A model generated the notes under the pieces. That model saw nothing but the letters and a program-made list of their open reading frames with translations. It had not been told where the DNA came from and searched no databases. From Vicugna vicugna (taxonomy: Eukaryota): DNA of 64,000 nucleotides. Positions 1 to 64,000 of this stretch are shown here, piece after piece; position 1 is the first letter of the stretch; each line of letters begins with the position of its first letter. The stretch spans positions 7,022,066 to 7,086,065 of the forward strand of contig MU058213.1 of the NCBI GenBank assembly GCA_013265495.1. Reading direction: 5' to 3'. The position numbers and the translations under genes were made by a program.

Positions 1-192
1 GTTAGTATCTGCAAGTCTTGAACTCCCAGTTTATTCCTCCCCACCCCCTTCCCCCTGGTAACGATGTCTGTGTCTCTATGTCTGTGAGTCTGTTTCTGTT
101 TTGTAAAATAAGTTAGTTCATTTGCATCTTTTTTTTAGATTCCACATACAAGTGATGTCACATGGTATTTTTCTTTCTCTTTCTGGCTTACT
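1..192 (-). mobile_element. L1 3' UTR fragment (cetartiodactyl/camelid type), cut by window edge
   Basis: Reverse complement matches the L1 3' UTR seen on + at 56340-56510 (gggaagggataaactgggagttcgagatttgcagatactaac). Confidence 0.9.
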
Positions 193-227
193 CATGTTGT
201 GTGAACTATTAATAAAAGATTACTAGA

Positions 228-330
228 GAGGAAGGATATAGCTCAAGTGGTGGAGAGCATGCTTAGCATGCACAAGGTCCTGGGTTCAATTCCCAGTATC
301 TGCTCTAAATACATACATACATACATACAT
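228..330 (+). mobile_element. tRNA-derived SINE (camelid Vic-1 type) with (TACA)n tail
   Basis: tagctcaagtggt A-box, gcttagcatgcacaaggtcctgggttcaattccc B-box region, TACA repeat tail, short flanking actaga repeat. Confidence 0.88.
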
Positions 331-669
331 ACTAGAAACTTGATGGTGTACAAGCCAAGGATGTGCAAATAATGGTAAACAAGCCTCAGAAATCCTAATG
401 TTTTGTCCTACTTTGCTGCTTGCTAGGTGGGCAGTCACTTATTCTTTTTTGAATCTCCACTCCCCTGATTGTTCATGGTAGTAAACTCACCAGCCCTGCT
501 TCTCACTATCCATGAGGCTGGACACTTCCTTCTCCATAGCTGCTTCCTCTCTGCTGAGAAATCTGTGCCGTCACACCTCAGAGCCCTGTCTTCACCTCAA
601 CCTACAAGCTGGTTTTCCCTCTTTCCTTTCACAGCCAAATCCCTCAGAGGAATCTACATTCACAGCCAC

Positions 670-843
670 CACAGGCTCTGGGTCAGAAGTGGCCCCACCA
701 ATTCTTAGTTGTGTGACCCGGGGCAAGTCACTGCACCTCTCCACGCCTTGATTTCCTTCTGTGGAAAATGGAGCTATGAACAGTTCCCATCTCCAGATCA
801 CTGCAACGCTGAAATGGGATAACTGAGGTAAAGCACCTGAGCA
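670..843 (+). mobile_element. MIR SINE
   Basis: Core motif tgtgtgacccggggcaagtcactgcacctctc...tttccttctgtggaaaatgg. Confidence 0.8.
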
Positions 844-1067
844 TTCCCCCAACAAATATTTATCCAGCACCTGTGTCAGGAGGTACTCCCAGTACGGGAC
901 ATACAGAAGTGAACCAAAATAAACGAGTCTGCATTTCCACAAGGCCTCAGGGTCCCACCTGTGAGAGTTTTCCTGCACCTCCTCAACTCCCATGTGGGTG
1001 CTTACCCCAAGGGTCTTTCCTATCACGTAAACGGAGCACCTCTTTGCCTTAGAGCTTGATGCAACTA

Positions 1068-1309
1068 GAGTTGGCTCTTGGACAACACGAGTTTGAGCTG
1101 TGTGGGTCCACAAAGACATGGATATTTTTAGTAGCAAAGATTACAGTACCACACAGTCCACAGATGGTTGAGTCCGATGATGATGAACAGGTGGGTATGG
1201 AAGAATCTTGTAAATGGAGGACCAGGGGCCAACTATAAATTACATATGGATTCTCGACTGCCTGCAAGGTCACTGCCCCTAACCTCCCACCCTGTTCAAG
1301 GGTTAACTG
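1068..1309 (+). mobile_element. Tigger2-derived MITE (MER8-like)
   Basis: Terminal inverted repeats gagttggctcttggaca / tgttcaagggttaactg, TA on both flanks, ~240 bp. Confidence 0.85.
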
Positions 1310-1589
1310 TACTGGGGAAACTGTACAATTTAATACAAAGGTGAGGGATTTTTATAAGTCCTCTCCAAGCTTAAGCAAAGATCTAGCAAACCAAGCCCAA
1401 CACTGTCTTCTGTTCTTTGGGATGCTGGGATCCATGGTAAATGGAGATCTTCCTCAGGGATCTGGATAAGAAGCCAAGCAAATTATCGTACTTTGTATTT
1501 TAGTCTCCAGGCCACAGAATCTGCAAATCTGTTGAAAGTGAAGTCTTCCTTAACACTCTTCAGATCTGTCTGCTGATACTGACCTCTCC

Positions 1590-1722
1590 CCACTCTGTGC
1601 TATTTGACTCCCACGAGGTCGTAAGATCCTGGAGAGCAAGGTGTGTGTCTGCTTCACAACCTCCCTCTCCCAGACACTCGCCTTGACGCAGAGTAGGTCC
1701 ACAGAAATATTTATTGGAGAAC
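1590..1722 (+). mobile_element. L2 3' end fragment
   Basis: gtaagatcctggagagcaagg...gagtaggtccacagaaatatttattg resembles the L2 terminus. Confidence 0.65.
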
Positions 1723-4700
1723 AGCCACCAAGAGTGAGGCAGGGACTGGGCCCTCCAGAGGGCAGTGTATGTTGGTGGCTAGCCGTCTGCTACACTCACT
1801 ACGTTTTCCTTTGAAGCCCATCAGTGTGCTTTATAAGTAAATAGAAAATGCTAACCTTAGCATATTCAAAAGAACGTTTTAGCATGCAGCAATTAGGTTA
1901 TCTCTTGGTTATTTATTTCTTCGGCTTGTTATTAGCTCTGCACGGAATATTATTCTAATTATGTCAGCCCAATCAGCAGTATTGCATGTCCAGGCTCATT
2001 TCCATTAGTTTGAGCTTTGTCTTTCACACTGTGATACTAATTCAATGAGACATCAAACATTTAAATCGACCCGGGATGCCGAGGTCAGGCAGTTTTGCCC
2101 TTCCACTCTATTAGCACTCGGGTGTAATTGTGTTTGTCACTCCCCACATGACGGATAGTATCAGGGTGACTATCGGAGCACAAATGAGCAATGCGCTAAT
2201 ATATTATTTTGTTCTATAATATCAATATGTGTTTATTCAGTGCTTGTGCTAGCCAACTTGAAACGGTCACTTTAATCCAGCTGCATCAACTGCTCCTACT
2301 CCCAGCAAAGCACTGGTTTGGAACATTTGCTAGCCTTTCAGTGGAACTGGACCAAAGGAAGGGAAATACATATGGTCGTCGAGAAAAGGGACCATGAAGG
2401 TCTCAAAATCCAGAGCCTCGGAGTGGCATCAGTGAGGACTTGGAAGCCGCAGAATCCAAAGGTAGAATGCAACTTTCTTACCTCCTCGGTGAGCTTTGCC
2501 AAACTCTTTCATTCTCTGGTAAATAGTTTAAGAATCAAGGTACAGCCTATGGTATCTGAACAAATATAAATTTGACCTGGATTCGGGGGGATTTTCATGA
2601 CTCAGCTTTTGAAAGGGAGGAAAATGGAGGGAATTGGCAAGCGGTCAAAGTGACAGTTTGGGAAATCTGTTAGCTTGTTTTTGTTTCCATGACAGATAGA
2701 CATGTGGTAAATTTTATCCTTGGGGTCCCAATGAACCCCATTTATGCTCTTGCCATGTGATTTCCCCTTACTGTTGACAGACTTAAATGTGAATATTAGT
2801 ATAACAGTGGGTGACCCATAGTCTTTGTTTGCTATTTCATATTTTAACATCTAAAAAATAATTAGGGAAGTTGATTTGGCAGGAAGTCCGGGCCAACAGG
2901 GTGCACTACCTGACCAGGAGGCACTGTGGATCCCACGGGAATTCTATTTCTGGGTCTCATCACCTTGCCACAATCATCATAGAACAGACTTTGTTATTCT
3001 CATGGTGTAAATGAAAAACTTCAGCCTAGAAAAGTTGGTATCTAAGCACAAGACCCCACAGCGTGTCAATGACAAAGCCCAGAACCGGGTCTGGGTTTTT
3101 AGATTCCTGTATGGTCACAACCTGCTCTAAAACCCCATGTTGTCTGCCTACATCTCTAAACTGCCAGCCAGGAGTTCGAGTCACCTCTGCCCTGGTATTA
3201 TCCCTTATCCCTGCTTCAATCTTGGCTCCCTGCACGTTTCATGTAGCCTGTGCTTGGCACTCTGCCCAGGTGGACTTATCTATCTTCTCCAAATCATAAA
3301 CTTCTTAAACTAATGCTTGCCTGTGCAAAGAGATGCACTGAAAGAAAGTGAGAGGATAAATCATCCCTAACCCCTACCGACAGGTTCAATGAATTACACC
3401 GATGTATGTTAATTGAAAAATCGCTCTTTATAAATAGAGATAAACCTAAAAAGACACCATTAAGTACTTTTTAATAGCTTTTTTTAAACTCACCATTCCT
3501 TTAAATGACCCTTAGATGTATTTTTGTTCTATTGATTTTACCGTTTCAAATGCAGATGTATCTTTTCATTCACTCTGAGTAATTAGCTGCGAGTCTCCCA
3601 CTTTCTGTCTGGGTCTGTTTTGCATGCCCAAACTGCCTCCCATGTGGAGACTGTTTAAATTTAGTGCTTCCACAGTTGAAGTTACAAAGTGCTAATAACT
3701 GGTCCCACTTGAGGGGGAAATGGAACTTTTAATTTTGACACTGCAGTTTGACCAGGAAAACTGAAAGTAACCTTATAAATGAGAATTTGATGCTATTGCT
3801 AGTCAACAGTTTCTGTTCAAAGAATTGGAGGACCTTCATATGCTTTGACGATTTTTCCACAATATTTCTGCATACTGCTATCTGCATGTTGAAAGGAGCA
3901 CATTAGACGTTTGCTCTGAAAGATCAAAGTTGAGCAGAAATGTAAGTGGAACTGAGAGACCAACTCCAAGGTGAAGGCCAGCCCCCTGACATGCGTACGT
4001 GAAACCTTTGAGTTCACAGCACTTTGGAAGGTGACAGTAGCAGTAAATAAACCACTGGACTAGGTCAAAGGTCGGATACCTTTTAAAAGGGATGTGCAGA
4101 AGAGCTGACCTCTTCCCTTCTGGTCTGCTACTCCCTTGCTGACCATGTCTTGGCAAAGTAGAAAAAGTTGAACAACCACCCGCTAATTGTCGGGTGGGAA
4201 GGGCTGCTGACCCTTGTGGCTACTGATGGTCCAACCAACCAAGTGCGTGCTGAAGAGCTCTGACTTAAGAGCCACCTTGTGTAGTGACCGGCCAGGCTCC
4301 CCTGCACCAATGTGGAGACTTGTGATGGAGAGAATAGAATTCATCAGGTCATCTTCTGACATATGTCTGATGACGTGGAAAGTACTAGTAGCATAAAATA
4401 ACACACCAAAAGAAAGGCAGAAAGGCTAATAGATCAGATACCAGAGAGGTTAGTGATCAGATCCTCCCCTTCCTTGCCCTTCTATCAAAAAGAAATCAGA
4501 AAGCAGAAATATTGGACTAGTTCCCTCATAGAGGAGAAGCTGGTACATGGAAATCTGAGCAGCCTGAGAAATAAAGGGAAGAAAAAGAGAAACCACAGTC
4601 AACATAATATGCAGAAGTAGCCATTTATTTATGCACTCTTTCCATTTATAAAAGATGTGTTTCAGCCTCTGGCTGCTTGTACATAATAATTAGTGCTAAT

Positions 4701-4899
4701 GAATATAAATGATACTCACAACTCAACCTGTTTACAGAGTCCTCCCTACCCAACCCCGCCCCCACCATATCATTCAGGGAAGAATTGAATTTGGAAATGA
4801 GATGTAAGCTGAGTTCTTGGGCTTGATGATGACCCAGAGGTTGCAGAAGCTGAGGACAATAAAATCAATTAGCAATTAAGAAAGAGCCGGACCCAAGGA

Positions 4900-5800
4900 A
4901 TTCAGTACTTCCAGTCACAGGCACTGTCATAAAGGAGGACACTACCTTTCTCCACGGATTTTTGTCCACAAGGTAACAAGTTTATTTCTGCATAACCCAG
5001 CACCTGAGAGATGCCAAGGGCACAAATTCAAGGAATAACTGTAAGATCATGAGAGGGCTCACAAAAGTAACACAGGATGTAAAAAAGATGAAAAGAATTA
5101 CACTTCCTTAGTTCATTGAGATACTCCCTTGTGAGAAGCTACAGGGCTACGTGCATTTACACGCCAAACTGAAGAAACTTCCCTGAAGCTTGCTTTTTAG
5201 TCATTCTTGATGATCTTTAACACAGAGGAGAGCCCAAAACCTAACTAACAAAAACAGAACTGGCTGCCCCAAAGTTTATTCAGAGGATAACCACTGGGCT
5301 CACAAGGGAGAGAATCTGGTTTCCAAACTCAGAGGATATCTGAAGCCAGAAACACATCAGTATGAGAAGTTAACAGCAACAGCACAAAGACAATGGCAAG
5401 AGGTCATACATAATATGATAAAGACTAAAAAAGAAAAAAAAATTGAAAATCAGAAATCAGATATAAGGTTTCTTGAAAATAAAATCCAGGGACCACTTAG
5501 TGCAAAGGAAAGCATCTTTATACAACTCAGTAAATATACCTGAGAATTTTACAGTATAAAAAAAGGGCTGGATTATAAATGAAAAGATCAGTGATGTTTG
5601 GTACCCTCTGTTTAATAAGGAATAAAAATAGTGAAACATCTTAGGAAAGATTTCCATCCTCAGTTATGTATACAAAACAAAGTTTCAGGGTTTAAAAAAG
5701 CCAGCCTCAGGTACTTGGACCACTCATTTACAGGACATCTCATTTTCCTGTGGGCACAGGAGTCAATGCTCAGTGTTCTGACATTCCTGAGAAAATATTA
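4900..5800 (+). mobile_element. Very old L1-ORF1/HAL1-like relic
   Basis: A-rich tract ending gaaagatttccatcctcagttatgtatacaaaacaaagttt, resembling the ORF1 C-terminal (FQPRILYPAKL) coding region. Confidence 0.45.
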
Positions 5801-6319
5801 TTTCCTCACCCCTAGATGCAGCTGTGGCTTCTGAGGATACTGCAATCTAGGATATTTTACAAGCTTTAAGGGCCCTGAGAGATCAACCTCAACTGCAGAA
5901 GGAACAACTGAGCCCAGGGCAGGGTGAGGTGGGAACCTTCCAAGGTCCCACAGTAACAAGGGGGTAGAGGTGGAAACAGCGACCCCTGGATCCAAGTCTC
6001 CAGCGGCTTCTATGAAGTTAAGCACCATGCACAAAGGAGTGTGCATTGGCCCCTTCAAGCTCACTTCTTCCCTGTTCATCCTTCTGAAGGCATGAGAGAA
6101 GCCAAGTTAGGTGGCAAGAAGGACATGGGGCATTTGGGTATGCGAATTACACGAGGGAGCTGAACTCATTCCATTTGCTAGATCCGATCACCAAAACCTC
6201 ACTCACCCTTGCCCTTCTCTTTCTCTAAATCTGGCTTCAAACTGGCCTCATCCAGGAAGCCTACCAGGCTAGCCTCACCTACTCCCAACCATTCATAGCA
6301 TCCCAACCTCCCATTGACT

Positions 6320-6490
6320 CACCATGTGACATTTGCCTGAGGACTCAAATCTCCGTTTCCTGGTCTAAAAATGGAGATGCTAAGACCTACTTCCTAGGAG
6401 GGTTGTGAGATTCACTGAGATAATTTGTGTAAAGGCCTAGCACAACACTGGACAAATAATAACAAAATAAAAATTAGTGCTCAGTAGGAA
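6320..6490 (+). mobile_element. MIR SINE
   Basis: ctccgtttcctggtctaaaaatggagatgctaagacctacttcctaggagggttgtgagatt...tgtaaaggcctagcaca. Confidence 0.75.
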
Positions 6491-7305
6491 AAACGAAAGC
6501 AGATCATAGCCCTTCTTATTCCAACTCTCTTCTGTTAAGACATTGGAAAGGGAAGGAAATACAAATAAAATTGGAAATGAAATTTAACTTTAAAAAAATA
6601 GTAAGTGTTCAGTTAAAGGAAGGTGTTAGTACATTATTACAATAGCAAATAAATCTCCACAGCCAAGTTGCTGGGGCCCTCCTGTGGATGACTTTAGCAC
6701 ATGACATTATATTTAGTTTTGTTACTTTGGTGCCATTTTGGTCACCCCCACCATGAGCTCCTGGAGGGCAGGGGTCATCTGTGCAGCTGTCTTTGTATAC
6801 GGGTTGAATTGAAATCCTCCCCTGTCTTCTCACTTGATTAGAATCTTCCCCAGAAGAGCGATTCTGTATGGTTTCTTATAAATATGGTTGGCCCTGACTA
6901 TGCTGAGCTGATAAACAGTAACTAACACCTTAAGGGTTGATGAGTTATTCACAAGGCAAGTTCATACACAGAAATTCATCTGATCTTTGCAGTTACCCTA
7001 GAAGGTGAGCAAGATGCTTATTATTACCCCCGTCTCAGATGAGAGGAATAAAAAGAGGCTCAGGTAGGTCTAATAACTTGCCTCTCACCATGAGCGGGAC
7101 AGCTACACTTCTGGAATCAGGAGCAACCTTGCCCAGCTTGACATTCTTTTCAACAGAGAAAGTTATATCCTCCCTTAGATAACCTTTTACACATATGACT
7201 GCTGCTGCACTGCATCCTCTCGATGAGAAGTCCCTAAACACATTTCTCCGGGATTTCAGCATCTCCCCACAACAACTTGTTTTTACCTTACTGAGCATCA
7301 ATCTA

Positions 7306-7496
7306 CCAAAGGCCAGCAAACTATGGCCAAATCTAGCCCACAGCTGATTTTCAAATGGTCTACAAGCTAAGTACTTCAAAGCGCTGTGAAAAACAAAAAC
7401 AAACAAACAAGAAAATGCACCAGAGATGTGTGTGGCCCCAAGAGTCTAACCTATCTACTTGTTGACCCATTAAAGGAAAGGTTTGCTGGTCCCTGA
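7306..7496. mobile_element. hAT-Charlie MITE, MER58 family
   Basis: Inverted ends caaaggccagcaaact / ggtttgctggtccctg, with internal tgtggccccaagagtctaa typical of MER58. Confidence 0.75.
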
Positions 7497-7858
7497 ATCA
7501 GATTGTGGTTCTCTCCTGTTTCGGCAGCCGGGCACTTGAGCCCAATCTGTGATCCTATCCTTCTCCAGCAAGAGAACAGGACTTCACAAAGTGGATGTCG
7601 GGAATCTCACTCTGATTCCCATTTTGCTCTCAAAGGAAGTAGCTGATATGACTCTTTTGATGCTGAAGAAATGAGGACCACCACTGGTAACCCTAAAACA
7701 AAAGCCATTAAACTCATCAGTTCCTCTATCACCAAGAAATAGGTGCAACAGACAACCTTGCCTCGTCCCTTACCCCATGCATCCTTGAGACTTCCTCCAA
7801 CATGATTCATTCTCCAGGGAGCTTCAAAACATCCTACCTAATGCTTTTCTTCACTAAT

Positions 7859-8003
7859 TTTTGTTTTGTTTTGTTTTGGGGAGGGGTAGGTGGGTAATCA
7901 GGTTTGTTTGTTTGTTTGTTTATTAATGGAGGTTCTGGGGACTGAACCCAGGACCTTGTGCGTGCTAAACATGCACTCTACCACTGAGCTATACCCTCCC
8001 CTC
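7859..8003 (-). mobile_element. Vic-1-type SINE, full length
   Basis: Reverse complement gggagggtatagctcagtggtagagtgcatgtttagcacgcacaaggtcctgggttcagtcccc; flanking direct repeat cttcactaat (7849-7858 / 8008-8017). Confidence 0.92.
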
Positions 8004-8335
8004 TTCCCTTCACTAATCTTTAAGCTTATTTTTAGTGTTTTATCTTGCACTGTAATAAGTGCATTTTTGAAAGTTATCGAATCCTTTCCAGAAAAAGGGT
8101 TTAAGGACTACACACTAAATAACTTCCTTAAAATGGACCATCTAGTACAGAGCAGCTTGAACACGGCTCACCTCATTCCACACCCAGGGCTTCTCCTCAC
8201 TATCCCTAAAAGTCAGAAGGTTCTACATGGAAATAACTAAGGACCAAACCCTGTTAGTTAGTGACCCTTCCCAGCTGCAACCCACTCTCCTGGAAGGCCC
8301 ATCCTGAAACAGCCTTCTGGGCTTTCTCTTAGGTA

Positions 8336-8744
8336 AGTCAGCCCTTGTAACCAAAGGTTCTGCATTTTCTCTTTCTTTTTTTAAAATTGAAGTATAATTG
8401 ATTTACAATGTCATGTTAGTTTCTGGTGTACAGCATAGTGATTCACTTATACATATATATTCTTTTTCATTATAGATTATTACAAGCTATTAAATACAGT
8501 TCCCTGTGCTGTACAGCAGGACCTTGTTTATCAAGCAACCCAAATGTCCATCAGCACATGATTGGATAAAGGTTCTGCATTTTCTGATTCAAGCAACCAT
8601 GGACTGATGCGTAGCTGCAGAACCTGTGGCTCTGGAGGTCCCCTGTACCATGCTGTTTTACATAAGGGACTTGAGCATCTGCAGATTTTGGTATCCAGGA
8701 AGGATTCCTGCAATCAATCCCCTACAGATATCGAGGGATGACTA
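8336..8744 (-). mobile_element. Tigger-family MITE (MER2-like) interrupted by an L1 insertion
   Basis: ataagggacttgagcatctgcagattttggtatcc...gagggatgact is the MER2/Tigger terminal motif; the other end is agtcagcccttg. Confidence 0.75.
8371..8567 (-). mobile_element. Short L1 3' end with 5' inversion
   Basis: T-rich tail and L1 3' UTR on - (8371-8531), then a + oriented L1 piece (aagcaacccaaatgtccatcagc); perfect 18-bp TSD aaaggttctgcattttct at 8353-8370 / 8568-8585. Confidence 0.9.
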
Positions 8745-8899
8745 CTGCCAAAGGAGGCACACACACCACTCCAGCATCCCCACCATTGTTATGGCTCCAG
8801 ACACTCACCATTCCAAATGAAGAGAAGTGGGACGACAGCCTGTTCCCAGTTATGGGCAGGGAATCACTGGCTGTGGGACCAAATGGTTGGTTTTGGCTT

Positions 8900-9080
8900 C
8901 TGCTCTCACCACCCAGCAGCTATCTGACCTTGCATCAGCCCCTTACCCACTCTGCCTCTGTCTCCTTGTCGTGAGGAACAGAGGGATCATACCTGACTTC
9001 CCCTCCTAGTGTAGTCATGAATTGCATAGGAGAGAGTGGAACACCTGGAAGCCCTGTATGACCATAAGAGATTGTTATCA
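8900..9080 (+). mobile_element. MIR SINE
   Basis: cagcagctatctgaccttgcatcagccccttacccactctgcctctgtctccttgtc core-like motif. Confidence 0.6.
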
Positions 9081-9509
9081 GAGCAAGAGCCATTCTGCAA
9101 TCAGCCTGAGATGCTGCAAGCTGGAGTAATCAGCCCTTCACCACCCCTGCCATCAGTTTAGCTGCTCTAAGAATTTGGACAAGAGGGTTTTTCCAGGGAA
9201 AGAGGTGTTATGCTTTCCCCTCCACTTCATCCCTTAACTACTTGGTCTCCAAGAGCTAAAGGGACCCCTTAGGTACAGAGAAGACAGAAGACAATGCCCA
9301 CACCCCAGAAGGCTTTAAATGACACCCCACACCTCCATGGAGAATTTCTGATTTTTTTTTAGAAGCAAGGCAAAACAACCCTCACCCATGTTGCCAACTA
9401 GATGAATCAAAATGATACTGATCCCACTCTGGCTCGAGGGAACAACCTTACACATAATCCACTTCTAATTTCCACGATTATGTCCTGCATAGGTCATATA
9501 CTCTAACAT

Positions 9510-9700
9510 ATATTTGTGTAACTAAGCCCCTGTGAACTGCATCTATTCACATGAGAACATGCCTCTCATCTGAGATGGGGGTAATAATAAGCATCTTGCT
9601 CACCTTCTAGGGTAACTGCAAGGATCAAATGAATTTCTGTGTATGAACTTGCCTTGTGAATGACTCAATACCCCTTAAAGTGTTGATTACTATTTATCAG
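9510..9700 (+). mobile_element. MIR SINE
   Basis: ctctcatctgagatgggggtaataataagcatcttgctcacc...gcaaggatcaaatga. Confidence 0.65.
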
Positions 9701-9722
9701 CTCAGTATAGTCAGGACCAACC

Positions 9723-12322
9723 TGGAGAATTCTACCAAACACATAAAGAACTTATAGTGACCATTCTCAAACTCTTCCAAAAGATTAAAGAGGAGAGAAC
9801 ACTCCCAAACTCATTCTATGAAGCCACCATCACTGATACCAAAACCAGACAAAGACACTCCCAAAAAGAAAACTACAGGCCAATATCATTGATGAACACA
9901 GATGCAAAAATTCTCAACAAAGTATTAGCAAACCGAATCGAACAATACATTAAAAAAACAAAAAACAAATACTATGATCAGGTTTCATTCATCCCAGGGT
10001 CACAAAGATAGTTCAACATATGCAAATCAATGTGATACATCCCATCAACAAAAGAAAGGACAAAAACCACATGATCATCTCAACAGATGCAAAAAGACTG
10101 ATAAAATTCAACATCCATTCATGATAAAAACTCTTAACAAAGTGGGTATAGAGGGAACATATCTCAACATAATAAAAGCTATTTATGACAAACCCACAGC
10201 CAACATAATAGTGAAAAGTTGAAAACCTTCCTGCTAAAATCTGAAATAAGAGATGGATGCCCACTCTCACCACTTCTATTCAACATAATAATTAACAGAA
10301 GTTCTAGCGACAGCAATCAGACAAAGGAAGGGAGCGAGGAAGGAAAGAAGGAAGGAAGGAAGGGAGGAAGGAAGGAAGGAAGGAGAGAAGGAAGAAAGAA
10401 CTCCAAACTGGAAGGGAAGAGGTAAAATTGCAACTATATGTAGACAACATGATACTATATATGGAAAACCCTAAAGACTCCACACAAAAGCTACTAGAAC
10501 TGATAAACAAATTCAGTAAGATAGCAGGATACAAGACTAACGTACTAACATCTGTTGCATTTCTTTACACTAACAATGAAATACCAGAAAAAGAGAGTAA
10601 AGAAACAATCCCTTTTAAAATCACATCAAAAAATTAAAATACTTAGGAATAAACCTGACCAAAGAGGTGAAAGACATATACTAAAGAACTAAAACATTGA
10701 TAAAGGAAACTGAAGATGATTTAGAGAAATGGAAAGATATCCCATGCTCTTGGATTGTAAGAATTAATACTGTTAAAATGGCTATACTATCCAAAGCAAT
10801 CTAAAGATTTAATGTGATCCCTATCAAATTACCCAGGGCATTTTTCACAGAACTAGAAAAAGTAATTCTAAAATTTATATGGAATCACAAAAGCCCCATA
10901 ACTGCCAAAGAAATACTGAGGAAAATAACATAGCTGGAGGAATAACCCTCTCAGACTTCAGACAATACTACAAAGCTACAATAATCAAAACAGTGTGCTA
11001 CTGGCACAAAAACAGCCATAAGGATCAATGGCACAGAACAGAGAGCCCAGAAATAAATCCACACACCTACAGTTAATTAATCGTTGTCAAAGGTGGTAAG
11101 AATATACAATGGAGAAAAGACAATCTCTTCAGCAAGCTGCATTGGGAAGGCTGAACAGCCACATATAAATCAATGACATTAGAACCCTCCCTCATATCAT
11201 ACACAAAAATAAACTCAAAAAGGCTTAAAGATTAAAATATAAGACAGGACACCATAAAACTCCTAGAAGAGAATATAAGCAAAACATCTTCTGACATAAA
11301 TCACAGCAATGTTTTCCTAGGTCAGTCTCCCAAGACAACAGAAATAAAAGCAAAATTAAGTGAATGGTACCTAATGAAATTTATAAGCTTTTGTACAGCA
11401 GAAGAAACTATAAAGAAAATGAAAAGACAACCTACAGACTGGGAGAAAACATGTGCAAACGATGTGACTGACAAGGGCTTAATTTCCAGAATATACAAAT
11501 AGCTCATACACCTCAATAATAATAACATTCCTGCAGGATGTCATTCTAAGTGGAGTAAACCAGAAAGAGAAAGAAAAATACCATATGAGATCGCTTATAT
11601 GTGGAATCTAAAAATAATAATAACAACAACAACAACAAACCCTAGTCACAAAATGGGCAGAAGACCAAACAGACATTTCTTCAAAGAAGACATACATATG
11701 ACAAATAAACACCCCATGTTCAACTGCATCATTATTTACAATAACCAAGAAATGGAAACAATCTAAGTGTCCACTGATGGATGAATGGATAAAGAAAATT
11801 TGATATATATAATGAAATATTTTTCACCTATAAAAAGGAAAAAACCCTTGCCATTTGTAACAACACCTTGAAGGCATTATGCTAAGTGAAATAAGTCAGA
11901 CAAAGACAAATGCTGTATGATCTTACTTATGTGTACAATCTAAAAAAACAGTTTTATTAAAAAGTGGAGTTCATGAATACAGAAAACAGATTAGTCATTA
12001 TCAGAAGCAGTGGTGACAGGTGGGAGAAATGGGAGGAGGGAGTTAAAAAGTACATACTCCTAGGTATAAAACAAGTAAGTCATGGGGATGTAATGTACAG
12101 CATGAGGACTATAGTTAATAATACTTAACTGTATATTTCAAAGTTGCTGATATAGCAAATCTTAAAAGTTCCTATCACAAGAAAAAAACTAAATATATAT
12201 AATGATGGATGTAAATTAGACTTACTGTAGTAAATATTTCACAATATATACAGATATTATGTTGTACAACTGAAACTAATATAAGGTTATTTATCAGTTA
12301 TAGCTAAATTTTTAAACCAAAA
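9723..12322 (+). mobile_element. 5'-truncated, inactivated L1 (ORF2 RT to C-terminus plus 3' UTR)
   Basis: Frameshifted ORF2 peptides: [49 protein letters not shown] (FADD motif equivalent), [16 protein letters not shown]1MA-like 3' UTR at 11720-12310. Confidence 0.97.
10325..10399 (+). repeat. (GGAA)n purine microsatellite inside L1 ORF2
   Basis: Imperfect ggaa/gaag repeats replace the A-rich segment preceding ccaaactggaagggaagagg. Confidence 0.9.
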
Positions 12323-14146
12323 AGGAGAAGTGTTTGAATGATCAGTCACTAATGAGTCTGCCTCTTTTTTTCATATTGTCCATCTTGGAGAACTTGACTT
12401 GCTGGTAAGCTGTTGTGACACTGTCCTTGAATCCCGTAACTTTGTGAAGCAGAAAGAGAGTAACTGGAAGTACATGGCTGAGTTCTGAAGAAGCCTTGAT
12501 CTAGCAAGGGAACCTTATCCTAAGAAATCACATTCTTAGTGTTTCAGGGACAAGTATGACATTTCTATCTCATGATCAAGAACAGGGTAAGAGGACTTGA
12601 TAAGGTAGATCTGTGAAAAAGTTGGAAATTGCCACATTCATCCTCATTCCCTCACCAACACCAAGACACTGAATCTGCTTTCAAAGTACTGAGCTTCAGA
12701 ATGTTGTTTAAAATTTACTTCCTCCTCAGATTCCATGGAAATTGCCCTCTCTTCAGGGGATATAGAACTATTTGAAAATGCTTTAAATAGGCTGCTGATT
12801 TTTCTTATCTTCTCATCCTCTGAGAATTAAGGTCCTAATCTAGCATCTAAGTCAACATGTTGAATATGTGATAAACTCTGGAAGGCAATGCAGCTACTAG
12901 CTGGGGATGTGTTCTACCATAAACACAGAAAAACATAGGAATGAAGCAGGTGATGGTGGTGGCGGTTGCGGTGGTGTGCAGAAGTAAGAGAGATGGAGGT
13001 GGGGGGGAGGGGTATTTCCAGATAGATCAAGTTCCTTTTAAAGACTACCTTTACTTCTCTACCCTTAAATTCCATGAGAAAAACACACATTTTTTAAACA
13101 AATACTCCTTAAGATAAATTAGCTCTGAAGTTTCCTTCTGCCAGTTGAAATCAAAGCAACATTGACTAAAACACTAGCCAATCATAACTTACTTCATATC
13201 TACCTATTAGACCCCAGCTATGATTCAAACATTCTCCTTTGTGAAGATCAGATCTCTAAATATCCAGGTTTCCTCTAAGAATACCTGATTCTCTAACATA
13301 CTGATAAAAAAAAAAGTCCCTTCTCACTACTCCTTTTCAACATCATACTGTAAGTCCTTGCTAATGCAATAAGATAAAAAAAAGGAAATAAAAGGTATAC
13401 AGATAGGAAGAAATAAAACTGTCTTTGTTCACAGAAGACATGGCCATCTAAGCAGAAAATTTGAAAGAACTGACCAAAAAAAAAACCCAAAAAACAAAAA
13501 ACAAAAAACAAAAAACCCTGTAACTAATAATGCATTATAGCAAGGTTGTAAGATACAAGGTCAATTGTTTTCCTATATACCAGCAATGAACAGATAGAAA
13601 TTTGAATTTAAAAACAATACTATTTAGATTAGCATATAAAAACTGAATTACTTAGACATAAATCTAACAAAATATGTACAAGATCTATGCAAGGAAAACT
13701 ATGAATTTTTGATCAATGAAATCAAAGAATTAGTGGAGAGATATTTTATATTCAGGGATTAAAAAAACCCTCAAAATTGTCAAGATGTCAGTTCTTCCCA
13801 ACTTGACCTTATAGATTCAAAGCAATCCCAATCAAAATTTAAGCAAGTTAATTTATAAATTTCAACAAACTCATTCTAAAGTTTACATGGAGAGGCAGGA
13901 AACTCAAAAGAACCAATATAATATTGAAGAACAAAGTAGGAGGAGTGACATACCCCAATCTGAAGAATTACTATAAAGCTACAGTTACTAAGACAGTGTG
14001 GTACTGGCAAAAACACAGACAACTAGGTCACAGAACAGAATAGAGAGCCCAGAAACAAACCCCCATAAATATAGTCAATTAGTCTTTGATAACAGGAACA
14101 AAGGCAGTATGATGAAACAAAGAGAGTCTCTTCAAGAAATGGTGCT

Positions 14147-15275
14147 AGCAGCAAAGGAAACCATAAGCAAAACAAAACGACAATCTACAGAATGGGAGAA
14201 AATGTTTGCAAAAGATGAGACTGACAAGGGCTTGATCTCCAGAATATATAAACAGCTCATACAACTTAATAAGAAAAAAAACAAACAACCCAATCCAAAA
14301 ATGGGCAGAAGACCTAAACAAGCAATTCTCCAATGAAGACATACGAATGACCAATAGGCACATGAAAAAATGCTCTATATTACTAATTATCAGAGAAATG
14401 CAAATCAAAAGTACAATGAGGTATCACCTCACACCAGTCAGAACAGCCATCATTCAAAAATCCACAAATGATAAATGCTGGAGAGGCTGTGGAAAAAAGG
14501 GAACCCTCCTACCCTGTTGGTGGTAATGCAGTTTGTGCAGCCACTAAGGAAAACAGTATGGAGATTTTTCAAAACATTAAAAACAGAGTTACCATATTAC
14601 CCAGCAATCCCATTCCTGGGCATATATCCAGAGGGAACCTTAATTCAAAAAGACACCTGCACCCCCAACATTCATAGCAGCACTATTTACAATAGTCAAG
14701 ACAAGGAAACAACCTACATGTCCAACAAAAAATGACTGGATAAAGAAGTTTTGGTATATTTATACAATGGAATACTACTCAGTCATAAAAATGATAAAAA
14801 AATGCATTTGCAGCAACATGGATTGGCCCTGGAGANNNNNNNNNNNNNNNNNNNNNNNNNNNNNNNNNNNNNNNNNNNNNNNNNNNNNNNNNNNNNNNNN
14901 NNGATATCACTCATATGTGGAATCAAAAAAAAAAAAAAAAGACAAATGAATTCATATATAAAACATAAACAGACTCACTGACAGAGAATACAGACTTGTG
15001 ATTGCCAGAGGGGAGGTGGGTGGAAAAGGATAAACTGGGTGTTCAAGATTTGCAGATACTGACTGGTATATGTAAAATAGATAAACAAGTTTATACGGTA
15101 TAGCACAGGGAAATATATTCAGTATGTTGTAGTAGCTCACTGTGAAAAAGAATATGAAAATGAACACATGTATATCCATGTCTGCCTGAAGCATTGTGCT
15201 ATACACCAGAAACTGACACAACATTGTAAACTGACACAACATTGTAAACTGACTATATATACCTCAATAAAAAAA
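14147..15275 (+). mobile_element. Younger camelid-type L1 3' portion nested in older L1
   Basis: ORF2 C-terminus ([20 protein letters not shown]), 3' UTR, aataaa plus A tail; degenerate TSD aagaaatggtgct (14134-14146) / aagaagtcgtgct (15276-15288). Confidence 0.93.
14836..14902. other. Assembly gap (67 N)
   Basis: Run of N inside the young L1 3' UTR. Confidence 1.
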
Positions 15276-18178
15276 AAGAAGTCGTGCTGGAACAACTGAA
15301 TATTCACATGCAAAAAAAATGGATACAGACAGACACAGAATATAAACTCTTCACAAAAATTAACTCAAAGTGGATCAGAGACCTAAATGTGAAATGCAAA
15401 ACTATAGAACATCTAGAAGATAACATGAGGAAACATGGATGACCTAGGGTGAGGCAATGACTTTCAGATACAACACCAAAAGCACTATCCATGAAAGGGT
15501 TAACTGATAAAATGAACTTCCTTAAAATCAAAAACTTCAGCTTTATGAAAGACAATGTCAAGAGAATTAGAAAATAAGCCTCGGCTGGGGAGAAATATCT
15601 CCAAAACACATATCTGATAAAGGACTGTTACTCAGAATATACAGGAAACTCTTAAAACTCAATCATAAGAGACTAAACCATAGTATTTTTAAGTGGGCTA
15701 AAAGTCTTAGCAGACACCTCACCAAAGGAGATACACAGATGGCAAAGAAGAATATGAAAAGGTACTCCACATGGTATGTCATCAGGGAAATGAGAATTAA
15801 AACAAGATACCACTGTATACCTATTAGAATGCCCAAAATCCAGCACAGTGACAACATCACATTCTAGTGTGGATGTGGAGTAACAAGAACTCTCATTCAT
15901 CACTAGTAGGAGTGCAAAATTGTGCAGCCTCTTCAGAAGACAGTCTGGTGGTTTCTTACAAAACTAAACATACTCTTACCATATGAACTGGCAATTGCAC
16001 TCCTTAGTATTTACCTAAAGGAGTTGAAATTTTATGTCCACACAAAAAATCTACACATTGGTGTTTATAGCAACTTTATTGAGGGCTTTATTCCTCTGCC
16101 CTCAAGATACTGGAAAGACAATCTTTGTCGAGGCTGGTGAACACACCTGAAGCAATTAGCAGGCATCAGACACTGTACAATGAAGCCGTAAGTTGTAGGG
16201 CATAAATAAAATTAAATTCTGTAGAAGCCAAACCACAGGCAGCTTTAAGATCCACCAGGATTAAAATATGCTACCTGATGGTGAAACTACACAATTGATT
16301 GAACTATTCACACCAAAAACAGTTATTTTGATGTTATGGAGTCCTCTGAATGCCCTGCCACTAGCATGCTGTTAGATAATACGCCTCAAGTGATTTCACA
16401 AGAACAAGGGAAATTAGTGCTTTCAAAAGAGATCATTTAAAACAGGCTCCCCAAGATCATTTCTGAATCTGCAAATTCCATGGTGGATTATTCCTTGATT
16501 TTCACTCATCTCTAATGTCTATACATGAAATACAATGGCATAAGTTTTGATAGATCAGCATAATTTCAGCACTGCTATAATGACAGTGTCACAATTGGAT
16601 TTTTTTTCTTTTAAATTTTTCCATCTGCAATCTTCCCTTCTGTTACTTTGGGATTTTTCAGAATGGCATAATCACAAAGATCTGTGTTATTTCAATACCG
16701 TATGGAAAAGGATTCAAGCTAAGGAATTTTTTAAAGCACTGTTAGCAGCATTAAAGCCCTTTAACATATGCACTGGTAGGGTTAACACATCATCTACTGC
16801 AAATATTTTTTCATGTGAAGCTGACTCTAGTAATCATTCAGTGTAATCTGAGTTGCTTTTCCAGGAGTTCTGAGAACCCACTCTGTCCTCCCTGCTTTGT
16901 TTCATCTCTCCTCCTCCCTCTACTCATTAATGAATTTGATTTCAAGAGGTTTGAAGAGACAGCGGGTACATGGACTCCAGGAGACAACTGGTTCCCTTGC
17001 AAAGTTGAGTAGCTCTTTGGGGACTGAAGCCACAAGCCCTGCTCCTTTAATATGACGATCACACCACTGAGAGCTGAGAGGACCCATCTCCCCAGCAAGT
17101 AATAAATGAGCTGCTGAGAGTTCAGCTACCACAACCTTCACCAAGGCAGATCTAGTGTCTAAATTTGCAGACAACTTGTACCCGCTGATCCAGAGAGCTT
17201 TTGAAATGGAAGCCCTTAGAATAGAATAAAAACAGCTCAAGTATAATGCTTCTCTTAGCCCTGAGTCATTACCTACATAACAGCTATCTGCCATGAAAAT
17301 TAACAAAAATTTCTCTCCATTGCCTTATTTGCTCAACTTGTAACTAGCACACACTATCTGATCTGATTATTCCCCACAACCAAATCTCACTTTTTAGTAA
17401 ACTAATCAATTTGGTGCCATCTGCAAAGGAACACTTCCCAAGTGCCTTGAAGTACGTAAAGAACTAAAGGTAGTTACTGTCGATATACATTTAAAATTTT
17501 TTACTCTGGAGCAAAGATGCTGCAGTGGTGTATTTTAAACCTGATATTTTCCCTGGTTTCCTTCTGAAAGTCCTGTTTTAAAATTTTCTCAACTGAATTT
17601 TCAAGTAAATGAAATTAAGTACCTGATATAGTTCTGTTCTGCCTTCAATTTTTATGGTATTTCTTCAAAAGCTATTTATTGCCATTCTTACTTATAAACT
17701 GGTTTTATAATTATGCCACACATTCCTACCACAACAAACTTCCTTGCCTTTAAAAAGTGTATATCAGAATTTAAATGCTGGTCACCACGACACTGGTGGA
17801 CTTATCTGCCTCTCCTAGTACTGAGGATCAGCTATTTTCAACTTACTTCTCTTACAGAGAAAAAGCATAACAGCTATTAGCAAATAGTGCTAATATTCTA
17901 GGACTGAAACAACCCAAGAAATGCAGGGGGCCCATTTTTTTCTTTAGGTTAGACTCACACATTTAACTTAACAATGATATGGAAGTGGAAAGAAAATGCA
18001 ACTTCTTTATTTCATCTTACAGATGATTTTTCCCTTCACAAGCTCCCATCTACTATTTAGTGAGAAAGAGTTAAATGTTTAACTGAATTCAAAGCTAAAT
18101 CCTATCTGATTATTTCTTCAGCCCTTGTAGAAAATGTTAAGTCTGTCAGATAGACTTTCCTTCTTACTATTTCTCTCT

Positions 18179-18204
18179 TGAGAGAGAGAGAGAGAGAGAG
18201 AGAG
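18179..18204 (+). repeat. (GA)n microsatellite
   Basis: Direct reading. Confidence 0.95.
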
Positions 18205-18220
18205 AACATATGGGTCTCTG

Positions 18221-18440
18221 TACTAACTACTGTATATAAAATAGATAAACGACAAGGTCCTGCTGTATATATAGCACAGGGAACTATATTCAATATCTTG
18301 TGGTGGTCTATAATGAAAAAGAATATATATGTATGTATAAAAGAATCACTATGCTGTACACCAGAAATTAACACAACATTGTAAACTGACTATACTTCAA
18401 AACAAAAACAAAAAATAAAGCGTTTTCAATTAAAAAAATT
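18221..18440 (+). mobile_element. Short L1 3' end
   Basis: tatagcacagggaactatattcaatatcttg...gtaaactgactatacttcaa; TSD aacatatgggtctctg (18205-18220) / aacatctgggtttctg (18441-18456). Confidence 0.92.
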
Positions 18441-19594
18441 AACATCTGGGTTTCTGGAGATGATGGTATCTACATATACTGGTGAGCTAGAGAGAAAGGG
18501 ATCCCTTGGGCATGTGCTGGCTGGCACTTCTGATTCTCCATGACAATGTCCAGCTGTTGGGTGTCCAATCACTCTCAGTGCTAGAATTTACAGTTAGTGA
18601 ATGTGTGGTCTTTCTCTTGGCTTGACCAATTGGCTTGGGTCATGGTCCCAGGACTGGCTACCTGCTCTGTAGCCCCAGAGACAAAAGTACCTTGCCCTTT
18701 TTGAGTAAGCCTCTCAGGCAAGTCCCTAGCCACTTCTCCTTGTCACGCTATGTGCCCAAGTTTATTTGATGGGGTTACACTCAAGGTTACTGATAAGAAG
18801 CCTCATTCCAGAGACCTCAAGGAGAGTTAGACGGGAGAGGGGAAGCTGAAAAGAATCCCTTCGGCTTCAATGTTACACTCACTCACACAATGTATGTGCA
18901 AATGCTCTGGTTCATGACAGTCTGGGCACACCAGCATCGCTCATCGGGCTTCATACTTAGACTAAAGTTATTTTCCCTTTTAATATTCAAGCTGGCTCTT
19001 ACTCACCTCAGCCCACACTCCAAGATAAAAGTTATAGTATTTGCTCTTAAACCCCTCCTTCCTAACCAGGAAATCTAAAGTATAAGGACTCAGAAATACA
19101 CGTAAGGATAGGCTGATTAATATAAAATATAACCTATAATTAGCAAAGACTTCACTAAAGAACATTTAAAAAGAAATTCAACTTTTATCATTTTTCTCAC
19201 AATATATATAATACTTCACAAGAAGCTAATTATATCATCCAATAAGCCTTAGAAGACGATGTAAGGAACAGAAAAGAATTATTTATAAGTAGTATATTAT
19301 TCTCTTGTACGTGAAGTTATCGAATGTGCTTGGAAACACTTGAAAACCATTTCACTCACTCACAGTATACATTGAGCCCGACATTCATTTGCCATTTTTA
19401 TATTATCACAGAAGGAAAGTTTGTTCTCTTCAAAGGAAACTAGAGACAGGCCATTACTTGTCTAGTTTCAATCGTATTACAAATGACTAAAGCAAAATGA
19501 ATGAAGTCCTTGGCACTGCACACTGAATGTACATTTTCTAAACTGATGTCCAAGTGGAAATATATACAACATATTCTTTAATAAAGAATGCTGA

Positions 19595-19688
19595 GGGGTG
19601 TGGGGTATAGCTCAGTGGTAGAATGTGTGCTTAGCATGCACGAGGTCCTGGGTACCAGTACCTCCACTAACAACAACAACTTTTTTAA
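19595..19688 (+). mobile_element. Vic-1-type SINE with deleted B-box segment
   Basis: ggggtatagctcagtggtagaatgtgtgcttagcatgcacgaggtcctgggt-accagtacctcc; TSD aaagaatgctga / aaaggatgctga. Confidence 0.9.
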
Positions 19689-20199
19689 AAAGGATGCTGA
19701 AAAATAATGAAAGGAGTGATTTTTTAAAACCATGTAATTTTGTAGAACTTGAGGCAAGGCTCCTGACTCAGAACACTGGGGCCAGGTTAGAACGTTCTTG
19801 CCCTGACAAATTCCTGCCTAGCTTTCCAAAAGTGATGGCCTTATCCTATAATTAAAAGAGAAAAGATCCACTGCCTAAAACACCACACTCCAGTTAGTTT
19901 CAAAATGTGCTGTTATAATATCTAAAAACACCAACAGTCGAGTCTAAACAAGATCAGCCAGGAAAACCATTGTTCCCAGCATCCTTGGGAGACACAGTCC
20001 ACCCAAAACAACCAGTCTTATCACTCCAGGGGAAAATGAGGCAGGCACACCTAAAATCTGGCTTTTGGGACTAGAGGACGAGTCCAAGGGTCACTTTCTT
20101 CTTAGGCAGTCAGCCTGAAAATTCTACAGAGCACTTTTAAAATAAGCAAATTAAAGTCATCATAAGCCAAATACAGGAAAATTTTAATTAAATAAAGTG

Positions 20200-20530
20200 C
20201 TTTGTAAATAGATTGTCCCTAGATGTCTAGGACTACAGGACTAGTTCAATCAGCTGTGGTGCATCCACACAATGCAATACATAGGAGTCATTAAAAACCA
20301 TGTTTCAAAATGTTATGGGACACTGGAGATGTTATGTACAATCTTATTATATAAAAAGGTCATAAGAAAGTAGGATCAATTTCTTTGTGTGTGTTTTTAA
20401 ACATATATAGAGATTAGAAAAATGCTAGCAAATTTTATTCTCCTTGATGGTTTTTCCCCTCCCTTTCCTTTATCTGAATTTTCTTAAAATTTTATGCAGT
20501 AAATATTCATTATTTGAATGTTAGAAAATA
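20200..20530 (+). mobile_element. Old L1 (L1ME-like) 3' fragment
   Basis: cagctgtggtgcatccacacaatgcaatacataggagtcattaaaaa motif. Confidence 0.6.
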
Positions 20531-21149
20531 TTGTAATGATTGGAAAGTGATTAATCTGTGTATTATAGTTTCTAGTTGACTTAAAAGGAAGCAAAAGATT
20601 TGGGGGATGGTTTAAGTATTTTGGTCCATGTCCTTTCTACTGGACAGCAAAAGCCCAATGACCTAATTATATTCAGTGAAATCAGTCAGCCAATCAATTC
20701 CAGTATCTAGGATATCCAAAGCGGTTAAGACTTAAGTTTTTATTTTTCAGTTATTACAAGGTTAAGCTGTTAAAGAAATTGATATAAATTTGAGACAAGT
20801 CAACACAATTACATCTTTCCTTCTGATACGAGCATCTCATAGGAACCACATAGCTTGTGAACATCACTAATCATAACCACAGAACCATGAGTGCTGGTGT
20901 AAGAGTTTAATATCCACTGGTTCAGGCCTCATAGCTTGAAATGATGTTTAGTCACTAGATTCCTAGTTCGTATTTCTTGTTTACATGGTATTTGTCTCAA
21001 AAGGTAAATGCTACACAAATTCCAAAGAGCTCTTTGGATTCCTGTTGCAATCCTGTTATAGTGTAATCACTTTTTTTTTTTGGCCATTTCAAATGTGCAA
21101 GTTCTATTTAAGTTCTTATACCTACTTCTAGATTTTAAAATATATATAT

Positions 21150-22295
21150 ATATATATTCATTTACTGTTCGGAATAGTTAAAATATTCAGATGACTTAAA
21201 TGTCAAAAAGCACAAAATAGTATACTTTGTAGCCTCCCTCCCATCCATGTACCCATCAACAGTTTCGACCCTCTGCCAACAGACAACCACTATTATTAGT
21301 TTCTGGTTTATCCTTCCACAGATTTTGTCAATGCATATGCAAGCATGACATATATTTTCCTGCATCTTATTTTTTCAAAATATTATACTGCTATTCACCT
21401 TCTTTTTACTACTTAACAATGTACCTTAGAGATCTTTTCAAATCAGCACATAAAGAACACCCACATTCTATTTTACAGCTGCACAGTGTTTTTTGTATGA
21501 ATGTAGCGTAGTTTATTGAACAGTTTCCTATTGATAGACACCTAGGTTGCTTCTAATTTGTTTATAATGCTGCAGTCAATTGTTTTATATACATAAATTA
21601 TTACACAAATGCCTAAGTATTACTGTAAACTCCTGGATGTTGATTGCTGGGTCAAACGGCATACTCATGTTTAACTGTCACACCATTGCCAAATTGCCCT
21701 CCAAAGGAGTTGTACCAATTTACACTCCCACCAGCAATATGTGAAAGAGCCTGTTTCCCCATATCCTTGCTAACATAATATGTTATCTAACTGTTAGCTT
21801 TTGCCAAGCTGGTGGAAAAGTCATCTCAGGTTATTTTCAATGGATCTCCCTCTCTTATTCTGAGTGAGATTCAGCACCTTTGCACATATTTAGGGATTAC
21901 CTTTGTTTCCCTCTCAGTGAACTCTCTAATAAGTGTTCTCTTCTTGAAATTGGAGGGACTCTTCAAATACTAAGGAAATTAGATGTTTACAATATAGGCT
22001 TAAAATATTTTGCTATATGTCATCTTTTTAATTTTGCTTGTCTTGATTTCTGTCATGTATAAAAAACAGACATGCATGCATATTAATACACACACACCAA
22101 TGTTACTGATCTTTTCTTTTAAGGTTTCTAGGTTTTGTTACAGTTTACAAAGCCTTCCTAATTCTGAGATATAAAGTAATTCGCTCACACTTTCTTCTTT
22201 AAATTAATGGGTTCATTTATTGAGATTAAAATTTCTACCCATTTGGATTTTTCTTGGAATGCAGTGTGGAGTATGGGGCCAACTTCTTTTGTTGT
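21150..22295 (-). mobile_element. Old L1 (L1ME/MC-like) ORF2 end and 3' UTR
   Basis: ttgtaccaatttacactcccaccagcaatatgtgaaagagcctgtttccccatatccttgctaaca is the canonical antisense ORF2 C-terminal motif. Confidence 0.88.
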
Positions 22296-22579
22296 CTCAT
22301 CACTCGTTTTTGAGTAGTTCGTGCAAGAGGGGAAACACATGAAGCAGACATTCCTCCTAGCCTTACCCGGCTTAGCTTACAGGACCCTGGCAGCCAGGCA
22401 GTCAGTCCCAGGCAGAGCCTGGAAAATTCTATGTAGTCTTATCAGCCCAAGAACAAGGACTTGTACATACTGACATCAGGGGTTCTTCTCTCAAGACTCA
22501 GTGTAAGCATTATAAAGCAAAGCTCACGATCTCCAAGTCCACCCACGTGCTCCAACTCTTCAAACTGATTTCCAGTCCC

Positions 22580-22997
22580 TGTCTTAGCCTCCCCAGACTG
22601 CCATAACAAAACACTGCAGACTGAGTAGCTTCGACAGCAGACTTCTGTAAAACTATTTTCTCACATCCTGGAGGCTAGAACTCCACGATCAAAGTGCCAG
22701 AAAATTTGGTTTCTGGTGAAGGCTCTCTTCCTGGCTTTTAGACAGCCAACATCTTGCTCGGTACTCAAACGGCTTTTCCTCCGTGCACATGCATGGAGAG
22801 AAAGCGAGAGTGAGCTCTCTGGTGTCTCTGTTTTAAGGACACGAAACATGCTGGGTCAGGGCCCCACCTTTATGACCTCACTTAACTGTAAGTACTTTCT
22901 TAAAGGCCCCATCTCCAAACATAATGACATCGGGAGTCAGGGCCTCAACATATGAATTGTACGAGGGGACACACACACACACATTTAGTTCACAATA
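22580..22997 (-). mobile_element. MaLR solo LTR (MLT1A/B-like)
   Basis: tgtcttag...ctgccataacaaaa...ggaggctagaactccacgatcaaagtgcc...ggccccatctccaaac. Confidence 0.9.
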
Positions 22998-23949
22998 GTC
23001 CCCCAAACATCCTCAAAACAAACAAACTTCCCTTATGGGACGTCAGCATATGGATGGTGATTACCAACTTTCCCTTCTTTTTGACTGTTTGAAGCCTCTG
23101 GGGGTGTTCAGTGAGTTTCCACACCAGAGTGTCACTAAGTGAGAAAAGATTTCCCATTTCAGAAACAGTACATTCAGATTCACTGGGTCTAGAGCAGACA
23201 GGATCTGACATTGCCTTCTGTGGACAGTACCATGCCTTCTTTCTGAGTTTTAAGTCTGATGAAGTTTTGTAAAACTGGTAGAGATGAGAACGGAGGGACT
23301 CTGGTTAACTTTTGCTCTTCCATGAATATAAATGTGCTAAATTATAAGGCATTGTTCAAAAATATCTATTGATTAGGATATGGAAACACACATCTATATA
23401 CCCTGTGTAAAAACTGTGTTCTGCTGATGGAAAAACTCTCCACCCACTACTAACCCTTTAGCACAGGAAGATCCTCCATCATCAACAGAGGCTGAAGCTG
23501 GCTTCGCATTAGAGTGGGTAAGCCTTGCAAAGCAACCCAGGTTGGGACATCCATCTGCTACTCCATCAACAAAGTCATACCACCAAGGTACCCTCACCTT
23601 TACTTAGGTAGGGTCTTTGCCTCCCTCCCATCTATCCACAGGGCCTAGAAGGAAACTCTGATCCTTCAGCAAACCCAGCTCTGAACAGTGAGTTTATGTG
23701 AGATATGTTGTCCCTTTGTTTGCTGCTGACAAGCATAAAGAACCACTTTCACTGCTGATAATAATGGTTAATTTATCACATCCAGCTGAGGCTGACCTCC
23801 GGGTGTCCCAGCCCCTCCATCACCTTCACACCTGCTCAAGCTAATTGTTAGAGCCAAGTGTAAATGAAAATCAACTGGGCTAATAATGAATGGAGTCCAT
23901 TACTCGCAACAGCACATTGCTTTACGAAGGTTTATCAAGAAACATTATA

Positions 23950-24075
23950 ACCAGTCCCCCGGTCACAGTTCCCTGTTTCATAGATGAGGAAAAGCAAGCA
24001 AACAAGGGGGGACAAGCACACGAAAACAGGCACAGCGACTGGAACAGAACGTCCGGCTTCAGCTTCCAAAGCTCT
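23950..24075 (-). mobile_element. MIR fragment
   Basis: ccctgtttcatagatgaggaaaagcaagca. Confidence 0.55.
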
Positions 24076-25544
24076 GGAATAGCCATCCCTCTATTGAACC
24101 AAAACTCACTCATATGCAAACAGTAGAGGGACTAAGGTATTTCTGCAAATGTTGGCATCCTGCTTGTGTAAGCATTTGAGAGCATTACTGGATGTGAAGA
24201 CCCTAATTAATATGCTAATCTCGTTCCTCCATCAAACCCATTTTTTAAGGCTCCTCGAGTCGCGGCCACCTGCCCTAGAACTGCCCTGCCACTCCCTTCT
24301 GCAAGCACAGACCCAGCTTCCAAATGCTCAAAACGAAATAACCACATCTTCCATGAAAGGCAACTGTGTCAAAAGAAATTCAAAGAGCTTTGCTTGACTT
24401 GGCTCTTTTAGTGAGCAAGACACAAACTCTTCAGTGAACTTCCAAACAGAAGGTTAAGAAGCTCCTGGCTCTCAGTACTCACAAGCTCAGTTTACAAAGT
24501 ATGAATAAGTACATTGTTTTCTACTGTGATCTGTTACTAGAAACTTACATTCCTTTTCAATGCATAAACTTACGTGCTTGTAGTTGATTAGCTAGGAAGC
24601 TGTGTCGTCCCACTGACATGAAGAATGCTTCATTTCTGTTTAAGGTCAGAGTCAGCATTTTAGGGAAATCAGGGCAGTTTTACATTATAGTTACATGACT
24701 ATAAGTGCTTGGTCTACGAGTATATTCAAACTGTGGCCCCCATTTTAATTTCTTTTTGGCAACTGAGTATCTTTAACAGGCAGATGTTAACAGGAATTGT
24801 CAATGATAGTTTGAAGAAATCGCCTGGTGAAGTGCAAGAAATCACTTCCCATCCCCAATTTGGGGGGTTGATGTATATGGGGGATGTTTTAAAAGTTTTC
24901 CTCATGTTGTACTCTATTTGTTCATTTTTCATGTATTTATAAGCAGTCAAGTTCCCCAACTGAAGCCGTAAGTCAGAAGGAACATTCATCCCACAGCAAA
25001 TTCAGCCATAGCAGGAAATGCCTTTAACCCTCTATGTCTGAGCAGCACTTTATATGAACCAAGTGATCTTCTGGGCTTACAAATATGTCAGACCTCCAAA
25101 TCGCCAGTTTGAAGATCAAGTCATTATTTGTTACATTTGAATTAATCATTCATAGGATGTAAATAACCCCCCTTACAACTTGAACAAGTGTGACTGATTC
25201 CCCATGACCTTGATTCTTGTCTGACTTTCCAGCAAGCTGCCTTAAACAGGCTGAAGATCCAGCGCCCTGCATTAACAAGGCCTTTCTTTGTCACCTGCCT
25301 TCATCTGGGCATCTTCCTTACCCAGGCTTTATATCTCATGGAGAGAGGTAGTCATCAGTAGCATCTGTGTTATCTGCTCCACGACCCTTAAGTTTTGAGG
25401 GCACCATTCCAAATTTACACTGCACAGCAACTGCCTGTCATGGGGCAACGCCAGGTAGGTAAGCACACACTGCCCTAAACAGCAGTATCCACTGATTCCA
25501 GAAGAACAAAGTAGCATTGCTGTTTTGGCAGGGGGTGGGGGATG

Positions 25545-25780
25545 GGGAGTGCGTGGCGGGTAGTGAGGGAAGGTTTCATGGTCAAATGAGATTAAAAAAT
25601 ACTGGGTTAAATTACACTAGTAGGAGTCCTTTTTTCAAGGCAGAATTTCTTAGAGCTAATAAATATTATCAGCCTTCTTTTAACTTCCATAAATATAGAA
25701 TCCTTGTTTCACAGAACAGCAGTAACCATCATAGATAACACTAGCATTCAACAGGACATGAGTCAGAAACACTACTCTAA
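25545..25780. mobile_element. Old hAT-Charlie MITE-like relic
   Basis: catggtcaaatgagattaaaaaatactgggttaaa...aacactagcattcaacaggac...gaaacactactcta. Confidence 0.4.
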
Positions 25781-25904
25781 AAGGTCCTGCCCAATAAAGA
25801 GGGCAGGGAAGAAGATTAACAAATTTATCTACTTACACTTAGAGAGGGATTCAAAGCGTGCTAGCTTCATTTACAACAGAACATCAATGAATTTTTTGAT
25901 TCTG

Positions 25905-26338
25905 GATTATTCAGATATTGTTGCAATAAGCCCGCAGAGTGAACAATCTCCAAATCTCAGACACAGAATGGCCAGCATTTACCTCTCATTGATGGGTCTC
26001 TGAGCCGGCTGGGACCATCTGGCCTCAAGCAGTAAGTCAAATGCAGGTGCGTTTCTGGCGTTTCTCCTTCAAGAACCCAGGCTGAAAAACCAATGGCTAC
26101 GATGTGTGTGCTTTCCTCATGGGAGAGAACAGGGGCGCAAAACTGCGGTCAGACATCTGCCAAACCTCATAAGCCTTAGTTCAGAACTGGTATTTGGAAC
26201 GGGTTCTGTTCCATCAGCCAAAGCAAACTATGTGGCTCATCGCAACATCAACAGGGCAGGGAAGTGTATTCCACCCACAGGGAAGCCAGGCAACGGAAGG
26301 GAGGGAGGAACCGTGATGGGCAAACGATATTTACCACA
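25905..26338 (-). mobile_element. MaLR solo LTR (old MLT1)
   Basis: ccatcagccaaagcaaactatgtggctcatcgcaacatcaacagggcagggaagtgtattccaccca...accaca end. Confidence 0.7.
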
Positions 26339-26640
26339 CTGACCATAAACTTAAATCCAAAATGTAACCATGTGTAGGAATGCAACCATATTTCTATTTT
26401 CTTAAAACAAGAAAATGTCCTTTTGAATAATTCAGACATACAAACGATTAGACTTGACCACAGGAACAGAGAGAGCATGTGTATTCTTTATTCTTCGTCC
26501 TGCCCTGTACGAGTCAGTAGTCAGGATTCCTGTGTGCTACCACAGGAGTTAGCACGTGAGGGCATCTTTCAGTTGACTCCTGGGTATACATCTTGAACAC
26601 CAACACTACAGTCAATGTTTTATGGAAAAACAATGACTAG

Positions 26641-27120
26641 TGTATACGTTCTGTCTGCAGCATAACAAATTACCACCGACTCGCAGCTTAAAACAACATA
26701 CGTTTGTCATCTCACAGTTTTCGTGGGTCAGAAAGAGTCCAGGTGCAACTTAGCTGGGGCCCCTGAAAGGCTGTGATCATTACCTGGGTTCTCCTCTGCA
26801 GGCCTTGGCTGAGAAAGATCTGCTTCCAGGCTCACTCAGGTCGTTAGTAGAATTCACATGCTTGTGGTGGTAGGACACATGGTGTCTTGCTTCTTCAAAG
26901 CCAGGAGGGAGGGGACAACTCTTGAGCAATTTTGCTAGCAAAATGGAGCCTCGTATGATGTAATGTAATCACAGGAGTGATACCTCATCACCTCTGCCAT
27001 CTTCTGTTGCTTTGAAATACCTCAAAGGTCCTGCCCACACACTAGAGGTAAGGGTTCTACAAAGGCATAAACACCAGTAGGTATAGATCATGGGGACCAT
27101 CTTAAAGTCTGTCCCTCACA
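26641..27120 (-). mobile_element. MaLR solo LTR (MLT1D-like)
   Basis: tgta...gcataacaaattaccac...gcttaaaacaaca...ggggaccatcttaaagtctgtccctcaca; TG...CA ends. Confidence 0.88.
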
Positions 27121-28699
27121 ACTGGAAACCTAAAAAATACATTCCTAGTGTCCTGCTTTATCCCAACTACGCCCAGCTTCTCTCAGTGGACAGTCCCCCT
27201 CCGTCATGTTCTAGAATTGTATTTACTCAGATGAATCCACATTCACTGGCCAGTCCTATTTCACTTTGTATTTTAAGATCTATTCAGGGTAGGAAACTGG
27301 CCAATGCTGTTCAATCACTGACTGTATTCAGTGTCATTAACACTAGAATGGCCAAGAAATCATTCCAGCCAGAAAAGACCCAAGTACCAATTATTAGACT
27401 GTCATGATTTATGCTGGTGCCTGATGGGACCAACATAAGTCAACTGGTTATGCATGGAAACACAGCCGTTGACTGACAAGAACTATAGCAATGTGACTCA
27501 TACTGTGTCTACCCAGAGCCAAAGCAGTCAGTCAATTCGAAAGGTAGAGACATCCATCAAATAAATGGTTTGGCAGGCTAAATATTTAACAACTGGATGA
27601 TAGTTGGCATTTTCACTTTTCATTCAGTCACACAGACATGGTCTCAAGTAAAAGCAATAACTGAAATTTAGAGTAGCTTTCCTTTTCCTAAAAGTCATTC
27701 ATCCCAAAACATTTGTTGCCTACTGTGAGCTAGGTACTTTGCTTACTGTTGGGAATATACAGAGAGAAGACTGAAATAGTGGTAGGAAGGAAAATTATTC
27801 CTCAAACTCTCTCCTGACATAACGTTACCCACCCTGCTAATTAGCGATTTTCTCGTAGCCATCAGAACCCAGCGACCATCCCCGCCAGCTCCTTTTCCCA
27901 GTATTTCTTATAGGTCAGAAAACCCTAATATTTAATCAAAAATTGCTTTGTTGTGGCAAAACCTCAATACCTATACATCTCATTGACTCCAAAGAGTAAC
28001 CAGAATGATAAAAAAATTGATACTTATCAAAACACTGATTGATAGAAAAATCCATATGATAAAAATGTATTACTACGACGCCCATTATAATATCCGAGGT
28101 TAAGAACACTCTGTGTTCTACAAACACATGACAGCCCAAGATCACTTAAAACAAACCCAAGCAGGTCCAATACAAATGCTCCAAGTTACCATAAACAGGA
28201 AATGCCACGCGGACAGAGACAACCTTGGACCACTTGGCCCTTTCGTTCCCCCATACTCTTTCTGGAAGTAGTTTTATACATTCCCACGGCTTTTATGTAC
28301 CAAATCCTTAGAGAGCAAATAGATAGCTAGCTTACTTTAATAATCATTTATCATCAGCTTGATATGGGGGGGAGAAATAAACTCTTGACAAATACCAAGG
28401 ACTCTATTCTTAAAGCCCCTTTATTCTCAAGGACTCCTTTATTCTTATCCAATGGTTCCTGAAAAACTCCCTTTTTCAAGGATACTTTTTTCAAACACAA
28501 TCAATAATCCACAGTCAACTTTGTAATATCTTTGGGAACCAGGACCTTTTCAGCTTTGGGGTTTTGAAGATAAAATGCATTCCTTTAGGCCAATGATTTA
28601 AATTTTTTCATTTGTTGGAATATTAATCAGGTTATTAATACACTATCTGCTCTTTGATAGATCGTGGAAAGCCAATAAACAGCTTTTCAAGTTATTAGT

Positions 28700-29105
28700 T
28701 CTGGAATTTCAAAGTTGAAATGAGTATTAAACACATCTGGTCCAGCCCCACCCAGAGCTTGGGTCTCCATAGCAACATCTGTAACATGTGGTTGTCCAGC
28801 CCTTGCTCCAACAGCCCCAGCAATGGGGAACTCACTGCCTTGTGACAGGGATCATTCTAGCTTCTTACACCACCTTAAAAATGTCTTCCTTATGCCAGTC
28901 TGTTCTTCTATCCTGAAGCTTTAATTTCCAATTCTAGTTATAGCCCTTTGAGTCTCACTGGATAAATCTAATCCCTTCATGTGACAGTCCTCCAAACAGT
29001 TGAAGTCCCCTACCATGTTCTGAACACCCTCTCCTAAAGACGTTCAGTTCCTTGAACAGTTCCTTCACAGCACATGTTATTGGTTCTAACACCATCCTGG
29101 TTTCT
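28700..29105 (-). mobile_element. CR1/L3 LINE 3' relic
   Basis: gtccagcccttgctccaacagccccagcaatggggaactcactgcctt...ataaatctaatcccttcatgtgacagtcctccaaacagttgaag is antisense L3. Confidence 0.75.
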
Positions 29106-31659
29106 GATCTCTCTATCAGTGGAATTCAACCAAGATTTTTTAGCAGTCATTCTTGTGATCAGTAAGAAATGAAAGGGTAAATTGCTAAAGCAACTGCGCC
29201 CAGGATGAAGGATAACTTTCTACATTATTTTGTGCCACACAATGGGAAGAAACGAACGATACTCAAGTGAGTATTCTCCTCCTGTCACTGTGATAAACCA
29301 CATGATCCACGATGGATTAAGGGCTGAGAACCATTGCTTTAAATACACCCCAGTTCACCTGCATTCTCTGAAAAGTGTAACAGCTAGAGCTGAATACAAA
29401 AACCAAGAGGTGAGTTAGCTAGGACAATACAGATGTGTCCATTAAATGAATATGTTCTCCTTTTTCTACTCCTGACTGCTCTTCACAACTTAGTTAAAGT
29501 CTTTACCTCTTATATGAAACCCTTCAACTGGAAGAGATAAATTCTGAATTCCCAAAGTGCTTCCCTTGGATCGGGCCTAACCTGCTCTCCAAGGTCCTCA
29601 ACTTCCAGTCACGTGTCTTTAGACAGAGATCATGATCTTTCCTGAGTACAACTTTCTAACACATAATATGGGGTTTCTTCTTTCTCACCAGGCAACTCCA
29701 AATTTAACATAGTACTTGGCAATGTTAATTCATTACCTTTCTTTGCTCTAAACCTTGCTCAGAACAATGAGCTGCTAAACTCCAAATACAGGGCATGCCC
29801 AGAATAATGGGCCCAGGAGAGAAGACATTGCTGTAAAAAGCTGAAATTAATAAGAGTCAACATAAAATGACCGCACTGGCCATCTGTGGAAATCATCCTA
29901 ATAAGTTACCCACAGTTAGAGATGACTTGTGACATAAGACTAAGGTGCCATCCCCAAATTTCTCTGTAACACATCAGTCCAAATACTATCATCAGATGCT
30001 CTACAAAGTTACCACATGCCTTGCCTTGAAGAAATATAAGGACAAAGGCTTCAAGTTTATAATAAAATTACTGTCCACAAGACTGCAGCTCTAACTCTAC
30101 ATAACACTAACCTCTGTGACAGACATGACCTTGGACTGGAGAAGGGCAATTTATCAAGTTATCACTCAAGAATATTCAATTTCTCTCCTCAAACTTGGGA
30201 CATGGCAAGCAACCTTCTCACCCGTAATACAATCTCCTGAGTGTACAAACACAAAGGAGAGTGCCTGGTGTGGAGGGCTGATACCAGTCACACTCACCCG
30301 TTGCCAGTGAATACATCATCACGCCAGTTTATGAATCCGTCTCCTGAGTGGCTTTGTGCATGTGAATTGACTTCTCAGCCTAATTCCCTCTGGGAAAATG
30401 AATTGAGTTCTGTTCTTACAAAGCTGAGTGACACACTCTGTGCTGTGAAGACTCCCACACCGCCACTGACTCTAAATGCCCTGGATCCTCTAACAATACC
30501 CACGTGGTGGTGCCTCATCACCCATGCAGATGGGCACCTTGAAACCCCTTTCCACCCACCAGACCCTCCTCTGCCCAACCTACAAGTGCTGCTCCCTCCA
30601 AAGGAGGAGGAGTTAATTACTGCTTTGGTCAAATTCAGACATTTATCAGGGCACTGACATGACAGGACAGGGGTGCTGTCCTTAGCAGCCCAACTGATGC
30701 TCCCTCTACTCTCTTCCCCCATTCACCTGGCTCTCAAATATGGCCACCCTCTGAGATAGGAGTATACCTGGGACTACAGACCCAATCACCTTCCACTCTA
30801 CTCCCACAGGCTCAATAGAATATACTGGTTTCAATACTCAATTTGGTGATAAGGTAGGTAGGGAGTTTTGAACAGCATAGAATGTATGATTTTGACCTTA
30901 AGCCTAAGCCACATTTTTCTTCTTAACTTTCATCACGGAATCTTAGGAAAACCCTAGCCACTTAAACCCCAAAAACATACCAACTGGTTTTCATTTATTA
31001 GTCTAGTTTTCTCAGATAGAATGCCATCTCCTTGAAGGTGAGATGGATGTTCTAGATTCTTCCTTTAACTTTTGTTTTCTTTCATAGCACCCAGTACTAA
31101 ATATTTGTTCAGTGACGTCATTTGCCCTTCACTTGGTATAGGTATTTTACTTATGCCTTAAGCCTCTGATGTTTTCTCACTAGCCCAAATCAATGAATGT
31201 AGTTGGGTTCTTGGTGCCAATCCAGTCATAATACAAATGCAACATAGAACCTGAACTTGTGGGACAAGGACTAATTACAAGGTAATCATCCCAGTGACCC
31301 AAAGTACAGTTATACTAAGATTTTCTAATAAAAATAAGCTAAAATCTTTTAAATTCTTACAAAAAAAAGCACAGCTCCCCTAAAATTCATTTGAAAACTC
31401 TAGTTTGAAAAACACTGACCAATACACAGAATAAATCACAGGTGATGAGTAGATACAGATAATGGGTAAAGAGGTGTCAGATACTCCCACCCTCAAAATA
31501 CACACATTACTTGAACTCCAAGGACCAAAGCGAATTCATATTCATGAGGTAGAAGGAGACAGGAAGCTTGGGGAGAGGACTAACCAGGGCAACAAAGGAG
31601 ACCCAAGTCAGACCTCTTGCCATGGCTTCCTGACTCTGGCCTCAGTTACTAGCCTAATG

Positions 31660-31862
31660 CTGCTGGGCATGTGGTTGGGAGCAGGCTCTGCAGCGAGACT
31701 GCCTGTGTTCCAATCCCAGCTCTGCACCACCAGCCATGGCCATGGGAAATTTACTGGACCTCTCAAGCCTCCCCTTCCCCATCTGTAGTATTGGGATTAC
31801 AACTGTTCGTTTATGCACGTGAACGACAGTGTCTGACACACAGTCAGCATACAGCAAATTAT
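31660..31862 (+). mobile_element. MIR SINE
   Basis: gcaggctctgcagcgagactgcctgtgttccaatcccagctctgcaccac...ccatctgtagtattgggatt. Confidence 0.8.
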
Positions 31863-31989
31863 CCTGGGGTCTTGACTCCTACTGCCATCCTAGTCCTAAG
31901 CCACTCTTCAGACCTCCCTGTCAAAAGGGAAGAGGACTCCTCTCGCTTAGGCTAATCCTTCCTTCTCAGCCCTGGACTCTACCACTGCG

Positions 31990-33205
31990 CCTCCCTCCCT
32001 CCTTGCAGACACACTCGGCCGGTTGCCTCCTCCTCTCTGTCTGCTAGACACGTCCAATCAGCATCCCGATGCCCTCCTCCACCTTAAAATCTCCTCCATC
32101 AACTGTCTCTCCACTGCCTGCCTCCATGCCTTCTCTTCTTCAGAGACACTAATAGAAAAAGTGGTCTATCATTTTTCAAAGGCCAACTCATAAAAGGTGA
32201 TCTCCAACTCCTACCCTTCTGTTCACCTCTCCGTCCCGCAGCCTAGAGACTGACTCACACCCCACTGAAACTGCTCTCAACGAGGCTGATAATGCTTCCC
32301 AGATGCCAAATCCGATGACCCCGTGTCACTGACAATTCTGTGCTTGCAGCAGCGTTAGTGTACTGAGCCCTCTCTCCAAAGGTTCCATTCCCTAGGATTT
32401 CATGCTACCGCATTCTCCTTATTTTCCTTCTACCTCCTGAGTCTCCTTTGAGGGCACCTGCTCTCTGCTCGACCTCTAAACACTGATACTTTTCAGGGCT
32501 CAAACTCTGACCGTCTTCTCATCTGTCTGCTTGCATGCTGAATTTACCACCTTCCTCAATCAGTTTATACTTCCAAATTTTACATCTCCAGCCCTCTCTT
32601 AAATTCCAGATCACCAATCCTCAGCCAAATGCCTGTGTATCTTCACTGGAACAACCTACAAACATCTCAAATTCAACATACCCAAAATTCAATTTCTAAA
32701 TTTCCTTCCAAAACCTGCTAGTCCTCCGGCCTTCCCTATGCCCATATCTGGCAAAACAAAAATGTGTTTTTTCATTTGAGAGTGTGGTTTTTCAAAGCAC
32801 ACACATGTACAGACACACATCAAAATCTTTAGCAGGATTATTCAGAAGTACTTGAAATGTTTTTAAAGGGCCCGGAAAAGGAAGGAATCTCTCTGCCTTT
32901 CTTCTACTTAAAAGCAGACTCCCAGCTCGTTCTCTATGAGACTTATCTTTTCACCTCAAGACTCATCCCTACATATCACTTCCTCCAAGAAGGCTTCTCT
33001 GAGCCCCTGAGAGCAAGGTCTTCTCCATGAACCCCAAGTTCCCTATTTCAACCACTGCAATGTTGGGTATCTTACAATCTCAGTAACTCAGTATCATCAC
33101 CACCAGTTAACAGGGCTTTCTCCCTCACCAGGAATTGAGCCACTGCTTTAGTTATCTTTGTAATTCCAGTGCCTGACATAAACAACTGCTTAATAACGTC
33201 AGCAG
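31990..33205 (+). mobile_element. L2 LINE fragments
   Basis: Pyrimidine-rich L2 motifs ccactgaaactgctctc, catctccagccctctc, aacatctcaaattcaacatacccaaa, tcacttcctccaagaaggcttctctga. Confidence 0.82.
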
Positions 33206-33269
33206 AACGAAGGGGTGGCCAATATTGCTAATAAACGTGGACTAGGCAGGAGAGCTGATGGTTTACTTT

Positions 33270-33460
33270 AGAGGCACAGCATTTTAGCCTAGATTCTAAC
33301 TATGACTCATCATGTGACCTTGGCACCGTCACTTCCTAAGCCTAGGTTTTTGAATCTTTCAAGGAAATCAAAACAGCAATATCACCTTCCTCAGAGGGCC
33401 ATTGGGACAATTAAATGAGGTGAAGTTTACAACATATCTTAGCAGACAGTAGGTTCTATA
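33270..33460 (+). mobile_element. MIR SINE
   Basis: catgtgaccttggcaccgtcacttcctaagcctaggttt...attaaatgagg. Confidence 0.7.
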
Positions 33461-34667
33461 ACACTGGGGAATCTATTAAGGGTGGACAAAAGGCAATGGA
33501 GCAGGGGAGGGAGTTAGAAAGAGGAAACTGGAAAAGTTTCATTCATGTGCTATAAACTCCAGTTCACATGTCTCCTCCATTTTGAAAATGGCAAGTGTCA
33601 AGATGACAAGAATAATCTAAAGGATGATTCGCTAATAATGGGACCAGGGGTTAATGGAGCACCAGTGGGAAGAGGCACTTCGTAGAGATATGGATAGAAC
33701 AGTGGTGTCTCTTCAGACATTTGTGGAGCCTGAGCTTTCTCAAGGAGGTGAGGGGAAGGACCAAAGACCGTGGGCACTGTAATTTGTTTTCTCCCTGAAA
33801 AAGATCATGATGCTCTAACTAATCCAAGTGGAACTGAAATGGTTAATGTCACAAAGCAGCTCAGCATTCATTAGGGATTCAGGCTAAGGCAACGCACAAG
33901 CACTAATATTAACTATGGTTCTTAGCCTTTGGAGTTGGAGAGATGAACCCAGCTTCCTACAGACCAAACACTTACGCTAATTGAAGAGAAACTTTCTGAA
34001 AAAACAAAAAAAAGGCAGCCAAATCTGAGAGACCTGCCAACTCCAGGGTCATCAGCGAAGTGATAACCAGGAAAGAGCTAAAATCAAAGGCTGTGTCTGC
34101 CTCCCTCTGCACACTCTGTTCAGTGAGAGCCCATGGTGGTCACAGCTCCTTTAACAATATTTATAATGAAGGAACGACGCTGGAGATGTCAACCTTGATT
34201 ATTCATAAAGCTTCCTCCTGCTCAGATCCACCCTGGGGCTAACAGTAAAAGTACCTGATTCCCAATTCTCAAACACAAAAGCATACAGAGCTTGAAAGAG
34301 AAGCTGACTAATACAGTTTGCATATCCCTAAGAAAAAGAGCACACAAGGAAGAAGAAAAGGAATGGCAAGATTAAACAAAAACAGTAAGCTTGGATGGGA
34401 AATGATAAAAATTTTAAAAGGCAAGAACTTAAATCTATTTTCCTCCCCCCCCCCTTTTTTAGAACGTCCTTGTTCATTTACATTTCAGTATAAGCCATTT
34501 GGAGGAAACAGCTATTTTATCTCCCGACTAGAATGCTGAGGTGCTTTGAACACTTACTGTGGGAGCATAATGTTGCTAAACTCTGTTCTGGAGAGTAGTC
34601 TAGTGGCTTTTAACTGTGACGAGAGGCAGGCAGAGGCCTTCATCTCTGGTTCTATTAGACAAGGAGG

Positions 34668-34938
34668 CCTCAGAGCAGAGGCTCCGAGGACACACTTAGG
34701 TGACCAGCGTAGGGGGAAGAGTCCCAGGCCAGCTCTGGAGTCTACACTCAGGCTCTCCAGCTCTGTGACCTGCTTATTCATTTGAGCATCCTTCCTCAGT
34801 TTCCTCATTTGTAAGATGGGACTAATAATACCATCTCCTCCCAGGGCTGCTGAGAACATTTAATTGAATAAGGAAAATAAAGCCCAGAGCCAGGATTATA
34901 GCGAGCACTTAATAAATGCCACTTATTTACTGTTATTA
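34668..34938 (+). mobile_element. MIR SINE, near full length
   Basis: cctcagtttcctcatttgtaagatgggactaataataccatctc...gagcacttaataaatg...tattacc. Confidence 0.85.
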
Positions 34939-35019
34939 CCAATCCTGACAAGATCTGTCGAGTAGACATTAAACAGTTTGCTTTTGGATTTGGTGACTTT
35001 AATAGAGCTTTTGAGCTTA

Positions 35020-35280
35020 CGGTAACGACATGCTGACTGTCAAATATCTTAATTCTTCTCTCCTTCTGGGCACAGGTTGCACTAGGATTATACTTCCTGG
35101 TCTACTAGGTTTGGGTGGGGTCATGTGACTAGTTCTGGCCAACAGCTGTGAGAGGAAGTATCATGTGACACTTTGAGGCTAGTGACAGGCAAAATCTTCC
35201 AGAGCTCTCTTCCCAATGCCATGACACCTGCAAATGTTCAAAATGATGGACTAGTCCATCAATCTGGGCTCTGAGGTTCA
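35020..35280 (+). mobile_element. MaLR LTR fragment (MLT1I/J-like)
   Basis: ggggtcatgtgactagttctggccaacagctgtgagaggaagt. Confidence 0.75.
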
Positions 35281-35409
35281 CAAGCCTCTTGAATTTTGGC
35301 TGATTTAACATCTTTTCTCATTTTTGGAAACCACTGGTTAGTAGTTCTGATATTGGTTCTGCCCCATTATCTCTGTTGCCTGTGACCACCAGAGACATGA
35401 ATGGGGCGT

Positions 35410-35860
35410 TCCTGCAACAAATGTTCACAACTAGTTGAAAATTAAAAACAACCTCAAGATTCATCAATAAGAGGATGGCTAAACTGAATTCTGTTCATTT
35501 GGTGAAATATTACACACTAATTAAAATACTGAACCAACCATACATAAATCAACTCACACAAATCACAAAAACCTAATTAGAAAAAAGTATGTTTTTTAAC
35601 ACACACAAAAAAAAACTACGTAGGTTTAAAGGCACATAAAAATGTAGTTAAAAATATTCAAACACACATGAGTATGATAAATAAAAAATCAGAGTAGAGG
35701 TGGCTTCTGAAGAAAAAAAAGCACTGGGATCAGAGGTGAGTATTAACTCTAAATTTAACATTGTATTACTCGGGAAAAGAAGGAAAAGAAAAATACAAAG
35801 TACTTATCACAAAAAGATCATTGTAACTGCATATGCTTGGAATTTCTCATAATTTTTAAA
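35410..35860 (+). mobile_element. Old L1 (L1ME-like) 3' fragment
   Basis: aaaaacaacctcaagattcatcaataagaggatggctaaactgaattctg. Confidence 0.6.
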
Positions 35861-35889
35861 CCATGAACATATAAAGGTACATGCCAAGG

Positions 35890-36410
35890 CACGTTCTGCT
35901 GAACAACAAAGAGGAGATCATGAACATAGTTTCTTTAAAAAGGTACTTCTTATATCAGTCCAGCCTCTACAGAGATCCAAAGCTACGATGGGTCAGACAA
36001 GACCGAAGCCTCTCTTCCGTGATCACAGTCAAGGAGCTGCTCCTCCAGGGCTAGTGGCACAGTCCTGCCATCTTCAACCCAGGGTTTCCATTAACAAGGT
36101 GGACAGATGCTGTGACAGCCTCCATCACAACTACAGACCAGCCAATGGGAGAGCAAGAAAATGTCAAGGAGACTGTACTTCATTCTTTTTAAGGGCATAA
36201 ACATGAAACTGCCACACATTTCTCCTTGTTACATCTTGCTGGCGAGAATTTTACTGCATGACCACGACTTGTAAGGGAATGTGAGAGACATACTCTCTGG
36301 CTGTGAAACCACACACATAGCTAAACTTTACAGTTACTATTATTACTATCTCTCATTACAGGAAGAAGAAAAGAATGGAGATAGCTGGACCACTAGCTGC
36401 CTCTGTCACA
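35890..36410 (-). mobile_element. MaLR solo LTR (old MLT1)
   Basis: acatcttgctggcgagaattttactgcatgaccac...aagaatggagatagctggaccactagctgcctctgtcaca. Confidence 0.7.
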
Positions 36411-36945
36411 GGATGGATTAAGCAGTGCCATGACCGAGGCGCAGGAGGAACATTTACAAACGGGAAATCTGTCCTCTGTCTTCATCTTGGGATCCAACTT
36501 CACAAAAAGTCCTGGCTCATCTTTCTTTGCATAGCTTCCTAGCTCTAGTCATACTCAGCTGCCCATCATTCCATAAGCACCTTCCAAGAGCTAGATACTC
36601 TGTGAGGAGTTGGAGGTTCAAAGATAGAATGACGTGCTGGCCTGAAGGGAGTCCTCTGGCTCGAGCACCTGGCTCTGCATTTGGCCCTGTGATGTTTAGC
36701 AGTTTTTTTCAGACAAGATGAAGGCAGACAAGGCATCTTCAACCCATTTCCAGATAACACCAAGACAGAAGAGGCAAGTTTGCGGATGTCAAGGATGAGA
36801 ATTCAGAGAAAAGTAAATATGCTAAAATCAGTAAGATAAAATAAAATGGGGAAACATGGAAAGCCAGTCAAGTAAATCTGTTCAAATAATTTCCTCATAG
36901 GGAAATTCTGCTAAAAGTGTTTGCTACTCAGAATACTTATTTCTT

Positions 36946-37274
36946 TTTTTTTCCATTGAAATATAGTTTATTTACAAGGTTGTGTTAGTTTCAGGTGTAC
37001 AGCAAAGTGATTCAGTTACACATATATATGTATATATATTCTTTTTCAGATTCTTCTCCATTATAGGTTATTACAAGATATGGAATATAGTTCCTTGTGC
37101 TGTACAGTAGGACCTTGTTGTTCATTTATCTTATATATAGTGCTGTGCATCTGTTAATCCCAAACTCCTAATTTGTCCCACCCTCTCCCCTTTGGTAACC
37201 ATACATTTGTTTCTTATGTCTATGAGTCTATTTCTGTTTTGTAAATAAGTTCATCTGTATCATTTTTAGATTCC
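36946..37274 (-). mobile_element. L1 3' end (cetartiodactyl type)
   Basis: T tail, then gtttcaggtgtacagcaaagtgattcagtta...tttagattcc; flanked by cagaatactt copies. Confidence 0.93.
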
Positions 37275-37284
37275 CAGAATACTT

Positions 37285-37909
37285 TTTTTTTTTGGCTGTA
37301 CCAAGAAGATGGAATTTTATTTGCTAGGAAATCAAGAACCATTTCGGGTTTCCAAGTAGAAGCATGATTAATCTGGGAGCAGTTTTAAAGAGCAGTTACA
37401 AACTCAAATGCCTGTAAGTGCCAAGCAAGTAACTAGCAAAGTGGAGAGGATATGGCAGGGAGGATGCCTTTTCCAGGGGACTGTTGCTGTTCCATGCTTT
37501 AGGAATGCAGCTTCTCACTGTACTGCAGGTTGACTGTTCCCTTGTGCACACGAGCTTTATTGTCACTGATTACACCTGGATACCATGTGTGCCCGTCAAC
37601 ATTGATTTGTAATTATTGTTTTATGTAGCTGTCTTTTAAATCACATAGAAAAAAGGAAAAAGCAAATACACATGAATGCTGACTTTTACATTTATCTATG
37701 CAGTACCTGTGCTAGTGTTTCTAGCTCTTCGCCTGGATAAAGCTACTGATGGAATCCTTTCATTTCAGCATGAAGGGCTCCCTGCAGGACTTCTCACAGG
37801 GCAGGCTACACAGGACAGACTCTCCCAGTATTTTAGATCCGGGAATGTCTTAATTTCTCTTTCACTTTTGAAGAACAGTTTTGCTGAACACAGAATTCTT
37901 AGTTGACAG
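37285..37909 (-). other. Polyadenylated retrocopy (orphan transduction-like) made of old L1M, hAT and L2-like fragments
   Basis: On - strand, AATAAA (37316-37321) lies 22 nt before A11 (37283-37293); cagaatactt direct repeats at 37275 and 37910. Confidence 0.65.
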
Positions 37910-38089
37910 CAGAATACTTAGTTCTTATAAAGCACCCTGGAAAATATCCAGAGTAGGAGGACCACCATTTCCCAGTGCTCAATCAGCAAAACAAACCTGA
38001 ATCCATTTTCCATGGTGATGGCAACCACTTTAAATAGAATGGGTGGCTACTTACCTTCTTTCTTCATTACTGTTCTATTCTGCAAGGAC

Positions 38090-38470
38090 TGCCCATTCAC
38101 TGAACTCTATCTTCTCTGAACACACAGCTACATTTCTCTACAAATATCCTTCCAGAAATGCTATTTCATAGTACCTGTTCATCTTTGTCTTTTTACAAGT
38201 ACTAACCAAGATTAGATGCAGCTTCCAGACTATACTATGACCATCCTTAACCAACACAGGTCACCCCTTGACTAATATTCATACAGCCTACTGTCCTTCT
38301 CCCGAACTTTCATCACCATTATAGTTCATCATGTCAATAATCTTCAGTGTTTGTAAGCTCCATGGCTGACTGACTCATTACTCTATCTCCAGGGCCTCCT
38401 ACAGAGCTGGCCCTTAGTGGGCCCAGAATAAATATTTCTAGAAAGAGTGAATGAATGAATGAAAAAATAA
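38090..38470 (+). mobile_element. L2 3' end
   Basis: tgtaagctccatgg...aataaatatttc...tgaatgaatgaatgaa terminal repeat. Confidence 0.8.
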
Positions 38471-39342
38471 ATGACAGACACCCAGCAGGATTGACAACCT
38501 GTTTTAATAACACAGGATAATGTCAAAGAACTTTCTTGCCAAACTGTTTCAGGGTGGGAAAATAAATTCTTTTAACTGCTTTTCACAAATTGCCCCTCAT
38601 TCTCACGTGTGTTCGTATTGTCAACTGTTTCTAGTCAAATAATCTATATACTTCTAGTTCCTGCAGCAGAGGCCATATCTGGGAGAAAAAAGGAGCAAAA
38701 AGTATATAATATTGTCGCCTTCTCTCCTACATTGTAAGTTCTCCTTGTATAAAATAGGTATTCCAGGGAAGAAAGACATTCAGTCCCTGGTCTATTTCTT
38801 CTTTTCTAACATCCATATTCATTTTTTACCTAGAAAAAAAAATGTTAAAATTCCAAGCAAAAGTCCTTACACATAAGGTGTGAATAAATGACTCTGTTAT
38901 ACAAGGGCTGACTTGGCTATGAGTAGGAGAAAGGTGGAAAGAGAGGGCGTCAGGAGGTAACACAGAGAATGTCGACAGAACAGAGGTGAAGCTGATCGCA
39001 ACAATTCTCTTTGAACAGCTCCTGCCCGTTTTTTTCACAGATTCCACATGCAGCGGGTGATGTGGCGCTGCTTTATACTCAACTACAGCCATCAAAAATT
39101 CTCTCTGCCAAACTTTCAGCGGAGGATTCCGCACCGTGTAAGTGCAAGCCATTTCATTTTTACAGGGGCCTAATTAACGTGTTTCCATCCACATTTGTTC
39201 CGTAAACCAGACCATAAAAAGTTACCATTTACAAATTTTGCAAGCGATCGATTCCACTGCCCTAATAGGAGAAAAATGTCATTTGGAAATTACTGTCGTG
39301 CTGAATTAGCACATCAGCAGCCCATTTCAAAAATCACGTTGT

Positions 39343-39481
39343 GGGAGGAGGGTACAGCTCAGTGGTAGATGAGTGCTTAGCATGCACAAGGTCCTGGGTT
39401 CAATGTCCAGTACCTCCATTAAAAAATAAATAAATAAGTAAATATACCTAATTACCTCCCCCTACCAAAACAAATTTTTTT
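39343..39481 (+). mobile_element. Vic-1-type SINE, full length
   Basis: gagggtacagctcagtggtagatgagtgcttagcatgcacaaggtcctgggttcaatgtccagtacctcc...cctaattacctcccc. Confidence 0.92.
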
Positions 39482-39997
39482 AATCTCATGGTAGAGACCA
39501 ACCTAGATGCTTACCTAGATACTGGAAAGGAGAATTTCTCTACCAATTAGCTAAATTTCTTAATTTTAAAAGCCCAACGTTTCAGCTGTCCCCATCCCTA
39601 TTCAAAAGATCTAAGAAGTAGTTTCATAAGACGGCCAGTTTCTCCCGCACCAACAGACACAGGCAGCGAGGGAGAAACTGCTCACCGTCAGGAGGATTAG
39701 TCCATTAATTGAGCATCCAAAGCTCCAGGTAACATCCAGCCTCAAGTGAGTAACCCCAGCTGCCGCCACTCTTGACGACATAAAGGGAGCACTGTTTCAC
39801 TGTCAGCACATAGTGAAATGTTTACAGTTTTCTGTTCTGTTCCTTCATGCATCTCGAAGTTACGATCACCTTGTAACACAGGTTTTGGGTTTTGTTGTTT
39901 TTTTTTTTTAATTCTTTTCACATTTGGATGATGTTCATTCTTAACTTGTGGAAAAACAAAACTTTCAATATAGTTGTAATAAACAATAGATTTTTGG

Positions 39998-40193
39998 AAA
40001 TATACACAAAATGTTATGATAAATCACAGAGAAAAAAATGTGACAATGAGTGTGTATATGTCCATGAATGACTGAAAAATTGTGCTGAACACTGGAATTT
40101 GACACAACACTGTAAAATGATTATGAATCAATAAAAAATGTAAAAAAAATAAAAATAAAAAAGAATAAAGTAATGCCATTTGCAGAAAAAAAA
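39998..40193 (+). mobile_element. Young L1 3' end with short extra segment after the tail
   Basis: Perfect 17-bp TSD aaacaatagatttttgg (39981-39997 / 40194-40210); two aataaa plus A-tract units. Confidence 0.9.
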
Positions 40194-42109
40194 AAACAAT
40201 AGATTTTTGGTTTCAAAATCTCTCCCTCCTTTTTTTCCTCTTAACTTCTTTGTCCCAAGAAAAGCTGGGCTTTTTTTTCTTTTTTTTTAACTTTTCTTAT
40301 GTTATCAAGTAGAAACAGTGTTCCCAAGCAGAGAGGCAGTGGGTAAAGCAGGTGAAACTTGCTCCACTGTGGGAAAGCAGAGTGACCTGCTGCACTGCTC
40401 GGGCAGATGTGAACACCCACAGCCACTCAGGACAGAAAACAGAATCTGGGTCTGATGCCTCACTAAGAACATCTCTGGGAATTATCCAAAGTTAGGAACC
40501 TGTGCAACAGTATTAGTGACCCCTCAAAAGTAAAGCGCCACTCACAACCCAGAATGGTAGACTTTTTCTTTCCTAAAGAAATACATTATGTGAACATTTT
40601 TTAAATATCCTAACAGATATTTCAGGTAGGCGTGCCTGAATTTTAACTTGCTTATTAAAAGGTTTGGACAGTCATATTTAAGTTTCATGGCCATTCTATG
40701 GAAATGACCATTCAGAAGGGAAAAAAAAACCAATCGAGGGAAACACTGGCCAAGTTTTTTGTTTGCCGGCTTAAAAAATTGATTTTCCCTTCTTGTGAAA
40801 GGCGTTCATACATTTATGGGACTCTGCCCACTGTCCTCCATCTCTTTCTATTTCCTCAACAGCAACAACCCAGGAATAAAATGTATAAGGCATCACGTAT
40901 TAGCATCCTCCAAACTCATTCCTCCACCACCTACTGATCATGCAGCACTGGTTACTACTGAAGATTTCATACACTTCATAACTACGGTTTCTGATCTATA
41001 ACTTTATCTAAAATCAAAGATAAGGTACATGGAGAGGAAAGTAAGAATTTAGATTTCCTTTTTACATCCTCAATGGCCAAGACACCTAACGGATGTCCTT
41101 TCACATTTTTAATCCCAGCTCCCTAGAAGCAAAATGGGTGAGTATTCACAGCAGAAAACAAAGACAGGAAAATAAAAAGAATAATTTCATGCCACAACTA
41201 TTATCATAAGCGATAAAATGGCTAGTTAGAAGGCAATTCACACTTTAACCACTTTTGGAAACAGATGGTTGTAAATGTGACTAATTTTCCTCAACATTTA
41301 ACAGCAACATCAGAAATTAAACATGTTACAGAAACCATTATGGTTCAGCCCCACCCCTGTCACTAACAGTGCTGTCTATTAGGGAAGTCATATCGCAGTG
41401 ATGTATTTACATTATTGGAGGAGGAAGCTTGAAGAAAGAAAAGAATCAGCTACCACTTCGTACTCCTAAGCAAAGGCTGGCCCTTCCTTTCCTGGTTCAA
41501 ACCAAACACTTGCTTGCTGGTTTCCCTTCTGACCAAGAAAGTTGGTGGATGGATCAACCTGAGGTTTTAAAATAAATTTCCTAAGCTAGAATCCTGATCC
41601 ATTCCCAGAAGTACACTTCTACTTTGGACGAATAAAGATACCTTACTTGTAAAATGTCTTGGTCTATCAGATAATAAAAAGGCTTGAAGCAGCAATTCCA
41701 ACTCCAATCCTGGTTTTGTCTGAACCTACAGCAAACAGTCCAGGAAGAATGGGAATTTACACACGCGAAGAACCCCTCCTGGTGGCCTGCTTGGCCCCGG
41801 TGCCAAGTACAAGCCTAGACCAGCACTGACTATGCTGACCTTTCCTGACCAGACAGCTTGGGGGAGATTCATCTCCCCCAGCCCTTCGTGCTGACACATG
41901 GCTCAGAAGCTACAAGAATGTGAAATGCTTGTAAAGGTGTTTTCTGAAACCCTTTGCTCCAAAGATGGGATGATCATTAATCTCTTTCTTTTTTGAGGGA
42001 TGCAGTAAAGATGCTTTATGAATAAACAAAGATATAAACGTTGTGTTTGAACTTCAAAACGTCCACTTCAAAACAAGCAGGGGGATACGGTGTCACCTAC
42101 GAATCCCAA

Positions 42110-42395
42110 CAAAGGGGGAGTGACGGGGAGAGTTCTGAGAAGGGCGGATGGGGTGAGGAAGAGGACAGGGAACCTGGGGAGCTCAAGGCCTTCGGGTCCT
42201 TCAGTCTGAGAAGACGGAGAAGGAAAAGGGGAGTGATGGAAGGCTTTACGGTCACAAGGAACAGAGACAGCATCATCGAGAGCTTGTCCACAACCTTCTG
42301 GAACAGAACTGGGTGGGGTGGGAACATAAAAAGAAAGGCCACTTTGATACTGCAAACAGACGCATGTAGGATAAAACACTGCTTTCCATGGTAAA
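42110..42395 (+). mobile_element. CR1-class LINE relic
   Basis: Translates ELKAFGSFSLRRRRRKRGVMEGF, similar to the CR1 ORF2 C-terminal motif ERLKELGLFSLEKRRLRGDMI. Confidence 0.55.
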
Positions 42396-42627
42396 CTGAC
42401 GCAACTAATTAATTCCCTCAAACCACCCCCCTTTTTGCGATGACTACAGGGGCTAATATCTGAAAAGCTCTAGGAGAGTATATCTACTCAGTGATCAATG
42501 AGTACTTATCATCAGCATCATTCATTCCTTCTACCAGATGAGAAGATCCTTAAGGGCTGGGACATAGCTCACTCACATTTTCACATTTTAATTCCCCCAC
42601 AGGGCCCAGCACAGTGCCCCGCACATG

Positions 42628-42836
42628 CAATGTGTGTCTGCTGGCCAATGCTTCACAACCAGCCCTCCAGGGACGGGGAAAACCGATCTGTAGTGATTGC
42701 CAGTTTCCACGGTGTAAAGACACCCATCAGGGCAAATTCCAAGCAATCAAGATGATGTCACTGAAAGCAGTGCTGGGAAGAGACTCATATCGTCAGTTCT
42801 TGGGGGCTGTAAAAACTGCTCCAGCCCACAAGTGGG
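42628..42836 (-). mobile_element. hAT-Blackjack MITE (MER63A-like) inside an L2 tail
   Basis: gccagtttccacggtgtaaagacaccc...tgatgtcactgaa...gctccagcccacaagtgg; L2-like flanks on both sides. Confidence 0.8.
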
Positions 42837-44483
42837 TGCTCTGCATAAATAATTATGGAATTGAAAATGGGGCCAAGCCTTAAATGATTTTATCCCATGG
42901 TCAGTAAAGAGCCAGGCGCACGACTATTAGGAGCAGAGGCATCCATTCACCACCATCTGCACCATTAGTAAAATAACCAGCTTTTTCTCTCAGCCAAGAA
43001 TTTGACCTCTTTGTTGCTCAGATGTCACTATTACCAAAGAATTCTACGTGTAACTTTAGCAGAAAACCTTGTCACTACAGGCAACACATGAACTACATGC
43101 ACTAATTAAAAAAAAAAAGAGTATGTGTAATGGTATTCATTGTTAACAATAAAATGGACACTACGGGTTAATAAACCAATAACACTAAGTAACTAATAAA
43201 TGAAATGAATATGAGTCACTCAAGAGAAGAAACCACAAAGCACTAGAACACTTACTGAATTCTCAGTTAATATAATCAGTCCTTGGGAAGATGCCTTCCT
43301 TGTACACAGGCTCATGGCCCTGGTGGCCCTCTCTGGTCCACACGGACCCCCTCCCAATCCTAGTCTAGTCCTGCTCCAGGCCCCCCCCAACACAAGCTGC
43401 CTCAGCCACCTGGGCCACCCACGGATGCAGGTCGCCCTGGGGGTTCTGCCCCCCGCCTCTCACTGAGCTCTTCCTAATCCTTTCTGAAGGTATTCAGAAG
43501 CAGAACTACACCTCTAACTGCTGTGCAGCTTAGCAAAGTTAGTCTCTGAAATCTGTGACTGAAATCTTTGTTTTCTGTTTCTTTTCTTTCAAAATCAGCC
43601 TCATCTTTGGTTGCTTTCATCTGAACGGAAACACTGTATTTTTTTTCTCATCTCCATTTCAAATTCCTCAGCCTTTCTTGGTCTCTCTCTCTCAGCCTCC
43701 ACTCCCTCGACCTGTCTCAACCTGTGAGTGTGCATCTGTGTATGTACGAGTATGAGTGTGTGTGTGTCTGTGGTCCTTAGTCAGAATGCCTCCTTCGGCA
43801 TGAGGCGTCCTTGCAATGAAAAGCTCTTCACAGTTAATGCCTCATAACTGACCTCCTTCCTTTAAGAAGTCCGCATACTTTAGGAAGAAATCATTGTACT
43901 CTGCCTGAATGTCATGTGTCTCCTAGTCCCACCCACAACTTGTGGACACCTCTGTCTGAACGTCTTTCCCTCTCAGTCCCAGTTAGAACGGCTCACACCT
44001 CTCTTTTCGTTAAGGAACACATGTAGCTTTCTAGGTCCAATAAACAGACAACCGAGACTGCAAAAAATAGACTCACCAACTTCACCAAATACAGTAAAAT
44101 GTTTGTGCAACTGGGGTTCAGATCAGAGACATTCAAAAAAGCCTATGCATCTGATTTCATTGAGTCTTTTGTTCTAATACCAGGTGACATTCATCAGTGG
44201 ATTAGTCTACAGATTATTAAATCTCACCAAGGAAGCTTCTACACTCTTGCTTTCCTTGGCAGAAATAAATCCACTGTTTAATATATGTGTGGAGACAAAT
44301 TAATTCTTCTCTCTCTAGATAATTCCTGCCAGAGAGAGTTCTATCATACCATACATCATGCAGATGCTTTAAAAATAAGTGTCTTATTTTTAGCAGTCAT
44401 TAAAAGCATTTGTAAAATTGATGAATTCTGGAGTCTGCACCCAAGTAGGAGGAAAAACAGGACCAATTTAAAAAGAGGCCTTG

Positions 44484-44656
44484 ACAAGGGAGGACCAAAG
44501 CTTTATGGAACCATGTAATATGGGAGGCCCTGTTTAGGAAAACACAATAATGAATACAAAATTAGGTACAAAAGAAAATGTTTATTTAAAATTGGTATGT
44601 CCAAGTGAGGAGTCCTGAAAATCAAGTTTCATAAGCTTCACAGCAACCCACCTCCC
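44484..44656 (+). mobile_element. hAT MITE (MER53-like)
   Basis: gggaggccctgtttaggaaaa...gaatacaaaattaggtacaaaagaaaatgtttattta...ttcataagcttcac. Confidence 0.75.
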
Positions 44657-44699
44657 ACCCAGGTTTTCCTAAGAGCAAGTCCCTACCCGTGCTTTCTTC

Positions 44700-44885
44700 A
44701 TGTTAAACCCATGACCCAGGGGAGCCCACTTAATCATCGTTTCAACCCTCAGAAAAAGCTTCATTGAAAACTTGAGGAGACCAAGGCCAAGAAAGGTTGA
44801 GTAACTTGCCCAAGGTCATACTACCACAGAGGACAGATTCAGGACCTCCAAAGGCCAAAAGAAGATTTAGCAGTCTTGCTTCTGC
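44700..44885 (-). mobile_element. MIR SINE
   Basis: tgaggagaccaaggccaagaaaggttgagtaacttgcccaaggtcatac. Confidence 0.75.
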
Positions 44886-45596
44886 CATTTCCCAACATTA
44901 TTTTTATTCCATCCTAACTCGCCCAAGAGAAAAGGCACAAGAGTGTTTAAAGTGCACATAAATCTGGACCTTGAAGCTGCACCGAAGATACTCCATCATT
45001 AGGTCTTATGTTTTCATCCCCAATTGCTCCAGTTCAATCCTCCCAAACACAATGAGCCCCTTCATCAGTCATGGCCAAATGGGTTTCGAGTGGATGAAAG
45101 TTATAGCTGCTGGCTGTGGGGTTCTCTAAATTCAGATCATTTCGAATGTCAAACTGGCACTTAACAGGCAACAGCTGAGAATCTGACTTGATTTTATTTT
45201 GGAGTAAAATCCTTTCCAAGCTAAGGTATTATACTATAATTCCTCACATTACCTAGAAGTGTCATCAAATAGAAAATAAAGATATTTCTCACCTCCTTAA
45301 GTAATTCAGAAACAGTGGGGATGATCCTTCTAATGTGGAAAGCTCAGGGATAAAGTTGCTCACTTTCAAAGGGAGCATTAACTTCAGCAGGACCCAGAGG
45401 CTATCAGGCAGAGGGAAACAGGGAATTTAACAAACGGAGCCTAAGAGGTAGAGAGCGCTAAATACCTAACAAATTCACCACCAAATATCATTTAAAACTG
45501 AAATTAGAGCCACAGAGAATTGTGCAGACATGAATTAAGCTAATCAAGAGTGTTTACCTAACATACTGTACTTCACACACAACAGACACAGACAGA

Positions 45597-45620
45597 GACA
45601 CACACACACACACACACACA
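45597..45620 (+). repeat. (CA)n microsatellite
   Basis: Direct reading. Confidence 0.95.
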
Positions 45621-45746
45621 GAGCGTGACCACGACAACAGCACTGCCCTGTTCCAACAGAGGAGAGAGAGCTCACAGCTTGTCCATGTCATCCCTACTTT
45701 CAAGGCAATTTAAGAACAGCTCATTTAACAATAAAGAACCACTTGT

Positions 45747-46016
45747 GGGTGGGTAGGGGAGGGTACAGCTCAGTGGTAGAGCATGTGCTTAGCATGCACG
45801 AGGTCTGGGTTCAATCCCCAGTGCCTCCACTAAAAATAAGCAGATAAGAAAGAATCTGGAAATGTATATATACATGTATGTATATGTATAAATGAATCGC
45901 TTTGCTGTACACCTGAAACTAAACTATTAATCGACTATACTTCAATAAAAGATAAGAATTTTAAAAATTCAAAAATAAACCCAATTACCTCTCCCCTCAA
46001 AAAAATTTTTTTAAAA
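45747..46016 (+). mobile_element. Vic-1-type SINE interrupted by an L1 3' end (about 45840-45970)
   Basis: SINE head 45747-45839, L1 terminus (gctttgctgtacacctgaaactaa...gactatacttcaataaaa), SINE tail (cccaattacctctcccc); TSD aaagaaccacttgt / aaagaaccatttgt. Confidence 0.9.
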
Positions 46017-47199
46017 AAAGAACCATTTGTTAAGTCAGTTACTGGGGAGAAAGAAAAAAGAGAAACTGAGGGAGAAAAGCATTGTTTTCTGACATTCAGG
46101 CTGGCCCAGACACCTAGAAAAATTATCCTGATGAACACTGAGTGCCCTACTGCTTCAAAAACCTCTTTCCTGTAACCAAATGGCCAGCTTTCTCCTAGAG
46201 ATGTGCTCTATGTTACAGTGTGGGCATGGGCACCAAGGGTAAGTCTAACAGGACTGATGAGGAAGGAACCCAAAGTCAGGCTCATGTAAGCTTGTCTGAA
46301 CTGAAGGGACCCCAAATGCAACAAAATCTCAGTCACATCACTTGCCAAGGAGCCGAACTTGGCAAGGATTAAGTGTGCTTTGAGCCTCATACATAGCTAT
46401 TTTTTTCAAGAATCCAAAAGACCCCTTTGGAGGTCACTTAAACTCTCTGAGCATCACTTTCTTTTTTCCTCCAAATATTTGCTGAACATCTACCACATGC
46501 CAGGCACTGGGTAGGTGTTCTATGCAGACTGTCACTCATCACTGACTACCTTGTTTATCCTTCTGAACCCAGGACCTAGCACAGTACCCGGCACAAAGCA
46601 GGTGGCTCAAAACTGGCATCATCATCATCATCATTCTTGTTAATGGTAGAGAAGTTCACAGTGACCTAGATGTGAGCATTTTTCGGAGGTGTGCTCCTTT
46701 AAGGTTCATGGAATCCATTAGTCCTGATCCTAGTGGCTGTCAACCGCCCAGGGGGTGGTTTAGAGGGGAGCAGGGCAGAGCGAATGACTTTATCAGGGTT
46801 TTCCCTCTCACCATTCTCCATACAAGTGACAAAAGCATGTTGCTGCCAGGCTAAAATGACTTAACCTGTTACTGGTTAGAAAAATTATTCTTGCATTTCT
46901 TCATCAGAAACCTACAGTGTGGCTTTTTAAGGGAGGCCTGCGTGTTTCACACTAATGGCTTCTAAGTCAAATTACAAGAGATTTAATTAAGAACATGACG
47001 GTTTTACATGACATCTCTGAGTGACCCTCCATGCCACGCTCTGCTATGGGCAGTTTATATTCATCAACTCACTTAAATCTCATCACTTTCTCTTGGGGTA
47101 TTACTGGCTTCATGCCCCATATACAGGTAGAGAAACTAAACAGGCTACCAGGAGGCCAGAAAAGATGAGCAGGGAAGCTTGGGAGGCAAGTCCAAGGAG

Positions 47200-47410
47200 A
47201 AGCCCTTCTTCAAGTGAAGCAGAGAGTTAGGGACACTCCACAGACAGCAACTGGGGTGAGGGAGATAGGTAATTTGGTGAGCTAAAAGTCTTAGGGCTCT
47301 TTAGCCTGGGAAGATGGAGAATTAAAGGAGAAATGATCACAGACTATAAACTCATGAAAAGTAAGGAGCCCATAAACATGGGTTTGTTCCCAAAATGATA
47401 GACTGGAGAC
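47200..47410 (+). mobile_element. CR1-class LINE relic
   Basis: gagctaaaagtcttagggctctttagcctgggaagatggagaattaaaggagaaatgatcacagactataaa (ELKVLGLFSLGRWRIKGEMITDYK). Confidence 0.7.
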
Positions 47411-47905
47411 AGAAGATGTGAGGTGAGGTGAAAAGAGAATGGATCGGATGCAATCACCTAAAGAAAATCACTAAAGAGAAAAAGATGAAGGGCAAAGTCA
47501 AGATGCAGAAGTACCCAAGGAGGACAGATGTCTACTAGACACATTTTTGTCAATTCTCTACTGGGTTTCTAGCTTCATGCTAAGCTCTTTCCTAATGATC
47601 TTACTTGATCCTAACGACAGCCCCTGCAGGGAGAGCATCGAGTTCTTTTTTCAGAGCTGCTCAAATGCTTGGTCAATTAAATTCAGTTGCAGTGACTGCA
47701 TTCCACAAGAACAGCTAGGTTATTTCTGAGTTCTCAGTGATGTCTCCAAATCCATGCTCCTGGTCACTCAGTCTTCGTGTTTACCTATTTCTCTGTTTCC
47801 ATTTCACCTTAACTGGATTTGGAGTAACTCTGCCATTATGAACAACTGTGCTCACCCAGACTCTGTCATCTGCTTTCAAGTGGAACCCCCACCAGTTTCC
47901 TCATC

Positions 47906-48255
47906 TGTTATGGACTGAATTCGTAAGTTGCAACTCTACCTTCCCATGTGACAGTATTAGGAGTGACTGGGAGGTAATTAGGAATAGATGAGGTCACAAG
48001 GGGTGAAGCCCTCATGAATGGGATTAGTGCCCTGCTAAGAGTTATGAAACAGCATGCTTCCCCTCTCTGCTCTCCACCACAGAAGGACACAGTGACAAGT
48101 CAGCAGTCTGCAACCCAGGAGAGGGCCTCACCAGAACCCACCACGATGGCACCTTGATCTTGGACTTTCAGCCTCCAGAGCTGTGAGAAAAATTTCTGCT
48201 GTTTTTCACCTAGTCTATGGTAGTTTTGTCAGAGCAGCCCAAACTGACTTCGACA
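47906..48255 (+). mobile_element. MaLR solo LTR (MLT1A0-like)
   Basis: tgttatggactgaat...gccctcatgaatgggattagtgccct...gatcttggactttcagcctccaga...gaca; 5-bp flanks tcatc / tcatt. Confidence 0.92.
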
Positions 48256-48284
48256 TCATTTTGCAGAAACACAGGGTTTCTTCA

Positions 48285-48316
48285 AAACAAACAAACAAAC
48301 AAACAAACAAACAAAA
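48285..48316 (+). repeat. (AAAC)n microsatellite
   Basis: Direct reading. Confidence 0.9.
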
Positions 48317-48499
48317 AACATAAACCAATAAAGCAAAGAAAGCTATTTATGTGTCTAATAGCAAAATGTAATGTGATGGAGCCAAAGGAAGTCTTTGAGA
48401 GCTAGATTAATAAGCTGCAGGTATTTATTAAGGTGGTATTTAGCTACAATAAACGTTAAGTGTCTCTACTTTGGTTGAAAAAAAAATTGTCAATGTATA

Positions 48500-49190
48500 G
48501 GTTTATCCTGCTAAAAAGAGAAAAACTTAGGAGAGATTTGGTCAACAATTAATCCAGTATGAATCACCAATTTAATGTAACTTCCAGAGACAGAGTGACT
48601 TGGGCCTCATTAACAGCTATTCTGAACAAATCAGAACCCACCCGGCACCCACCCGCCACTTGAACATTGCTTTCACTTCTAGAAGCTACGCCGGGAACAA
48701 GCTATAGCTTGTTCAAGGCCAGTGACCACAACAGTGAAGAGATTCAAGCTCTGTCACCTAAAGAATGGTTGAAGCTAATGGGAATATTTAGCTTAAAACA
48801 CTGAGAGGAAGACTAGGGATCAAAGAGAGACAACAGTTGTTCTCAATTATGCAAAGGGCTCCCATGAGGAGAACTGGTTTGTGCTGGTTTGTGCTATACA
48901 ACGCCAAGGGGCAGAACAAGACACAGTAAGGGCAATAATAAAAGCAGTTTCCTTTTGTTGTGGCCCTTCTCTGTGTCGGATACTACACGAGGTACGTTAT
49001 ATTCATTATCCCATTTAATTGTTACAACAATCCTGATATTAATAAGTGGTAGTTACCAAGAAACAGATTTAAAACCAACACACAGGATAAGATTCTAACA
49101 ATGAGAGCCGCCAGAGGTGAAGTAGGCTGTGCTGAAAGATGCGGGGTGTCCTGTCACTGGAAATGACCAATTATGTGCTGGAAAACCCTA
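48500..49190 (+). mobile_element. CR1/L3 LINE relic interrupted by a minus-strand MIR (about 48930-49040)
   Basis: gaatggttgaagctaatgggaatatttagctt...ccaaggggcagaacaagac, resuming ggtagttaccaagaaacagattt...cctgtcactggaaatg. Confidence 0.75.
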
Positions 49191-50178
49191 GGACTTGGTA
49201 AAATAATAATAAAAAAAGATATCAATAAGGAAAACAGATGTCTCTGAATGAATGAAACAGAGGAATGCAAAACAGACTAGGAGAAATCAAAACATTTCAA
49301 GGAAAGTGAGATGGCAGTAATAGAAATCGAGACATCTTCAGTAACAGAACAAATTCTCCTCTGGACTGGCTGATTTCTTTGTGGTCTGTTAACAACGGCT
49401 GAAGCAACAGGGCAAATGAGCCCTTGGGGCAACAAGCACCCTCCCAGTTTTGTGGAAAAACTTCAGGCAAAGTGCTGGCTTCTCCGGACTCTTTCAGCGC
49501 TTGACAGCTCCCAGATTCTAGAATCCCACAGAAGAGAAGCCTCCAAACCCCCGTGGGTCCAACCACTTCAAGCGGCTACTCCTCTCATAGTGGTAATGAC
49601 TAAAATTGTGTGCATGCCAAAACGGCCCCGGTTCACTTGCTAGGAAACAGCATCATGTACTCTGGAAGGACCTGGACGGTCGGAACGCCTACCAGCAGCA
49701 ATGAAAACTATGTGGAAGTGAGTAATCCGGAACTTTAAAAACAACGGTGCAAGTATTCTGGATACTTAGGATAAGGTGTGCGACGGCGTTCAGTTTTAGA
49801 AAACCACATCCAAGGCCCGCATTTGTGCTTCTTCTTGCCTTTTGTGTGCTCTTCGCCTAAAGCAGCAATTGGGAATTTTCTCTAAGATGTGCTTCCTACA
49901 AGAAAGGGAAGAGGGAAGGGAGGGAAGGGAATGTGAGAGAGCAGAGAGCAATACAGAGGGGGAGGGAGAAAGACACCTGCCAAGAGCGGGGTTGTGCCCC
50001 CTTCAAGAAGGCGCCCACGGAACGATTCCCCCTGAATCACTGCAGTGTGGGAGTTCTACGTGAAGCAGCTCAGGAGACAAACAGAAGACACAAATGTCAA
50101 CTGTCGCCACACACTGCTTCCTGACTCTCGTCTCAGAAACAGAAAGAGGAAAGGGAGTGGGTATCAAGTTAGTATCAA

Positions 50179-50270
50179 GGGGGAGGGTACAGCTCAATGG
50201 GCCTCCATTTTAAATAAATAAACAAACAAACAAACAAACCTAATTATCACCCAAAAAATAAAATTTAAAA
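50179..50270 (+). mobile_element. Internally deleted Vic-1-type SINE
   Basis: ggggagggtacagctcaatgg joined to gcctccatt...aaacctaattatcaccc; the central tRNA-like part is missing. Confidence 0.8.
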
Positions 50271-51573
50271 AGCAGTTGCTTAGTAAACATTGTTTTAAGT
50301 TAACAACAAAAAGCCTCTGAGAGCCAATTTTTTCCCAACTTCTGCTCCAGGACGTCAGTTCCCATCTCTTCACCAGGAAAGGCACCAACCTGGCCTGTAG
50401 TTTTATTCTAGGAGGGCCATACTCATCTTTGCTAAATGATGTTTCTAGAAGAAACCTTTGCTCTTGAGCAGCAACAAGAGGTGTGTGGAAATTCAACATA
50501 AGCAAGAATCCTCTCAGAGCCATTTTCCCTAGTTCCCTTGCACAAAGCAGGCTTTTCCCCTCCACTCAAACAACAACAATTCGTTTTGCTTTGATAGGTC
50601 CTCCTAAATAATGGTTTCATCGTTAAACATCTGGCTTCTTCCTAGCAGATGAGGCCTCCAATGAGGAAAGTGTGTTTATAATTCTAATTTGAAACACAGC
50701 ACATTAATATGCTGATTCTCACAATGTTTGCCTTAACCTGTTTGGAGAAATTATGACTACAAATATCTTGTACACAACACCTCTAACTACCAGCTTGTAC
50801 AAACAACATAAGAGCCAGAGCGCCTCATCCAGACGATTGGAACCACTTCAGAGGCGATCATGATTAGTGCTTTGGCTGGAAGCCATATTTTACACAGAAA
50901 CGCAGCATCTGTCTCTGAGATGCTGTCCCAGGCTCACAGAACCACCTCCACGGTTACTAATAAGCCCATTCAAGGGAGCCAGATGGTCTGACGGGAAGAG
51001 CCTGCCTTTTCCTGAGCTAGGCACACTGGAGGGAGGGAGCCAAGGCAGGCTCCAACTCCTGTTTCCTCGGGCTCCAGGTTCCTACAAGGCAGGGTGCAAA
51101 CAGGCGCCACTAAAAAAGAATGTAAATGAGGGTGCTATTCATTATTTACAGCTGGCTCCTTGCCATCCCCTCCTCCTCTGGGCGACAGCGGCCAGTAGGA
51201 ACAGGGAAAGCATCTGATGAGAGCTGGGCAACCCTGGAGGCCTCGAGCCATTGCAAAGCAGTTTCTTTTCTTCTGCGGAGGATCCTGCAGGCTCAGCATT
51301 TCTGGCCCGGAGAACAGCTGAGCTCTTCACTTCCTTCCTAACAAAGCACCAGAGTTCTTCAGCCTCCATGTTTGCACCAAGGGTGTTTGTGTACAACCTG
51401 ATCCAAAAGAGCAGACTTGCTGCTCTATTCCCACTTGTAGCCAAGGTCCTTTGCCCCATGCTGGGTTCAAGGAAAGAGGTGGGGTGGGGGTAGTGACTGG
51501 TCTATAAAGGGGAGACACCTGCAAGCAAGTTCTAGATTCAATTGGCCAGAAGCTGCATCAAGGGAATAGTTCC

Positions 51574-51635
51574 TGCTGTACACCAGAAAGTAACACATTA
51601 TAAACCAACTCTACAGCAACCAAAAATAAACAAAT
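51574..51635 (+). mobile_element. Minimal L1 3' terminus
   Basis: tgctgtacaccagaaagtaacacattataaaccaact; degenerate TSD aagggaatagttcc / aagagaacggttcc. Confidence 0.75.
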
Positions 51636-51849
51636 AAAGAGAACGGTTCCTTTCTTCTGGGTGAGTGCCCATGCTGTAAAAGTTCAGTATTTACATGTCT
51701 ACGTCATCTTTCTCCAACTGATTTTAAGTAACATGAGAGCATGGACCACACGTCACACTTATTCTCAATTTCTCCAAAGTAGCAAGCTAACCCAGTGCCC
51801 AGAAGATCACTGCTAAACCCTTAAAAACAGTTTTTAAGTCTAAGTAAAC

Positions 51850-52193
51850 TTTTTTTGTATGAATTTTTTTTTATTGAAGTATAGGCAGTTTGCACTGTGT
51901 CGATTTCTGGTGTACAGCAAAGTGCTTCAGTCATAAACATACATATACTCATTTTCATATTCTTTTTCACCGTGAGTTACTACAAGATACTGAATATAGT
52001 TCCCTGGGCTATACAGTATGAACTTGTTTACCGGATTTTGTGAGAATCCTCTTGTATTTCAAAGCGAGAGACACTCTGCCAGAGTTCAGTAGGTGTTCTG
52101 TGCAATTCAAGGGGCTTGTAGATGTAATTCTTGGTGTATTTGTGGGAGAGCGAGCTGTGAATCTCTCTACTCCGCCACTTTGGTACCTCCTCC
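51850..52193 (-). mobile_element. Internally deleted L1: 5' terminus fused to 3' terminus
   Basis: On - strand, ggaggaggtaccaaagtggcggagtag (L1 5' start-like) runs to aatccggtaa, then acaagttcatactg (L1 3' UTR) and A tail; 14/16 TSD at 51834-51849 / 52194-52209. Confidence 0.8.
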
Positions 52194-52296
52194 TTAACTC
52201 TATGTAAACGTTTTGATTGAATATAAAATGTATAATTTTGCATTTTGAATTTAATCTAATATATCTCTACACAAATTGCAAAAACTAAAGACTGCT

Positions 52297-52390
52297 GGGG
52301 GGTGAGTATAGCTCAGTGGTAAAGCGCATGCTTAGCTACCATGAAGTCTTGGATTCAATTCCCAGTACCTCTACTGAAAAAAAAAAAAAA
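52297..52390 (+). mobile_element. Vic-1-type SINE (short A-tailed form)
   Basis: gagtatagctcagtggtaaagcgcatgcttagc...ggattcaattcccagtacctc followed by A14. Confidence 0.9.
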
Positions 52391-52589
52391 TTAAGACTCT
52401 TGCTGCTGGGGTTCACACAGACCAGCTCCCCATGTTGGTTGCCAAAAGTCAGGTAACTTTTCAATTCCACCTGAGTCTTTTCCTTTAATTGTTTAAAAAA
52501 TAAATGAATACAGGAACAGACACATCTATATGCTCTCTTCTTGAACGTGGAATTTTTTTCTTGCCTAATGATATAAAACATGCTGGCTG

Positions 52590-53195
52590 CTAGTGCTAAT
52601 CCAGATCCTCTGGATTTAAGTGACAAAAGTCCAACTCTAAATATTCTCATCAAAAAAGGGGGTAGGGATTTGTTGGCTTCTGAATTCAAACTATGAAGAC
52701 AGCACTGATGGAGCCAGGTCCAGGGTGAGCTAGATGCAGACTCAGAGGCCTCCCCTCCCTCTCTTCGCCCTCTCTTATCTCTGCATTTGCCCGCATATCT
52801 GCTTCAGTTTCTCCGGACAACTGACCCACACATTGGAAATACGGCCACAGGCAACCCAGGTTGATATCCCTCCAGCCACATGGAAAAGACTGAAAGAAAA
52901 GCAAAAAAAAAAAATCCTGCTCTTCTCCATCAGTTCCAGTTAGAAAAGGAAAGGATCCTGATTGGCCTACGTGAGTCGTGTTCCTAGGCATGGGCTGGTC
53001 GTGTGACTGGGGGAGAGTGAATGAGCTGGGCTCAGGCTTGGTCACGTGCCCATCTCTGTGGCCCAGGAGAGAGACCGGCAGACACCCACCAGTACTGACT
53101 GAGGTGGAGATAAAACCATTGCCCAAAGATAAGGACTGCTGTTACCAGAAGGCAGGCAGGAGGAGGGCCTGGGCCAACTCAACACATCCTCTATG
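52590..53195 (-). mobile_element. MaLR solo LTR (MLT1J/K-like)
   Basis: aagtgacaaaagtccaactc...ctgattggcct...ggcttggtcacgtgcccatc...gctgttaccagaaggc. Confidence 0.75.
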
Positions 53196-53729
53196 TTACT
53201 TTAGGGGGGAAAAACAAGTTATGCAAGGCCACATTATTATTTTTTATGTCAGATATTTGCAGCAGCAAACAAGTTTACCTCCACAGCCTTGGAAAACTGA
53301 AGACAAGGATTTGACTCCTGATGGTATTTTTTATATTTCCCCAAACAACTTTTGAGAAGTCGAGAAAGTTCACCATCCCAGCCAATGACATCTCATTTCT
53401 AACATTTTATTATTATTATTTGTTTTTATTGTAACTGAAATTTTATGTGCAATGAGTTTAAAAAGGCACATAGTTCTACAAAGGGTAGTTATCATAGAAA
53501 GTAACAGTTCTCTAACAACCTTCCCCCTATCCCAGTAAAGCACATTTACTATTTATTTTGACACTTACCTCTATACCTCTAATAGGAAATGTCAACATTT
53601 TCCTTTCGCATTTTTAGTTTTAAGCATTGCCTACTGACTTCACTTATTGAGTAGGTATTTCATTCTCTCTCTGCCCCACCTCTCCAACACACACACACCA
53701 CACGTGGGCATACTTTCCAATATTTTTTA

Positions 53730-54360
53730 AAGAGATCCCAATTGTTTTATTTTTAGGGTGTCATTCAAATCTTTTTTTAATTTGAGATCTTATTTCAGGG
53801 ATTATTTTTTACTTTTTTCATTTTATAAACTTTCAGAAAATTCTGTAGTGGTTTACCACTTTCAAAAGTCCTACACACATTTCATGTAATCCCATAATAA
53901 TCCTTTTTTTAATCCCCTACCCCTTACCTGCTTCTTTTTTGCTTTATTCATTCATTTGTTGTATTTTTTAGAATCCCACATGTAAGTGATATCATACAGT
54001 ATTTGTCTTTCCCTGATTTATTTCACTTAGCATAATGCCCTCCAGGTTTATCCATGTCACTGCAAATGGCAAAATATCATTCTTGTTTATGGCTGAGTAG
54101 TAGTCTATTGCGTATATAAACCCACGCTACTCATGGTCAACCAATCCACAACAAAGGAGGCAAGAATACACAAGGGAGAAAAGACAGTCTCAATCAGTAG
54201 TGCTGGGAAAACTGGACAGCAACATGCGAAAGAATGAAATCAGAACACTCTCCAACAATATATAAATACCACAACTTCTTTATCCATTCATCTGTTGATA
54301 GACACTTAGGCTGCTTCTAGACCTTGGCTACTGTAAATAATGCTGCTATGAACATTGCTC
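53730..54360 (-). mobile_element. L1 3' region (L1MA/Art-type) containing an inverted internal ORF2 piece
   Basis: ttatttcacttagcataatgccctccaggtttatccatg...tttatccattcatctgttgatagacacttagg. Confidence 0.88.
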
Positions 54361-56011
54361 CCAACATATTTTTTTCATATTTTAGTTTGATTATTCACTT
54401 TTACCTTCTGATGATTATGTGAACACTACTGCACTACTGAGCCATGAATCACGTTATAATTTTCCTTCTTTCTTGTACAGCTTTTTATTTTCCCTAGAGT
54501 TAATACTTATTTGGGTTTTGTTTGTTTGTTTTGCTTAGTTTTCTGGTTTGCCTGGTTTTTAGTGAATTCTCACTACTTTATCTTCAGATTCTCCCCCTGA
54601 TTAATCAACTTTCCTTTCAATACATTTAAACACTACTCATTTTATTTTTGGCATTTTCTCTTCCTGGCCCTTCTGACCTGCTCCAATCTTCCAGTTGCTC
54701 TCTTGCTCAAAGCAAGAGCACAGATTCATCGAGGCCTCTCCCTCCATCATCATCCTGAACATTTTCTTCACCTCTCTCTTGTGTTATAATTCTCTTTCTC
54801 TGAATCTGTACCTTCATCAACATTTGTTTACTTCTTTGTTTTGACAGACCACTTCTTCGAGCTGTTTTATGAGAAAAAGTTGCAGAAGAGGTAAAAACTG
54901 TTTGTGGTCTCACCCGTCTTAAAAATATATATATTTATTCAACCCTTACGCTTCACTGATATTTTAGCTGGGTGTAGAACTTGAGGTTAGAGAGCACGTG
55001 CAAAGTCTGAAGTGACTTGGATTCCCAGTTCTTTGTATATAAACTTCCGTTGCTCTCTGGAAGCTTTAGGACCTTCGTTTTGATCCCAATGTTCAAAAAT
55101 ATTACCATGATATACCCTGGTATGAATCTGTTTTCATCCACTTTGCTGGGCACTTGATGGTTCTTTTCATGCTGAAAACTTCAGGGCTTGAATGATTTAT
55201 CTGATAATTTCCTCATTTTCATTCATCCAGTTCTCAATCACAAATTTCTATTACATAGATGTTAGGCCTCCTAGTCTGATCTAATTTTCTTATCTCTTTT
55301 TCTCTGTTTTACATTTCCTTGCCTTCTTATTCTGGTTTCTAGAAAATTTCCACAATCTTATCTTGTTAACCTTATACTAAACTTATGATTTTGTATCATA
55401 ATTTTCTCCAAGACCGTCTTAGTTTTTATTCTTCTGATTATTCATTTATTATAGCGCTCTGTTCTTATCTTGGGAATGCAAAATCATCTCTTAACCAATT
55501 CTTCCTTCTACTTCTCCCTAAACTGGTTAGTTCCCTAAACTACCTCCTCAGATTTGTTTTTTGGCTCAAGTGTCTTTCATTTTAGAGAGAACCCATCCTC
55601 AGATGTCTGGTTATCCTTCACTATCTGCACACATTTAAGATGACAGCACTAAGAAGCTGACGGAAGCTCTCAATATATGGGTTGGGTTTTCAACTCTGGC
55701 TGGGCTTGCTTCATTGGGAAGCCCCCAATGTTAACATGTTTAGATTTTTTCTCATAGACTAGTCAGATTGTTCAGATACTAAGTTCCTAATCGCATGCCT
55801 AAAAGTGGAAGCTGGCTACCAGCTTATGGGGAGTCAAGTGCAGGACGAAAACCAAGTTTTCAAATTCAGGTAGTCCTTTCAGTATGGTATCCCTGCCCTC
55901 TTATATGCATCATGTCCCTTAGTTCGGAGAATAAACTTCACAACTTTCTGCTGCACTGAGGGAGGGGCAATCATCCAGCTGTTCCAGGTAGCAGAAGGAG
56001 ATGATTTAACT

Positions 56012-56860
56012 CTATACTGTCCGATACAGTAGCTACTAGACACTGAAGCTATATAAATTTAAACTAAATTAAGCAGATCCAGCAATCGTATTCCTGGGCA
56101 TATATCCAGAGGAACCTTAATTTAAAAAGATACACCCACTTGAATATTTATAGCAGCACTATTTACAATAGCCAAGACATGGAAACAGCCTGAATGTCCA
56201 TTGACAGATGACTGGATAAAGAAGCTGTGGTATATTTACACAATGGCATACTACTCAGCCACAAAAAATAAAATAATGCCATTTGTAGCAACATGGATGA
56301 ACTTGGAGACTGTCATTCTAAGTGAAATAAGCCAGAAAGAAAAATACCATATGATACCACTCATATGTAGAACCTAAAAAAAAGACAAATGAACTTATTT
56401 ACAAAACAGAAATAGACTCAGGCATAGAAAACAAACTTATGGTTACCAGTGGGGGAAAAGGGTGGGAAGGGATAAACTGGGAGTTCGAGATTTGCAGATA
56501 CTAACTAGTATATACATAAAATAGATAAATAACAAGTTCATACTGTATAGCACAGGGAACTGTATTTGCTATCTTGTAGTTACTTATGGTGAAAAAGAAT
56601 ATGAAAACGAATATATGTATGTTCCTGTAAGACTGAAGCATCGTGCTGCACACCAGAAATTGACACAAAATTGTAAACTGACTATACTTCAATAAGTAAA
56701 TAAATATACACACATACACACACACATAAATTAAGCAAACTTCAAAATTCAATTCCTCAGTTTCACCAGTCACAACCCCACGTGACTAATGGCTGTTGTG
56801 CTGGACAGCACAGGTACACAGTGTCTCTACCACTGCAGGAAGTTCTATTGGACAGCACTG
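56012..56860 (-). mobile_element. MER3 (hAT-Charlie MITE) split by an L1 insertion
   Basis: ctgtccgatacagtagctactag on the left; aattcaattcctcagtt...aagttctattggacagcactg on the right. Confidence 0.85.
56076..56726 (+). mobile_element. Camelid-type L1 3' end
   Basis: gatccagcaatcgtattcctgggcatatatccag...gactatacttcaataa; perfect TSD taaattaagca (56065-56075 / 56727-56737). Confidence 0.95.
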
Positions 56861-58431
56861 CTCTAACTGTTTCTCAAATAGACTCTTGACTAACCCTCTT
56901 GTTTCAACCTCATATTTAATGCCACTTCCAAGAGATATCTGGAACCCCTAATTCCTGAGCCCACTGGAAGTTTTGAGGTGCAAATCTGGTTGACTTTTTG
57001 GCTTTTCCCATCACGATGGTAACTTCACAGAACAATGATCTTGGTGTTGTTCACTGATAAATCCAAAGGACCAAGAAGAGGGCCTCACTCATGGGAGATA
57101 CTCCATATATGTTTGCAGAATGTTGAATAAATGTTTTCCCCACTGTTGACTTAGGATTCAGAGTTGTCATATCTGCTAAGCCAACTAACTACTCATCCTC
57201 CTGCTTTCTAGTTTCCAAAAATGTTACTGTTAATGTCTCCATTCTCATTCTCTTTGTTATTTTTCATCTGTGTCTCACTGCCATTTCAGAGGGGTATCAG
57301 GAGGAAGCCAAGATAAATGTCTGTATTCAATAACCATTTTTTACCCAAAGTGCATTTCTAAATCAAAGGAAAAATCAACTTAGGATACCAACTTTTTAAA
57401 GGAAAAGATCTAGTTTTTCTAGAAAAAAAAATATGAAGCAAATACCAGAAAAGGCAAAAAGATATTCAGATTATATTAAAAGAAGAGAAGATTGACAGTC
57501 ATCCTATGAAGGATGTCAACGTATGGTTTAGGAAAATTTTTTTATGGTTTTCTTACATAACTATGATGTAACTCAGACTGTAAAGAATTCAGACCCCCTC
57601 CCCACGTTAGGAACCTCTGGTTTGGAAGGAGAATAGCATAAGAAATATATAATCCAACATTTTTTTGTAAGAGTAATTTTCTAAAACTCACATAATGATT
57701 TACAGGACATTAAGGCAAGACCCCTAGGAGATTATTTTAGTGGAAATTTTCCTCAGCCTTAGTATGAGGAGTTGATACGGTTTCAAAAGCTAATAATATG
57801 AAGTTTCTCCTTGTGCCAGGAAACCCTTGGAAAAGTTGGCACTGTAGGTTGGAAGGTAGTCTTTGCCATATTATTCACTTAGAAAAATATATAGCCTTGA
57901 TAAATTATCACCAATGGCACCACAAGGCCTGGAGACTCTTATCCCAAGTGATAATTTATCCAAGTTGCAAACAAGGGACAAATACAGAAAAATGGAATGT
58001 TTACTCCTTGCTCTCTGTCTAGAGAAAGCATGCCTGCTTACTACTTAATAGTATTTCTATTAATAAGGCCCAACTCAATGTCCCAATATAAAAAAATAAA
58101 TAAATAAAGTTGTAAATGGATGTCATCAATGCCTAGTAAGTAAGAGAAGGACACAGCCACGCAGGGCTACCCCAGAGCCAGGCTACGGGTGAGCCTCACT
58201 TTGGTCACTCCTATGACATGGGTTTCAACTGCTCAACTTTTAGGCCAAGACAAACCTTGTCAGCAGAGGCCTTGAAAAACAGTATGTTCATCATTCCTTA
58301 TTATTCTGAGTTAAAAAAAAATAAGAGTACTTTTGTTGCCAAAATTTCCTTTTGACTGAGCTCTGTTCTTGGGATTCTGAAATATTCCATTTTCTGCCCC
58401 CCAAAAAGAATCAATGTGAAGAAAAGAGGTA

Positions 58432-59120
58432 TTCACATTGCCTCAAAGTATCTTCCAAAATATTTATCATCATGCAGTTTTAATATACATCCACAAATTC
58501 TCTGATATTCGTCACTCCTCTCCTTAGTATGGGCAGGACTTGGTGACTCACATTTAACAACTAGGGAGAAAGGGAACAACTCTGCAGTGGGAGAAACCTG
58601 GCAGACACAACCTTCCACAGTGACCAAGGTTAACCGGGCCAGCAACAGGTCATGCTGATAGCACGAGCCACCCTCCCATGATGTGATCAGCACACTTTCA
58701 CCTCCATGATATTCTTCCCTCAATTCCATAATCCAGTCCATGAGAAAACATCAGACCAACCCAAGTTGAGGGACCTTCTACAAAATGCCTAAACGGTACT
58801 CTTCCAAAGGGCCAAGGTCATGAAAAACCAGGAAGGAGTAAGAAACTAAAGAGTGGAGAAGACATGACAACTATATCCACGTGGTGTCCTAGAAAGCAAA
58901 AGAAATCGAGGGGAAAGTGGTGACATCAGAATAAGTCCGTCATTTAGTCACTGGTATTGCAACAACATTAGTATCTTAGTTTTAGTAAATGTACCAGGTG
59001 TCTGTAAGATGCTAACATCAGCAGAAGCTGAGTGAAGGTACACAGGAACTCCCTGTACTGTCTTTGAAACTCTTTCAAAAATCCTAAATTATTTTTAAGT
59101 TAAAAGATCTTTTTAAAAAA
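58432..59120 (+). mobile_element. L1MC/MD-type 3' UTR
   Basis: gagaaacctggcagacacaacctt...catgagaaaacatcagaccaacccaagttgagggaccttctacaaaat...ggaactccctgtactgtctttg. Confidence 0.85.
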
Positions 59121-60259
59121 GAAAAATTTATTAAATAAGGCTTGGATAAGAGAAAGGACCCCTAAAATACTGCTTTAAAGAGAGGTATTTCTTTCAAGTA
59201 ACATGATTAAATTCATGCTTTATCGAAATTTATCACCTGCATCTTAACAGGGCTCAGCAGTGTTCAGCTACAGAAAGCCCATCTGGGTCTTTCTTTGCGC
59301 AGCGCTGTAAACGTGTGTGGCCTTTCACACCCACTCCGGAAGCTTTAGTCTCTCCTCTTTCAAAGATCTTTATACTAGAGTATAAAGTTCTCAGAAGCTC
59401 CAGAAGAGGCACTGCAGAAAGACCCACATTCCAAGGTAGGTTAGCTCCCCAAATCTAGCCCCTCAGTACTTCGGGTAAGACTTTATTACTTTCAGAAGGG
59501 TAGCTGAGATGCATTTTGCTCTGAAGGTTCTGCCTACTACAGGGATAATTTCAACTGGGTCTCCAAACACTGCTCTTTAAAGTTGTATAAGACATTACAT
59601 CACCATCTCTGCTATTATTAAAACACACCATTCTTTACCAAGCCAACAGGCTCACTCTGCAGGCTGAAGCCAGGGTAGAAAAGGTGCTTGCTTTGACTTG
59701 ATTTCCCAGAGCTATTCATAGACCAGGGCTGGGCCTGCACACCTACACTATTGCTTTACTGTCAATCGTGGGCACCCTGAGCAACTGTTTCTGGCCATTC
59801 GCTGTCCAAGGCTTAGTCCAAGGACACTAAGATAAAAAAGCTCCAGTCCCCAGTACACCTACCTAAGTGTGGTAGTGTGGAAATACCTGGTAAAGGTTAA
59901 ACTGCGTATATAGTACGTATATCCCCATCCAGATGTCCTATATATTTTTTTCCTTTTCTATACAAAAGTCTCTATTTTAACATTTAAAAGAATCACACGT
60001 TCATTCCAAAAGTCTTATGAAACGGGCCACCTGCACATAGGGACTTGGAAGGCTTATTGCACAGTTTTTTAACTGGTTGGAACCAAGTGGCCACCTTCCC
60101 CATAGCTGGGCTCCAAGTGTGTCTTCCACAAAGATGCCTTTACTCAAAAGAGGCTGTGGGTGGCTGGACTTGAACCTTGCCTCTGGATCGATTGTACAAC
60201 CAGTGAAGTTATGAACACAGTTCTCGTGGCCATATATACAGGCGCCAAATACATACATT

Positions 60260-60820
60260 CTAATGCCAAAGCTGCACGTGTGCCAAGAGATATGGCCAAG
60301 AATGTGCAAAGGAGCCTTGCTCAAAATTTCTAAACCTAGAAACAAGTCATCCACAATAGATTCAGTAAATATGATGTATTTATAAAATGGAATTTACGCA
60401 ACCATGAACCAACCGTGACAACTCGTACCAACAGAATCAATCTCATAAACATAATAATGAAAGAAGCAAGTCACAAATGGGATACAAATAGAACGATGCC
60501 ATTTATACAAAGTTCAAAAAGAGGCCCAATTAAACAATATATTGCAGAGGGATACATGCTCAGGTGGCATTTCCTAAAAACTACAAAGAAAAGCAAGTTG
60601 ATAATTAATGTGAAATTCAGGATAATAGTTACCTACAGGAGGTGGGAGCAGAGCAGGGTGCACAGGGGGTTTCTGGAGATTGGCAAAGTCCTGTGTGTCA
60701 GGCCTGGGGAGAGACACAGGAGTGTCTGACTTGAGGACGGGTATTCTTTACACTGCACACACACATTTTACATTCTCTTCTGCATGTATGCTACAGTTCA
60801 TAAAAATGTTTAAAATATGC
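60260..60820 (+). mobile_element. L1ME-like 3' fragment
   Basis: gaatcaatctcataaacataataatgaaagaagcaagtcacaaa...ccatttatacaaagttcaaaaa. Confidence 0.8.
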
Positions 60821-60929
60821 TATGACCAAAGTAAAACATATTGCAATAATACTAATGGCGTCATGAGCTCCCAGTCTTCTAGCACCTGTTAGAAACTGGA
60901 TGTAATAGAGCACCACCAGTGCTTCTGTA

Positions 60930-61500
60930 TTTTTATAGGAAGTCACAAGGAGATAGGAGCCCAATCTGCCCTAGCAGTCAAGGAGGACTTCAAGGAAGAG
61001 GTGACCCTTGAGCTGAGAATAATTATCCAGAAAGAGCACAGGGAAAGAGCTCTCACCAAGAGGCCCAGAAAGTTAAGGGAATATACCACAGCTGGGAAAA
61101 TTAAATAATGTGTTCCAGCTGCTCTTAAGAGGTCAGTGGGTGTTAACTAGAGAGGTAGGTGAGGGGACATTAGTAAAAACATGTTATTCCTTCCTAAAAG
61201 AGGAGTTTGGACCCAATTCTGAGAGACAATGAAGTTTATCCATCATAGCAATTCTCAGCTCATCCTCGGAGTCAGGGTGAGCCTGGAGAGGGAAAGCAGA
61301 CAGGAGGACACTGCCATCCTCCGGAGAGATGTGACAGCTTACACCAGGGCAGAGAATGTGGGGATGAGGAAGGGAGGGGGTCTAGCAAGACTCGAGGTGC
61401 CATCAACGATGTTTAGTGAGTTGCTGGATACCAAGGTGAGGGAGAGGGATGGGTCTGGGATGAGTCTCAGGAATCCGGCTTGGAAGAGAAATTCAGAATA
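60930..61500 (-). mobile_element. L2 fragment
   Basis: Purine-rich antisense L2: gtcaaggaggacttcaaggaagaggtgacccttgagctgag...aggagtttggac. Confidence 0.75.
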
Positions 61501-62999
61501 AAGTTAAGGAATTCCAAGGGAAGGGCAGGGTGCTAGTGGGGAAGGGTTTCCTTCCACTAAGGGGAAGTAAAAAGAGAGAGGTGATGGGCCCAAGTGCACA
61601 TCTAACAGCCGTTAGCTTTGAAGCTGTGTGGAAGCAGCCCTTCTGGGCTCACTGCCAACATCCAGAGTAGAGAGGAGGAAAATCAGAGGAAACAGGGCTG
61701 GTCTGTCTCTTTATGAACAGCGAGGGAGGAGACAGAATCCCATAGCAATAGTGAACTTCTTAGATTGTCCCTGGTTTTTGGTACTGATGTCATCCTTGGT
61801 CTCCTTGGGTCAACCAGAGAGTGGGGCAGCAAATCACAGAAGAGATGGCATGAGTCTCCTCAGTACCAAAAGTGCGGCTCTCACTGGGTACCAGCGATGT
61901 GGTTTTCTCCATGAAGTTGTCAAATTATAGAGACCAAATTATGGTTCTGATTTCATGTGTCTTCAATAAATGCAAAATATAGAGAACTCCTTAGACACCA
62001 GGAGTGAGTAATCCTTCCGTCAAGGTTTGATGGGCAATCTCAATGTAGTATTTGCAAAGCATCTATTCTTCATTTACTCAACCCCATCCTCCAAAAAAAT
62101 TACTCTGTGAAAATCTAAAGCATCCCATCCCTAATTCAAGGACTCTGAAGGGTTATTTTTGGTGGGAGACGCGTGGAGAGGAAGGTGGCTTGCACCACCA
62201 GTTGCAGCACAGGGACAGGAAGGTCAGAGGGACGAAGCTGGCAGAAGCTGAAATGGCACCTAGGGCTCAAAGACACAGAGCCTCCACCTCCCCCCTATTC
62301 TCCCCACTTCCTGTTACCTTCAGGACAAAGCAGCAGCAATGATGTGTCCATCTTCCCATCATTCTGTGACATTTATCTTAACATTTTAGCTGCCTAAGAA
62401 TAGTTTGGGGTGTAGAAAAACATATCAAGTTCTTGGAAAATACACATTTGCATTCATTCATTCTCAATCCTGGGAACCGACAGAAACTGTGAGGATGAGA
62501 AGCTGTAGTGAGCTCATGGACGTAAAATTACTTCCCCTGAACCTCATACCACCGTGGATTCAATTCATCCAAAGTGCACTGCAAGTCAAGGAGTGAGAAT
62601 TTTGAAGGACTTGTGGGGAGGAAGGGAGAGTCTAAGGATGACGTTCATGAGGGCTTTACACACCCACTCATACACCCATTCATTTCCTCAGTGTCAGAAC
62701 ACACCACCACCTACAAGGTGTAACTTTTTTTTTTTAACATGGCATCACCCACTCCACGCGCCTGCCCAGCCCCCACCACCGAAAAAGTCTGCTTTAAAAC
62801 ATAATGCTTCTGCCAACTGTGGCAAAACCATCCCCCACTTGCTTTTTTTGATTTGGTGCACCTGCACCATGGGAAAGGCAATATTCCAAGGGGTGGGGAA
62901 AGCATGGAACAGGCATCGAGGGAATAAACCAAATCAATGTGACTCACTGTGGACTTGTGTCTGGGGCCAGCCCTCAACTCAGTAATGCTATTACCAAAG

Positions 63000-63170
63000 C
63001 TCTCTGCACAAGGTATGCCCTTGAGCCATCACAGCAAACCCCTAGTACCGCATTAGCTCTGTTTCACAGCTCAGGAAACAAGCTCGAGTGTGGTTAAGTC
63101 AGAAACTTGGCCAAGATCACACAGCAGGTAAGACGGAGGGGTGGGACACAAACCCAGGCAAGCCTGCCCG
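63000..63170 (-). mobile_element. MIR SINE
   Basis: tttcacagctcaggaaacaagctcgag...aacttggccaagatcacacagc. Confidence 0.75.
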
Positions 63171-63639
63171 GGGGCATCCAGCCATAATCACCAGGCCCGC
63201 CTGGCTTCAGACCCTGGGAGGCAGTTTCACACCCACAGAGAGCAGGGGAGACCAGGTGCACACTGGGAAGTCAAGAGACTTGGGGAGGAGGCAGAGGAGA
63301 ATTCCAGGGCACTGGGAAGTAAGTATTTTTGTTTCATCTATACGTTTGGGTAGCACTGCAGAAGAACAGCCGGAGTGAGGGATTAACTGGGAGTGAGGGG
63401 TTAACTCAGAGGAAGGCTTCCCAGCCAGCGGTAGAGCATAAGCAGCAGGGCTCCCCTGGGAACAGGCTGTATTTGAGGGGTCATCTGTTCTCAGAACTAA
63501 ACAGCACACAGGGACAGAAACAGACCAGGAGTCAGCGAGACTTCTCCGCTCACCACTAAAATTCCAGAGCTCAAAAATATCCATCCACAGATTCAATGAA
63601 CTTCCCAAAACTTGCTTTCTTCAGTGGTGGGGAGTAAAA

Positions 63640-63735
63640 AAGATGTCTAACTAGGATTTGGAAGATGGGGTTCAAATTCCTGTTCAACTGTCACTGGCTG
63701 TGTGTCTTCAAGCAAAGCTAAACCTTTCTGAGAGG
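63640..63735 (+). mobile_element. MIR fragment
   Basis: ggggttcaaattcctgttcaactgtcactggctgtgtgtcttcaagcaa. Confidence 0.6.
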
Positions 63736-64000
63736 CTAATGTGGTAAATGAAAAATCAAAATTTTAAAAAGTACTGGACTCCAAATCACTGCAGCCAAGT
63801 CACAGCGGAGCCTTACACAGATCAGCTTATAATGGCACCTTCGTCACAGAGCTGCAGGCCAGGGGGTCACAGGTGCCAAGGCTATGTAAAATGACAGCAT
63901 TTGCCTTCACCCGAAAAAAAGAGGGAGTCAAACCAGGAGGTCCTTCCAAACGCAACACAGACGCCTACGCTGAGAAAAGCCCACATTGGGATTAATGCCC

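Follow-up and report, generated by a model that had tools for sequence, protein, structure and literature searches.

The window, by which we mean the whole 64-kb stretch of DNA analysed here, carries on its minus strand a 344-bp unit (52193 to 51850) that joins 162 nt of L1-type 5'-terminal sequence to the final ~160 nt of an L1 3'UTR, followed by an A tail. We refer to this unit as a mini-L1. Its parts, together with the L1 3'UTR that serves as a comparator, are as follows.

52194..52209, minus strand: upstream copy of the target site duplication (TSD); the likeness extends to 52214, with plus-strand TTTT/G at the outer edge
52032..52193, minus strand: first 162 nt of an L1-type 5'UTR (putative exon 1), with a G-rich start and a CCG end
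52172..52181, minus strand: motif that we take to be YY1-like, degenerate in the window copy (GTGG); the loose-end consensus of other copies has ATGG
52031, minus strand: junction base, G in the window copy and A in 45–78% of contig depth
51873..52031, minus strand: last ~160 nt of the L1 3'UTR (putative exon 2), beginning directly after the AATAG of intact 3'UTRs
51850..51872, minus strand: A tail, made up of A9, seven other letters and A7
51834..51849, minus strand: downstream copy of the TSD
56499..56524, plus strand: unspliced L1 3'UTR comparator with a branch-point heptamer and an AG acceptor; the same arrangement is present at 15057–15080 and 18221–18244

Both hallmarks of L1 retrotransposition, a TSD and poly(A), are present on the mini-L1. 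A preliminary description of this DNA had proposed the bipartite minus-strand anatomy, with which sequence and coordinates agree, and the 16-bp TSD with two mismatches that it reported was recovered at 51834–51849 and 52194–52209. The duplication can be widened to 21 bp with three mismatches; among 20,000 random 21-offset windows, 14 (the real sites included) match the left copy at two or fewer mismatches. The plus-strand TTTT/G at its outer edge is a near-consensus L1 endonuclease site, and resembles the sites quoted for human L1 (PMC5860796). The 344 bp are wholly explained by the UTR ends and the tail, with ORF1 absent and no ORF left. The proposal that both ORFs are gone and that the remainder was inserted as one retrotransposed unit is supported. 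The unit does not stand out in RNA folding (z 0.47). No sign of function is evident in the window copy, which is decayed.

The 3' half is identical at 151 of 171 positions to the L1 3'UTR near 56530–56710. The fragment at 56.5 kb is itself an L1, as the frame upstream matches residues 1196–1259 of human L1 ORF2p (E 4e-23, PDB search), and the earlier assignment of the 3' half to the L1 3'UTR segment near 56530–56695 is confirmed by this identity and by the upstream ORF2p match.

Neighbouring features of the window

A simple tRNA-derived SINE with an A tail lies ~90 bp from the mini-L1 (52296–52389, plus strand), and we take it to resemble camelid vic-1. Rfam reports a tRNA at 52302–52373 (31.1 bits), and the SINE has several relatives in the window; vic-1 is mentioned in the SINEBase paper (PMC3531059). 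This was the sole Rfam match in the region searched (50500–53500), with none in the mini-L1.

At 8354–8583 on the minus strand there is a 200-bp 5'-inverted L1 of the twin-primed type with a perfect 15-bp TSD. In the inserted sequence (8369–8568), 36 nt of the antisense ORF2 end are joined to a sense 3'UTR piece, with 306–338 nt of L1 missing between the two, and the sense piece starts within 1 nt of the 3'UTR site of the mini-L1 junction. This coincidence could be due to chance, to a hotspot of breakage or to the acceptor described below having been used a second time. In intact copies the inverted piece is followed ~11 nt later by a possible GT donor, and the idea that the template of this inverted L1 was itself spliced is speculative.

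Other repeats include a 164-bp inverted pair (6886–7049 and 9559–9722; 91% identical and 2.5 kb apart) beside an RT-like fragment at 9679–10008, and a ~480-bp direct repeat (10603–11086 and 13612–14088; 65% identical) that is probably two old repeat copies. The window contains 67 N letters near 14836–14902, inside an L1 fragment. A Pfam search of 136 of the 169 stop-free stretches of at least 70 aa matched only the RT fragment at 9679–10008, and no host gene context was established from these stretches. The L1 ORF2 tail at 56.5 kb was not matched by Pfam, although it was by the PDB search.

Copies of the mini-L1 at other loci

Public contigs of four runs (X1 and X7, DNA; X15 and X20, RNA) were aligned to positions 51660–52289 at 80% likeness, and 32 of the 48,341 contig pieces, with long ones favoured, were listed. 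Twelve of these 32 bridge the junction, reaching 31 letters or more to either side of it at 11–16% substitutions (4 of 8 listed in X1, 4 of 8 in X7, 3 of 8 in X15 and 1 of 8 in X20). When merged by mismatch pattern across runs they represent up to nine loci among the matches listed. Several carry kilobases of unrelated flank, and their net length varies from −8 to +5. Piece no. 28 of X7 crosses the junction with no gaps at 2.5 times single-copy depth, and is a collapse of near-identical copies. The bridging contigs in the two RNA runs may be genomic copies. Because the same junction occurs at many loci it is not a one-off deletion, and the mini-L1 is, with near certainty, a multi-copy family. 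The preliminary description had put forward such a family and had set against it a single-copy junction left by one deletion; the presence of the junction at several other loci decides for the former.

At position 52031, A accounts for 45%, 68%, 49% and 78% of the depth in X1, X7, X15 and X20 respectively (45, 56, 20 and 17 contigs). This share pools bridging and unspliced contigs, and some of those bearing A could be unspliced; the non-A remainder is in part made up of unspliced L1 5' ends. With single-copy flank depths of 10.2 in X1 and 23.6 in X7, the junction-A depth is 117 and 225 times single-copy flank. As depth sums are not copy numbers, these values yield only a rough figure of tens to a few hundred copies, and the 45–56 contigs are the firmer measure.

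The recurrence of the same junction in the same register at many other loci, without a gap in the case of X7 no. 28, also bears on whether the window copy could be a full-length L1 that suffered its own deletion after insertion, unrelated to the family. Such a deletion would account for the G in the window where the family commonly has A, and the window locus's own junction is spanned by none of the listed contig pieces in any run. However, a single A-to-G change in a copy that is 11–16% diverged is far likelier than an independent deletion ending at the same base, and we consider a local deletion highly improbable.

The 5' half corresponds to the end of a high-copy repeat: its depth in X1 is 760–2,860 times single-copy flank, dropping to 22 and 4 times in the final two bins. 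It also occurs within longer elements that continue beyond 52028 into other sequence (pieces 6, 7 and 32), and no second copy of it is present within the 64-kb window. Beside the depth profile and these longer elements, its probable assignment as an L1 5' terminus draws on the general character of cetartiodactyl L1 5' ends. The earlier claim of an L1 5' end is upheld as regards a high-copy end shared with longer elements, its L1-specific identity being probable.

Viral and genome contig collections gave no match in exact-pattern scans with junction, 5'-half or 3'UTR sequence, nor did plasmids and phages in blastn. Short scans returned 24 metagenome and 2 viral matches, which we discarded as chance, the likeness in all 26 extending no further than about the typed motif (31 letters or fewer).

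Both edges of the 51850–52193 insertion are present in X15 (pieces 9 and 16), which differs from the window at 8 of 190 left-flank positions (~4%). This degree of divergence would fit another camelid genus, with a split roughly 16–17 million years ago. Since a run that is ~4% divergent carries the same insertion, the mini-L1 insertion is old. At another junction-bearing locus, one mismatch pattern is common to X1, X15 and X20.

The junction and how it was formed

Read on the sense strand, the window junction is CCG/GTAAAC, and the TAA described earlier as common to both sides is present at 52028–52030. The preliminary description had taken the retained GT as an argument against clean splicing, and had favoured template switching or a microhomology deletion. 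On the donor side, pieces 6, 7 and 32 (two loci among the matches listed) match the 5' half to exactly 52028 and then diverge, which is consistent with an unspliced CCG/GTAA donor, as judged from where the alignments end. On the acceptor side, three of the four window L1 copies that cover the site have an AG splice acceptor where the deletion ends. These three have AATAG/ATAAA together with TACTAAC or TACTGAC, a heptamer of the branch-point consensus type, which ends 17–19 nt before the end of the acceptor AG. The acceptor follows the match to ORF2p residues 1196–1259 of 1275 at a distance of ~190 nt, and has no polypyrimidine tract in the window L1 copies. The most diverged L1 3'UTR copy (36930–37210, minus strand) has neither the branch-point heptamer nor AATAG. 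On the basis of this one diverged copy, the acceptor could have originated among younger camelid L1s.

Splicing of a CCG/GTAA donor to an AATAG/AT acceptor gives CCG/ATAAAC, an exact GT-AG product with A at 52031, and it is this base that occupies 45–78% of the depth there. G looks like the less common state, and the junction A of the window copy was probably mutated to G at a later time. The argument drawn from the retained GT thus hinged on one base and is not supported. The GTGG of the YY1-like motif in the window copy is likewise probably a later change, as loose ends elsewhere have ATGG.

No deletion at 52033–52034 reaches 10% of depth, which places the common crossover at the single G of GT-AG and not in the longest shared block, AAAAT. 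We also considered whether A at 52031 could come from ordinary L1 3'UTR contigs stretched across the junction, and rejected this because such stretching needs a deletion at 52033–52034, where none of at least 10% is seen. It is also contradicted by the behaviour of such contigs, which appear as loose ends at 52028 and 52030, and by the depth, which climbs from 52031 to 52033.

A junction formed with no splicing would require reverse transcriptase to halt in the 3'UTR and jump to a look-alike stretch of the 5'UTR, or recombination at the DNA level, as a single event or a recurrent one, followed by amplification in trans. The breakpoints are indeed homeologous (AAAATCCGGTAA versus AAAATAGATAA, 9 of 12 aligned positions), the window copy's junction is exactly a crossover within the common TAA, and the inverted L1 at 8369–8568 breaks at nearly the same 3'UTR position; the missing polypyrimidine tract also points this way. 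Yet the commonest junction, with A at 52031, is a 1-nt overlap that coincides with both the GT and the AG, and crossovers in the 5-nt AAAAT, which would be expected to be commonest under template switching, make up less than 10% of depth. The canonical branch-point heptamer, correctly spaced in three of four copies, argues further against it. We regard a template switch as unlikely and its earlier proposal as probably wrong, and consider a splice origin of the mini-L1 family to be well favoured.

A different joint, between 52029 and 52124 with 6 letters between, is present in one contig each of X1 and X7. Here the same 3'UTR point meets a site ~94 nt earlier in the 5' half, representing either a shorter variant or an independent event. 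The contig joints shown (15 of 30, this one among them, with 1–2 contigs per run) were left out of the inference.

Mobilisation and relationship to known elements

The mini-L1 is best read as a SpIRE-like element without both ORFs that was mobilised in trans. We assign a probability of roughly 0.5 to the account as a whole, comprising a spliced L1 RNA, loss of both ORFs, mobilisation in trans and mostly dead-end copies. It would begin with a camelid L1 lineage that had two cryptic splice sites, both predicted from the sequence: a donor at 162 nt in the 5'UTR and an acceptor in the 3'UTR. A full-length transcript of such an L1 would be spliced from +162 to the 3'UTR, with removal of the rest of the 5'UTR, ORF1 and ORF2, and would be polyadenylated at the normal L1 end to leave an RNA of ~320 nt. 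As the spliced RNA encodes neither protein, ORF1p and ORF2p would have to be supplied in trans; those of other, intact L1s would copy it by target-primed reverse transcription, as happens with processed pseudogenes. Many repetitions of this process would produce the tens to a few hundred copies that share a single junction, and the window copy would be one old, decayed member in which the junction A has become G. Human spliced L1 RNAs are known to retrotranspose, some with proteins in trans, and one without functional ORF1p shows low-level retrotransposition when ORF1p is provided in trans; human SpIREs are compromised for later rounds (PMC5860796).

If splicing is granted, most copies are rather likely to be dead ends that full-length L1 sources produced repeatedly. 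The junction-A depth is 0.11–0.16% of peak L1 3'-end depth, which is in line with inefficient mobilisation in trans. The same depth is 15–26% of that at 52052 in the 5' half, and this higher share could reflect either self-amplification or short RNAs that were merely copied whole. Reverse transcription reaches the 5' end of a 320-nt RNA much more frequently than that of a 6–7 kb RNA, and full copying of short RNAs inflates a 5'-end share.

Self-amplification would mean that the element was born by splicing and then propagated itself, with at least one spliced copy still transcribed from what it had kept of the internal Pol II promoter (first 162 nt, YY1-like site included) and acting as a master of a non-autonomous, ORF-less L1 family. 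Having kept the promoter start and the tail, it would be a SpIRE that was not dead on arrival, and an L1 parasite that forms the L1-clade counterpart of Bov-A and RIME. The 15–26% share is well above the 2% that human SpIREs make up among full-length L1s. The mini-L1 has kept 162 nt at its 5' end where human SpIREs have 97, and SpIRE97/622 retains weak promoter activity (PMC5860796); the near-identical copies collapsed in X7 no. 28 also fit a propagating element. However, the family makes up just 0.11–0.16% of all L1 3' ends by depth, and human SpIREs are dead ends in assays (PMC5860796). Furthermore, the junction CpG is decayed in 58–85% of depth and the decay goes in both directions (38 versus 30 and 35 versus 36 contigs), so that no fixed master variant is apparent at the junction. 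The preliminary description had seen in the mini-L1 the architecture of a SINE-like parasite of L1; we view self-propagation as a possible but doubtful outcome.

Dead-end or not, the mini-L1 shares with human SpIREs an internal L1 deletion, here bounded by a putative GT donor and an AG acceptor, a TSD, poly(A) and one junction at many loci, and one human class similarly requires protein in trans (PMC5860796). The human classes are spliced inside the 5'UTR or into ORF1 (97/622, 97/790, 97/976 and 97/853), keep ORF2 and are several kb long, and they comprise 131 copies, or ~2% of full-length L1s (PMC5860796). In contrast, the mini-L1 has its acceptor in the 3'UTR, has lost both ORFs and is only ~320 nt; its 3'UTR acceptor and loss of ORF2 place it outside the described human SpIRE classes.

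The mini-L1 also exists in multiple copies and comprises just the two ends of a partner LINE, the L1 identity of its 5' end being probable. In this it resembles the ORF-less bipartite LINEs (Bov-A, RIME, NARTc, Vingi derivatives and WALLSI3), which likewise contain only the ends of a partner, have no ORF, are multi-copy and are of Pol II type (PMC5786205). In a 2018 survey, such elements are listed only for RTE, Ingi, Vingi and R2 and are ascribed to internal deletion (Kojima 2018, PMC5786205), whereas the mini-L1 derives from the L1 clade and is apparently splice-made. HAL1 is similarly a non-autonomous L1 derivative with L1 5' and 3' ends, but it retains ORF1 (PMC5786205) and the mini-L1 has no ORF. 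SINEBase defines a SINE by a Pol III transcript with a small-RNA-derived head (PMC3531059); the mini-L1 has no Pol III RNA head and is not a SINE by this definition. In the literature searched we found no account of such a camelid element or of a 5'UTR-to-3'UTR SpIRE, and the Repbase and Dfam catalogues, which lay outside that search, may hold one.

The mini-L1 would extend the known products of L1 splicing past the human 5'UTR and ORF1 events to a splice that deletes both genes. It would also add the L1 clade to the sources of ORF-less bipartite elements, a case absent from the 2018 survey (PMC5786205). If its copies are dead ends, they would constitute a fossil record of splicing as a restriction on ancient camelid L1, and mobilisation in trans versus in cis would become measurable in a germline. 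If masters exist, splicing would be a route by which L1 spawns its own short parasites.
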